A DNA stretch of 64,000 nucleotides from Octopus vulgaris (lineage: Eukaryota): assembly GCA_951406725.2 (NCBI GenBank), contig OX597823.1, forward strand, positions 77,748,001-77,812,000. Direction: 5' to 3'. The translations under genes were made by a program, and so were the position numbers. Under the pieces are notes generated by a model. The model saw only the letters and a program-made list of their open reading frames with translations, was not told the origin of the DNA and did no database searches. This document shows positions 1 through 64,000 of the stretch, piece by piece (the stretch's first letter is position 1; the number at the start of each line of letters is the position of its first letter).

Positions 1-134
1 GCATATTGGTTTGTGTTTAGCTGGTTGCAGGAGAAGATCTGTTTTTCTATGAGAAAAATTTACTAGCACTTCAAATTTCAGTCTCCATTTCTGGAATTCC
101 CACTGGCCTTTCTCACAGTATAATCAATTATGAA

Positions 135-440
135 ACAGAGAGAGGAGGGAGAGAGATCGAAGAGAGAGGGGAGAGGAAGGGGAGAGAGGGGGAAGAGAGA
201 GAAAGGAGAGAGTGGAAGAGATAGAGAAAGGGGAGAGGGGAAGAGAGAGAAAGGAGAGAGGGGAAGAGAGAGAAAGGAGAGAGGGGAAGAGAGAGAAAGG
301 AGAGAGTGGAAGAGAGAAAGGAGAGCGGGGAAGAGAGGGATTAGCAAAAGAAGGGGAGAGAGAGAGAGAAGAGAGAGAGAGGAGGAAGAGAGAAGAAAGA
401 GAAAGAAAATGAAAAGAGAGAGGAAAGAGACAGTTGAAGA
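135..440. repeat. Purine-rich (GA/GGA) low-complexity tract
   Basis: Almost only G and A on the + strand; explains the E/R/K/G and S/L/F/P ORFs. Confidence 0.9.
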
Positions 441-660
441 GAAGGACTCAGTAATTGAATAGAACATTGTTGGTCAACCCCAGATGGAGGTAAAACAAAT
501 TTGACACTGGAGAGATTTGAACTCACAGCTCAAAGAACCAGAACAAATTCTGTAAAGTGTTCTAACAGATGCTCCAAAGATATCAATGTTAAGAGCAAAG
601 GTACTGAACTGATATTAAGATATACAAAGTTTCTCTGTTTATTCATATAAAGATATGAGG

Positions 661-710
<50 letters not shown>

Positions 711-1024
711 TGATGATAATAATGATAATAATAATTGGAATGGCAGGATGAAAGAGAAATGAAACAGGAGAAACATTAAAACAATATCTTTACTTTTGGA
801 AATTTTTATTCTTTGTTTTCATCAGTTTCTTGTCTTTAACTTGCGGAACACATCTAAACAAACTTTAATAGTCAATTGACATGATCAGTCACCGAAGTTC
901 AGTATAAATGTAATTTCTAAAGATTTTGCTCGCCTTTTAAATTAATCAAGGAAATAACTGATATATATGTGTGTATATATATATATGTGTGTTTGTTGTG
1001 TATGTGTGTGTGTGTGTGTATATA

Positions 1025-1086
<62 letters not shown>

Positions 1087-1112
1087 GATATATATATGTG
1101 TGTGTATATATG

Positions 1113-1169
<57 letters not shown>

Positions 1170-2122
1170 ATATATACACATATGAGATGATAGTAATTTA
1201 TAAGCAAGAACTGATACTGTTGATATCTAGAACAATGACCTTGATATTTTGATATTTTTAATGATACATTATTCTCTAGATAAGGTATTGATTTCTTACT
1301 CCTAAGTACAAGGCCAGATGTGAAGTGAATTTCCTTCAGTTTAGGAAAAAAAAAAAAAAGAGGAAGTTGGCTCACAAAGCTCTACTTAATATTTAGCTAT
1401 TTTCTCTTTTCTATGGTGCTCAAAACCACAAAGATAAAACAAAAACAAAACAAAAACAAAAAGACAATCAAACAAACCAAAAAAACACAACTCATAGCTT
1501 TGTGAAGTTCCATAACAATTTTAATAGATTCTGCTAATGAGGCTAGATGAAAGACCTGACAGATGTTAGAACAATAAAGGGTTAGTGAGTCTTGATAGAG
1601 CAATCATGATGCTCAAATATATACTCTAGGTTTGCTAATCAGCTGTTATCACTGATAAGTGTTTGCAAACTTATTTGTTTTACTGTTCATACCATATATT
1701 TGTATACACTATACTACTTTACATCTGATTAGTGCCATTTCTATTTATTTATTTGCTAATATATCATAACTCATTTTTCATTATCATAAATCCAGCTCAG
1801 GTCTATATTAAACAATTCTTTTGTTCTTCCCAGATTATATCAATTCTTATTCATCAGAAAGTAGTAATTCACAAGATTGCTAATCAGAAACTTTTCTCTA
1901 CTATAACTAATAATTTACTTGCTTACTTATGTATGTATGTATGCACATTTATAAGCATACGTGGATGGTTGTCTACACACACAGATGCACACACATATGA
2001 ATGTATTTGTATTTATTTATTTATATATATGTGTGTGTGTGTATGAATAAATTTGTGTAGGTGGATACATACACACATATGCACACACTCATACACACAA
2101 AACACATATATATACACACATG

Positions 2123-2177
<55 letters not shown>

Positions 2178-2252
2178 CAAATTAATATAAACAGCAGTTT
2201 GCAATATTTCACTATATATATATTTATATATGTATGTATGTATATATGTATG

Positions 2253-2291
<39 letters not shown>

Positions 2292-2380
2292 ATATATATA
2301 TGTGTGTGTATATATATATAGCTAAACTATGATGATGATATATATATATGTATATCCATATATATATATGTATATATATC

Positions 2381-2422
<42 letters not shown>

Positions 2423-2903
2423 TATGTATGTATGTGTATATATAAGTATATGTCTGTATATGTTAATATGTATACATATGCATGTCTGTTAGAACTTATA
2501 TGAACGACTATAAACTGATGAATTAACATTAGAATATAGAACTTTGCAGCATAAATAAATCAATAATCTTTTCAGCCATTGGCAGGAGATACATGAAGAC
2601 TTTGAACTCATCACTGTACGTTAATAGAGACTCACTTCACAACTAAGATCACTGAGCTAAAACATTTTTCATACCATGGTTCTTTTGTGCACCATCATAA
2701 GCAACCAGTGATTAGAAGCAAGTGTAACAGATACAACTGAATATTGTGAATTCTGTGCAAACACCTGGGAAAGCTGCTTGCTGTCTTTTGCAGTTTCATA
2801 AGAAGAATTTTCTCAGCACTAAAAGATAAAATACAGCAAACGGTACATCATCATTTGGCCACTTCATTTCTAAGTAATAATTTAGTGATCCTATCTCCAT
2901 AAA

Positions 2904-3213
2904 ACCCAGTGGTTAGGGCAGCAGACTTGCAGTCGGAGGATCGCAGTTTCGATTCACAGACCGGGCGTTGTGTGTGTGTTTATTGAACGAAAACACCAAA
3001 AAGCTCCACAAGGCTCTGGCGGGGAGTGGTGGCGACCCCTGTTGTACTCTTTTGCCCCAACTTTCTCTCACTTTTTCATCCTGTTTCTTGAGTAACGTTG
3101 CAATGGATTGGCGTCCCATCCAGCTGGGGGGGGGGGACACAAACGCCATAGAAACCGAGAAACCGGGCCTATGAGCCTGGTTAGGCTTGAAAAGGGCACA
3201 TAAATAAAAAAAA
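2904..3213 (+). mobile_element. tRNA-derived SINE, family C
   Basis: A-box-like cccagtggttagggcag, B-box-like gtttcgattc, A-rich tail; first ~190 bp shared with 35194-35380. Confidence 0.8.
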
Positions 3214-3783
3214 AATTTTTTAATCTTCATAAAAATAATATAGTAAGGGTTAGTACACTACATAGAGGAAATGTTTTGAAGCTAATGAGAAATAATTGAG
3301 TGGTGAAGAAAAGGTAAAAAAGAGTTTCAGTCAATGATTTTGATATTTTGGCAAGTACTGAAGACATCACTAGCCATATTTCAGTTTGATTCTGGCTCAC
3401 CAGTCAAATATAGTCTTTATCATAATTTCCCAGGTAGAATTGAAAGACTAAGTAATTATAGAAGCTTATTCATTTGTTGTGGAAAAGTAACATTTTTTCA
3501 GGGAATAACTTGTTTAGAAATGTCATTTCCATGTAGAATAGTAATTAAATTTGTGCAAACGTAATTAATTCAGGGAGAATAAATTATTATAAATACCTTG
3601 TAGCATTATTTAGCTGAATAGCTTTAAGCTCTGAATGTGAATCTTGCCAAAGTCAATTATACCTTTTATCCTCCTGAGAGTCAATAAAATAAGTATCTTT
3701 TGAGAACTAGTATTTATATATATATATATGTATATATGTACATATATATATATATATATATGTACATATATACATATATATAT

Positions 3784-3840
<57 letters not shown>

Positions 3841-4269
3841 TATATACATACATATATATATTTATATATATGTATGTATGAAGAAACAGACAGGTAGCCA
3901 TATATATACATAAATATATATATGACTGTGTCTCTCTTTTAACTGAATATATATTCAGTTAACCAAATATAATCTTTGGACACTGAATTATCAGTTGTAA
4001 ATACTATTGATTTTTTGAATGACATGAATTATTTAATGAACAATTTAGAGGGTTAAGAGAGTTCCATTAACAGGAAGTATTAAATGGAGTTGTTTGTTTA
4101 AGATATTTACAATTGATGTTCGCTGTTTCTATGACAAAATTATGAGTGCAGCTAAAGCTAAATTTCACATTATTTGTATTAAAATATTTCTTAATACTTA
4201 TGCTTTTTGCGGAAGTGTTTATCAATAGTGAAAAAAATACTAAATGATATATATACATATATGTAGTAT

Positions 4270-4333
<64 letters not shown>

Positions 4334-4863
4334 TTAGAATGAGATTGAACAAGGCTTTCCAATGATTTTACAATTTTTGTGTATTTTTATATAACTGAGA
4401 AGTAATATTAATATATTTATCTTTTATCTTTAAAACTGCTTTGTTTCAATGATATGTTAGAAAAACTACTTTGATGAACAAAGATCTATCAATGAAACTC
4501 CAAATAATAATATACTAACATTTGTCACTGAATTAATAAGAAGAGTTATCTAAGGCAGTATTGTATTAATGTAACTTCACTTAAGTTTCTTAAAACATGA
4601 GTTTTTGTTTGTTTTTAGATCTAAGGTTATATCTAAACAAATAACTATATGAAAAGGTGTTTCATACATAACTTTTACAAGTGAAATCTTTAAATAATTG
4701 AAAAGGACTTTTCATGAATTATCAAGGAATCAAACATAGTGTATATTCTGTATGATAATTAATCCCTCAGATTGATATAGCCTATACACACACACACACA
4801 CACATATATGCACAGTGTAAGAGAGGGAGTGATGGATGGAAAGGTGGGTGAGAAGGTTTGTTC

Positions 4864-5010
4864 AAGAATGGCTATGCAGCTATAAAGTTTCTTCTAAACG
4901 GTATGGTTTCAGGTTCAGTCCCATTTAGGCAAGTGTCTTTTATTTTAGTCTGGAGCTGACCTAAACTTTTTGAGTGGATTTGGCAGATAGAAACTAAAAG
5001 AAGATTCTTG
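4864..5010 (+). mobile_element. Degenerate SINE family A head
   Basis: ggttcagtccca...ggcaagtgtctt...gagtggatttggcagatagaaactaaaagaag matches the 5' half of family A; runs directly into a (GATA)n tract. Confidence 0.75.
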
Positions 5011-5014
5011 CATA

Positions 5015-5600
<586 letters not shown>

Positions 5601-6104
5601 CATTGGCAGATAGATATGTGTGTAAATAGGTAGATAAGTATGTGTGAGTGTGCTTGTGTCTCCATGTATTGACATCATGTGATGCTTGTAAGCAAGTGTC
5701 TCTGCCATTCAGGCAATGTCCTTCATTTCCAATCCTCAGTGTAAACCTATCCAGAAGTACAAAATATGCCTCAATGAATTCCATCTGTCCAAGTAAGCAT
5801 CAAACAGTGGATGCAAAACCTAACGTTGTTCTAGATGTTGCTATACACATGTATAGGTGTGTTTGCTAGTCTTGTTACATGTGTGTGTGTGTGTGTGTTT
5901 GTTTGTGTACCTGTGTGGGTGCATGCATACATTAAACTGGTTATTCTCTGACCTGCGTTACTTTCTGCTGTTTTGTTTGTTTAACTTATTATGTAGAGGA
6001 ACACAAACTAAATATGTATGTCTACCTAGATTCTTCACACCAACTCGAACAGCTGTTTTATTTATAAATATTTTCTTGTATTTTTGTTTTCTGTCTTTTT
6101 CTTT

Positions 6105-6150
6105 GCTGTTGCTGTTGTTGTTGTTGTTGTTATTATTATTATTATTATTA

Positions 6151-6208
<58 letters not shown>

Positions 6209-6345
6209 CATTATTATTATCATTATTCAGTAGTGTTATTTTTATCACAGGCTTTCATTGCACTACTGAGCACAGCTCTGTGTGCCTTGGGTATGTGCAG
6301 TGGTTTGTTGTGGTGGTGCTCTTATTTTCACTGTATTGAAAGTTT

Positions 6346-6419
<74 letters not shown>

Positions 6420-7060
6420 CATCATCATCATTATTATTGGTGGTGGTGGATGGTGGTGGTGGATGGTGCTGGTGGATGGTGCTGGTGGTGGTGTGGTGAT
6501 GGTGGATGATGGTGCTGGTGGTGTGTGTGGTGGTGGTGAATGGTGGTGGGTGGTGGAGTGGTATTGGTGGGTGGTGGTGGTGGTGGTGGAGTGGTGGTGG
6601 TGGTGGATGGTGGTGGTGGTGGATGGTGGTGGTGTGGTGATGGTGGATGATGGTGGTGGTGATGGTGTGATAGTGGTGGTGGTGGTGGTGGATGGTGGTA
6701 GTGTGGTGGTGTGGTGATGGTGGATGGTGGTGGATGAGGCAGCGGCGATGGTGATAATGGTGTTGACAGTGGTGGTGATGATGATGATGGTGGTGGATGA
6801 AGTGATGCTGGTGCTGACAGTGATGGTCATATTGACAGTGATGGTGGTAGTGGTGGTGGTGCAGATGTGGTGGTGGTAGTAATGTTCTAATTGTTGATGG
6901 TGGTGTTGATGATGATGCTGGTGGTAGGGGTGGTGACAATGATAGTATGGGTGGAGTTGATGTGTTAGTTGTGGTTATGTTAATGGTGTGGATGGCGATG
7001 TTGTTATTGATGCTGATGGTTGTGATGGCAATGGTGTCCATAGCAGCGTTGTTGTTGCTG
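6105..7060. repeat. Compound trinucleotide microsatellites (TTG/TTA)n, (ATT/ATC)n, degenerate (GGT/GAT)n
   Basis: Direct reading; explains the poly-L/N/Y/V/H/T ORFs. Confidence 0.95.
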
Positions 7061-7111
7061 TTGGGGGTGAAGAGAAACATACCCTTTTTCTTTTGTTTTC
7101 TTTTATCATTA

Positions 7112-7142
<31 letters not shown>

Positions 7143-7489
7143 TTTTTACCTTCCTTCTGTCTTAATCTCTTAGTTCCAGAATAGCTCATGCTTTCTTTTC
7201 ATTGGCAGCTTACCAATTTGCAAATCTCCTGCGTCTCACCACTATACATAAAATAAATAAATAAATAATGTCATCAGACAAGCCTTTTGTATATACCCCT
7301 ATCTCACCCATGCCTCCATTTGTTCTTACCAGTACCCCTAACTTCAAAGCTGATTTAGGAATCAATACCATTGTGTTTTACCCCAAGAAGTCATCAAATA
7401 TAGATTTTCTTTTCTATTTATTCTAAAAATGTACACACCGTATCTATCATTTATCTTTCGACCAGCATACACACATTGATACACACCCA

Positions 7490-8003
<514 letters not shown>

Positions 8004-8974
8004 TTTTATGTCTCTAATTATATTCATGCACATATACAAAGTTTTCTTTCATTCAGTACTAATGGCATTGCATAGATCAAATTTACTTGTGTTTCCCAAT
8101 CCCTCTTGGCCATAATATTGAGGGTTTTTTTTTAATATTTATTCTTATTGTTATTTTACTTTCACATTTGCCAGTCATATGACCCTTCTCTAGAACTGAT
8201 ACCTGAGCAAACAAATCTTATGGCCCCTAATTAGAGAACCTAAGTTATGCTCTAGCATGTATCTTTATTTGTAGATTTCTCATCTTAGCAACAGAAGGTT
8301 GTTGATTAGCCAAGGAAGCAGCTTCAGTAAGTATTCATGAAGCATAGCTACTGTATTTAGACACTTCCCAAATCACTTATCGATAAGGCTATTGGTTTTG
8401 TCTTGTATTTATTATTTTTTTTATCTTTTATCACATTTTGTGAGCAAGGATAGCTTTGTTGTTTGCAGGTTTTCAATGAACCAATTACTGCTTCGCTAAA
8501 TTTGTAATGATGTTAGTGACAAGGGAGTATTTATGTAACACAGGCAGAACAAATGCATCAAAGTATATCCGTTCAAAAGCATTGGCTTATTGTTTTTCTC
8601 AGCAATGTTTATATGTTTTGCTCACATACCTAGGTACATATATCTATTCACAAGTGAATAAGTATATGTACCTCGGTTTATGAACATACACCTATTCACA
8701 AATGAACCTATTCACAGCACATGCACACATACACACACACATGCACATATACACACACACATGCATGCACACTCACTCATACACATGATATGGGCTTTTG
8801 CAAAGTTACTGTCTGATAAATTTCATTCCCATGATATTGGCAAACCCAAGACATTTTCCAAAGATGCTGTGCTATGGTAATTCAACCTATAAACCCCCTT
8901 AGAATCAAACCTAACTCCTTAACCAATGAGCAATGCTTCTGCCTACTTCCTAATTTAATGTCAGTATCATACAT

Positions 8975-9135
8975 GAGCAGCAGTGGCTGAGTAATAAGTA
9001 GCTTGCTTACCAACCACATAGTTCCAGGTTCAGTCCCACTGCGTGGCACCTTGGGCAAGTGTCCTCTACTATAGCCTTAGGCCTACCAAAGCCTTGTGAG
9101 TGGATTTGATAAATGGAAACTGAAAGAAGACCGTC

Positions 9136-9177
<42 letters not shown>

Positions 9178-9396
9178 ACATGTGTGTGTGTTTGTCCCCC
9201 CAACATTGCATGACAGCCGATGCTGGTGTGTCTACGTCCCCGTAACTTAGTGGTTCGTCAAAAGAGACCAATAGAACAAGTACTAGGCTTCCAAAGAATA
9301 AGTCCTAGGGTCGACTTGCTCAACTAAAGGCGGTGCTCCAGCATGGCTGCAGTCAAATGACTGAAACAAGTAAAAGAGTAAAAGAGAGAAAGAGTA
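8975..9396 (+). mobile_element. Full-length tRNA-derived SINE family A with internal (TA)n/(TG)n
   Basis: gtggctg...ggttcagtcccactgcgtggcaccttgggcaagtgtc head, internal microsatellite, tail gtcaaatgactgaaacaagtaaaagag; many similar copies in this window. Confidence 0.92.
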
Positions 9397-10821
9397 TCAT
9401 CACCAATGTCTTGTCACACATATTTTACACTTCCCCTTCCTCTTCATATTTCTTACTAATGAGCTAAAAGTTGTTGTTTTTTTTTACTTTAAGCATGTGA
9501 CTGAGTCGAATAGGTTTATGATCCAAGGCACTCCAGCCATGACGATTTCAAAGGACTAGATTATCCAATCACTCCTTTGTTTTGTTTTTATGAGAGCAGG
9601 TCATGATATAAAAGAGATTTTGTTGTTTCTTACTGGTCAAGTAATTATGTAAATAGGTGAGTGTTGGCCCAAGAAAGGTCATAGGGCCACAGAAAGTCTG
9701 CCTTACCAAATTCTATCTGAACTATACAAGTATAGAAAAGTAGATATTACAACTATGAGGATGATGATGATGATGATGATAGTGACATCAACAATGTAAA
9801 CAGCAATTGCAGTGATGGCAACTACTACTGCTATCACACTAATTATCGTCGTCATCGCCGCCACCATCATCATCGTCGTCATCCCTTACTCCAATCCTTG
9901 AAGTCTATAATTTGAAGTGTGTTAATCTCTTGATGGACGCCTCTGAAAATAGATGGTCAACCAATTAACTCTTTATTGCACTGAAGACCATTTTGAATTT
10001 AGTGTCATTTAATTAAGTATGTAATGAAGAAAATTTTTATTAAGTATTCAGAAAAATGTAATTACACTTATCATGAAGATGTGATTACAGATATTGAAGT
10101 ATGAAATAAAAAAAGAAACTGTTCTTTTAACGACACTTTAATGACAAAGTTACAATTAACGCAATTAAAATTTTGACACTAAATTATGAATGTTTAAGTA
10201 AAAGTTAACAGATATTGTGTGTTTTTGAGCAGTTAATATTTGTCTTCTTCACTGTAAAATAAATAATGTTACATAATAAACAATGGTGTATTTCTTAATG
10301 AAAATCTAGACTTCTAGATGGCTGCAGACATTTCATAAATAAGGAGCTATTGGGTAGGTCAAGAAGCTTCTTAGTAATTTCATTGGATTCAAGAAGTAGA
10401 GATAGTATATTACCACAAACTTATTTAATACTTTGATGGCTTTTTGTTTTCATGAATACCATCCATGTTTACTACGAAATGTCGATTGTTGAATTTAATC
10501 TATTCATACTATACTTTAGAAATATGGAAACTTCTTTTTCGATATTCAGAGTAGTATTAAAATTGGTTGAGTTAAGAGAATATTGGGCTTCCAGCTTAAA
10601 ATTTAAAGATTTGTGTTTGTCACCTTTTCTTCACCATGATGATGAATAGGTTTATGCTTCTGTTTTATTATTCATAGTTTTATCTACTTTGAGTTCAACT
10701 GTTTAAAATTACTTATTTCATGTCACTTGAAGTGTCTAAATTCTTGACATAAACAACATATAATTCTCACAAGTCAAAAATAAAGATTCTAAGTTAGTTT
10801 GGAGAAATTTGAAGGATTACT

Positions 10822-10888
10822 TCGCACCAATGGTAGAATGTCTGTCATATTTACAGAGGTGGTGGGTTCAAGTCCCTCCAACGTTTTT
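10822..10888 (+). pseudogene. tRNA-like Pol III unit (tRNA pseudogene or SINE head)
   Basis: tggtagaatg D-loop-like, tctgt/acaga stem with 7-nt loop, gtggg-ttcaagt-ccctc T-arm, T5 run after; no acceptor stem; second copy at ~11172-11225. Confidence 0.55.
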
Positions 10889-11270
10889 CTGTTCAAAGGG
10901 TATTTTAGCATAATATTTATGTATTAAAAGGTGGCCTGGTATACAAACAATTCTACTAGCTCACCACCCTACTACTACTAATAATTATAATAATATGCAC
11001 ACACACACACATTTGATATGATATGCATACATATTTGTGTATCTAAGAATCTATGGATCAGCGTATTATTAATAATCATGCTATTAACATTAGTGTATTT
11101 ATTAGTATGCAACCTAACAAGCCAGCTGAGAACTTAGAGCTAAAATCGAGCTCAACAGGATTTGAATTCAGAATGGTAGAATGTCTGTAATATTTACAGA
11201 GGGTGTGAGTTCAAGTCCTTTTAAATTTTTCTATTCAAAGGGTGTTTTAGCATAATATTTATGCATTTTA

Positions 11271-11680
11271 AGGCAGCAATCTAGCAGAAATGTTAGCACG
11301 CTGGGTAAAATGCTTAGCAGTATTTCATCTGTCTTTATGTTCTGAGTTTGAATTCCACTGAGGTTAACTTTATCTTTCATCCTTTTGGAGTCGATAAATT
11401 AAGTGCCAGTTGTGTACTTTTTTCTATTTAATGGGTGTTTTAGCATAATATTTATGTATTATAAGGCGGTGGTCTGGCAGAAATGTTAGCATGCTGGGCA
11501 AAATACTTAGCAGTATTTTGTCTGTCTTTATGTTCTGAGTTCAAATTCCACTGAGGTCAACTTTATCTTTCATCCTTTCGAGGTCAATAAAATAAGTACC
11601 AGTTGCATACTGAGGTCAATCTAATTGACTGGCTCCCTTCCCCAAAATTTCGGACCTTGTACCTAGAGTAGGAAAGAATA
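11271..11680 (+). mobile_element. Two tandem SINE family B copies (11271-11415 truncated; 11465-11680)
   Basis: ggcggtggtctggcagaaatgttagc head, gagttcaaattcc B-box, ctttcatcctttcgaggtcaataaaataagtaccag body. Confidence 0.88.
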
Positions 11681-11940
11681 GGAAAGTAGGGTGTATATGA
11701 AACTAAATACAGCAATGTATTTTTTATGATGCTCTACTACTCCTGCTAATTGACTGTCTTAAAACAATAAGTAATAAAGCTGTGTTGGAGCAATCATCTG
11801 TTAAACTTGTGTTACTACAACATATGCCAATCATCATAAATTCAGTTATATATTACATATTTCTTCCCTTATGACAAGAATTACTCTCATTATACTTGTT
11901 GCTTAGGTATATCTTTCTCTTTATTTTTCCTTATAATTTA

Positions 11941-12333
11941 CTAGCAGTATTGCCCAGCGTTACTTGAATTTGTTTCGACCCTTTAGAATTGGAATTTTTG
12001 AAAAACAAAAATTTTGCATTATGTAGCTTGTTATTCTCTTTAAGTGAACATTTTTCTGGTTGAAATACACCAAAAAATGGCGACACAACAGTAAAAAATC
12101 GTAAAAAATAGGGATTTTCATAGAAAAAAAGCACCTTTTTGATGTAAATAATTTTTGGTGTTAACATAGTCCGATTTGAAATTTTCCTTCTGCGGAAGGA
12201 AGAGCAAGCCTTCTTCTATCATACTCTCAATTTTGGTCAACTTGTGACACAGGGTCTTGGAGGAGATAATGTTAGTTGAAAGCTACCAAACCTGCCATAC
12301 ACATACAACTTCAGCTTTATATATAGAGAGAGA
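11941..12333 (-). mobile_element. Non-autonomous Helitron-like element
   Basis: Minus strand starts TC(tc)tatatataaag and ends ggcaatactgCTAG before T; same 3' terminus as the element at 18010. Confidence 0.7.
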
Positions 12334-13013
12334 TATATAGTTCTTTCACTTAAATCTTACCATTATTATAATTATTCTACTGTGATGAGATCTTTACAAT
12401 AATTAAACAAACAAATAAAATATATATGGCTCACAAAATGTATTGCGTGTTTCAGCTTCTTTTATTTTGGTTCCGCTAATTTCAATAGCTGATTATTATA
12501 TTTGTCTTCTGGTTGTAGTAAGCTTTGTTTTTGTTTTTTTGCCTCTACTTCTTCTTTCTAAGAAATGGGATACTATCCTATAATATTTTGGCAATAAATT
12601 TTCCCAGCACTCAAGTAACTAACTCAATTAAGAGGAAGCTTATTGCAGAAAGAGAATTTCAATGCTCTACAACAACACAGTGCTGAATTGCCAGTGTTTG
12701 ATCGATGACATTAGCTATATTACTGGTATTTCAATACAAGAACATCCGTCCAATAAAGTAGTTCACAAGATGAAGAAATACAAACTAACTTACACAAACA
12801 TGCACACAGATGTATAAGCATACATGTGTGTGCGTTGCATTATTTAACGCCAATGTTCCATACTGGCACAGGACAAACAGTTTGACAGGATCTGATGTAT
12901 CCAAGGACTGCATCGAAATCCAATGTCTACCATGGCATGATTGTTATGGCTGGCTGCCTTTCCAAACACTAACCACCTTAGAGTGTGCCCTATATACATG
13001 TATATATATATAA

Positions 13014-13073
<60 letters not shown>

Positions 13074-13075
13074 AG

Positions 13076-13172
13076 AACCAGCTACGCACTGGGGTCGATG
13101 TAATCGACTTAATTCCTTTGTCTGTCCTTGTTTGTCCCCTCTGTGTTTAGCCCCTTGTGGGTAGTAAAGAAA
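13076..13172 (+). mobile_element. 3' fragment of SINE family B
   Basis: accagctacgcactggggtcgatgtaatcgacttaat...ccccttgtgggtagtaaagaaata; also at 25050-25168. Confidence 0.85.
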
Positions 13173-13255
13173 TATATATATATACATATGCATATATATA
13201 TATATATATATATACATATAGATAAGAAAGTTTGTTTGGTAAAGCACGTGGGTGA

Positions 13256-13557
13256 ATATATAAGAAAATAGTAAAGTGTGAAAAAACGACAGAAGGCTTA
13301 AATGTTAAAAAATATATATATTTGTGTCAAAATGTCTGGAGAATATTGGAGAATATTGGAGAATAACGTCACAAGAAATTTGAAAAGCTACACGCGAAAC
13401 CGGTAATTTCTTTAAAAATTTAAAAATTATGTCATTTTAAGGAAAGGGAAAAAAAAAATTTTTCCAATATTCTCCAGACATTTTGACACAAATATATATA
13501 TTTTTTAACATTTAAGCCTTCTGTCGTTTTTTCACACTTTACTATTTTCTTATATAT
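13256..13557. mobile_element. Foldback element in (AT)n: 95-bp inverted repeats (13256-13350 / 13463-13557) around a hammerhead-containing spacer
   Basis: Arms read as exact reverse complements; flanked by AT microsatellite on both sides. Confidence 0.85.
13373..13412 (+). ncRNA. Minimal type-I hammerhead ribozyme, U3-A8 core variant
   Basis: aagaaat|TTGAAAA|gc-tacac-gc|GAAA|ccgg|TA|atttctt: 7-bp stem I, palindromic stem III ACCGGU, GUA cleavage triplet. Confidence 0.7.
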
Positions 13558-13607
13558 ACATATATATATATATTTGTACATATATATATATGTACACACA
13601 TACACAG

Positions 13608-13663
<56 letters not shown>

Positions 13664-15384
13664 GCCTGGAACAACATAAAATGGAACATTTTGCTCAAAA
13701 AAATAGCATACCACCCAGTCCAGGAACTGAAAGTATGGTCCTGTGATTATGAGTGCAACACCCTAACCACTAGGTCATGCACTATTATAATTTTCTGCAA
13801 AACAAGATTAAGTCTAGTCTTCACTGATGCACCACATATGAATCAATGAATTCTAAAACTCATCATTACCTAGAGCTCAAAGAAATGTTTCTTGGAATTT
13901 TTTTTGTATTTCATTGATCTTGTGGTGTTTGGTGGGGTAGGTTGGCAGTTGTTAAGATAAATTTCTCAAAATGTTTCATTGGATAATATACCTGCAGATG
14001 ACCTTTTTCCTTCTAAGTGATCCAAAATTGGAAAAAAAAAAAAAAAGCCATATTATTAGCAAATGCCAAGCCATAAAAGCTGCAGAAATACTTTTCACAC
14101 GATGAAAAGAAAAAGGATAAACCTAAAAATCAAATAGCAATTTGCACAAGACAGTGAAGATAAAAAAAATGAAATGACCTTTTCTATTATCTATCCAATA
14201 ATTCTTTGGTTTGCTGGTCGGTCAAACCAGCTTTTTGTTTTATTATTTTTTTAATATTTTTTATTTTGTTTTTTTTTTTCTCCCCTCATTCCTGTTTGTC
14301 TAATATACATTACTGTCTGTAAGTTTTGGTGAAGCAGAAATGTAGAAAAAAAAGTTATTTCACTGAATGCTTGGAAAATCAAACATGTTAGGAACTTGTA
14401 CTTGGTTGCAGTTGTTATACTTTCTAGAAGTAACAATCAAATTTCCCTCAAATTACACCCTATTCTCAAAGACAAAAAAAACAACGAAGGAGAGAGAGAT
14501 TGAATAATATAGTCTGGAATAAACTATGCCAAGAAATAGAAGAGTAAATGATTTGCAAGGAATGATAATGAAATGGGACAGTCAAAGAAGCATCAGTTAG
14601 TTCAGGCAGCACCAACATCAGCTAAGCAACAAAATACAATAAATTTCTATTGCTGTTTCTGCAGTCATTTTGCCATATTGATCAAGACAAGATTGTTTTG
14701 TGTGACCAGTGCTGTTGTTATTCATATTCAGACCTAGGTCCCGATCAAACAGACTGATGTTCAAAAGACTTCCAACCATGACCATTCTCACTTTTTTCCT
14801 AAGAAAAAAGGGTGCTGTTACAGGAAGATTTTAATAGTTATTGTTTAACACATGGTCGGGTTTGACTAGGCAAATCTGTGATCAAAAGCATTCCAGCCAT
14901 ACAAGTTTTCTTCTCTGCAGCTGCTGACACAGTGTGTTGCATTGAGAGGGGAGTAAACTCATCTAATGACATAATCTGCCTACAGCATGCTAAAGGTTAA
15001 GAACATTTTGGACAATATAGTTCATGACACCCTATGTTTGAATAGAAGATGAGGTAGTTGTGGCTGGAAATGTCTTTGAGCATAAGTGTACTTGATCTGG
15101 GTAGATTTACGACTAAACAACAAGTACAACCATTAACTCAAATATATTACAGCAATTCAGCAGTTTATGTTGAATCACCACAATAAAAAGCAAAGAGATT
15201 TAATGGAAATCTAAGTTAATTACATTTCTTTTTCATTCAGAACAATTCTAGATATTTGTATGATTCAAATATGTCATTCTTGAAGTTGTAAATATTTTTA
15301 TACTCATCAAACTCATGGTTAAAAATGTTTTTTTTTCTGCACAATATTCAGTGGAACTGGTGTCTGCTGCACACACACACATAC

Positions 15385-15433
15385 CCACACATCAGATATA
15401 CATACATACATACATACATACACACATACATAC

Positions 15434-15502
<69 letters not shown>

Positions 15503-15618
15503 TATATACATATACATATATATATACATACATATATATATATATACACACACATATATATATATACATATATATATATATACACACACACAAATATATG
15601 TATGGATACATATCAGTA

Positions 15619-15670
<52 letters not shown>

Positions 15671-15786
15671 CACATATATGTGTATATACATATATTATAT
15701 ACATATGTACATATACATATAGAAATATATATATACACATGCAGACACTTACACACACACACATATATATGTATATATGCACACTT

Positions 15787-15826
<40 letters not shown>
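15385..15826. repeat. (TACA)/(TA)n compound microsatellite
   Basis: Direct reading. Confidence 0.95.
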
Positions 15827-15829
<3 letters not shown>

Positions 15830-16209
15830 ACATGAAATTTATTGTATTATTAATATTCATCATTTCTAGTCTTCTTTGCATGCGCATCCTTTCATGTATA
15901 TAGATTACATAAATTTTAGCTTTACTGTAGTCAAATCTATTACATAATTATATAGCAAAATATGTATTGGCAAATAATATATAATTATATATATATATTT
16001 ATTTTATGATGCACAATACACCATGAATCAAAAGTAGTGAAACTGAATCTAAATAGCAGAAAGCCTTGCTTGTGACAATGTATGATATAAGAATGTAAAA
16101 ATGTTAGTTCTATATTTTCAGTTCAGTCTGCAGGAACAGAAGCATGGACTCTTCCAACAATTATTCCACATTTTGTTGATTGCTGCATGTCAGCAAATAG
16201 TTCTTCAAT

Positions 16210-16478
16210 ATGTGTGTGTGTGTGTGTGGTGTGTGTGTGTGTATGGTGTGTGAGTGTGTGTGTGTGTGTGGTGTGTGTGTGAGTGTGGTTGTGTGTGTAT
16301 GTCTTTGCATGTGTGTCTTTGTGTATGTGTGTGGTGTGGTTATGTGTGTGTATGGATGTGCATGTGTGCGTATATTGTTGTGTGTGTGTGTCTTTGCACG
16401 TGTCTTTGTGTGTGTGTGTCTTTGTGTGTAGTGTGGTTATGTGTGTGCATGAATGTGTGTTTGTGTGTGTGTGTGTGC
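16210..16478. repeat. Degenerate (TG)n tract
   Basis: Direct reading; followed by the 3' half of a family A SINE (~16480-16568). Confidence 0.9.
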
Positions 16479-16568
16479 TTGTGTCTGTCTTTGTCCTTCA
16501 TCACTGTTTGATTACCAGTGTTGGTATGTTTACACCCCTGTTCTGTAAAAAGAGACCGATAAAATAAG

Positions 16569-16931
16569 CGTGATCGTTGCCAGCGTCACCTTACTACCAC
16601 ATGTGCCAGTGGCATGAGAAAAGCAACATTCAAGCATGGTCGTTGCCAGTGCCACCAGACTGGCTTCCATGCAGGTAGCATGTAAAAAACACCTTTTGAG
16701 CGTGGTCTTTGCCAGAACCACCTGAATGGCCCTCATGCCGGTGGCAAGTAAAAAGCACCCACTACACTCTTGGAGTGGTTGGCATTAGGAAGGGCATCCA
16801 GCTGTAGAAACCTTGCCAGATCAGATTGGAGCTTGGTGCAGCCTTCTGGCTCACCAGTCCACAGTCAAACCATCCAACCCATGCCAGCAAGGAAAGCGGA
16901 CGTTAAATGACAATGATGATGATAATGATGA
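16569..16931 (+). mobile_element. RTE-type LINE 3' UTR fragment with (GAT)n tail
   Basis: aaaagcacccactacactc...gttggcattaggaagggcatccagc...catgccagcaaggaaagcggacgttaaatga; homologous to the UTR adjoining RTE coding remnant at 42968-43592. Confidence 0.8.
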
Positions 16932-17047
16932 TATATATTTGTACACACATGCATACATTTGTGTGCGTGTGTATATGTGTGAGTGTGTGTTTGTATGCTT
17001 GTATGTATGAAACAAAATGTCATCTGGATTCTCTACATATTGTTTAA

Positions 17048-17267
17048 CTCTTTAGAATTCAAACCGGCCATATTTGGCCAAAATATTCCCCCAGTTTTAT
17101 ATTGAAACTGAGCAGATTAGGCCTCTCACACCTACCCTACGATGTCATTTTAAAACTAAACAATCACATAATTGAAATCTGTAAACTACATGATGATAGA
17201 TGATTAATTCAGCACAATATAAATAAACAAGCATCATTTTTGCCAGAATAATTTGAATAATAAAGGG
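17048..17267. mobile_element. piggyBac-type MITE
   Basis: TTAA at 17044-17047 and 17268-17271; imperfect TIRs ctctttagaattc / gaataataaaggg. Confidence 0.7.
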
Positions 17268-17974
17268 TTAACAAGCTGAAATTCATTTCGCTAAGTTTCT
17301 AAGCAAAATGCTTTTCACTCTACATTACTTCAGTTCATCAAGTTGTCAGATCAGTCTGTTTCACCAGTCACATGTCCACTTTCTGATTTTACTTTACATG
17401 TCTAATCTGTATAATTATTTTTGTAGTCGAAGCTGTTGTAGATAAGCTATATTATCAACTGTGTTTCAGCTGCGAACACCCTGTCAATTCTTCCAGTATG
17501 TGTGAATAGGTTTAGGTTACAGAATATACTTTAGTTCTTATAATATGCTGGGGTGTGATACAAAGCAGAATTATGTGCTATTTCTGACAGTACTGAGTGA
17601 TCATGTGGTGATCCCTGTACACAGTGGCCAATATACAATGACCAGTTCACTTATGCTAGAATTAATAAATGTTTGTCATCCATTACATGCTTTTTATTTA
17701 TTTCTCCCTAAAAGAACTCTCACTACATTACATACACACAAACACACACACACAAACATGCATATCCTCATCATCATTGTTTAGTGTCCATCTTCCATGC
17801 TTCCATGGGTAGGATGGTTGACAGGAGCCAGCCAGGTAGAAGAAGTATCATAGGGTAAGGGTTTTATGGCTGGATGCCCTTCCTAATATCAACTACTCTG
17901 CAGGGTGACTCAGTGCGTTTTACATGGCACTAGCATAGACGAGGTTAGTTTTGGCATGATTTTTACATCTAGAC

Positions 17975-18009
<35 letters not shown>

Positions 18010-18490
18010 CTAGCAGTATTGCCTAGCTTTGCAAAATTGTCACATTTAATCCAAAACGTTAAAGATGTTATGAAAACAATTGGTATGTATTCACAAAGTT
18101 CAAACGATTAATACGAAAAAACCCTCCAGGCTACATCCTGAAAATTTATTTCTTTGCCGAATTTCTACAATGTTTATGGCGATTCATTTTTATATCTTGA
18201 TTTTTTATTTTTCATGCAATTTACGCATGCTTGCACGCGTGGTGAACACAGTTCACATCAAACAGCTGACTGAGTAAAGTTTGCATGTGATAAAGCCTAA
18301 ACAAACACATTATCAATTTTTGCACTTCCGAGATGAATTTCGGAACAGAAATAGCGCAGTTCAATTTTCCTTCGCCTAAACTTTAAGTGACCCATTTTTG
18401 GTGGTTCTACAATTTGTTGGCAAGGAGGTGATGTGCCGGGAAGTTAAACACACCGACACACAAGTGTTGAGTTTTATATATATATATATA
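18010..18490 (-). mobile_element. Non-autonomous Helitron-like element
   Basis: + strand actagcagtattgcc terminus identical to that at 11940; other end gagttttatatata merges into (TA)n; body differs from 11941-12333. Confidence 0.6.
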
Positions 18491-18496
18491 CACATT

Positions 18497-18697
18497 ATTT
18501 ACATTTGATGGATATTTGACCTCATCTTGTTTGTTGTTAACACAATGTTTCGGCTGATATACCCTCCAGCTTTAATCAGGTGTCTTGGGGAAATTTGGAA
18601 CCTGGGTTTTTTGATGTTATTAGTATTATTATAAATTTCCCCAAAACGTTGATTTAACAACAAACAATATGTGGACAAATATCCGTCAAATGTAAAT
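18497..18697. mobile_element. Foldback Penelope-like remnant with degenerate hammerhead (minus, ~18539-18584)
   Basis: Arms 18497-18596 / 18633-18697 are inverted; minus strand gacac-CTGATTA-a-agctg...cagcc-GAAAC-att-gtgtt; right arm lacks the ribozyme centre. Confidence 0.7.
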
Positions 18698-18762
18698 TAT
18701 ATACATAATTTCTCATCTCTTAAATATACAACTGTATGTATATATATATATATATATGTATG

Positions 18763-19117
18763 TATTCTTTTACTTGACTGCAGCCATATTGGGGCACCAC
18801 CTTTACTCGAGCAAACTGACCCAAGTACTTATTCTATCGGTCTCCTTTGCCAAACTGCTAAGTTATGGGGATGTAAACACACCAGCATCGGTAGTATGTT
18901 TACATCCAGCATCAGTTGACAAACACGGACACAGAAACATATACACACACACATACATATATACATATTTCAGTTTCCATCTACCAAATCCACTCACAAA
19001 GCTTTGGTTGGCTTGAGGCTATAGTAGAAGACACTTACCCAAGGTGCCCTGCAATGAGACTGAACCCAGAACCACGTGGTTGGTAAGCAAGCTACTTACC
19101 ACACCACCACTCCTGCA

Positions 19118-19119
<2 letters not shown>
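18763..19119 (-). mobile_element. SINE family A with small internal deletions
   Basis: Reverse complement of family A head and tail. Confidence 0.88.
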
Positions 19120-19168
<49 letters not shown>

Positions 19169-20189
19169 ATGTTGCTTTTATGCCAAGTCTGATGAAGGCA
19201 TGCAATCTGATATTTCAAAGTCACTGTCAACCACTTCTTTGCAAAATTTTGATATATGTAGACATACACACACACAAGTACACATATTATACACATATAG
19301 AAACTTATAACGCATTTATTGTCATAACAGATACTTTCAGTCTTTACTTAGCTGCATTGATACCTCTAACTTTGTAACATGATATATATATATATATTAT
19401 ACAATATATGCTTGATGTATAGCCATTGTTTAAATTTTAATGCTTTGTCTACAGAAACACTTACACTCTCACATATGTGTGTGTGTATGTGTGTATGTGT
19501 TTATGTGAAACAGTAATAAAATATATATAAACGATACATCAAATTTCTCATAATACAAACAAGTAGTAATAATAATTACACAATATCATTTGTCACCTGA
19601 TATACAGAGTAAATATTTGAAGTGAGGAAATTAAATTCGTTTCCTTTCTTCTTTGAGATTCCTGTTGAATCTCTATAACTATGTGATTGCATCCAATAGA
19701 AGACCACAACATAATTTGGACAAACATGCTCTTTAATTAACTTATAATTACAAACAACACTGTGTAGTTGCTCAAATAATTTTTGGGAAACTTTTAAAAA
19801 TTACATCAATCTTTATTTGTATAAATCCATTGATAAACTATTTTCAATATTTAATGTTTTCCCCAAGTAATTATAAAATTCTTTTGTTAAAATATCTTTG
19901 ATCCCTTAAAAATTAGTGTAATTTTTTTCTTTAATATTATTTATTCATAGCTATTAAATGAGAATTATAATACATTTGTCAGAGAGATTTAAAACCTTTA
20001 TGAAAATCATAAAATGAAGACATAAAAATAAATTTGTCTTTTTGGTTTTGTTTATTTTTCTGTTTTTCTTTTTGTATAGCATTTTACCATTCCTCTTGTT
20101 TTGTCCATTACTTAATATTTCCAAATAAATATTTTCTATGGAACATAAAAGTCATTTTGAAAATTAAAAATATGTTCTTATTATAACAA

Positions 20190-20747
20190 TGAATCATCAT
20201 CTTCACCGTGATCATCATCATCGTCATCATCAGCTTCATCATCATTATCATCATCATTGTCGTCATCATCACCATCATCATTATCATTATCGTCATCTTA
20301 AACATAATTGTCATCACTACTACCATCACCACCATTAACACCACTAATGTTTTTGCTTCTTTTTTTTCCACCCCATATGAGGGCATGCAATGGGTTGGAT
20401 GTGTATGCAGTGCAACATATTTCCACTTATTGTGGTCTTTTGTCATCTCATTTCAAATTTATTAATCAGTGTAAACAAAAAGAAAAAGTGTAAAACAACA
20501 GTAAATAATGATAAAGTAAAACAAAAATTTCATACAAACAAAATGAAATCTTATGGAAACGAAGAGTAAAACAACAAAAATAAATGTGATGATAATGATG
20601 ATGATGATAGTAATAGTAATAATGATAATAATAATAGTATTAATAATAATAATAGCAATAATGATAATAATAATAGCTATAATAATAATAATAATAATAA
20701 TATTAATAATATTGATGATGAGGATGATGATGATGATAGTAATAATG

Positions 20748-20786
<39 letters not shown>

Positions 20787-20848
20787 GCAATTATAATAAT
20801 AATAATGATGATAATAATAATAATAATAATGATAATAATAATAGTAAT
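20190..20848. repeat. (CAT)n tract 20190-20340 and (TAA/TGA)n tract 20588-20848
   Basis: Direct reading. Confidence 0.93.
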
Positions 20849-21574
20849 GGAAAATAGCAAACAGAAAACAAATATAAAACTCAGATGAGATTCCAAAATT
20901 CTATTAATGACACAAGCAAGGTCAATATTACGCGTTTCATGTGAAATAAAATTTTTTTTCCTATCCAATATTCTATAGTGACCTTTAAACAATAGAAGGA
21001 AACTTTCAAACTTAAAGAAATATATATATTTCCATTTCCAACAGGTAATTGTATATTCAACATTATTGACGCCCTCTTGAATAATGTAGGAAAATTTTAA
21101 CATTAAATTTATACGTCAAGTTTACAGAAATATTTCAGTAAACAGCTTAAATTGTCAAAGGAAAACATCCCATCATTGCTAAAAGATAAGCAAAATAAAA
21201 TTGGGAAATAGCTTATCTTTAAGGAAAACACAATAAAATCATGACACCGTTTCCTTGTTGTTGGGTAATAACAAAAATTTCTCACTTAATCAGTCAACCA
21301 TTTTCTTTTCTTTTATTTTTTTCTTCTTATCTTATACAAAAAAGGTACATTTATCATAATATGTAGTCTACAGATAAAAATAAATTTGTCTACACTTTTC
21401 TATATAAATGTAAATGAAATAAATGTTTTTCATTGATACACATACACACGTGCAGACACATATTTGTGTCTGTATTTATGTGTATGTTTATCTGTTTGTG
21501 TATATGTGTATATCTGTGTGTACACATGTGTGTGTGTGTGTGTGTGTGCACGTATGTGTGTGTGTGTGTGTGTG

Positions 21575-21621
<47 letters not shown>

Positions 21622-22862
21622 GGAAAAATATAAGGAAATTGTTTGCATAAATTTAAGTTAGTTTATTCGCAGACTATTATCTCTAATATAAAACAGAGTT
21701 TATCTATGTAAAAAAAATATATTAATAATGTTTATGATGATGACGATGACGACGATAATGATATCAATGGTGGTCACTATGATCATCACTATATTGCTTT
21801 GTATTCCAATGATGGCCTTGTCCACACACACATGACACACATCAAAATGAACGAATCATTTGCTTTCATATCTGTACTTACACAGTTCATGCTTAACCTA
21901 CAGTGCAGAGTGTAAACATTACTTTTATCTAAAGAGTCAAAGAACTTCAAATATGAATTACTGTTACTTATAACATACTTTTTATTATTGTTGTTGTTCT
22001 TGTTGCTTAACTCCTTGTCAATTTGGATTGGACAAACACATATTTAAAATCATTCCGGCCATGATCGTCTTGTCATATTTTCCTTATGATATCTTTCATA
22101 TCTAATATGTAACTGCCATCATTGTATCTCTTCCATTACTAACTACCATAATTGTGTCACTTTTGTTACTCCTTCTCACCCTAGTTCTTTTGTCACTGTT
22201 CTCTCTTCTGGTCAACCTCTTGGTCAAATTGTCTCAAATGCAGAAGTGGCACAGCTAGAGTGTGTCACTCGGTGCAGCTTTGTGTTCAACACCCTCCCCT
22301 CGCACACCCTGGGCTCCCAACCCTATACATACTTATATGTAAAGATATAAAGATGACAATTAACTTATTAAAGACTACATTATTCAATGTGTCCTTTTCG
22401 AGATAAAAGACTAAAATTTGAAAGCTATTTGGTTGTTATTTCTACTAGGCCAGGCAATCTTACAGAAGGCTTCCTCGTTGTGTTAAAATACTCTTAGTTG
22501 TAAGCAATGAAGATTTCAACACTGTATTGATGAATCAGTTTAATTTGTACTATTTGCAATTAAATGAGTGCTTTGTTTGAACCAAGACAATTGATCCATC
22601 TACCAATAGTAACACACTTTTAATCATTCTCATGATTCTTTTCAGCTCAGTATTCTCTATTATTATTAAAGTGTTGCAATTCCTAAAGGCTAATAGTGTG
22701 GATATGAAGTATGAAGAATTGGATATTTATTTAAATATCTGTGCATATAGATTAAGTTCATTCCAGAATAATTAGATGTTTAGTGCTGAACATATTACAT
22801 GAATGAATGAATGAATGAATGAATGTATGCATGCATGTATGTGTGTGTGTGTGTGTGTTTGC

Positions 22863-22895
<33 letters not shown>

Positions 22896-22989
22896 CATAT
22901 ATAGTAATTATCTGCTGACAATTCTGCACGCATACATGTTTGAATGTAGGAATGTGTGTATGTGTGCATTCATATTAGTTTCCAGTCTT

Positions 22990-23197
22990 GCCAGAAGGCC
23001 AAAATTTCAGGGAAGGAATTAAGTCAATTGCATCAACACCAGTATTCAACTGGTACTTATTTTATCGAACCCCCAAAAGGCTGAAAGCAAAGTCAACCTC
23101 CGTGAAAATTGAACTCAGAACATTAAAAAAAAAAAGACAGACAAAATACTGCAAAGCATTTTGCCTTGTGTGCTCACAATTCTTCTAGTTCACCACC
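22990..23197 (-). mobile_element. SINE family B
   Basis: ctggtacttattttatcgaacccc...gaaagcaaagtcaacctc...gaactcagaac is the reverse complement of the family B body. Confidence 0.82.
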
Positions 23198-23743
23198 TTC
23201 AACATACATATCCATATTAACACCAATTAAGTAAATTTCATTATCAGGTTTTCGTTTTTCTAAGACCTTCCAATTCAATTTGGATGAGAAGGAATTAGGA
23301 TATATCATTTCTCCATACATTTCCTAGAACTTCAGTGTCATATTAACACTGCATTGAAATTTAAAATCCGGCTTTTATCATAAATTCCAATGGAAATTGA
23401 AGCACTGTTTAACTATTCTATTCTATATAATACAGTTTTTGATCTAGCATTTTGCAAGCACTAATTATATATATCATATTATCTCTTTTTCCTACTCAGT
23501 CAACATTCAGTTCTTAATTGAATCACTAGGTTGGTTTAGGATATTGACAATTTTCGCATCTAATGTTTTCTTCATATTCTTGGTAAAAGAGAAGAACTAT
23601 TTTAACACTAGAGGGCGTATATGAACTTAATAAATAGTTTGGCGGAAATTTACAGGAAAAGTCTAGATTCAGTAAATCTAATTTGGGTAATAGACTTAAT
23701 CCATTGTATGATTGCAAGTATTTATTCTAAGAATGTCTGGAGT

Positions 23744-24140
23744 GGTGCAGGAGTGGCTGTGTGGTAAATAGCTTGCTTACCAACCACTTTGGTTCTGGGG
23801 TCAGTCCCACTGCATGGCACCTTAAGCAATTGTCTTCTGCTATAGTTTTGGGCTGACCAAAGCCTTGTAAGTGGATTTGGTAGATGGAAAGTGAAAAAAA
23901 GCCCATTATATGTTTCTGTGTGTGTGTTTGTATATGTTTGTCCCCTCACTATCACTTGACAACAGTTGTTGGTGTGTTTACGTCCCCATAACTTAACAGT
24001 TCAGCATAAGAGACCAATAGAATAAGTACTAGGCTTACAAAGAATAAGTCCTGGGGTTGAGTTGTTTGACTAAAAGCATTGCTCCAGCATGGTCACAGTC
24101 AAATGACTGAAACAAGTAAAAGAATAAAAGAAAAAGAATA
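23744..24140 (+). mobile_element. Full-length SINE family A
   Basis: ggtgcaggagtggctgtgtggtaa head to gactgaaacaagtaaaagaataaaag tail. Confidence 0.92.
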
Positions 24141-24545
24141 ATGATCTCACGAGTCATAGTTTCATTCATCCTTCTTTAGTCAAGGAATCTGGGAAAATGC
24201 TCAGTACTTACTTGTGTATAAGTCACTCTATTTTAAACTAGATTTTCACTGAGAAAACTGGAGTGCAAATTTCAAATGGGACAAAGCTAAAACTACGAAC
24301 AGGAAAAAATATTACACTAAGAATTAACATTAATTAAGGAGTGTGATTTACACAGGTAATTACAATAATTGTCATGGTACTTCCTACATTAAACTATAAT
24401 TTTAAAAAATCCCAATACTTCTAAGTAGAATTATGATAAAAAAAATTCTATCCATGTCAATACCTTCTTATTTTTTAAGACTGAAACAATTTGTATTCAA
24501 TTTATCCTTTTTTTAAAGATTGCAAGATGTGATTATAAAGGGACG

Positions 24546-24660
24546 AGACTGTTATTCTGCTGGTTGGACTCAGTAACAAACCATACAAAACTTCAAAGGA
24601 GACCAGACTGTTATTCTATTGGTTGGATTCAGTGACAATCGATACAAACCTTCAATGCAG
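24546..24660. repeat. 59-bp tandem duplication
   Basis: agactgttattct..tggttgga.tcagt.acaa..atacaaa.cttcaa at 24546 and 24605. Confidence 0.8.
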
Positions 24661-26429
24661 AAACATACTTACATGTGTACCAGAGTAAAATCGATTTATT
24701 TATACCTGCTTTGTATGATACATACAAGACTCTTAAATTCTTGTTCTACTTACCATATTAATTGTGCTATATAAGTTCCACACCTTTGACTAATTGATTT
24801 TACTTTGGATTTTTTTAGTGAGCTTTCCTTTGATAAATGCTTAATTTTTTATAATGAATCAGGTCGTGTAACTAAAGTACATATGCATCCATACATAAAT
24901 ACATACACAAATACATACATGAATACATACATACATACATACATACATACGTATGTATATGTACTTCAGTTACAAGTCTTGATACCTCTAAAAGATTACA
25001 TATCATCATCATCATCATCATCGTTTAACATGTATCTTCCTTGCTTTGATTTCGAGGTCGATTAAATAAGTACCAGTTACGTACTGGGGTCGATATAATC
25101 GACTTAATCCATTTGTTTGTCCTTGTTTGTCATCTCTGTGTTTAGCCCCTTGTGGGTAGTAAAGAAATAAATATTTTAAAGAATTGTCAAATTCTTACTG
25201 ATGGAATATTGCCCAAAATATTCAAAGAAATAGGTACTGTCTATGTAAATTAATAATAATTTGTAGTATAGGCACAAGGCCAATTTATGCCAATTAATAA
25301 AAGCAAATAGCTTCATTCCGTTGAGTTTAAGTCTTGGCAAAATTATTGCAAGCATATTTTATGCAACCCCAGATAACTACATTTTCAATTCTTAAGAAAG
25401 ACTAAATAGAAATGTGACTAGAGTTGCAAGTTGTTATCAAATGACATTTATGAATATTAGCAAACACATACCGATTCCTTCATAAATAGCATTGAATTTT
25501 AGAGAGCAGAAAATGATTATAGCTGATCTAAATCAGAGATATCTGGATATTCATGAATAGCTGAAAAGTAGAGAGTTTTCTGTGATCTTTTCAAGAAAGG
25601 AAGTTTCCTTGGCTAAGTCTTAATCAAATGCATATACAAACTAAGAAAGATTAAGATAAATTTCATAAGAATTGCATTGAAGTGTTCTATAATTTTCCTT
25701 TACACAAGTCACTTTTCTAAGAACGAGATTTTATAGCGTCTATTGATCCTGTGTAGAGCAAACCAACTATGATTTCCACTGACTAGTTATGCCTTGGAAA
25801 TATATTTAAATTCTTCTATTGCCATCACAAATATTGACCAATATCAAATATTCTATTGATAGAGGTTGATAAAATATTGCCTTTTCAGCATTCCTTACAA
25901 AAGTAGACAAATAAATATTAAAAAAAAGAATCTTTGAAAATTCTTCATCTTTGATTTTTGTGGGGGAATTTTTTTTTTAAAATTACTGTTTGTAAGGAAA
26001 CCAGATTTTTTTATTTGTTTATTATTTAATTATATATTATTCTTATTGTCATCTACATTTTATCAACATCACCGTAATCATTGCACTTGTTATCATCACC
26101 ACAGCTTTCATCAATATCATCATCATCGTCGCCATCATCATGTTTACAATATCTACCAAATTCATTATCAAGTAGTTAAGAAAAAAGATAGCAAAATAAT
26201 TACTCTAAAGAGAATATATATCTATGAATGTGTGTGCATACATGTGTGTTTCTGTATGTGTGTATGTGTGTCTGTATGTGTGTGAGAATGTCTATTAAGA
26301 ATATCTATCTGACTATTATGGCAAATAAAACAATATTTGAACCTCTTTCATTGGAGGAAAGATAATGTGGTCAATTTTCAAACTCTTTTAAGAGCAATGA
26401 TGCTCATTGATCCATGTTGAAAATAGCTT

Positions 26430-26600
26430 TTATTGTTATTCGGCCAAAGGTCAGCCATGAGTGAGCAGATCTATAATCAAAGATTCCACACAAGGCCATT
26501 CTGTCCAGACATAGTGTATCTAAGATCCAAAGAAGTGTGTATATTTTTAAAACTTTTTTGATGTGATGTAAAAGAGATTAAGCTGCTATTTCTAGCTGAT
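26430..26600 (+). repeat. Old dispersed repeat (representative copy)
   Basis: Motifs like gatcaaaggcattccagccatgacc and gctgctatttctagc recur degenerately at ~9500-9640, 14730-14900, 22020-22070, 22420-22460, 39600-39790 and 49400-49550. Confidence 0.55.
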
Positions 26601-26694
26601 TGAATAACTGCCAAATGGATCTCAGATCAGTTCAGGATGTATGTAGTTTTTGTTTTATTTTCAACAATTTTCAAACTACCAATTCCTTTATCTT

Positions 26695-26740
<46 letters not shown>

Positions 26741-26798
26741 CATTATCATTCTTAGCGGTATTTTGCTGGACAAAATGCTTAGTGATATTTTGCTCGAT

Positions 26799-27195
26799 GG
26801 TGGCGAGCTGGCAGAAACATTAGCATGCCGGGCGAAATGCTTAGCGGTATTTCGTCTGCCATTATGTTTTGAGTTCAAATTCCGCCGAGGTCGACTTTGC
26901 CTTTCATCCTATTGGGGTCGATTAAATAAGTACCAGTTACGCACTGGTGTTGATATAATCGACTTAATCCATTTGTCTCTCCTTGTTTGTCCTCTCTGTG
27001 TTTAGCCCCTTGTGGGTAGTAACGAAATGGGTATTTTGCCCATTTTTATATACTGAGTGCAAATTCCATCAAGGTCGACTTTGCCTTTCATCCTTTCGGG
27101 GTCGATAAAATAAGTACCAGTTGAACACTGGAGTCGATGTGAACAACTCATCTGCCCCCACCAAATTGCTGCCCTTGTGAAAGAATTTGAAACTG
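26799..27195 (+). mobile_element. SINE family B plus a second 5'-truncated copy with a different tail
   Basis: ggtggcgagctggcagaaacattagc...; body aggtcgactttgcctttcatcc occurs twice (~26888, ~27072). Confidence 0.9.
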
Positions 27196-27955
27196 TTGTT
27201 GCTGTACCTGCAGCAGCCACAGCAGCAAGGGAATTTTACAATTTGAACTCTAATGAAGAAATATACCATTTCTCACTTCTTTTTGGTTCCCAGTCCAACC
27301 TGTAAGACTTCCATTCATATTTGCAGCCCCTAATAGTTTCTCCTGTGCTTTAATTCTCCATCTTCCCCTGCATACAAAATTTTACTTCTTTCTATGAAAA
27401 TTTACTAGAAGCAGAAAGCAATTGATAAATTAACAAAGAACTGAAATATAAATGATGTGATATAAGCAATTCATATCCTGTCAGCTGGACTGGATTATGG
27501 TTCTGCACAAAGTACAACCAGCCTTCTCTCTGCAACCACTTAGCTATAAAGAAGCACTGCAATCTAGCACAGCCTGTTACTTTAAGTGGAAGAAACATTA
27601 TAAAATAATGAATGCTGCCTTGGCTTATGGAACTGAGTGCAGTTGTTCATTAATTCTAGATTATCCTTAACTGAGCAGGCCTGGTATCTGACATTCTTAC
27701 AAGCTTCCTTATTTTCATGTGTTTTATTTTACATTAAGTAAAAGTGCATGGCTTAGTGGTTAGGGTGTTGCACTCACAACTACAAGATTGTGGTTTTGAT
27801 TCCCACACTAGGCAGTATATTGCATTATTGAGCAAAACACTTCTCATCTCACATTTCTCTGCAGCCACTTCAGCACCTGACATATGTGCCACACCATACA
27901 CCTGAACAGGTATTGTTGATTTGATGGAGAGAGAGAGTTAATCTACATCACAAAC

Positions 27956-28220
27956 ATCATCATCATCATCATCATTTAATGTCCATTTAGCATGCTGGCT
28001 TGAGTTGGACATTTTGACAGGAGCTGGTAAAGCCAGGTGTCATACCAGGTGCCATAGTCTGTGTTGGCATGGGTTCTACAGCTGGGTGCTCTTCCAAACG
28101 CTAACCACTTCTCAAAGTGTATTGGGTGCTTTTTTTTATGTGGCACCAGCACCGGTCCATTTTACATGGAACTGTCACCAGTGCTTTTTCTTCATGGCAC
28201 CAGCACCAGTGCTTTTTACT
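27956..28220 (-). mobile_element. RTE-type LINE 3' UTR fragment
   Basis: (cat)n-ttaatgtcc...catgctgg tail in reverse orientation, same UTR as 42968-43200. Confidence 0.7.
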
Positions 28221-29171
28221 GATCACTATATGCTGAACACAAGATGTTTAGTGAGAAATTTCAGAACCCTTATCTGCCATCTATGGTATGCAAGTCCACC
28301 AAAGTCCAAGTAAGTTCTTCTTTCAAATCTAGCTTTCTACTCTTTATACACGACTTGTAGGTCAGACATCAAACTTTTTGTGCACTTTATTTGTCAGATT
28401 ATTACACACAGTTCTCAACATTCAAAACAACTTTCAGCAATCATTACTACACCTCCAATTTCCAGCAAATTACTACCTTCATTTTATGAATAAAATAAAG
28501 ACAATATTTTGTGATTTCGTAGTAAATTCTCATTTACTGTTGTATTTGTAATTGGTATTTCCATGTGAATGAACAGCTAGAAACTTTAATTTGTGTGCTG
28601 CCAACACATTTTTAACAACAAAGTCCACGTATACGTTGCTATAATATAGAATAATTTACTGCTGTCCTTGTGTGCCAATGAAACAAAATCCAAGACACTT
28701 TTGTTGCCAGGTGATAAAATAAGTCGCTTTTTGTTTGAGCATAATAAGCTGTTATTCAGCAACTACTGTGAAGCTGTAATAGATTTAATACGCTAAAATC
28801 ATCAGTGTCTTATAGCCATGAGACACTTGACTGCATTCATTGGCATAATACTATATCAACTTTATTCATAAATCTATATCATATAGGTAAACAAGGCTTT
28901 CATTTGTAATCAAATAATTGTGCATTTAAATTCATATATGCGTAAATACACATAGATAGCACACAACTGTGTATTGATGCAGTTATATTCAGGCAAATAG
29001 AAACGTCCACAGTATGTATGTACATGTGTGTATTAAGATATATATATATATTTGTAAATACATGTATAAATATATATATTATATATATATATATACATAC
29101 ACACACACACACACTCACACATACACATATATGTACATATATATATGTGGGGGGTATACATATATATTCTA

Positions 29172-29333
29172 TAGGCATACATGTAGCTGTGAGATTAAGA
29201 AGTTTGCATCTCAACCATGTGGCTTCATGTTCAGTCCCAGAGTATGACACCTTGAAAAAGTGTCTTCTACTATAGCTTCAGGTTGACCAAAAGCCTTGTG
29301 AGTGAATTTGGTTGATGAAAACCAAAAGAAACC
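29172..29333 (+). mobile_element. SINE family A head
   Basis: gttcagtccca...accttgaaaaagtgtcttctactatagc...gccttgtgagtgaatttgg. Confidence 0.8.
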
Positions 29334-30372
29334 CAAGATATCAAAGGCAGTCTCCAAACTTTTCTATCCAAAAATTTTTAAACCCACTATTTACATGCTA
29401 TTTTTAATAGCTTTATCTACTACAGTAAAAATGAAATATATACTTATATATATATATATATAGGTGGAAGCAAAATAGGTATACAAAACGGTATAAAATA
29501 ATCCAGAGAAAAAAAGAACTCAATATGATAAAATATAGTAATATCATTAAATCTATTCTAACCCGCAACTTAACAAATTGAGACAGTGTTTCATATTTTC
29601 CATCAATAAAAATATAATTCAAACTATATTACAGTTTCGTATAAAATAAAATCTATGACTAAGTATACTAATGGTATACTAATGGTATACTAATGCCTTT
29701 TGCATTAGTTGGATGAATGAGTAAAGAAAATGATATTAATTATTTTGGTATACCATTAGATGTCCAAGACTCTATGGAAATTTATAAGCTTATTAATTTT
29801 TATAGTTTACATTTATTACATAGTAAGTTGAATAATTAACAGTATGGTTTATATCAAGATGATGGCTTATTATCATTCAAAATATGAATGTCCCAGATAT
29901 AGATGAATTCAAAAAGAATTTCTTTGAGTCATTTGAAGATTACGCCTAAGAACTATATTTATGCAAATTAATACTTATATTGACAACATTATTAATGTTT
30001 ATAATTAATAGTAATAGTAAATCATCTTAAACAGTTCTCGACAGCCAATTACTTTTTTATGCGCAATTTTTTTAAATGTACTAATTGTTCATTAAATAAT
30101 TTGTCTTTCAAAATCGATGATTTATTATGCTGAAGTATTTCTTGCAACTAATTCGGTTTCTAATGACTATGTCAGATAGACAGAAAATCCAATCAATTTA
30201 AGATTTGGTCAGCACCAACTTAATCTCTGGGATCCTGAAACTTCAGTATACAACTTTGTTGAAGTTTATCAAGTTTTTAGCAACTAATAATAGTAGAAAT
30301 GATAAAATTATCTGCAAGATATTAGAATATGCTCAATTTTATCATGAAGGTAACGATGGCTATGATCTAGAT

Positions 30373-30922
30373 CAGTGCTTCTCAAAGTATCAGATGTGGC
30401 GTACCAGCAGTTTTTTTTCAATGTGCCAGGAACCAGTAATATTTCTTAGTAATATTTATTTATACCGGGTTCAGAGATTTATTATTGTTTTTAAAATATA
30501 TATTGGATGTAATAAAAGTTGGCAATTTTTTTTTATCTTTTGTAAACAGATAATACAATATTTATTTCTTTATTGCCCACAGGGGGCTAAACATAGAGGG
30601 GACAAGCAAGGACAGACAAAGGGATTAAGTGAATTACATCAACCCCAGTGCGTAACTGGTACTTATCTAATTAACCCCAAAAGGATGAAAGGCAAAGTTG
30701 ACCTCACTGGAATTTGAACTCAGAACATAACGGCTGACAAAATACCACTAGGCATTTGCCAGTATGCTAACGATTCTGCCAGCTCGCCACCCTCAAAAAA
30801 TACAATATTACATAAGCATTTTATAATGTCTTTTTCTTTTCTTGAAACTCGCCATGTACAGGCAGCTGATGACTCACAGACCAGCACCGGTCTGCGGATG
30901 ACCACCACTTTGAGTAGCACTG
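30373..30922. mobile_element. hAT (Charlie/MER5-like) MITE with nested SINE
   Basis: TIRs cagtgcttctcaaagt / actttgagtagcactg; identical 8-bp TSD atctagat at 30365-30372 and 30923-30930. Confidence 0.9.
30563..30791 (-). mobile_element. SINE family B inserted in the hAT MITE
   Basis: Reverse complement of 26799-27028. Confidence 0.9.
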
Positions 30923-31362
30923 ATCTAGATAACCCAGGGGAAAAAAGCGAATATATTGTTTCTTAGATATTCTATCTTAAACACCTGTTCAGAGGAAATA
31001 CATTTTGTGGCCACAAATTGAAATATTTGTAGAAACATTTTACAAAGTCTAATGGTCGAATACCAGACAGCCTTATACAATATTGTTACACATTCCAAAC
31101 AGACTAAAATTTTCTTTTGAAAGTGCATCTTACACTTGCTGTTTCTGACAAGATGTATTGGAATTTTTTGTAGAAATATTTCAAAATGCCTAGCAGGTGA
31201 ATGTCAACTAGTCTTGTATAATACTGTGACATGCTCCAACCAAAGTGAAAACTTTTCTATTGTTAACACACTTAATCGATATTTTTGAATTTCATAAAGA
31301 AGTATAAGATCATTTGACTCCCTTCTTTTGTTGCTTAGGAAAAATCAATACAATAAATAACG

Positions 31363-31822
31363 TGTATGTATGTATGTATGTATGTATGTATGTATGTGAG
31401 GGTGTATGTATATGCGTGTATGTATATGTGCATGTATGTATGTGTGTTTATGTACATGTGTATATGTATGTGTATGTATGTATGCATTGGTGTATGTGTA
31501 TATCTATGCATGTATGTATGCATGGGCATATGTATGTGTATGTATGTATATATGTGTATGTATATGTGTATGTATTTGTATGTATGTATGTGTGTATGTA
31601 TGTATGTGTATATGTGTGTGTATGTATGTGTGTATGTATGTGTGCATGTATGTATGTATGTGTGTGTGGATGTAAGTGTGCGTGTATATGTGTATGTATG
31701 TGTGTGTGGATGTATGTGAGTGAATGTATGAATGTCTGTGTGTATGTGTGTGTATGCATGTATCTATGCATGTACATATATATATGCATGTATGCATACA
31801 TATATGTATGTATATATGTATG
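31363..31822. repeat. Degenerate (GTAT)/(GT)n tract
   Basis: Direct reading. Confidence 0.93.
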
Positions 31823-31835
31823 TAAGCATGCTATT

Positions 31836-31995
31836 TAGTTAAGCCCTTCATTTGCTATGGATCATAGTCCCTCACTGACTTTTCTTCACTGCTCTTGACT
31901 AAGGGCTGTCTTTTCTGCTTCTCTTCAGTTGGGTTCCTGCTTTCCCAGGTCTGCCTTGGAAACCTGTCTCCTTGGGGAAGGTCTTCCTCTCCAAT
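31836..31995 (-). pseudogene. Decayed RTE-like LINE ORF C-terminus
   Basis: Minus translation RGRPSPRRQVSKADLGKQEPN*REAEKTALSQEQ*RKVSEGL*S resembles the RTE C-terminal RGRP...W.EA...A....WR..V.GL pattern with W->stop changes. Confidence 0.55.
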
Positions 31996-32349
31996 GTCTT
32001 CTTGGCTTTGACTTGTCATCGATACATCGATGATTTTGCCTTTATTCTAGCTAAGGAGTTGACCATATATAAACCCATATTTACCTCTGTGAAGAAGTGG
32101 TTCATATGAATCTTGCCTCTATTGTTTAACCTATCCAGCATGGGAGGCTCCATCAGGGACCTGCATTTCACTGACGTAGGAGAAACACAAGCTATAATGC
32201 CACATAAAGAACTCCCCCTTGTTGATGAATGCACATAAACATGTGGACACGTATGGTTGTGTATGTGTGTGGCTGTGTCACCAAATACATGTGTGCATTT
32301 GTTTATAAAGTAAACTATTAAAAAATTTTTAAATACTTGATTGAAAGTA

Positions 32350-32488
32350 CAGGCATGGCTGTGTAGTTATAATGCTTGCTTTCCAACCACATGGTTCCAA
32401 GTTCAGTCTCAATACATGACACCTTGGACAAATGCCTCTTATGATAGCGCTTGTGAGTGGATTTGGTAGTCAAAAACTGAAAGAAACT
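32350..32488 (+). mobile_element. SINE family A head
   Basis: caggcatggctgtgtagtt...aaccacatggttccaagttcagtc...gagtggatttggtagtcaaaaactgaaagaa, followed by the microsatellite holding the Penelope-like insertion. Confidence 0.82.
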
Positions 32489-32867
32489 GTGTATGTGTGT
32501 GTGTATGCGTGTATATCTATCTATCTATCTATCTATATGTCTATCTATCTATCTATCTATCTATATATATAGTTTATGAGTAACAATGAAGGGTGAAATT
32601 AATTAATTTGGAACAATTATCAATTACACCAAGTAGTCTTCGGCATGCAAAAGCCTCATTCGAGGAAAATTTAAGTAATACTAAGCAATTAAGGGTTTAG
32701 CAACGAATTGCCTTACCACACACCGAATTTAGAAATAGCAGTCAAAGAGATTATAGCTATTTCTTCTACTAAAAGGAGATCACAGTAAAGGCACAGCATT
32801 TGAAAGGCAAACACAAACAGGTAAAAGAGAATGAATTAACGGCAATCTATCATACAGTTTTAAGTCG

Positions 32868-32959
32868 CCTACGGACGTACGTTTCGAGATCAAGTCTTAG
32901 GAAAGCATAAGAATTAGATAACTCTACTTTACCCAGACTTCTTCTTTCATCAGCGCAGG
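32868..32959 (-). ncRNA. Type-I hammerhead ribozyme (copy 1)
   Basis: cctgcg|CTGATGA|long stem II|GAAAC-gtac-GTC|cgtagg on the minus strand. Confidence 0.78.
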
Positions 32960-33471
32960 ATACTAACAATCATGAATGATTGAATATTGAATTTTGAGAT
33001 ACTAGAAGGCACCAACTCAACTCAGTATCAGAGCGAGCTAGAAGCCACAGCTAGTATCACCAAATTCAAAGTATGAATGAAAGCTTGTGTCACCAGTCCC
33101 TTCCCACCCGCGTGTAGCCAAGACAAAGTGCTGTGGTCATTTACTGGGATGAATATGGTTTATGAGTAACAATGAAGGGTGAAATTAATTAATTTGGAAC
33201 AATTATCAATTACACCAAGTAGTCTTCGGCATGTAAAAGCCTCATTCGAGGAAAATTTAAGTAATACTAAGCAATTAAGGGTTTAGCAACGAATTGCCTT
33301 ACCACACACCGAATTTAGAAATAGCAGTCAAAGAGATTATAGCTATTTCTTCTACTAAACTTTGAATTTGGTGATACTAGCTGTGGCTTCTAGCTCGCTC
33401 TGATACTGAGTTGAGTTGGTGCCTTCTAGTATCTCAAAATTCAATATTCAATCATTCATGATTGTTAGTAT

Positions 33472-33563
33472 CCTGCGCTGATGAAAGAAGAAGTCTGGGT
33501 AAAGTAGAGTTATCTAATTCTTATGCTTTCCTAAGACTTGATCTCGAAACGTACGTCCGTAGG
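33472..33563 (+). ncRNA. Type-I hammerhead ribozyme (copy 2, inverted segment)
   Basis: Stem I cctgcg/cgtagg, CUGAUGA 33478-33484, GAAAC 33546-33550, palindromic ACGUACGU stem III, GUC site 33555-33557. Confidence 0.78.
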
Positions 33564-34821
33564 TGACTTAAAACTGTATGATAGATTGCCGTTAATTCAT
33601 TCTCTTTTACCTGTTTGTGTTTGCCTTTCAAATGCTGTGCCTTTACTGTGATCTCCCTTTTAGTAGAAGAAATAGCTATAATCTCTTTGACTGCTATTTC
33701 TAAATTCGGTGTGTGGTAAGGCAATTCGTTGCTAAACCCTTAATTGCTTAGTATCTATATATATATATATATATATATATGTTAATAAAATATATGCATA
33801 TATATAAACATATATGTACGTACCTACCTCTACATGTACATATACACGCATATATGTGTACAGGACACCAAAAAGACGTCGAACACATAGAGAGACGAAA
33901 AACATAGACACAAACCAAGGAACAAGACAGGCAAAAAAAAGAGAGATACAGGACAATAAGCACAATGAAAAATCCCCTTCTTATATATATATATGTATGT
34001 ATATATGTATGTATGTATATATATACACACACACACAAATAAAGCATTTGTGTATTAAGGCTACCATTGGTTTTGTGCTAAGAAAATATCTCAACAATTC
34101 TTCAAGCTGATCACACAGAAAAATTGGTGTTCATCTCCATTTCAGATTAAACATGAAACTAATGATAGCCTTAATACACAAAGAACCTTTATCCACCAAT
34201 GCTGTATTGAGCACACATCTTTATTGTTCAGCATTTACACTTATATATATGTTTCATATATATATATATTGATTGATTGATTGATTGATTGATTTATATG
34301 TGTGAGTGTGTTTATAACAATGTGTAAATCTTTGTGTGTGTTTGAGCCCCATAAGGAACAATTTTAGATTACACCAACTCTTTCATACTTTAAACGTATA
34401 TTGGTCTGATGTAACAGGTGCCAGAGGTTCAATAGTTAATTGGAATGCAGGATCTGTATGGAGTTAACTTCTTTTACACAAGTAGCTAAAGAGTAGAAGG
34501 GCTTCATCTGTCCTTGGTCAACAGGGGTGTCTGTGTATGACCTTCTCCCAGAAGCAGTTCTGTGACATTTAAATTATCCCATAGCAAGGAACCTTACATG
34601 TGCCACTGCTCTAGGTCAGAGTTGACCAGGTGTCAGAGTATACATATTTGTATGCTAGTGTGTATGTACATATGTACATATATGCATGCATAGATATACA
34701 TACACACACACACACACACACATAAATACATCAGTACATATATACATAATCAGATACACGTGTTGGCAATGGAAGCATATAGTATATCTAATAAACATGT
34801 CTACATATCAACCTACCTATA

Positions 34822-34869
<48 letters not shown>

Positions 34870-35193
34870 TAATGATCAATAACTGTATTTGTAAGTTTCT
34901 CAATGTTTCTAAGAAATCAATAAATATATATTTATATATTCTTCCCAGCTTTTAAAGAAAGACTTTGTCTGACTTCGTTTGACCTTTATCTACCTCACCC
35001 AAGAAGTTAGTGTCTGCTATGTGTACACATAACAATCAGGTGTTAAATGAAAACCATTATGCAATTTTTTCCACTATTAGTTGCTGATAACCAATGTCAA
35101 AGGACTATCGACAAAATACAACTGTCCAAGTTGCAGCTCTGCAGGTCAAAACTTGGACCATATAATTGGCTTCACATTCCATCAGTTACAACA

Positions 35194-35555
35194 GGAGGCA
35201 TAATGGCCCAGTGGTTAGGGCAGCGGACACGCGGTCGGAGGATAGCAGTTTCAATTCCCAGACCCGGCGTTGTGTGTGTTTATTGAGCGAAAACACCTAA
35301 AGGCTCTGGCAGGGGGTGGTGGCGACCCCTGTTGTACTCGTTCGCTCCAATTTTCTCTCACTCTTTCTTCCTGTTTCTTGTCCCCGACTTCCTACACAAC
35401 CGCTGACCTTGGATGTGCATTCATCCATCCGTCAATGCTCTCGGTGTTGGGGGTTGACCTGCTTTCTCTTCTGCGGGTCTTACGAATAGCAAAGGACCAT
35501 GTTTCAGACTTCTCCCATGAGGACGAAGACCACTTCGCTCAACAAACAAACAAAA
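35194..35555 (+). mobile_element. tRNA-derived SINE family C head with alternative 3' half and (CAAA)n tail
   Basis: ggaggcataatggcccagtggttagggcagcggac; matches the 2904 copy until cctgtttcttg (35380), then diverges. Confidence 0.8.
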
Positions 35556-35589
35556 TCAGTTACAACAATGTGTGTTCCAATTGATTCAA

Positions 35590-35835
35590 TCAAACAAAAA
35601 GCCTGCTCAGGAAGTCAATGTCCAAGTGGCTGAGCACTGCACAGAAACACATCAGCTTCTCACAGTTCTCAGGGAGATTTGGCATGACACAGAGTATGAC
35701 AAGGCAGGCCCATTGAATTACAGGTACAATTCATTTTTACCAGATGAATGGACTGGAACAACAGGATATAAATGTGTCTTGCTCAAGGACACAATACACC
35801 ACTGGGAAGCGAACTCACAACCTTACAATCATGAG
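35590..35835 (-). mobile_element. Degenerate SINE (reverse orientation)
   Basis: gtgtcttgctcaaggacacaa...gaactcacaaccttacaatc is a reversed tRNA head plus ccttgagcaag motif. Confidence 0.6.
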
Positions 35836-36911
35836 ACGATTCTGAGAGAGAGGAAGAGAGAAGAGGAGATAGAGAAAATGTGAATGAAAGAAAAAAAGAC
35901 AGGAAGAAAGAAATGAAGGAAGAAAGAGAGGCAGGAAGAAAGAAAGAAAAAAAGGAAGTTGTGTTGCACTGAGAAGAATAGGAGAAGCTTAAGCCCATGA
36001 AGAATGTAATTTCATCTATGGGATGGGGGGGGGTTCCTTTAATTCATATCAATACCCAGGTCTGTGATCATATATCAAAAAAAAAAAAAAAAAAATTCCC
36101 TATCCCCAATACTTGAATGAAACATATTTATTGCTATTTCAATGTGATTTGATCCCAGAGCACAGAGATTGGAAGCAAATATTACAAGTCATTCTATCCA
36201 ATGGTTTAATGACTTTGTCAACATTCTGTCTTTAATCAGTGATAACCACACTATTAATTCTATCTGCATCAATTGGCAAACTTTGGTAACAATTTCACTT
36301 GTGATTATTCCCAGTGTTTGCAGTCAACCTCTTCCCTCTCTTTTTCTATTGCAGTTGGTCTGTTGGTTTTTATTGCAATTTGTTTTTTTAGCATCAGTAT
36401 TTTTTTACTCTAGATACGAACAGAGAGTATTGATGATTTCATAGTGCTTAACAGTTTGTTTGTGCATTTTGATCGTTCCTGATAAGTAATCTATTTAATT
36501 ACATGATGAAATGATCTCAATACACACAAACATACATACAAACATACATACAGTCATACATGTACGTAAAAAAAAAAACGAACATGCACCAAAATCACAT
36601 GCAAGCATGCACACACATGCACGAAAATATACATATGTGTATACATATATATGTGTATGAATGTATGTAAGTATATAGAAATATATGTATGTTAGTCTGT
36701 GTGTATATCTATATCTATGTACATATGCATGCATGTCTACATGCCAATTTTTCTGATTTACACACATACACAAATATATACACACATACAGACATATACA
36801 CACACATATACATAGGCATATTAAGGATAAGCTAAGCATATCTTTATGTGCTCCCATAAGATTTATTGTTGCTTATATCTTTTTGTTTATTGCTTCCGTT
36901 TCTTCTTATCC

Positions 36912-36946
<35 letters not shown>

Positions 36947-37010
36947 GTTATCATCATCATCATTGTCATTATCATCATAATCATCATGATCACCACTCTT
37001 ACTATTGTTA

Positions 37011-37057
<47 letters not shown>

Positions 37058-37319
37058 TGTCTACAGTATTGACATGCTATAGTGATTGGAATGATTTCTT
37101 TTAACACAGATTTGGACATTTAAGCACTACAAATAGAAATGTCTATTTATAGTCCGTTACTCTTCCTGTTGCTAACCATGAAAGACTTGTGGCGTGAAAG
37201 TACAGTATGTTTTTTTTTTAGCCAGACAGAATCAAAGCAATATGAGAATTGTGCCTCATCTAGCGTCACAAAACAGTACAACACACATACATACAAACAT
37301 GCACACATACACACATGCA

Positions 37320-37377
37320 AGCACAAACACATACACACACACACATACACATAAACATATATATAAATGCGTGTACT

Positions 37378-37436
<59 letters not shown>

Positions 37437-37607
37437 GTATATATATACATACACATATATGTATAAATATATATGTATATGCATATACATGTATGTATGT
37501 ATATATATACATATACATACATATGTAATATATACTTATACATATATATATATATACACACATACATATATATGTATATATATATATGTATATATATATA
37601 TGTATAT

Positions 37608-37648
<41 letters not shown>

Positions 37649-37701
37649 CACACATACATATATATGTATATATATATATGTATATATATATATGTATATA
37701 T

Positions 37702-37754
<53 letters not shown>

Positions 37755-37790
37755 TACATATATATGATTTATATAGAAATATATATACAT
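37320..37790. repeat. (CA)/(TA)n compound microsatellite
   Basis: Direct reading; similar tracts at 38080-38290 and 38400-38650. Confidence 0.95.
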
Positions 37791-38176
37791 AATGTCTGAA
37801 TATGAGTAGAAGCAGCTGTCAATATCATGGACGTCTTTTTTCTTTTTATCCTTTTTACTTTTAGACTAAATATCATTCATATCAGTCTATCAAAATCTCA
37901 AGCTCACAATCACCTTGTACTTGAAATATCAATAGAATTTAAAATGAATGTCATTTATTTTTAATAAGAAAAGTAAAAAGGGAAAATGTTGCATTCGTGA
38001 TGCCTTCTTGCATTTTACCAACACAATGCCTCTAAGCCCATTTTCTCAAAACTATGCCCAATTATCATATCATGACATTCATATATATATATATCCATAC
38101 ATACATACATATATATAAATATATATATATATACATATACATATATATATATATATATATAAATAAATATATATAT

Positions 38177-38242
<66 letters not shown>

Positions 38243-38492
38243 ATATATACTCATATATATATACGTACATGTGTGTATATATATATATGTTAAAATGATA
38301 TTATTTTAATATTATTTTAAAGCACTTTAAGAATGACTTAGCATTTATTGTTCATGTGACTATATTGAGAGTAGAAGCAAATTTACTCTCTCTCTCTCTC
38401 TGTATATATATATATATATGTGTGTGTGTATATATATGTATATATATATATGTATATATATATGTATATATTTATATATGTATATATATGTG

Positions 38493-38543
<51 letters not shown>

Positions 38544-38560
38544 ATATATATATATGTGTG

Positions 38561-38591
<31 letters not shown>

Positions 38592-38592
38592 G

Positions 38593-38650
<58 letters not shown>

Positions 38651-38799
38651 ATGAAAAATGTCCTGTCTGAAGATTTTCTAATGGGAAATTCCTTAAATGT
38701 CTATATAACATGCAACTCCTGTTAGCAAATGAAATACATGTAACAGAGAGTAAATAATACCAAACTATTTCGATCCTCCTGTTTTGTTATATATACCAT

Positions 38800-39394
<595 letters not shown>

Positions 39395-40546
39395 CACACA
39401 GACAGATAAAGAGACAGACATACAGAGATAAACATATATATATTTATGTATATAAATCCAGATGGATGAACATAAATATGCACCTATTTCAGAGTGACAT
39501 TCGTTACCATTTATACAGAATTTTCATGTGACATCACCAGCATATATAATTAAGAAGAACCAATGAGATTAACTTCACATGGTCCTTGTTGCTGCTGTGA
39601 CCCCAGAAGCAGCCCCCGATTAAGTTGACTTTAGAATCAAATGCCTTCCAACCATAGCCATCCTCTCTTCTTCGTCTCAGTTGTGTTACAATCATGACAT
39701 TCTCATACAAAGTGTCCACATCAAAGACAATAGGGTAATAATTTGAGGAAGATCAGAGAGCTACTTCTAGCAGATCAAATGATCCTATAGAAGATCTTCC
39801 AGGAGATAACGGCTGAATCTCCATCAAATCCCACCTGCTTTCCAATAAGGGATAAAGAATGATACAGTACATAATGTACAGCTAGATACATAAGGTCTGA
39901 AAAGAAAGATATGCATAGTGGTTGTTACTGGAATGTCTTTGTTGACAGGTCTGCTTAGTTGGAGTGACCTGGGGCTAAATTACAATGACAGCTTTAACAA
40001 CAACAACAACAACGGCAGCCTTGTAATCGATGTCATATGAAGTTGATTTTCATGTACTGACATGCTAACCAATTATCTGCATGAAGTAAATACAATATTA
40101 ATATCTGTCCAAGTTGATTGATTGAGGTTCCTGACAACTGATAATTTATCGCTTATGTTTTTCCATAGTCTGGTACCTAAAGAAAAAAAAAAAACATTTG
40201 CATTTATCATAGAACATATAAATGCTGTAAAGCATTCCAAGAATATGTTATACATAAATACAAAGAATTATTACTGTACTCATAATTAAAAATGAATTTT
40301 AAATTGTTTCATGTTGATGAGGATGTTATTATCACATTTTTAGAAATCAAAGTTCCTTAGATTGCTTCTTAGATAAAGACAATTAATGCAAGGTTGCCTG
40401 AGCAGCATTATAGTCTCCTCGGCCAGATAAAGACCCATACAGGCTCAAAGCGCTTAAAGGATTTTGGTGCCCCTACATAGATGTAATTCAAAATATAAAC
40501 AATAATGTATCATAAAATAAATTTTAATATTTCAAAATAAAATTAA

Positions 40547-40762
40547 GGCAGCAAGCTGGCAGAAATGTTAGTACGTTGGGGGAAACGCTTAGCTGTATTC
40601 TATCTGTCTTTATGTTCTGAGTTCAAATTCTGCGGAGGTCAACTTTGCCTTTCAACCTCCCAGGGTCGATAAATTAAATACCAGTTGTATACTAGGGTCG
40701 ATCTAATCCACTGGCACCCTCCTCAAAAATGTCTGGCCTTGTGCTTAGAGTAGAAAAGAATA
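40547..40762 (+). mobile_element. SINE family B
   Basis: ggcagcaagctggcagaaatgttag...gagttcaaattc...gtcgataaattaaataccag...agagtagaaaagaata. Confidence 0.88.
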
Positions 40763-41589
40763 TTTCAAAATAAAATGTAACTAATAGTAAGATGGAAAAT
40801 TATAATTAGGGTTCAGCAAAAATTGCTTCACCACATACCGAAATTTAGAAATAGCAGTTAAATACTATTCCACTACCATAAGATATCTCCCAGACAGTAA
40901 TACTCTCAACTCACGCAGGTAGTGTATATATAATACACTACTATGTATTACACACATCTTGATTTTCTCATCTAAATACTCTTAAAAACCTACAATACCA
41001 AATATAAGATGCAGTGTTAGACAACTACTACAAGATCTGGACAATCTAAGTCAATACATTACTTTTTAATATTATATTTTGTATTATATTTTATATATGC
41101 TGGTCTTGTGCCAAAATTTGAAACCAATATTATATTTTATATAAAATATATTGATATGCAATACAAAAAAAAAATGTAAGGTAAACTATTAAAGAAACTC
41201 TCTTATATAATTTAGATTTTTCTTAAAGATGTTGGTGAAGGAAAACCTTGGCAGACTAATACAGTTACATGCGTCACTTATTTTTAATCTGGATTTTGGT
41301 GAGAAAAATACACCTGCGTGTGTGTGTGTGAGTGTGTGTACATAGTAGTTTTTAGAATATGTAGACTACATCACTGCATGCAATAAGAAGCAATTAATAG
41401 AACTGGTCTCAAGAAGCGTGTCTGGGCACCGAAAACTCTGCCTCAAACTCTCTCATCCAATGCACGTAAGCAAGGAAGAGAAGACATACAATAATGATTC
41501 TATATATGAATATACATACACATATATATATTTGTGTATATATACAAACACATGCATATACATATACATATAAACACACACACAGGTGC

Positions 41590-41619
<30 letters not shown>

Positions 41620-41620
<1 letters not shown>

Positions 41621-41742
41621 AACCACATTGTTCCAGGTTCAGTCCCACTGCATGGTACCTTGGGCAAATGTCTTCTATAGCCTCGGGCCGATCAAAGCAT
41701 TGTGTGTGGATTTGGTAGACGGAAACTGAAAGAAGCCTGTCG
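41620..41742 (+). mobile_element. SINE family A partial head
   Basis: aaccacattgttccaggttcagtcccactg...ggaaactgaaagaagcctgtcg followed by (TA)n. Confidence 0.85.
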
Positions 41743-41775
<33 letters not shown>

Positions 41776-41924
41776 AAGTATATGTATATTATTTAAACAG
41801 ATTGATTTGGCTCAATGTGACATAAAGCTTCACAGGCTTCTAAGAGAAGCCCATCTCTTTCAGTCTTTAGATTACCAACTCTAACTGATAAAGTATTAAT
41901 ACACAGTCACTTCTGGTGTTGCAC

Positions 41925-42200
41925 TAAACTGGAAGAGTCGTTAGCATGCTGGGTAAAATGCTTTACAGTATTTCGTGTCTTCACGTACTGAGTTCAAATT
42001 CCACCAGGGTTGACTTTGCCTTTCCTCCTTTCAGGGTTGATAAAATAAGTACATTCTGAGTTTGAATTCTGCTGGGGTTGACTTTACCTTTCATCTCTTC
42101 AGGGTCGATGAATTAAGTACCAGTGAATCACTGGGATTGATGTAATCAACCAGCCTCCTCCCCACAAATTTGAGGCCTTGTCCCTCTTGTAGAAAGGATT
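41925..42200 (+). mobile_element. SINE family B with internal body duplication
   Basis: ctgagtt..aattc...gggttgacttt.ccttt..tc..ttcagggt.gat occurs twice (~41988, ~42056). Confidence 0.82.
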
Positions 42201-42858
42201 ATTATTATTATCATCATCATCGTCATCAGTTATAAGATAGTGAGCTCACAGAACTTTTAGCATGTCAGACAAAATACTTGGCAGCACATACATGTGTGTG
42301 TGGATGCATGCGCACGCGTGTGTGTGTGTGTGTGTGCAGACATAAGTGGGAATCTGCCATATGTGAAATTTCACATCCACTGAAAATCATAAGTATCTTG
42401 TCTGATATGAGCATGAAACTACAATACACTGATTTAATTATAAGCAAACATACACACATGCATATATTCCTACATGTGAGTTTGTGTGTGTGTCTGTGTG
42501 TGTGTCTGTGTGTGTGTCTGTGTGTGTGTCTGTGTGTGTGTCTGTGTGTGTGTCTGTGTGTGTGTCTGTGTATCTACAGACACACAAGTACATATTTACA
42601 TGCACTGCAATATATATTAAAAGTGAGATTTAAGAAATACAAATATTTAAAAAGATTTGTAAAAACTAAATTCAATAATTGAGTTTAAATTGAATTTTAG
42701 CACATGAAATTTTTATAAATACAATTTACTAGTTTATTATAAGATGGATTTTGGAAAATTATATAACATAAACAAAGTGCATTACATAGATGGAACATGT
42801 AAATACACAACACACACATTTAATATGCATATAAATACACACACACTCATCACTCATC

Positions 42859-42902
<44 letters not shown>

Positions 42903-42967
42903 TAAAATTATGATCACTCACACACATACAATCCCAAATAAATGTCACCTTATGTGTGTATATATAT

Positions 42968-43592
42968 CATCATCATCTTTTAACGTCCGTTTTCCATGCT
43001 ACAATGGCTTGAATGGTTTGATCGTGGTCTGGGAAGCCAGGAGGCTGCACCAGGCTCCTGTCTGATCTGGCAGTGTTTCTACAGCTGAATACCCTTCCTA
43101 ATGCCAACTCACAATTCCATGAGTGTAGTGGGTGCTTTTTACATGCCACCGGCACTGGGGTCAGAGGAGGCTGGCAACAGCCATGATCAGTTGATACCTT
43201 TTACGTGCCACCAGCACAGGTATCACAACAACAATTTCCATTTGATTTTGATTTTGATGTTGATGTACTTGACTCAATAGGTCTCCGCAAGCACAACAGA
43301 TCGCCCTACAATCCAAGGTACTTTTGAATGGGCTGGGGCTGGTTATGTGAAACTGGTGTAGGATACAGCTGTGAACTCACTTTATTTGTCAGGTCTTCAC
43401 AGTCACAACATATCTCCAGAGGTCTCGGTCATTTGTCATTGCCTCTGTGAGACCCAACGCTCTTCCTGAGTTTACCTCTACCCTGGATTCCTTCAACTGT
43501 TTGGGAGTGGCACCTCTTCACACATCTTTCCTCATCCATCCATCCGTAGTACATGACCATACCAGCACAAACGTCTGTTTTGCATGCCACAA
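42968..43592 (-). mobile_element. 5'-truncated RTE-type LINE: ORF C-terminal remnant, 3' UTR and (GAT)n tail
   Basis: Minus translation WMDEERCVKRCHSQTVEGIQGRGKLRKS resembles the RTE C-terminus (RM...R..K......VEG.RGRGRPRKTW); ends gcatggaaaacggacgttaaaagatgatgatg. Confidence 0.82.
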
Positions 43593-43766
43593 CACATAAA
43601 ACACACACATATTTGAGATTATATATATATATGTATGTGTGTGTGTGTGCGCGTGTGTATGTGTGTGTGTATATATATATATATATACACACACTCACAC
43701 AGATATATACATATATATAGAGAGAGAGAGTGATAGATACAGGTGTACATATATTTAGGATTATAT

Positions 43767-43811
<45 letters not shown>

Positions 43812-43820
43812 CATATTTAT

Positions 43821-43853
<33 letters not shown>

Positions 43854-44367
43854 AATATATATATACATACATATTTATATATACAGAGTGGAGGAGAGAG
43901 AGACAGAGACAGACTGACAGAAAAGGAAAGAGGGATAATTTATTAGAAGGTGAAATACCATAAAATTTTCTTAGGGTTTCTTCGAGATAATCATCAGGTG
44001 ATTATGAAAAATTCAAACAGTTTTCTATCCAAAGAGCATATGAAAAATGTTTAAATATCATAACAAACACAGTTTGGAATAACAAAGGGTTGTTACTGGC
44101 TTACGGTGGAACTGTTGTTTGAAAATGGAAGCTGGTGAAACAGTTGATACCTAGTGAAGTGAAAATAGGAATGATTTATACAAAGTGATGTAATATGCAT
44201 GAACACACATACTCACATATGCATGCATGCATGCACACTGACACACATGCACATATGCATATAAGCAATCAGACAAAGCCAAACACACACACACACTTAC
44301 ATATATATGTATATATGGCTATACATTTATCCATGTATATACATACACACACACATATATATATATA

Positions 44368-44426
<59 letters not shown>

Positions 44427-44538
44427 ATGTGCATACATATACATGTATGTATGCATGTTCGTGTATTTATATATATATATATATGTATATATAAATGTGT
44501 GTGTGTGTATATATACATACATACATATACATACATAT

Positions 44539-44571
<33 letters not shown>

Positions 44572-46596
44572 GTGATATATGTATGTATATACATGCATGT
44601 ATGTACATATTTATACATCTCTCCATATATATAAATATATGTACATGCATGTATGTTTGTATATATACACACACACATACACACTAACATATATATGCAC
44701 ATACATATATTTATATATGTACATATATGCCAAGGGAGCAAATGATGAGAAAATATATGAAAAAAACAATGTATATTATTGATGTGTGAGATAATAAAAA
44801 GTAGGAAAGAAATAATTCACAATTCAGTTTTGTTAATATTTGAAAGGGTTTCAGAAATGCACCCTTATCATGCTATTTCAGTTGTAAAGGTTTTGGCTGC
44901 AAGCAATTTAACCTCTTAAAGAAATAATATTATGAAGTGAAAATTTTGAGGAATGCCTACAATAGCCCATGCATTTCTGAATGATCATTGAATTCATTCT
45001 AAAATAATATCAATATTTTCCCCCCTTTAAGCAATCTTCCAATGCAGATTGGAAAGGAATGTATCAGGAAAATAATGAACGTTGTGGACTGAGGATCAAC
45101 CATTGGATTCTGCTCACAAGAGATACAGCTTTTTAAAAATTAGTTCATATGTAACTAGGAAAACTTGCATATGTATATGTATGTTGGTTGTTACTTACTT
45201 TAAAACAATTTCCAGTAAGGATAATATAAGATAACTATACTGTTCATAATTAAAATCTGCTCACTAAGCTTCATTTAGAATTGAAATTATGTTAAAATAG
45301 CTTAAATGAATGTTGACAAATGCTTCACTAGTGTAGATTGTCTTCAAAATTTTCACTTGACAACTATGTACTTCTTAATAGTTAAATTAAAGCAGTCAAA
45401 ACATGAAGAATTGTAATAGCATGATGATATTTTCAAAAATTTCTTGAGATTAATGATAATTCATCACTCTGAGTTCTTTCTCTCCTTTGCACTTGTAATT
45501 TTCACTCATATACAAATTTTCACTCGTGTATCACTTTATACATTTTCTTGGTGTGTATGTGTAAGTATATGTGTGTGTAAATATATATGTGTGTGTATAC
45601 TCATATGTTTTAATGTATATAGCATCATTTTGCACAGTTGTATAAATTATTTACGTCTTGCTAAACTTAGTTTCAAACATATTCCAATTTTCCATTTTTC
45701 GAATCGTCAAACTGTTAGCCAATAGCATTCTTTGTTATTCCATGCCAACCAATTAGTGATCACAATGATATTCAACACTTTTTTTTGTTATGTACCTCCT
45801 ATGCCCAATTCTGTGTGCTGTTTTACATAATTATTGAAAGAGTGACAATGAGAAACTCATGGTAAAGAATTTTAAAGTTATAGTTTCTGCTTCAAATAAC
45901 TCCCAGTTTCTGTTGTTAATAGAAGGTCGACTTAGGTGGTACTAAAAAACACTTGCCTTGGGTGCTGAGCAATTGGATTGAAACCAAGAATACTTGGTTT
46001 GGAAGCAAACTTTTTAATTATACAGACATACCATATGTCAACAGCCATAGTCATACGTATATGAATATCTGTTTGCATATATATACATACAAACATACAT
46101 ACATGTGTGTGTGTGTATCTGTCTGTCTGTGGATGTATGTTTATATATGTTTATGTGTGTTTCAATAAACGTTATTGTCATGCTTTTTAAGCAGACTGGC
46201 TGAATGCACCATTAAAGGCTAAACAAACTTAAAGTCGCATTCAAATCAATATTCTGAATATATTTTACTCTTCCACATGTATAGAGTCCTATAATCAGTT
46301 ATTGTTTCCTACAAGATGATGAATAATGCCAATATAATACATTTATATATTCATGTGTGTGTGTGTGTGTGTGCAAGATTATGTGTGTGTGTATATATAT
46401 ATATAAATATGTATATATATATTTATATACATGCTGAAATTAAATCTTTATAACCTGAGGATATTAGTTTTGTGATAAGCAATGTTATCAGATATACCAA
46501 AGTTTTCTACTTTCTAATAGCCTGCATTAAAAAAAAAAAATAAATAATGATATCCTACAGATTCCTGAAATAAACTCAACACAATGCTTGAGCTCA

Positions 46597-46637
<41 letters not shown>

Positions 46638-47124
46638 GATAAATACACAAAAACAAACACCTACACATAAATAGTGTGATAAATTACCTGATAGTCACAT
46701 AATGTAATATAGTTTATTCAGGAGTCTAACATTTTTAGAGTACTAAATCTATCGTTCCGTACAAAAACGTTTCTATGATAAACTTCTGAATATGTTTATC
46801 GCCATCATAATTTATATCCACATTCCATGCTGGCATTGTCTGGACAGATCGTCATGGTCTAAGGCAGATCTTATTTGGAGTTATTGTTCTCCTCAATGGT
46901 TAAGAAAATCATGTCACTCAATAATTCTCAAACGTTTTTAAATTTGGCATAGTTCCAATAGCTTGTAGTCCTTCAGTCCAATCATTTTCCAGAGTCTGTT
47001 GGGTTCATTTTACTATGACACCAAAACAAAAGTTGTCTGTGACGTTTTGGCCCTTCCTATTTAGTATCACTAATTCAATGTTTATTTCACATTTAGATAA
47101 TTTAATATGTCTCTCATTCTTAAT

Positions 47125-47340
47125 GGCAGCAAGCAGGCAGATTCGTTAGCAAACTGGACAAAACACCTAGCAGCATTTCATTTGCCATTATGTCCAAAGT
47201 TCAAATGCCTCTGGGTTTAACTTAGCCTTTTATTCTTTTGTGGGGTGAATAAAATAAGTACTAGTTTAATACTGGGGTTAATGTAACTGAATTACTCCCT
47301 ACCTCAAACCTGCTGACCTTCTACTAAAATTTTAAACCAA
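47125..47340 (+). mobile_element. Diverged SINE family B
   Basis: ggcagcaagcaggcagattcgttagc...gttcaaat...aataaaataagtactag. Confidence 0.78.
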
Positions 47341-47526
47341 TGTTTCTTTCATTCTTTTCCTCTCTGTCTCTCACTTCCTCCATTTCTCATTCTCTCCCTC
47401 ATTTCTCACTCACTTTTTCCCTCCTTCCCTCCTTTCTCACAGTTTCCCTCTGTTTTTCTCTTTGTGTGTGAGCATATTTCTTTATGTATTTATGAGGAAA
47501 GGGTAAGTGTTCATGTCAATCTTGTT

Positions 47527-47937
47527 CAGGAGTGGCTGTGTGTTAAGTAGCTTGCTTACGAACCACATGGTTTGGGGTTCAGTCCCACTGTGGCACCTTG
47601 GGCTAGTGTCTTCTGCTATAGCCTCGGGCCAACCAAAGCCTTGTGAGTGGATTTGATAGATGGAAACTGAAAGAAGCCTGTTGTATATATGTGTTTATAT
47701 ATATATATATGTGTGTGTGTGCGTGTCTGTATGTTTGTGTGTCTGTGTTTGTCCCCCCAACATCACTTGACAACTGATGGTGGTGTGTCTATGTCCCCGT
47801 CACTTAGCGGTTTGGCAAAAGAGACAGATAGAATAAGTAATAGGCTTACAAAGAATAAGTCCTGGGTTCGATTTGCTCGACTAAAGGTGGTGCTCCAGCA
47901 TGGCCACAGTCAAATGACTGAAACAAGTAAAAGAGTA
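47527..47937 (+). mobile_element. Full-length SINE family A
   Basis: Head, internal (TA)(TG) tract and tail all present. Confidence 0.92.
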
Positions 47938-48599
47938 ACTAATAAGCTATAATTTCTCTCTCTCTCACTTTCTCTCTTACTCCCACTATCTCTATGTATA
48001 TATTTCTGTGCATGTGTGTGTGTGTCTATATGAGTGTGTATGCATGTCTGTGTGTGTGTCTAGTGCCAAAAAATACTGTCACTAAAACAGCTTCAATGTC
48101 CATCTAGTCACCCCCGGTCAAATCGCCAATGACCAAACAGTCATGCCCAATCATTTCATTCTGGCACAAGGTGGGGGTGACCAAATTCTCCACAAGACAA
48201 GACTAAGGAACTTTTTGAGCTTCTATCATCAACTTTTTTAAGTCAGCCTTGGAAATATTTGAACCCATAACGTAAAGATCTATGAAATGATGCTAAGCAT
48301 TTTCTCCAGTTCTCTAATGGTTCTGCCATCTCATCACAATAATAATAATGATGTCAATGACGATGAAATCTCATAATCTTCACTTGCCTTAGGGTGCTGG
48401 GTGTAACCCAGGAAATGATTGCATCAAACACACAGGTTAAAAGCAAAATAATAATAATAATAATGACAGCAAATTAAGAATTTTACTAAATTCTTCATTC
48501 TGAAAACCAATTGAAACAAAGGCGTTGTCTTTTACTAGAAGAATGGTAATAAAAGAGTTAATCCATTCATTATGATGTTGTTACATCTTTCAGGCTATA

Positions 48600-48760
48600 A
48601 CTGTTTCCAGTCTTCTTCACTTTCCTTTTTCACCTTGGAACAGCTGATCTCTTTGCACAACCTTTACACTTGGTGGGCTCCTCCCTCCAGTAGTTTTACC
48701 TCCCAGCATATTCTTCAAATTTATATCCTCAGTGATACCATACACATTTTTAAAGCTTCA
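48600..48760 (-). pseudogene. Possible highly decayed RTE-like ORF C-terminus
   Basis: Minus translation VYGITEDINLKNMLGGKTTGGRSPPSVKVVQRD loosely resembles WYGH...LK.ILEGKVEG.RGRGRP...V.RD. Confidence 0.35.
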
Positions 48761-50011
48761 GCTATCAGTAACCATCTCTTCCCTTTAGCACATGAACTTA
48801 TTCCATTTGTAAACTTTATACAACAATTTTTGCCTATACAGAGCACTTCTAGATTATTCAAACTATTTGTTTTCCTTTCTTTCTTGTGTGTTTTTTTCTT
48901 TTATCATATATGGTGTATCCCTGAAAATAGAAGGAATGTAATTTCTTTGTGATTTCATTATCATGCTATAGAATTTGAAAAGAAAAAAAATTATAACCAG
49001 ATATGGAAAAAGTTTTCATTTCAAAGAAACAAAATAAGAAAACCTGCCATTGTATTTGTGCTATAGAAACACAAATGGCTAACGAAAAAGTAGACGCCAT
49101 TTTATGGCCTGAAGGAATCGTAGAGAGATAAAATAGAGCAAAATTTTGCAAAAAAGAAAAATTTAATGAAAATTAATGGTAACAAAAATGCCATAATAAA
49201 TCAACAACAATGCTTACAAATACATTACAAATATATTTGCTGTAGGGGCCATAAGTGGGTTTTAATGTAAGGATTTTAATTTGTTTTAAAACAAGCAATG
49301 ACATGCAAAGAGAATGTAAACTGATAATAAATCAAAACTAAAGGAAAAATTAAATATTTTGGTTTGCGTTGCTGTTGTTGTTGTTGCTCTTTAGCTCTAG
49401 GCTAATCCTGTTTGGACAGCCATGTGGCGAAAGGTTTTCTTAGCATAGCCATTCCTATCTTTTAATATCTAAGGGACTATATTTTTCAGTGTGTTCCTTA
49501 GGGTGTCAGTTAAGGGAGATTTAGTTGCCACATCTAGCTGATTGAGTGAGCCACAAAGAAGCTCTCTCATTGATTTCTTGTTGAAATTGAAAATTATATT
49601 TTTATTCCTTTCTTTTTTGCTGGTGTTAAATTCAACAATTAATGATTTTAATGAAAAAATTATCCACATTTTTGTAGCCACAGGGCTTTTATTTGTAAGA
49701 AATAGGGATTGAATTGATAAAATGCTTTATGGTATATGGTTATGTCCTGGGTCTCTACATTTTAAGTTCAAATCTCACTAAAGTCAGCTTTAGACTTTTA
49801 TCATTTTGGGGGCCTTAAATAAAGTACTTGCTCAGGGATGTGATGAAATTATTAGAGTTCTGAACAAGATGTTTTGTGGTATCTGGATCATTGCATCATG
49901 AGTTCAAACTCTGTCATGTGCTCATGGCCAGAGTTAATTACATAACTGTAGGAGCTCTCTGTTTAACATGCAGTCAGTTAGTATGGGTAGGTAGGCCTAC
50001 AGCCAGCTTAA

Positions 50012-50232
50012 CCCTTTTGTTACCAACCCAGCTGAAACCGGCTCTTGCTCTGTAGTACAAGTGTCTTGTTTTCATAAGTTTTGAATTAAAATCTTTCACC
50101 AAACCTTAGTCACAATTTATGCTCCTAACACTAGCTGAATGATAACCAAGTTATTTTACTAAATTCTTTGTTATATTTAAAGTAATTGAAAGAAACACAG
50201 AGCATCTCAAAATAAATACAGTAACAAAAGGG
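50012..50232. mobile_element. piggyBac-type MITE
   Basis: TTAA TSDs at 50008-50011 and 50233-50236; perfect TIRs cccttttgttac / gtaacaaaaggg. Confidence 0.88.
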
Positions 50233-50588
50233 TTAAATAAACTGGTTGTAGGCATTCTGAGGCTTTTGATTATCACTGGTTTGACAACAGCCCAATGATC
50301 TTATCAACATCTATTTCAGATGATAACGATGGTGATGGTGGGAGGTGAGGAGAAGAACAAGAAGGAGGAGGCAAAGGGGAAGATTATGACATTATTCATA
50401 TAATTATTTTATCTTAATGTTTCACTTCACTTGAAAATGACATCTTTCCTCAGAATGAGTTGACACTTTGAATTTCTTCTTTGCAAATATACACGTCTTT
50501 TTTTTTTTGGTTGATACTTATTTACTAAATGCTGCAATACAGCAGTATCAGAAGGAATACATACACACATATATATATATATTCTTAT

Positions 50589-50800
50589 ATTCTTTTACAC
50601 TTGTTTCAGTCATTTGACTGCAGCCATGATATAGCACCACCTTCAAGGGTTTTAACCAAACAAATTTACCCCAGGTCTTATATTATTTTAAGGCTAGTAC
50701 TTATTCTATCGGGCTCTTTTACTGAACAGCTAATTTACAGGAATGTAAACACACCAACACCGGTTGTCATGCAGTGATGGGATGACAGACACAAAGACAC
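50589..50800 (-). mobile_element. SINE family A 3' half (matching head at 51556-51665)
   Basis: cttgtttcagtcatttgactgcagccatg is the reversed tail; reversed head lies ~750 bp downstream. Confidence 0.82.
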
Positions 50801-51113
50801 ATGCTCATAGATATATACCAGAGGTGACTCCAGATCATCAGCATCACTCTGGCATGTGTGAATGATGTCAAGAGAACGTCTGCTACAAATAATGTTTTTT
50901 CACAAAGGGCACCTCTAAGATGATCACACCAGATGTTGAACTGTGACCAGGCTCAATAAAAGAAGCCTGAGTTATTGGCTGCAATTACACACTTGAAGTA
51001 GTGTTGGCAGAAATCAAATCAGCTTGCAAATACTAGTTCACTTTACTAAATTTATCCTCGGGCTAAGCCCAAACAGCCTGAGTGCCAGAGTCACCATTGA
51101 TATATATATATGT

Positions 51114-51312
51114 CTGGCACCTGTGCAGGTGGCACATAAAAAGCACCCACTACACTCATGGAGTGGTTGGCGTTAGGAAGGGCATCCAGCCATAGAAACA
51201 TTGCCAGATCAGACTGGGCCTGGTGCAGCCTTCTGGCTTCCCAGACCCCAGTTGCACCGTCTTACCAATGCCAGCATGGAAAGCGGACGCTAAACGATGA
51301 TGATAATGATGA

Positions 51313-51314
<2 letters not shown>
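51114..51314 (+). mobile_element. RTE-type LINE 3' UTR fragment with (GAT)n tail
   Basis: aaaagcacccactacactc...gcatggaaagcggacgctaaacgatgatga. Confidence 0.85.
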
Positions 51315-51354
<40 letters not shown>

Positions 51355-51555
51355 AAAATAAGCAAGGTAGAAAATGGTAAAATAATTTTATCATGAAGAA
51401 CATTCTAGTACCAGTATCAGTCTTTGCGACATTTTCAACTTAGAGTAAAGCATAGAAAACAATTAAATTGTGGAAAAATTAAATGAAATGTTTTTTTAAA
51501 ATATTTCCATAGTTTTCAAACTCAATGGACATTTTCCGTTTTACTGTCTTTCTCT

Positions 51556-51665
51556 AAGGCTTTGGTCAGCCTGAGGATATAGTAGGATACACTTACCAAG
51601 GGGCCAGGCAGTTGGACTGAACCTGGAACAGTATGATTAGTATACCACACAGTCATGCCTGCACC
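51556..51665 (-). mobile_element. SINE family A head
   Basis: aaggctttggtcagcctgagg.tatagtagga.acacttaccaagg...ggactgaacc...accacacagtcatgcctgcacc. Confidence 0.8.
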
Positions 51666-51730
51666 TTTAAGAATTTAATAGATTACATTTCAAAAATTAG
51701 AATGTGACAGCTGTGGTATATATTTATATA

Positions 51731-51762
<32 letters not shown>

Positions 51763-51793
51763 GATATAGATAGATAGATAGATAGATATAGAT

Positions 51794-51840
<47 letters not shown>

Positions 51841-52321
51841 TGTATGTATGTATACTATACATAAATATATATATGTAAAGGCGTTATTTGGACCCTCCAC
51901 ATGTTCGTAAATATGACATGTGACATTTACAAAGCAGACAGTAACAAAAATGGACAAATACACAATATTACTGTGTCTCTGGACATTGCCCAGAGCAGAC
52001 CTTAATGTCAGCAGAAAATAAGGTCAACAGTGATGAGAGAGGGGGGGAGATGGAGAGAGTGAAGGAATGTGTGGGAGAGGGGTGTTGGTGGAGAAGATTA
52101 AATGGAAGCTAGGAGATGACACATCTCTATGATATGACACTGGGGCCTCAGTGGACTAAGAATGGTAAAGATGGCAAGGAGAGAGTGGCAGGGTGGGGTT
52201 GCTGCTGTTGATTGAAGACACTGTAATGGTGATGTTTGTGGTGGTAGTATGGTGGTAGTAATAGTGGTGGCAGTGGAAACCCTGGCTGTGATCATAGTCA
52301 TTGGAGTGGGAGACTCATCAC

Positions 52322-52380
<59 letters not shown>

Positions 52381-52406
52381 GAGGAGGAGGAGGAGGAGGA
52401 GGAGGA
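52322..52406. repeat. (TAG)n(GAG)n microsatellite
   Basis: Direct reading. Confidence 0.97.
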
Positions 52407-53755
52407 GCGGCTGCAGCTATGTGAAATGTTCAACCAATAGTTGCAGAAAAAGTTCTATAATGATGATAATGATGGTAAGGATTTCTTCTAGAGTAAAGGT
52501 GATGTTTGTGCTAAGGGATACTATTACCTGTATGTGCATGTGTGTGTGCATATGTGTGTGTTTGTGTGTGTGTGTGTGTGTATATGTATGTATGTATGTA
52601 TATGTGTATATATACGTATGCATGTAGGCATATATATATATATATATATGTATGTATATTTGAAAAAATGAGTAGAGATGGGTTTTTGTGGGGGATAATT
52701 TTTATTTCAATTATAATGTTTACAGTGAATGACTCTGATAATTTTTTTATATATATTTTTCGCTATTTAACATTTTTGCTATTTAAGCAACCAGTAAAAC
52801 ATACATTTTTCAGTTTGAAAACAGCTATTTGAAGCTTGAAACTCATACCAGAATCACTCAGGGTAAACATTATTAAAATAAAAATTATCCCTCCCCCCCT
52901 TAAGAGAAAGCCATCTCTACTCATTTTTCTCAAATATATAATACTATACCAAGAATTTTCTTTTTATTATTCTACTATGATGATGATGATGGTGGTGGTG
53001 GTGGTGGTAGTAGTAGTGGTGGTGGTTTTTAGGGACCACAACAATGACAGCAACAGTAATGACAATGATGAGGGCCATGAAGGTGGAATCTGTAAAAAGA
53101 GGGGTTGGGAGTAGGAGCAGCAGAAGATGAAAGAAGAAGGTGGAGAAGTAGAAAAAGAAGAAGAAATATGACATCAACAACAACAACTTAGAAATATAAG
53201 ACGTCAAATTAAAAAGTGAAAATAGCAAAAAAAAAATATCAATAAAGAGTATAACAAAATATACACACACTAAAAAATATAGAAATATGAAAATAAACAG
53301 TGAGAATGAATTATGAAGGAAGAACAAGAATATGGCATTCGTTCTTTTGTAAACTTCATGTCAAATTAGTTTATTTACATTATCTTTTTCCCAATGACAT
53401 TCTCAAAAGTTCAGCAGAAAATATCAAAACCTTTCCAGGGAAATTCCACTTGCTCACTTCTGGAAATTATATTTCCCTTGCAGTATTGCACTTTAAATAA
53501 CAATAGACGAAGGGAAAAAAGAAATTGTGGTTTTTTATTTTAAACACTTTGCTTATGAATTTAATAATAGAAAATGATAAATGATGATATCCTATGTCAA
53601 ATTCAAGGGATTTTTTTTTCATATCTTTATCGATTTCTTTTCATTTTTATCACACATGAACAATTTATCTATTTATCTATCTCTCTATCTACCTGTCTAT
53701 CTATCTATTTATCTATCTATTTAGCTATCTGTCTATCTATCTATTTATCTGACTC

Positions 53756-53788
<33 letters not shown>

Positions 53789-53992
53789 AACTATAGACAT
53801 ATACATATGTCTGTAATATATATATATATACATATTTATACACACACACACACATATATGCATATGTGCATGTGTGATGTGTGTGTAAATATGAATATTA
53901 TACTTACCTACCTATCAATCTATATCCATGATATATATATATATTTATATATATATAAAGTATGGTATATAATAAGTATATGTGTGTGTATA

Positions 53993-54413
53993 GGTGCAAG
54001 AGTGTCTGTGTGGTAAGTAGCTTGCTTATCAACCACAATTCTGGATTCAGTCCCACTGTGTGGCAACTTGGGCAAGTGCCTTCTACTATAGCCTCGGGCT
54101 GACCAAAGTCTTGTGAGTGGATTTGGCAGACAAAAACTGAAAGAATCCTGTTGTATATATATGTATATGTGTGTGTGTGTGTATGTATGTGTGTGTGCGT
54201 CAGTGTGTGTTTGTGCATCTGTTACCCCATCATTGCTTGACAACCAATGTTGGTATGTTTACGTTCCCATAACTTAGTGGTACAGCGAAAGAGACCAATC
54301 GAATAAGTACTAGGCTTCCAAAGAATAAGTCCTGGGATCGATTTGTTTGACTAAAGGCAGTGCTCCAGCATGGCTGCAGTCAAATAACTGAAGCAAATAA
54401 AAGAATAAAAGAA
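53993..54413 (+). mobile_element. Full-length SINE family A
   Basis: Head, internal microsatellite and tail present. Confidence 0.92.
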
Positions 54414-54433
54414 TTTATATATATATATGTATG

Positions 54434-54480
<47 letters not shown>

Positions 54481-54556
54481 GCAGAGTGGAAGGTGTTTAT
54501 AAGCCATTTAAGAAACACACAAAAGCCGTTCGATTCACTTCAACATTTAAGTTTAA

Positions 54557-54606
54557 TTTGTCAAAATATTTTCGTCGCTAAAATCCGCGACCTGTTCACT
54601 GACAAA
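54557..54606 (-). ncRNA. Minimal type-I hammerhead ribozyme, G3-C8 core variant, within a ~170-bp insertion (54478-54645) in (AT)n
   Basis: tttgtca|GTGAACA|g|gtcgc-ggatttta-gcgac|GAAA|atat|TT|tgacaaa: perfect 7-bp stem I, 5-bp stem II, palindromic stem III. Confidence 0.72.
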
Positions 54607-55436
54607 AATCCGTGCTGCATCTGAGAAAGTAACAGTTAGTTCGTCATATATATGTACGTATGTATGCGTGTTTTATGTATACACACATATATATATATGT
54701 ATACACATATACATATATATAGGGAGAGAGAGAGAGAGTTATGATATATATACATATATAAGCATGGATACATATACACACACACACATATATTATAGAC
54801 GGGATCTATCTATCCATTTATCTATACACACATACACTCATGCAGAATGTGTTCATGTATGTATAACATGAACATATAAAATTTTTCATAGCTTTTTAAT
54901 AAATCCTTCCACCTAAAAAAATATAAGATGCTTCCTGTGTTTTATTTAGTATTTTTTTGAAATATACACATACTTGTTACAAATCACACAATTTTGTTTT
55001 AAAATTGGAAGAGGAAAAAACAAAGTTAAAATCAAAAAGAAAACAGACCTAAAAGTTAAATAATTAACTAAAATGCTTAATTCGGAAATAAACTTTAAGG
55101 ATTTTTTGTTGATTTTTTAAAAAAAGTAAAATACGAAAGGGAAATGTCATCATGGAACTTATTTCTTTTGGCATCAAATTCTAGGAGAGAAGCAAAAGAA
55201 AATTCCGCCCAGCAGGCATTTGTTGTAAAAAATGTTAATAACAATGGTGATGACAATGATGATGGGGATGAAGCTAATAATAATAATAATAATGATAATA
55301 ATAATAATAATGTTTCATTTATTTGCCACCAGGGCAAAGGATGTGGGGGACAATATATAAATAAACACTAAGTGTTGGGGTTTACATATAATGAAATGAT
55401 AAAATAAATAACAAAAGAAGTAAGTATACACAAGGA

Positions 55437-55483
55437 AAATAATAATAATAAAAATAATAATAAAAATAATAATAATAATAATA

Positions 55484-55524
<41 letters not shown>

Positions 55525-55562
55525 TAACAATAATTAATAATAGCAGTAATAATAATAATAAT

Positions 55563-55619
<57 letters not shown>

Positions 55620-55637
55620 TAATAATTAATAATAATA
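55437..55637. repeat. (AAT)n microsatellite
   Basis: Direct reading. Confidence 0.95.
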
Positions 55638-56661
55638 ACAATTACAAGTTTTCCCTCAAGGCGAGCAATTTCAATGAGAGTGTTAGACAGTTATATTGAT
55701 CCCAGTCTCAGCTAATACTTATATTGTTGAACTGAAAGGGGTAAAAGTTAAAACTGACCTCAGTGGAATTTTGAACCCGGAATGTGAAGAGCCAGAATAA
55801 TGATGATGATGATGACAACGATAATGATAACTTCTTTTGATTTTTTAAAAATATCTTATTTCATTTTATTTCATTTTATTTTATTTATTAATTTTTTTTG
55901 TCATTTAGGCTCAGAGTCTGGCAGCTGGAGGGATAGATTTAGGTTAAATTAATCTCACTATTTGACTGGTGTTTCACAGAACCACATACACACATGCAGA
56001 GGCATACACACACACGCATACTTATATACATATCATTTTACATCATGTCTTAATACATGGATGTAACTATGCTGTACATGTACACCAACAGACACAAATA
56101 GTCACAGACACAATGAGTGAGAGAGAGAAAGAGAGATACTACTTCGATATACAACTAACAATATTGCTTTGTGTTAAAAGAAGAGATTAGCAAGAGAGAA
56201 AAAAAATTCATCTTACAGTTGCCTTAAATTACATATTTTAAAATAAATAACAGATAAAAACGCAGGAGAAAATGAAAAACGAAGCTTGCTATAGCTAGCT
56301 TAAGTGTTAAAACTATTTCAAGCGGAAGATAAGTGTTCTTGGGATCGATTGTGCTATAAGATCAAGAGTGAGTCATATTCAATTTGGCATTTACAATTTG
56401 GTGGTTCTACAATAGCTACTTTTAGAATTTCCATTCTTACAGAAAGCACTTTTGACCAATAACTTAAATATTATTTGACTTTATTGGGCTATATTAGCTT
56501 GTTTTTGTGGGGGTGTTTTTAAGTTAAAATTTTTGAAATGTGTGTTTGATGCAAGAGTTTTTGATGTTCAACAGATTTTATTTATCATATACTATTGTTT
56601 TGTTTTATTTTATCATGTTTTATCTATGTCATTTCATGATGAGATGGAATTTACTAATTAA

Positions 56662-56998
56662 ATGAGAGAAAGGGAGAGAAAACAAAGAGATGGTGAAGGA
56701 GAGAATAAGAGAAAAAGTGAGTGAGAGAGAAAGAGAAAGAGAGATAGAAATCTAGGAGGAAAGAGTAGAAGAGAAAATGGTGAGGGAGAGAGAAAATGAG
56801 ATGGATAGTGATGGGGGAGAATGATATTGTGAATGAAGTTTTAAGAGAAAAAATAGTGGGGAAGAAAGAAAGTGATACTAATAGAGAGAAAAAGAAGCAG
56901 TGAGAGAGAGAAAGAGAGAGTGGAGTAGAGAGTAAGAGAGAATAATAGTGAAGGAGAAAGAAAGAAAGAGATAGCAAGGGGAAGAGAGAAAGAGGAAA
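56662..56998. repeat. Purine-rich low-complexity tract
   Basis: GA-rich on the + strand. Confidence 0.85.
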
Positions 56999-58676
56999 TA
57001 TGTTAAAATAAGGTATTGTCTAGTATTGTTTCATATTATAATTTGATTCTCATCTTGGATGCTTTAGGAAAATATTAAATTGACTCAGTATTTCATTGAT
57101 ACATAATTTTATCAACCTTGAAGGGAAGAAAATGTAAAATTGATCTTAGCAGGATTTGAAATCAGAACATAAAAGTCCATGACACTATATACCTCATAGT
57201 GGTTTATCCAAAGATCTAATAATTCTGTGAATCCACTGTCCTGCAGGAATTTATCTTATAATAATTACTTTTAGTGATGAAGTGACAGAGAGCAAGTACA
57301 AGAAAAAATAGAGAGATGGAGAGAAGAGGAAGAGAGAGTATGAGACTGAGAGAGTGAAGAGAGGAATGTATGGTAAAATTACAAAAAGAATATATTAAAA
57401 TGTCAGGATTTTCATATAATAACAATCACTTTTTACTTGTCTACATTTTTTCTATAATAAATCTCAAGGTAAATAAAAACCAATACAACATTGTATATTG
57501 TTATTTTCTATCTTCTAGCGTTAGCTTTTAATGAGAATAGGGAGTTGATAGTAAATGGAGAGTATTAGACTTTAGGGAATAAATGGCTTTTAGTAGGAAG
57601 AAAACGAAATAAATATTAATAATAATAGATGGATCGTGGAATTACTTGTTCACAAGAATATGGTGATAGGGCACTTAAAATTAAGAACTCAATGTGCTAT
57701 ATTTGAGTGAGAATGTGTTTTTCATTAAAAACAATGAGTCTGATGAAATGTATTTTGTGAGTCTTATTGTTATTAATAAAACATCATCATCATCATCGTT
57801 TTAACAACCACATTTCCCTGCTTTCATGGGTCAGATGGAGTTTATTGAAGCAGATTTCCTATGACTAGGTGTCACTCCTGTCATTGCCTGTTTCCAACAC
57901 TTACCAGTTTTCAAGCAAGGTAATATTTCCCCATGGTCAGACACGTTTTTTGCCAAATACTAGAAATCAATGATGTTCATTTACAAGTGATGTTAAGACA
58001 AGGAAACACAGACACTCACTCACACACACACACATACATACATACATATATACATACATACATGCATACATACATGCATACATGCATACGTACATACATA
58101 CATACATACATACTCATTGGTTGTAGCTAGAATGTGAACTGGAGTAGCTCTTCTTTGCCCACTCCCACAGCCACCTCTGAATAGGTTAAAATATACAACA
58201 TTCTCAAAAGTGCCGCCCTCAGATAAAAGTACCTCCCTTCCCAAGCAGACTGCCCTCATCCTTCCCCTCCTGGGTCAGCTGCTGCAACTCCTGACTGGTG
58301 ATGCGTTTCATTAAGCTCAAACATAAAAGGAGCAAATTTGATTTCAGCAGGATTTGAACTCAGAACATAAAGGCATAAAACTAAAAATTGCAAACATTTT
58401 GATTCTGCCATCTGTGCATTTTTTCTAAAGTAATTTTACCCACTTACTCTTTGCTCAATCCTCTCTCCCCATCATATTTCCTCTCTCAGTTGCTTCATCA
58501 GTAAAATCCTTTGTGAGCTGGCATGACATTGACGGAACAAAGGAAATACTGTTGCATTTCAAATCGTTTTTATCAGTTTTTTCAATATGTAATTTAAGCT
58601 GACAAAATGACTTTGCCTTCTTAAGCATTTCTTTTAACACAATGCAATATTATATGGTGCATATGTGTGTGTGTGT

Positions 58677-58707
<31 letters not shown>

Positions 58708-58708
58708 T

Positions 58709-58739
<31 letters not shown>

Positions 58740-58740
58740 T

Positions 58741-58798
<58 letters not shown>

Positions 58799-58827
58799 CA
58801 GATAGATAGATAGATAGATAAATAGAT
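58677..58827. repeat. (GATA)n microsatellite
   Basis: Direct reading. Confidence 0.97.
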
Positions 58828-59132
58828 ACAAACATGCGTAAATAATGTTAGTGTGTGCAAAAATAAATATACTACTGGGTAGATGTTGGCAAGATTCAAA
58901 CATACACATGTGTATGTGTGTGCATGTGTGTGTGTCTGTGTGTCCTCTAGAAATTTAATACATGCATGTATTAAATTGTAAAGGGGATTAATCATATTTC
59001 TAGCCTTTTGAGAAAATAAACTCCAAGGTTAAACTTGATTACAACTTGCTCGACAAATTTAATCTCAAATAGAGTGTGCCATTGTGCTCCAGTGTATATA
59101 TATATATATATATATATATACATACATATATG

Positions 59133-59188
<56 letters not shown>

Positions 59189-59230
59189 CATATATGTATG
59201 TATGTATATATGTATGTATGTGTATATATG

Positions 59231-59294
<64 letters not shown>

Positions 59295-59321
59295 AGTGAT
59301 GATATGTGTGTGTGTATGCAC

Positions 59322-59712
59322 TGGCTGTGTGGTAAGAAGCTTGCTTCCCAATCACACGGCTACAGGTTCAGTTCCACTGCATAGCATATTGTGCGTCTTC
59401 TACTGTTGCTCTGAGTTCACCAAAGCCTTGTGAGTAGATTTGGTAGACAGAAACTGAAAGAAGCCCATTGTCTATATATACATATATATATGTATGTATT
59501 TGAGTGTCTGTGTTTATCCCCCTACCATCACTTGACAACCGATGTTAGAGTGTTTACATCCCTGTAACATAGCAATTCAGCAAAAGAGACCAACTATAAA
59601 ATAAGTACTAGACTTACAAAGAATAAATCCTGGGGTCGATTTGTTCGACTAAAGGCAGTGCTCCAGCATGGCTGCAGTCAAATGACTGAAACAAGTAAAA
59701 GAATAAAAGAAT
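59322..59712 (+). mobile_element. Near full-length SINE family A
   Basis: tggctgtgtggtaagaagcttgcttcccaa head to gactgaaacaagtaaaagaataaaaga tail. Confidence 0.92.
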
Positions 59713-60151
59713 CCATATATACAGACATGCCTATGCACATATGCAGATTCACAGATACATACATGCTGACATAAACATAATACATGCTCTTTTGACAATA
59801 CAGCAGATGTTTTCTAAATTATTAAAATGTTTTTCTTATTTCCAAATGACTTTAGAACTTGTTTGCAACAACAAAGTTCCAAAATATCAACAATGTCTCC
59901 AGACCTTCATGTTTCATGGTTTTCTTTACTTTACATTTGACAAACATATGTATTCTTGTATTTCACCGATTCATTTCTTGGGGTGTAGGTATACTGGAGT
60001 ATCACAATGTTGGTGGTCGGGTGTGGTTGATCCAATCTGACCATGTACTTGGCTGTTATTTTATTTGATGAGAGTTAAAGCTGACTTTAGTGGAATTTTA
60101 ACTCGGAATGTAAATGCATGTAACAGGCGCAGGAATGTAAACACATGTATA

Positions 60152-60322
60152 GGCGTAGGAATGGCTGTGTGGTAAGTAGCTTGCTTACCTCCCACATGGT
60201 TCCAGGTTCATTCCAACTGCGTGGCACCTTGGGCAAGTGTCTTCTACTATAGCCTCGGACCAACCAAAGCTTTGTAAGTGGATTTGGTAGATGGAAACTG
60301 AAAGAAGCCCGTTGTATATATG

Positions 60323-60368
<46 letters not shown>

Positions 60369-60552
60369 TGTCTCTGTTTGTCCCCCAACATCGCCTGACA
60401 ACCGATGCTGGTGTATTTGCGTCCCCGTAACTTAGCGGTTTGGCAAAAGAGATCGATAGAATAAGTACTAGGCTTACAAAGAATAAGTCCTGGGGTTGAT
60501 TTGCTTGACTAAAGGTGGTGCTCCAGCATGGCCGCAATCAAATGACTGAAAC
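60152..60552 (+). mobile_element. Full-length SINE family A
   Basis: ggcgtaggaatggctgtgtggtaagtagc head; many CpGs retained. Confidence 0.93.
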
Positions 60553-60580
60553 CCTTACACATGCACACACACAAACACAC

Positions 60581-60890
60581 ATCATCATCATTTAACATCC
60601 ATTCTCCATGCTGGCATGGGTTACACAGTTTGACTGAGAATTGGTAAGTTGGGCAGCTACTCCAGATTCCAATCTGATTTGACATGTTTTCTATAACTGG
60701 ATGCCCTTCCTAATGTCAACCACTCCGATAGTGTAGTGGGTGCTTTTTACATGCCACTGGCACAGGTGCCAGTCATGAAACACCGGCATCGAACCCGACT
60801 ATGATCTTACTTGGCTTGATAGGTCTTCTCAAGCACAGAATATCACCAAAGGTCTCGGTTTCTTGTCCCTGCCTCTATGAGGCCCAAAGT
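60581..60890 (-). mobile_element. RTE-type LINE 3' UTR fragment
   Basis: catcatcatttaacatcc...ccatgctggcatggg...ctggatgcccttcctaatg...gtgtagtgggtgcttttt; colinear with 42968-43460. Confidence 0.82.
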
Positions 60891-62679
60891 TTAAAGGACT
60901 GGTAGCCCGAAGTCATGAGAATGTTAATAATTTACTTATATTCTATTCAAAATTTACAACATCTTGGAATCATATGTATGTTTGTGTGTGAGTGTGTGTG
61001 TGTTATTAGTAACATTGGCACAAGGCCTGAGACTTTAACAAAATTGGATATTGGTAATTAACTTCACAAATTGGTATCAGTGAAAACATCAACAATTTTG
61101 TTTAAGTTCATATGCAGCAAGTAAATATGAACACTAATACTTTGAGCAAAGCCTCCTCTTTATTTCTATATTTTATGACAGTGCTGTTTCATGTACTCTA
61201 GGAGGAGATAATGTAAAATGAACCTCAGCAAGATTTGAACTTCAAATATAAGAGAATGTAACCGATTATTAAAAGCATTTAATCCACGGTTCCATTAATT
61301 CTGTCAGTTTTCTAATCAAGCCTATGGAATATAAGACATCTCTGAATTCAGTTCTTACATCTGTTATTACATCATTGCTTTTAATTATGCTTAATTACCT
61401 TGTTTGCTTTAGTCAAACAGAATTAGATACTAAATACACAGCAATCCTTTTCTACAGTTTAGCAATTTAGCATGGAGAGATGATGTTAAACGAATTCATT
61501 CACAAATCAGATTGTTTCAAAGAGAGTTTATTCTTATCTCAGGATTCTATAGAGCTGAATGCATGTGAGAGACAAATATCATACCAGGAAACAACGAATG
61601 TAAATGGAGGTAAATTTCCTCAGAGATAGCTAAGTTAGATAAGTTAATATGCTATCAGTAGAATTTAGCGTTAACATTTCCATCAAAGATGTTTGTACTA
61701 ACCTCTACTTGGAGGGAGAAATTGAAACTACCAAGGATTTTCAAATTTATTTGCTCGGCACTGTCATCAGATATAGAACTAAAGAGGAGGCTTTTGCTCA
61801 AAGTATCGGTGGTCATATTTACTTGCGGCATATGAACTTAAACAAAATTTTCGATGTTTTCACTGATACTAATTTAAGTTAAAGCCTTTCTGTATAACCA
61901 TAAATAGATAATCTTCTGCAGCGGAATTCTGCAGTCACTTCAAATACATAATCAGAAATATATATGCATACACACACACATATATATATTCAATTAGAGG
62001 TTAAGTTAACCTCATGAAGGGATGGTTTCATCAAAGGAAATACTGGTTCAATACATATTTGGGGGGAATTCATTTCCTTAAAATAATACGTATATATGAA
62101 AACATGTAGTTTATATTCTTTAGTATTTCAAGATATTTTTATGTAATTTTGATAAATATATCTGTTAAAATGAAATGTCAGTGTTATTTTCATTTTTGCA
62201 TAATTTAGATGACAGTTTATTCACTGCACCCTGTATATTTACATATATATAAGGTCCAACCATGCTAGCATGGAAAGCGGACGTTAAATGATGACATTTT
62301 TACATTTTACACATAAGGTAGACTCTCCTGTTGTAAATGACTGATGAAGGCTCCACACCTTCATGTCTTTACTTTGATTATTAAGTTGAGTACTGGTTTG
62401 TTGAGTAGCAATCTTGAGTAGGTTTCTGCTTTTTATTGTGGGAAGCAAACCCTACCTAGCTATGTGCTGTATATCTAATCTATCTCTCTACGTGTGTGGA
62501 GCTTATATATATCTATCTATACATATATGTTTATGGAGAGAGAGAGAGAGAGAGAGGGATACACATATATATACACACACATCAATAAGGAGAAATTTGA
62601 TTATTCTAGCGAATCACTTCGAATTCTTGATTATTTTTGAAAATAAATGGAGACACAGGCAGAGGATCGTATTTAAAGA

Positions 62680-62757
62680 TATAATCAAGGAAGGGAGTTA
62701 ATCACTCAACAAGTTCATTATAATCATTGGAAGGGAGTTAATTGCTTAACACGTCCT
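62680..62757. repeat. ~40-bp tandem duplication
   Basis: ggaagggagttaat at 62689 and 62729 with similar flanks. Confidence 0.7.
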
Positions 62758-63957
62758 CTGTAAACGCTCGATTTTAATTCTAATGTATTTAGAATGAATA
62801 AACAAATAAATAAATAATAAATTAATTAATACTTCACTTCTTTCTTCTACAATTTTTTAAAAAATAATTGTTTATTTCTATTACAAAAAAAATTTTAAAG
62901 ATACAAAATAGAAACAACACAACAAAAAGTCACTAGATTTAATTTTGCCAATTTTACAAAGAGCGTGCATAACTTCAACATCAGCCTAGGAATCTTGGAA
63001 TTTTCAACCAATTATTTAGAAAACGCAATTCGATTCATAGACCTCCCGCTTCCATTGCTCTCTGTTTCTTGTTCATAGGTGTCAGGACTGTAAAAGTTGT
63101 TGCTCCTTTTCTTTTTTCATTTTGTTTTTTCTTCCAATTAATTTATTTATTCGTTAAAAAAATTTTTTTTTCAATGGCAGAGTGAAATAATGTGATGGAA
63201 AGTATTTATCATTAGTGGAAATCACTTTATTGTTTTGTGGGAGTGGAGAGAGAGAGTGAAAAAAAATATTAAATTTAAAATAAAAATATTTGAGAAAAGT
63301 GTCGATAATAATGTGTATATGTATGCAAAAAAAATCTATATCAATGGTTATATGTGTATAAATAAATGTGTGTGTGTGCATGAGAGAGACAGACAGACAG
63401 ACAGAGTGTGGGTGTACGTGTGTTTGTGTGTGTATATGTGTGTATGCGTGTGTAGGAGTGTGCATATATGTCTGTTCATGTCTGGATGAATTTGTTTGCT
63501 TTGCTTGTTTTTATTTTTGTCTTTTTATTTTTTTTCCAACTTAATTCAATGAAAATTCAAATGAGAAAATAAGAAAATGAAAAAAACCAAAAAAGAAAAC
63601 AATAATAACTAGTAAAACCAGTAGCAACAGTTACAGCCAAGTTAACTCAAGATGGCAGTATTTGTAATAGTGAGGATTAACGAAGTCTTAACAGTTGTTT
63701 CGCTTATTTATTTATTTTTTGGCTTTTTATTCTGGCAAGTGTGAAAGTCATTTAGTCAAACTCAATACTTCTTTGGTACATGTAGCCTCATATAACACTG
63801 ATTCAATTATCACTGATCTGAGATAACATAGTATGCTCAATTGTGAACCACATTATGCTTATCAAGAACTGATCAGTGATAACACTGGTCTGCAATCAGT
63901 GAAGGATTTTATTTGTATAAAAGTGTGACCCAGTGACCACATATTTGTCATACAAAA

Positions 63958-64000
63958 GTGCTCATGGTCCGAGGTTCAGTCCCACCGCATGGTACTTTCG
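63958..64000 (+). mobile_element. SINE family A head cut by window end
   Basis: catggtccgaggttcagtcccaccgcatggtac. Confidence 0.6.

What the first reader, a model, noticed from the sequence alone, without database searches (positions are those of the whole stretch)
13221..13557. Perfect 95-bp foldback enclosing a 40-nt U3-A8 hammerhead
Seen: exact inverted arms around a 112-bp spacer containing aagaaat-UUGAAAA-gc(tacac)gc-GAAA-ccgg-UA-atttctt, with a gaatattgga stutter at the left junction. Stem II has only 2 bp, so activity is uncertain. Inference: an inverted-pLTR remnant of a Penelope-like element. If transcribed, it would be a long hairpin whose loop could self-cleave after 13405.
Basis: partly seen in the sequence, partly recalled or inferred. 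Interest (0 to 1): 0.7.

Follow-up and report, generated by a model that had tools for sequence, protein, structure and literature searches.

The report
Fold-back stump of Penelope-like retroelement
This 337-base hairpin-shaped insert is most likely the leftover end piece of a common jumping gene of the Penelope-like class, pasted in twice back to back, and the small self-cutting RNA motif inside it is a known kind that probably cannot cut by itself here, so the case is ordinary.

Summary
In detail: exact 95-bp arms (13256-13350, 13463-13557), a 112-bp spacer and a U3-A8 type I hammerhead motif at 13373-13412, all far beyond shuffles. Public contigs show a high-copy family in six organism labels. 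In the family the spacer runs into the RIGHT arm and then into 13255-13221; the stutter is not part of it. So the insert is a 195-nt direct copy (13363-13557, hammerhead sense) joined head to head, by 12 slipped bases, to a 130-nt inverted copy carrying a 35-nt tail, in (TA)n, with a probable 7-14-bp target duplication. That is the published anatomy of Penelope-like insertions. No link to an RT/GIY-YIG ORF could be obtained, so clade and autonomy are open. The weak point of the ribozyme is helix III (a palindrome that needs a second copy), not helix II; cleavage of the lone loop is unlikely, and the copy spans the cut site, so its template was uncut. A second, unrelated hammerhead fold-back lies at 32567-33754. 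Verdict: new member of a known kind, low interest.

The parts
13171..13220 (.). left (TA)n-type target microsatellite
   Evidence: sequence
13207..13220 (+). left copy of probable target-site duplication (14 nt; the last 7, 13214-13220, lie wholly outside the element on both sides)
   Evidence: identical to 13551-13564; 13 of 1120 TATATAT sites in the window are followed by this 7-mer, two of them being these flanks
13221..13255 (-). 35-nt one-sided tail: family sequence that continues the arm beyond the short 3' end; 63% A+C in element sense, no stable hairpin
   Evidence: (contigs X2 record 9, X20 record 16, X8 record 24 and X1 record 1 run from the arm into it; 13200-13230 was skipped by the tool)
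13256..13350 (-). left arm: inverted, 5'-truncated copy of the element end (130 nt with tail)
13351..13362 (+). junction filler: slipped re-copy of the last 10 nt of the left arm plus 2 nt; 13363-13365 (ATA) fits both the stutter and the direct copy
   Evidence: depth dip at 13350-59 and loose ends before 13363
13363..13557 (+). direct, 5'-truncated copy (195 nt): starts 10 nt before helix I, ends at the short 3' end without tail
   Evidence: (X2 record 9; X8 loose end at 13350; loose ends before 13363 in X1, X2, X20)
13373..13412 (+). minimal type I hammerhead motif, U3-A8 core, helix I 7 bp, helix II 2 bp, palindromic helix III; predicted cut after A17 = 13405 (not shown to cut)
   Evidence: consensus
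13399..13404 (+). helix III palindrome ACCGGU; can pair only with a second copy
13403..13477 (+). candidate 75-nt intron (donor-like GTAATT on the cleavage triplet, pyrimidine tract plus CAG); NOT supported by contigs
   Evidence: for the sites; one search lists no spliced joint
13428..13434 (+). TATGTCA motif kept in all five listed downstream variants of related families; role unexplained
   Evidence: table 7
13463..13557 (+). right arm = 3' part of the direct copy, exact mirror of 13256-13350
13558..13564 (+). right copy of probable target-site duplication (with 13551-13557 shared with the element end)
13558..13658 (.). right (TA)n/(CA)n target microsatellite
   Evidence: sequence

Best explanation
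A dead-on-arrival insertion made by Penelope-like (PLE) RT/GIY-YIG machinery from the hammerhead-bearing end (pLTR) of an abundant family. Shown: the anatomy (direct copy 13363-13557, inverted copy plus tail 13350-13221, slipped junction, (TA)n target) and the family order hammerhead, A-tract, arm, tail. Inferred mechanism: the endonuclease nicked both strands of a (TA)n tract 7-14 nt apart; each 3'-OH primed a cDNA on uncut element RNA, one at the short start (13557, with TATATAT microhomology) and one 35 nt further 3' (13221); both cDNAs stopped early (195 and 130 nt); the shorter one slipped back 10 nt, began a second slip, and joined the other through a 3-nt match. The hammerhead is inherited cargo that needs a dimer, and perhaps the element's protein, to cut; at this locus it most likely does nothing.
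For: Family order: X2 record 9 (186 nt) lies + on 13231-13350 and then - on 13455-13426; 5 X8 contigs leave 13350 with the reverse complement of the spacer end; summed depth at 13350-59 is 442 in X1 against 186,585 (13330-39) and 651,230 (13380-89), 1,333 in X8 against 65,879 and 92,660; loose ends before 13363 (8 contigs X1, 1 X2, 1 X20) differ from the stutter (all). Abundance: 705, 368, 47 and 7 contigs laid in X1, X8, X20, X2; 20 of 24 listed runs, 10 studies, 6 organism labels hold 0.56-0.74 of 27 words. Related families share only the hammerhead (X2 records 12, 13, 14 align on 13373/4-13404/18 out of 189, 386 and 604 nt), and the changes seen there are a 1-nt loop II deletion, C for A at position 17, and G for A at 13373 (keeps a G-U pair). 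Target duplication. Same architecture and polarity in an unrelated element at 32567-33754. Literature: adjacent inverted 5'-truncated copy, 30-40-bp tail at one end, (TA)n preference (PMC8557442); inverted pLTR, 31-bp tail, 8-10-bp duplications, microhomology junction (PMC3846280); both strands cut and extended, two internal RT starts spanning the tail, AT-rich targets, uncut RNA the main substrate (PMC11167929); U3-A8 cores and palindromic helix III in PLE hammerheads (PMC4209133).
Against: No ORF link: 0 of 148 stop-free frames (the longest 148 of 208 that passed my filter) match an RT or GIY-YIG family; a 40-aa frame from arm, tail and flank found no relative (weak); no ATG in arm or tail, whereas the tail of Pen2a_Av and PAc lies inside the ORF start. 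The hammerhead lacks the extra base between 9 and 10.1 and the long helix II of most PLE minimal hammerheads. No hairpin at the tail, unlike the AC-rich stem-loop of PAc. No listed contig bridges the stutter junction (32 pieces shown, 1108 not shown), so this exact locus is not confirmed from reads. The duplication lies in a microsatellite, where several lengths could have matched. Letters of the hammerhead are hardly more constant than the arm within the main family (0 substitutions listed in 50 nt against 3 in 120 nt).
Confidence: 0.85

Rival explanations
1. The fold-back was not made at insertion: a plain direct copy was mirrored later by replication template switching or repair, or the mirror is a long-read or assembly chimera.
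For: The arms are identical over 95 bp; the junction has a slippage stutter; no listed contig bridges the junction.
Against: The inverted copy carries 35 nt of family sequence that the direct copy lacks, so it cannot have been copied from it; the flanks are not mirror images but a direct repeat; a second element in the window has the same layout with 99.5% arms.
Confidence: 0.07
2. The locus works as a self-cleaving hairpin RNA: a transcript folds the 95-bp stem and the loop cuts itself after 13405, alone or by pairing in trans with another family transcript.
For: All core positions are present; U3-A8 and 2-bp helix II are reported in natural hammerheads and the covariation as active in vitro; two isolated 40-mers co-fold close to the double-hammerhead form (-15.5 kcal/mol; exact topology -14.1; monomer -4.0).
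Against: The monomer cannot close helix III; helix I pairing probability about 0.01 in the fold-back and in the direct copy, where 13407-13417 prefers 13435-13445. Scrambled helix III words dimerise as well or better in 4 of 5 cases, so the co-fold energy says nothing about selection. A single minimal hammerhead did not cut and dimers cut weakly; PAc needed its protein and no RNA-seq ends were found at its cut site.
Confidence: 0.05
3. A MITE or other DNA transposon with 95-bp terminal inverted repeats and a TA duplication, with a chance or captured hammerhead-like spacer.
For: Perfect inverted arms, no ORF, TA-rich target.
Against: In the family the left arm is not joined to the spacer in this orientation, and the arm continues into the tail; the arms are asymmetric by 35 nt; the duplication looks 7-14 bp long; the hammerhead is the part shared with divergent families.
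Confidence: 0.02

Closest known systems
Complex insertions of endonuclease-positive Penelope-like elements: pLTR, adjacent inverted 5'-truncated copy and tail (Craig et al. 2021, PMC8557442; Arkhipova et al. 2013, PMC3846280, e.g. Pen2a_Av)
   Same: Inverted truncated copy next to the 5' end of a direct copy, one-sided 35-nt tail, outer ends both 3' ends, microsatellite target, short duplication, microhomology at the junction.
   Different: Only 195 nt of the direct copy is present, with no ORF; no ATG in arm or tail, whereas Pen2a_Av's pLTR and tail hold the first 22 codons.
Minimal type I hammerheads of metazoan PLEs, including the U3-A8 variant (Cervera and De la Pena 2014, PMC4209133)
   Same: Type I, U3-A8 core (Schistosoma mansoni families 3 and 4 in their Fig. 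S3), G10.1-C11.1, palindromic helix III needing a dimer, U/A-rich flanks.
   Different: Helix II of 2 bp (3-8 bp in their 56 examples as I read the list), no extra base between 9 and 10.1 (also absent in their Marsupenaeus and Saccoglossus-2 rows), helix I of 7 bp, A17.
Poseidon element PAc of Anolis carolinensis (Frangieh et al. 2024, PMC11167929)
   Same: Hammerhead upstream of two 3' ends that bracket a tail; AT-rich target; template not cut at the hammerhead.
   Different: Cut site to short end 152 nt here against about 85-92 nt to the main start in PAc (from their +26 and +111-118); no stem-loop at the tail; the short end shows microhomology with the target; no ORF start seen in the hammerhead.
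Hydra, Neptune and Naiad clades as (TA)n-targeting PLEs (PMC8557442)
   Same: (TA)n or microsatellite preference; Hydra and Neptune carry hammerheads.
   Different: Clade is defined by the protein, which I do not have. Naiads lack canonical hammerheads, and short words of this element were not found in context in that paper's supplement (weak test).
Animal non-LTR retrozymes (PMC7229834; bioRxiv 10.64898/2026.07.22.740005)
   Same: Non-coding, type I hammerhead, thought to derive from PLE ends.
   Different: Retrozymes are head-to-tail tandem units of about 220-390 bp with canonical hammerheads; this is a single hammerhead in a head-to-head fold-back.

Membership tests
Endonuclease-positive Penelope-like element | ORF with telomerase-like RT and GIY-YIG endonuclease linked to the end repeat | tested here: inconclusive
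   None in the window (0 of 148 frames), as expected for a stump; no genome held; contigs cannot be fetched; protein search empty but weak
Endonuclease-positive Penelope-like element | Inverted 5'-truncated copy adjacent to the 5' end of a direct copy | tested here: met
Endonuclease-positive Penelope-like element | 30-40-bp tail at one end only | tested here: met
   35 nt, family sequence continuing the arm; its outer end is read from the window alone because skipped 13200-13230
Endonuclease-positive Penelope-like element | Type I hammerhead in the end repeat, sense towards the 3' end | tested here: met
Endonuclease-positive Penelope-like element | Short target duplication, AT-rich or microsatellite target | tested here: met
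   (TA)n on both sides; 7-14-bp direct repeat, moderate support only
Endonuclease-positive Penelope-like element | Partial tandem (direct pLTRs) in some copies | not testable with these tools
   not at this locus; other copies not available as sequence
Endonuclease-positive Penelope-like element | Retained spliceosomal intron in the end repeat (optional feature) | tested here: inconclusive
   donor- and acceptor-like sites 13403 and 13477; no spliced joint listed in two RNA-guess runs
Minimal type I hammerhead of PLEs | Core N3-U4-G5-A6-N7-N8-A9 ... G12-A13-A14-A15.1 / U16.1-H17 with 3-8 pair and G10.1-C11.1 | tested here: met
Minimal type I hammerhead of PLEs | Palindromic helix III | tested here: met
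Minimal type I hammerhead of PLEs | Extra base between 9 and 10.1 and long helix II (typical, with exceptions in the source list) | tested here: not met
Minimal type I hammerhead of PLEs | Motif kept across divergent families with pair-preserving changes | tested here: inconclusive
   motif is the only shared part in three X2 contigs; one G-U change, no double compensatory change seen
Minimal type I hammerhead of PLEs | Self-cleavage | not testable with these tools
   needs an assay; monomer fold predicted unfavourable
MITE / DNA transposon | Both arms are fixed family termini around a fixed interior, 2-bp TA duplication | tested here: not met
   left junction is not a family feature and the arm runs on into the tail
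Non-LTR retrozyme | Head-to-tail tandem units each with a hammerhead | tested here: not met
   one hammerhead of this family in 64 kb, no direct repeat of it

The most novel reading that the evidence does not exclude
In this PLE family the hammerhead's cleavage triplet doubles as a 5' splice donor (GUAAUU at 13403, acceptor at 13477, 75 nt, the length of the Drosophila virilis Penelope intron), so splicing and dimer-dependent self-cleavage are mutually exclusive fates of the element RNA, and the unspliced, uncut RNA is the one that is copied. It would tie together two unexplained PLE traits, intron retention and the hammerhead. Not excluded because only contigs of two runs guessed to be RNA were laid and most family RNA may be read-through of dead copies; against it, no spliced joint was listed and a related family has C17, which spoils the donor.
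Probability: 0.08. Interest if true: 0.6.

Novelty: new member of a known kind. Interest (0 to 1): 0.2.

Why it matters
As it stands it is one more truncated PLE end. Its modest value: at 337 bp it records a whole insertion event (two priming points 35 nt apart, a slipped head-to-head joint, a probable staggered cut), which suits tests of how PLEs build inverted repeats, a question PMC8557442 calls open; the 40-nt motif is smaller in helix II than the listed PLE hammerheads and is an easy dimer-cleavage test; and such inserts can be mistaken for MITEs by annotation pipelines (inference). I found no paper on this family in three searches, but the library lacks most subscription journals, and repeat databases were not searchable.

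Tried and rejected
No whole genome is held. Rfam: 0 matches at gathering score in 64 kb; 33 weak matches in 13150-13650, none a hammerhead. No RNA holder listed on record; the two runs laid as RNA are guesses, so nothing is claimed on expression. Pattern scan of metagenome contigs: 17 matches, 37-64% GC, helix I of 0-4 bp, one 33-nt BLAST hit, treated as chance; viral contigs 0. Intron prediction, written down before the test: no spliced joint listed; the only joint listed (X20, 13350 to 13421, opposite strands) fits an unspliced copy with a diverged A-tract region; 1 of 17 similar donor words in the window has such an acceptor, namely this one. Co-fold energy as evidence for selection: rejected by the scramble control. 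Stem-loop at the tail: none. Distal helix I between upstream ACATA and downstream TATGT: possible in some listed variants, broken in others, not claimed. ORF start in the repeat: all three frames are open over the last 25-35 codons, so openness is uninformative; protein search empty. Words of the element in the supplement of PMC8557442: 0, 1 (unrelated context) and 0 for three 10-mers; only the first two places of each term were seen and line breaks can hide words. PMC5850863 is not held. Earlier-findings look-ups by sequence and place were empty. Summed depth was used only for the shape of the dip, not as copy number.

Full report
Observation. One maximal exact inverted pair lies at 13256-13350 and 13463-13557 (95 bp, spacer 112), and the hammerhead-like 40-mer lies at 13373-13412 with A17 at 13405. 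The longest exact non-simple inverted repeat in 30 locally shuffled windows was 30 bp (mean 17.4). A descriptor scan gave 1 hit in 64 kb against a shuffle mean of 0.22; a relaxed version gave 3 hits against 0.06, and 0 of 200 shuffles had a hit with helix I of at least 6 bp and a palindrome of at least 4 nt. Rfam does not recognise the motif. The window is AT-rich, full of microsatellites and without a recognisable protein domain in 148 of 208 filtered frames; it looks to me like an octopus genome, which is recall and comes from no call. No genome is held.

It belongs to a family. Twenty of 24 listed public runs, from 10 studies and six organism labels, hold 0.56-0.74 of the 27 sampled words. 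I laid four of them on 13200-13470: 705, 7, 47 and 368 contigs aligned in X1, X2, X20 and X8. All are contigs, X2 and X20 are only guessed to be RNA, and summed depth is no copy number, so I use them for order and shape only.

The family order fixes the anatomy. X2 record 9 lies on + over 13231-13350 and continues on the opposite strand over 13455-13426; five X8 contigs leave 13350 with the reverse complement of the spacer's end. Summed depth falls at the stutter (13350-59: 442 in X1 against 186,585 at 13330-39 and 651,230 at 13380-89; 1,333 in X8 against 65,879 and 92,660). Loose ends before 13363 (8 contigs in X1, 1 in X2, 1 in X20) carry other letters than the stutter. So in the family the order is hammerhead, A-tract, arm, then 13255-13221. 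At this locus a direct copy of 195 nt (13363-13557, + strand) is joined head to head to an inverted copy of 130 nt (13350-13221, - strand) that carries 35 more bases of the family at its outer end. Between them are 12 bases that repeat the end of the inverted copy, and 3 bases that fit both sides. Outside, 13207-13220 equals 13551-13564; seven of these bases lie beyond the element on both sides, and only 13 of 1120 TATATAT sites in the window (these two included) are followed by that 7-mer. Because several lengths could have matched in a microsatellite, I count this as moderate support for a 7-14-bp target duplication. No listed contig bridges the stutter (32 pieces shown, 1108 not), so the locus itself is not confirmed from reads, and the tool skipped 13200-13230, so the tail's outer end rests on the window.

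The hammerhead. The core is complete, with U3-A8, G10.1-C11.1 and a palindromic helix III word. Three X2 contigs of 189, 386 and 604 nt align only over the motif, which suggests that it is what divergent families keep; the changes listed there are a 1-nt deletion in loop II (555 of 582 depth in X2, 232 of 502 in X20, under 2% in X1 and X8), C at position 17 (8 contigs in X1) and G at 13373, which keeps a G-U pair. No double compensatory change was seen, and within the main family the motif is hardly more constant than the arm. The real limit is helix III, which would close a 2-nt loop. In the fold-back RNA helix I has a pairing probability near 0.01, its 3' strand preferring a downstream hairpin, and the window holds no second copy of the family. 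Two isolated 40-mers co-fold near the double-hammerhead form, but four of five scrambled helix III words do as well or better, so that energy is no evidence. PMC4209133 (parts 1-2 of 4 and supplement parts 1-2 of 3) found single minimal PLE hammerheads inactive and dimers weak; PMC11167929 (parts 1-2 of 4) found that the PAc hammerhead needs the protein and is not needed for insertion. The direct copy here starts 43 nt upstream of the cut site, so its template had not been cut there (or was multimeric or circular).

Mechanism, inferred. Staggered nicks in (TA)n give two 3'-OH ends; each primes reverse transcription on element RNA, at two starts 35 nt apart; both cDNAs stop early and are joined by slippage and a 3-nt match. 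This follows PAc, which cuts and extends both strands of AT-rich DNA and starts at two internal sites that bracket the tail. It departs from PAc in showing no stem-loop at the tail (63% A+C) and microhomology at the short start. Zero differences in 95 bp bounds the divergence of the arms only at roughly 3%, so 'young' is likely but not tight.

Comparison with what is known. PMC8557442 (passages, outline, section 11, two supplement searches) describes an inverted 5'-truncated copy next to the 5' end, a 30-40-bp tail at one end and (TA)n preference in several clades. PMC3846280 (parts 1-3 of 5) shows inverted pLTRs with a 31-bp tail, 8-10-bp duplications and a microhomology junction. The locus works like these in every respect tested. 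Strict membership needs the RT and GIY-YIG ORF, which I could not reach: none in the window, no relative of one 40-residue frame (weak), no ATG in arm or tail, 17 chance-like pattern hits in metagenomes and none in viral contigs. Clade and autonomy are therefore open; the template may be an autonomous element or a non-coding derivative. MITE and retrozyme tests fail. PMC13282606 (passages; supplement listed, not read) counts 31 recently active Penelope-like families in Octopus vulgaris and does not mention ribozymes; PMC7229834 (passages) and bioRxiv 10.64898/2026.07.22.740005 (part 1 of 5; supplements not seen) cover retrozymes. Unseen supplements and repeat libraries may already hold this family.

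An internal parallel. At 32567-33754 an unrelated element (no shared sequence) has 396-bp arms at 99.5%, a 207-bp partial tandem, a 111-nt one-sided extension, microsatellite flanks and a C3-G8 hammerhead in each arm with the same polarity. Such fold-backs are thus routine in this genome. Earlier notes of this scan report the same pattern in other genomes; they are unchecked leads and I read them after forming this view.

The boldest reading left. The cleavage triplet sits on a donor-like word (13403) with an acceptor-like site at 13477, 75 nt, the length given for the Drosophila virilis Penelope intron. Splicing would delete the cut site. I wrote the prediction down first; one search listed no spliced joint and showed a C17 family with a poor donor, and a five-term paper search for such an overlap found nothing. 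I give it 0.08.

Verdict. Observation confirmed; PLE-type origin 0.85; self-cleaving lone loop unlikely; new member of a known kind; interest 0.2.

Noticed in passing
window 32567-33754: Second, unrelated fold-back element in (TA)n/(TCTA)n: arms 32678-33072 / 33359-33754 (99.5%), partial tandem 32567-32773 = 33153-33359, one-sided extension of 111 nt (longer than the usual 30-40-nt tail), C3-G8 type I hammerheads with long helix II at 33472-33563 (+) and 32868-32959 (-).
   Followed up: partly
window 13428-13434: TATGTCA recurs in all five listed downstream variants of related families although the letters around it differ; its ATG meets a stop at codon 4 to 9 in each (table 7; 59 rows not shown). 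Role unexplained.
   Followed up: partly
run X2 record 14 and run X20, aligned on window 13374-13418: A related family with a loop II deletion and different flanks dominates in the two runs guessed to be RNA (one 604-nt contig, depth 555, in X2) but is under 2% of depth in X1 and X8; it may be the expressed family, but run type is only a guess.
   Followed up: no
window 13221-13230 and 13547-13557: Both 3' ends of the element fall just after the same word, TTTCTTAT, in element sense, which may mark the two priming points.
   Followed up: no
window 13073-13170: A fragment of another dispersed repeat abuts the left microsatellite; the same translated word appears in frames at 12990-13304 and 30202-30717. 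Looks like a SINE piece (recalled, not tested).
   Followed up: no
window 10829-11611: Diverged tandem of about 193 bp (11226-11418 and 11419-11611, 87%) with further partial copies upstream.
   Followed up: no
window 61058-61882: Inverted pair 61058-61184 / 61758-61882 at 89% over 128 bp; no hammerhead hit there.
   Followed up: no

Follow-up and report, generated by a model that had tools for sequence, protein, structure and literature searches.

The locus studied here raises the question of how a non-coding unit carrying a hammerhead ribozyme motif came to lie in tandem, and next to an inverted copy of itself, between two simple repeats: which enzyme wrote it into the genome, and from what form of RNA. 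It lies in a window of 64,000 nucleotides of the Octopus vulgaris genome (contig OX597823.1), by which we mean the whole stretch of DNA that was analysed. We consider it probable that the element is a recent insertion of a non-coding hammerhead family with two fixed end sites, written in trans by a Penelope-like enzyme with reverse transcriptase (RT) and GIY-YIG domains.

Layout of the element and extent of the family

A BLAST search of the unit against the window re-traced an inverted-repeat-bearing element at 32572-33754, where the preliminary description had placed a tandem unit, a partial unit and an inverted copy. The main copy (32572-33157, unit 1-586; 586 nt, GC 37.9%) is followed by a head-to-tail partial copy of 202 nt (33158-33359, unit 1-202, 99.5% identity) and an inverted copy of 395-396 nt (33359-33754, unit 501 to 107, 99.5%), with one base common to the tandem partial and the inverted copy at their junction. 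The copies vary at exactly three sites (unit 77, an indel at 203 and unit 296), where about three differences had been noted before, and no open reading frame of more than 72 aa lies within the element, in keeping with the earlier reading that it has no RT or GIY-YIG frame. The (AT)n reported on both sides proves to be (TATC)n(TA)n to the left of the element and (TA)n to its right; both flanks being microsatellites of TA type, a target site duplication is unreadable at the element. The extra hairpins ascribed to the unit have their arms at 32987-33005/33051-33069 in the left arm and at 33362-33380/33426-33444 in the right arm. The features referred to below are:

32514-32571, no strand: left target microsatellite, (TATC)n(TA)n
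32572-33359, minus strand: left arm of 788 nt (1.34 units), running in the RNA from unit 202 (5' end) to unit 1-4 at start site 2 (3' end)
32572-33157, minus strand: full non-coding unit; the RNA-sense strand is minus
32572-32677, minus strand: segment set against the 30-40 bp tail of Penelope-like elements (PLEs) in the available text of PMC8557442 and PMC11167929
32575-32594, minus strand: start site 2 (unit 1-11) with a similar ACCCUU motif
32678-32696, minus strand: start site 1 (unit 98-111) with its upstream ACCCUU motif, the main 3' end of insertions
32868-32959, minus strand: type I hammerhead, cut predicted between 32874 and 32873 (unit 303 and 302)
32987-33069, minus strand: long imperfect hairpin, upstream of the hammerhead in the RNA
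33359-33754, plus strand: right arm, unit 501 to 107; 3' end at start site 1 (unit 107), head-to-head with the left arm
33472-33563, plus strand: hammerhead of the inverted copy, its core beginning at 33478 and its cut predicted between 33557 and 33558
33755-33781, no strand: right target microsatellite, (TA)n

Other repeats surround the insertion. A very abundant short repeat at 32350-32512, SINE-like by appearance and of very high contig depth, has the left microsatellite as its tail, and a dispersed repeat of high contig depth adjoins the insertion on the right (33782-33970), with similar sequence beside another family locus (L185). Outside any TA tract, a short 5'-truncated copy of a third sister family lies at 40799-40869; this sister resembles the site-1 end region (85% over 55-65 nt), and a copy of the same type was seen at L084:5592-5650. 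Parts of the unit are contained in 20 of 24 sequencing runs, none of them recorded as RNA. In four runs guessed to be RNA, the contigs extend over much of the element, chiefly as relatives of 90-95% identity, and none spans the inversion junction; strand, ends and circles are unreadable in them.

The window element is a member of a dispersed family that occupies many contigs. In the 2.8 Gb genome (227 contigs), a DNA search with the unit gave at least 124 matches among the 40 scored of 1,811 candidates, exact pattern matching found 1,102 intact read-through cut-site junctions, and the 3' motifs common to sister families occur in 1,660 and 4,612 copies, with 0 for controls. We fetched 170 loci and merged them into 159 fragments for parsing, and then left out edge-cut hits, two duplicates at L106, hits below 58 nt and short sister-family fragments. 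Of the 132 insertions retained, 60 are one-armed, 66 two-armed and head-to-head, six complex and none tail-to-tail, and the longest arrays comprise 5.2 units. The sample combines the best-scoring loci with loci selected by hammerhead (contigs C1-C3) and by 3' motif (C1), and is therefore biased to long arms. The insertion signature of PLEs, a partial tandem with a head-to-head 5'-truncated copy, is present in 66 of the 132, and the initial view of a young non-autonomous hammerhead element with Penelope-type tandem and inverted insertions is borne out.

Tandems with inverted repeats are prone to misassembly, and at L106 one two-armed insertion has been triplicated locally, the copies lying about 2 and 7 kb apart. 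A DNA-level satellite, a local duplication and inversion or an assembly artefact might therefore be proposed; we give this reading almost no credence as an account of a family that is dispersed on many contigs, has fixed 3' ends, variable 5' ends and TA targeting, and is represented in the window by three copies differing at three sites. An artefact at the window element itself is unlikely because 66 separate loci have the head-to-head layout with different inner junctions.

Fixed ends, TA targets and the search for a coding partner

The outer ends of the arms, which correspond to the 3' side of the RNA, lie in one of two intervals: site 1, unit 95-127 with mode 107, and site 2, unit 1-20 with mode 4. 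The two sites are about 103 nt apart in the RNA, and both come after a similar ACCCUU motif. One-armed insertions end at site 1 in 54 of 60 cases. Were the arms of two-armed insertions to choose their sites in the same way, most pairs would have both arms at site 1; instead, 57 of 66 have one arm per site (p=2e-16 against 50:50), the remainder being one insertion with both arms at site 1, none with both at site 2 and eight with one arm ending elsewhere. The pattern recurs among 30 insertions on C1 chosen by their 3' motif alone, where 13 of the 15 two-armed ones are mixed, and a 575-nt sister family of 66% identity has an identical pair of ends. TA sequence lies on both sides of 57 of the 66 two-armed insertions and at the 3' end of 55 of the 60 one-armed ones. 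Inner ends are variable, and their joins range from 12 shared to 24 added bases, mostly within three.

These observations alter two points of the preliminary description. Copies are numerous genome-wide, but the circularly permuted insertions that it proposed to look for do not occur as randomly permuted monomers, since insertions have two fixed 3' ends; and the inverted 5'-truncated segment, while part of a Penelope-type inverted layout as described, appears as a second, separately primed arm. In four of the insertions displayed (L003, L005, L012 and L025) a G-to-A change at unit 7, in agreement with the TA tract, is confined to the terminal unit, a pattern that would be explained if the target primer had annealed with a mismatch. 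At L002:1440-2310, L057:3700-4370 and L011, the host sequence past the TA tracts forms an inverted repeat across the insertion (at least 39 nt in the case of L002 and 15 nt in that of L057), as would result if integration had copied the target DNA in inverted form.

A head-to-head inversion is also the product of L1-type twin priming on a linear RNA and of antisense self-priming fold-back (PMC3846280), and in 9 of the 66 two-armed insertions the inner ends lie at most 20 nt apart, as in a near-symmetric fold-back. Both readings are highly improbable here. Only one of 66 insertions has one arm stopping where the other starts, as twin priming predicts; 57 of the 66 junctions differ from fold-backs, and the antisense strand is without excess structure; and, against both routes, the two arms have sequence in common and fixed outer ends. 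Twin priming and general antisense fold-back are thus largely ruled out by the junction counts of 1/66 and 57/66.

A Pfam GIY-YIG search of the genome, in which 150 of 6,136 candidates were scored, identified a coding PLE family with a 781-aa RT and GIY-YIG frame that is open in many copies; the cysteine motif before the GIY-YIG domain (PMC8557442) would place it as Neptune-like. This family and two other coding PLE families end in (TA)n with or without an extension of 30-35 nt. The Neptune-like PLE has likely been active recently; copies at L094:3440-5782 (minus strand), L095, L037 and L042 have the 781-aa frame and, close to the 3' end, a minimal hammerhead-like motif, with or without a tail of about 33 nt.

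A search of 14 PLE 3' regions gave no partner with the same ends, their local-alignment scores against the unit falling within the shuffled range; the autonomous PLE sharing its ends that had been suggested is thus missing from this set. BLAST of the unit against 15 GIY-YIG loci gave no similarity apart from an independent sister insertion, the loose end of an RNA contig used as a pattern had 0 genome matches, and among 206 sequences scanned no other element with an ACCCT-like motif before (TA)n was tied to an ORF. The absence of an autonomous partner from the 14 3' regions, together with a tail of about 103 rather than 30-40 nt, is evidence against the mechanism that we favour.

If the 586-nt unit were the pLTR of an ordinary coding PLE, the copies would be its 5'-truncated remains. 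Their tandem and inverted layout, tail and TA bias are as in coding PLEs (available text of PMC8557442), and the inspection covered part of the family; PLE fragments are present in some flanks of family loci, and at L061:2468-4149 a short AT stretch joins the site-1 end of a unit to an ORF, truncated at its 5' end, from a second PLE family with 65% identity to the 781-aa protein. This ORF, however, lies downstream of the unit and has an unrelated 3' end of its own. In the 210 loci checked with tblastn of the 781-aa protein (L001-030, L046-085 and L106-245), a search that may miss distant clades, no PLE ORF lies upstream of a unit and continuous with it; every inspected arm that passes the unit border continues as another unit, up to five times; and sister units of 66% identity are likewise ORF-less tandems. 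We therefore rejected the truncated coding PLE, which the preliminary description had named as the finding that would overturn its own reading, on the lack of a continuous ORF in the 210 loci, and consider it improbable.

Hammerhead, RNA strand and template

The predicted hammerhead comprises a stem I of 6 bp, a CUGAUGA core (32953-32947), a stem II of about 60 nt, GAAA and GUC, and a helix III of 2 bp set in an 8-nt palindrome. The full unit and the inverted arm have one each, as the single ribozyme ascribed earlier to each unit would have it; the 202-nt partial is without one. Rfam gave no match in the window at gathering score; the motif is nonetheless well above chance, because 454 exact cores occur genome-wide versus 1 for the reversed control, and sister units 575-601 nt long retain it even at 66% identity. 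In 13 diverse copies of our choosing there are 18 double-change cells, a number reached by 0 of 500 shuffles, and 89% of hammerhead cells are paired versus 17-42% in slid controls; covarying pairs number seven, which 25 of 500 shuffles reach, the shuffle ignoring relatedness.

In the window hammerhead an A.C replaces the G10.1-C11.1 pair. Among loci that match the window at 97.5% identity or more, 85 of the 97 cores share it, a count in which overlapping loci enter repeatedly. Loss of the G10.1-C11.1 pair would be expected to weaken cutting. The lowest-energy monomer fold lies 1.8-3.5 kcal/mol below the hammerhead fold, while the helix III palindrome of five variants self-pairs at -8.8 to -13.3 kcal/mol. 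A palindromic helix III, and a monomer for which the hammerhead is not the most stable fold, would fit the dimer-dependent hammerheads described, in the text available, for PLEs (PMC4209133, where the G10.1-C11.1 pair is given as highly conserved) and for amphibian retrozymes (PMC7229834). A pattern search also listed two arms of one insertion (C2, 75407471 and 75407895) with an identical 8-nt deletion; the deletion takes out the cleavage triplet and helix III, so that a ribozyme-dead template was apparently copied twice.

The computed fold of the ribozyme-bearing strand is well below that of shuffles (z -6.1 linear, -6.5 circular), whereas the antisense fold has no excess structure (z -0.85, circular). 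The RNA of the main array is accordingly minus-stranded by ribozyme and by excess folding, a correction to the preliminary description. We take minus-strand RNA as the likely template: ribozyme and excess structure are confined to this strand, whose 3' side is also where the fixed ends lie.

The arms of one insertion stem from one source haplotype: they differ from each other at 147 of 23,919 sites (0.61%) and tandem units at 191 of 30,734 (0.62%). Nearest other insertions are 0.87% apart (585 of 67,435 sites), and the median over pairs of insertions is 6.9%. Of the 54 two-armed insertions whose arms have 60 or more sites in common, 48 have arms within 1.5% of each other, versus 8% of random pairs, and at 141 of 148 sites that vary inside insertions one allele is absent or single in close relatives. 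We infer in addition that the arms come from one RNA molecule. One molecule and one source locus are indistinguishable in these data because the nearest neighbour of a segment belongs to its own insertion in 49 cases and to another in 46, with 26 tied, and mixed units at L003, L006 and L151 count against the single molecule. In the four-unit arm at L151:1865-4302, the first-primed unit differs at 10 sites from later units that agree among themselves; this pattern is possibly a switch between two RNA haplotypes.

Was the template always a 586-nt circle that the ribozyme had cut and that had then been ligated, with the enzyme rolling round it? Arms longer than one unit are common: 69 of 192 exceed 600 nt and six exceed two units, the longest having 3,036 nt, and at L020 six segments share three private variants and have a single variable site. 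In the motif-selected set, where numbers are small, the stop rate is roughly constant at 0.0024-0.0032 per nt from 200 to 1,200 nt, with no wall at one unit; in the whole sample, by contrast, it climbs from 0.0033 to 0.0053 between 600 and 1,200 nt. Mussel, coral and axolotl retrozymes form circles (PMC7229834, available text). On the other side, uncleaved RNA is the dominant PLE substrate in vitro and cleavage unnecessary (PMC11167929, available text); the window's subfamily has lost the G10.1-C11.1 pair and yet spreads; and units are mixed in L006 and L151. We therefore regard a template that was always such a circle as a serious reading that falls somewhat short of an even chance.

The arm ends around the cut site bear on the same point. 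The last matching base falls at unit 299, 300, 301, 302, 303 and 304 in 6, 11, 12, 11, 2 and 8 rows before cleaning, and in 5, 6, 8, 5, 0 and 3 arms genome-wide after point mutants, small deletions and local duplicates were dropped; rows with C at the last position were left out of the arm-end patterns. Within the 4 nt preceding the cut lie 24 ends, where between 6.5 and 20.3 would be expected depending on the background rate (p 1e-7 to 0.24), an excess of 1.2- to 3.7-fold; the 2 nt after it have 3 (p=0.008 for the two intervals compared), a difference that counts for the circle. The 24 ends are spread across the preceding 4 nt, no sharp pile-up being seen at the exact cut base, and peaks equally high occur among the sample arms at unit 210-213, 229-232 and 527-530. 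At L106 an arm ends 1 nt before the cut site. About 98% of copies that reach the cut site read through it. From the modest pile-up and the 1,102 read-throughs it follows that about 98% of templates were continuous, as ligated circles or as uncleaved multimers, which these data do not separate; the excess before the cut hints that a small share of templates was probably ribozyme-cut. Between an uncleaved multimer and a ligated circle as template we hold the balance to be about even.

In the mechanism that we favour, a Penelope-like enzyme acting in trans on minus-strand RNA would nick both strands of a TA microsatellite; the TA targeting is seen here, and the nicking is extrapolated from the anole PLE in vitro. 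Reverse transcription would start inside the RNA, at site 1 on one strand and site 2 on the other, as the observed end pattern suggests, possibly with a dimeric enzyme on one RNA. The cDNAs would stop at variable points and be joined head-to-head with none to a few shared or added bases, as the junctions have it, and one-armed insertions would be those in which only one start was fixed, mostly at site 1. The template would have been continuous across the ribozyme site and the unit borders, as the copies themselves are. A more specific form, in which one self-cut, re-ligated 586-nt circle feeds a two-armed insertion through a Penelope RT dimer with one look-alike motif per half, we consider doubtful. 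If true, hundreds to thousands of genomic copies would document an obligate one-site-per-strand rule together with rolling-circle copying of an animal retrozyme, moved by a partner without detectable shared sequence.

Comparison with known systems

By its sequence the element would be classed as an animal non-LTR retrozyme, a class that is already known. The available accounts of animal retrozymes describe, as here, non-coding tandems with a type I hammerhead per unit, GC below 50%, self-paired RNA and co-occurrence with PLEs. The 586-nt unit exceeds the 170-400 nt of PMC7229834 (Cervera and de la Pena 2020) and lies within the 51-972 bp of bioRxiv 10.64898/2026.07.22.740005 (Li, Clavereau and Pollet 2026), and stem II is about 60 nt long. 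Inverted arms, fixed ends and TA targeting do not figure in those accounts as available. Both papers propose PLEs as mobilisers of retrozymes. The enzyme has so far only been proposed, from co-occurrence and pLTR similarity; the PLE-specific tail at the insertion ends ties mobilisation to the PLE machinery by a mechanistic footprint.

In the text available, endonuclease-bearing PLEs (Penelope/Poseidon, Neptune and Naiad) form partial tandems together with a copy that is inverted and 5'-truncated, favour (TA)n, and can have a tail of 30-40 bp on one side only (PMC8557442, Craig et al., which also describes non-autonomous tandem elements); PMC3846280 (Arkhipova et al.) describes a 31-bp tail on one of two inverted pLTRs and proposes antisense self-priming. 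Partial tandem, head-to-head inversion, one-end tail and TA bias are all shared by the octopus family, as is the short palindromic helix III of the PLE hammerhead (PMC4209133). The two fixed ends bound what is the Penelope tail, at about three times its usual length. The octopus family differs in having no ORF, in its tail of about 103 rather than 30-40 nt and in its lack of a sequence link to the coding PLEs checked. The non-autonomous Chlamys element MRC1 of Chlamydomonas (PMC8557442, available text) is likewise ORF-less, PLE-dependent and multicopy head-to-tail, although elements of this type generally share 3' sequence with an autonomous family, a partner that was not found here. We found no description of the family, of a tail of about 100 nt or of one arm per start site in the literature, on which supplements may bear.

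The closest biochemical counterpart is the Poseidon element of Anolis (PAc). According to the available text of PMC11167929 (Frangieh et al. 2024), its protein is a predicted dimer which, on AT-rich DNA in vitro, nicks each of the two strands and extends both; two internal RNA start sites bound the tail, and mainly unprocessed RNA is used, ribozyme cleavage not being needed. The octopus family resembles it in its two internal start sites, the extension of both strands, the AT-rich target and a ribozyme that is mostly read through. In PAc both start sites are located within the beginning of the ORF and show no strand difference, so that the one-arm-per-site rule, here in a non-coding unit, is without biochemical precedent there. 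Since the retrozyme class and its PLE link are already in print, the gain is a well-counted case and a useful mechanistic footprint, not a new system. Open PLE questions, namely the origin of the inverted arm and whether cleavage and circles matter, become testable in the existing in vitro assay through the long tail, the rule of one arm per site and the 98% read-through.
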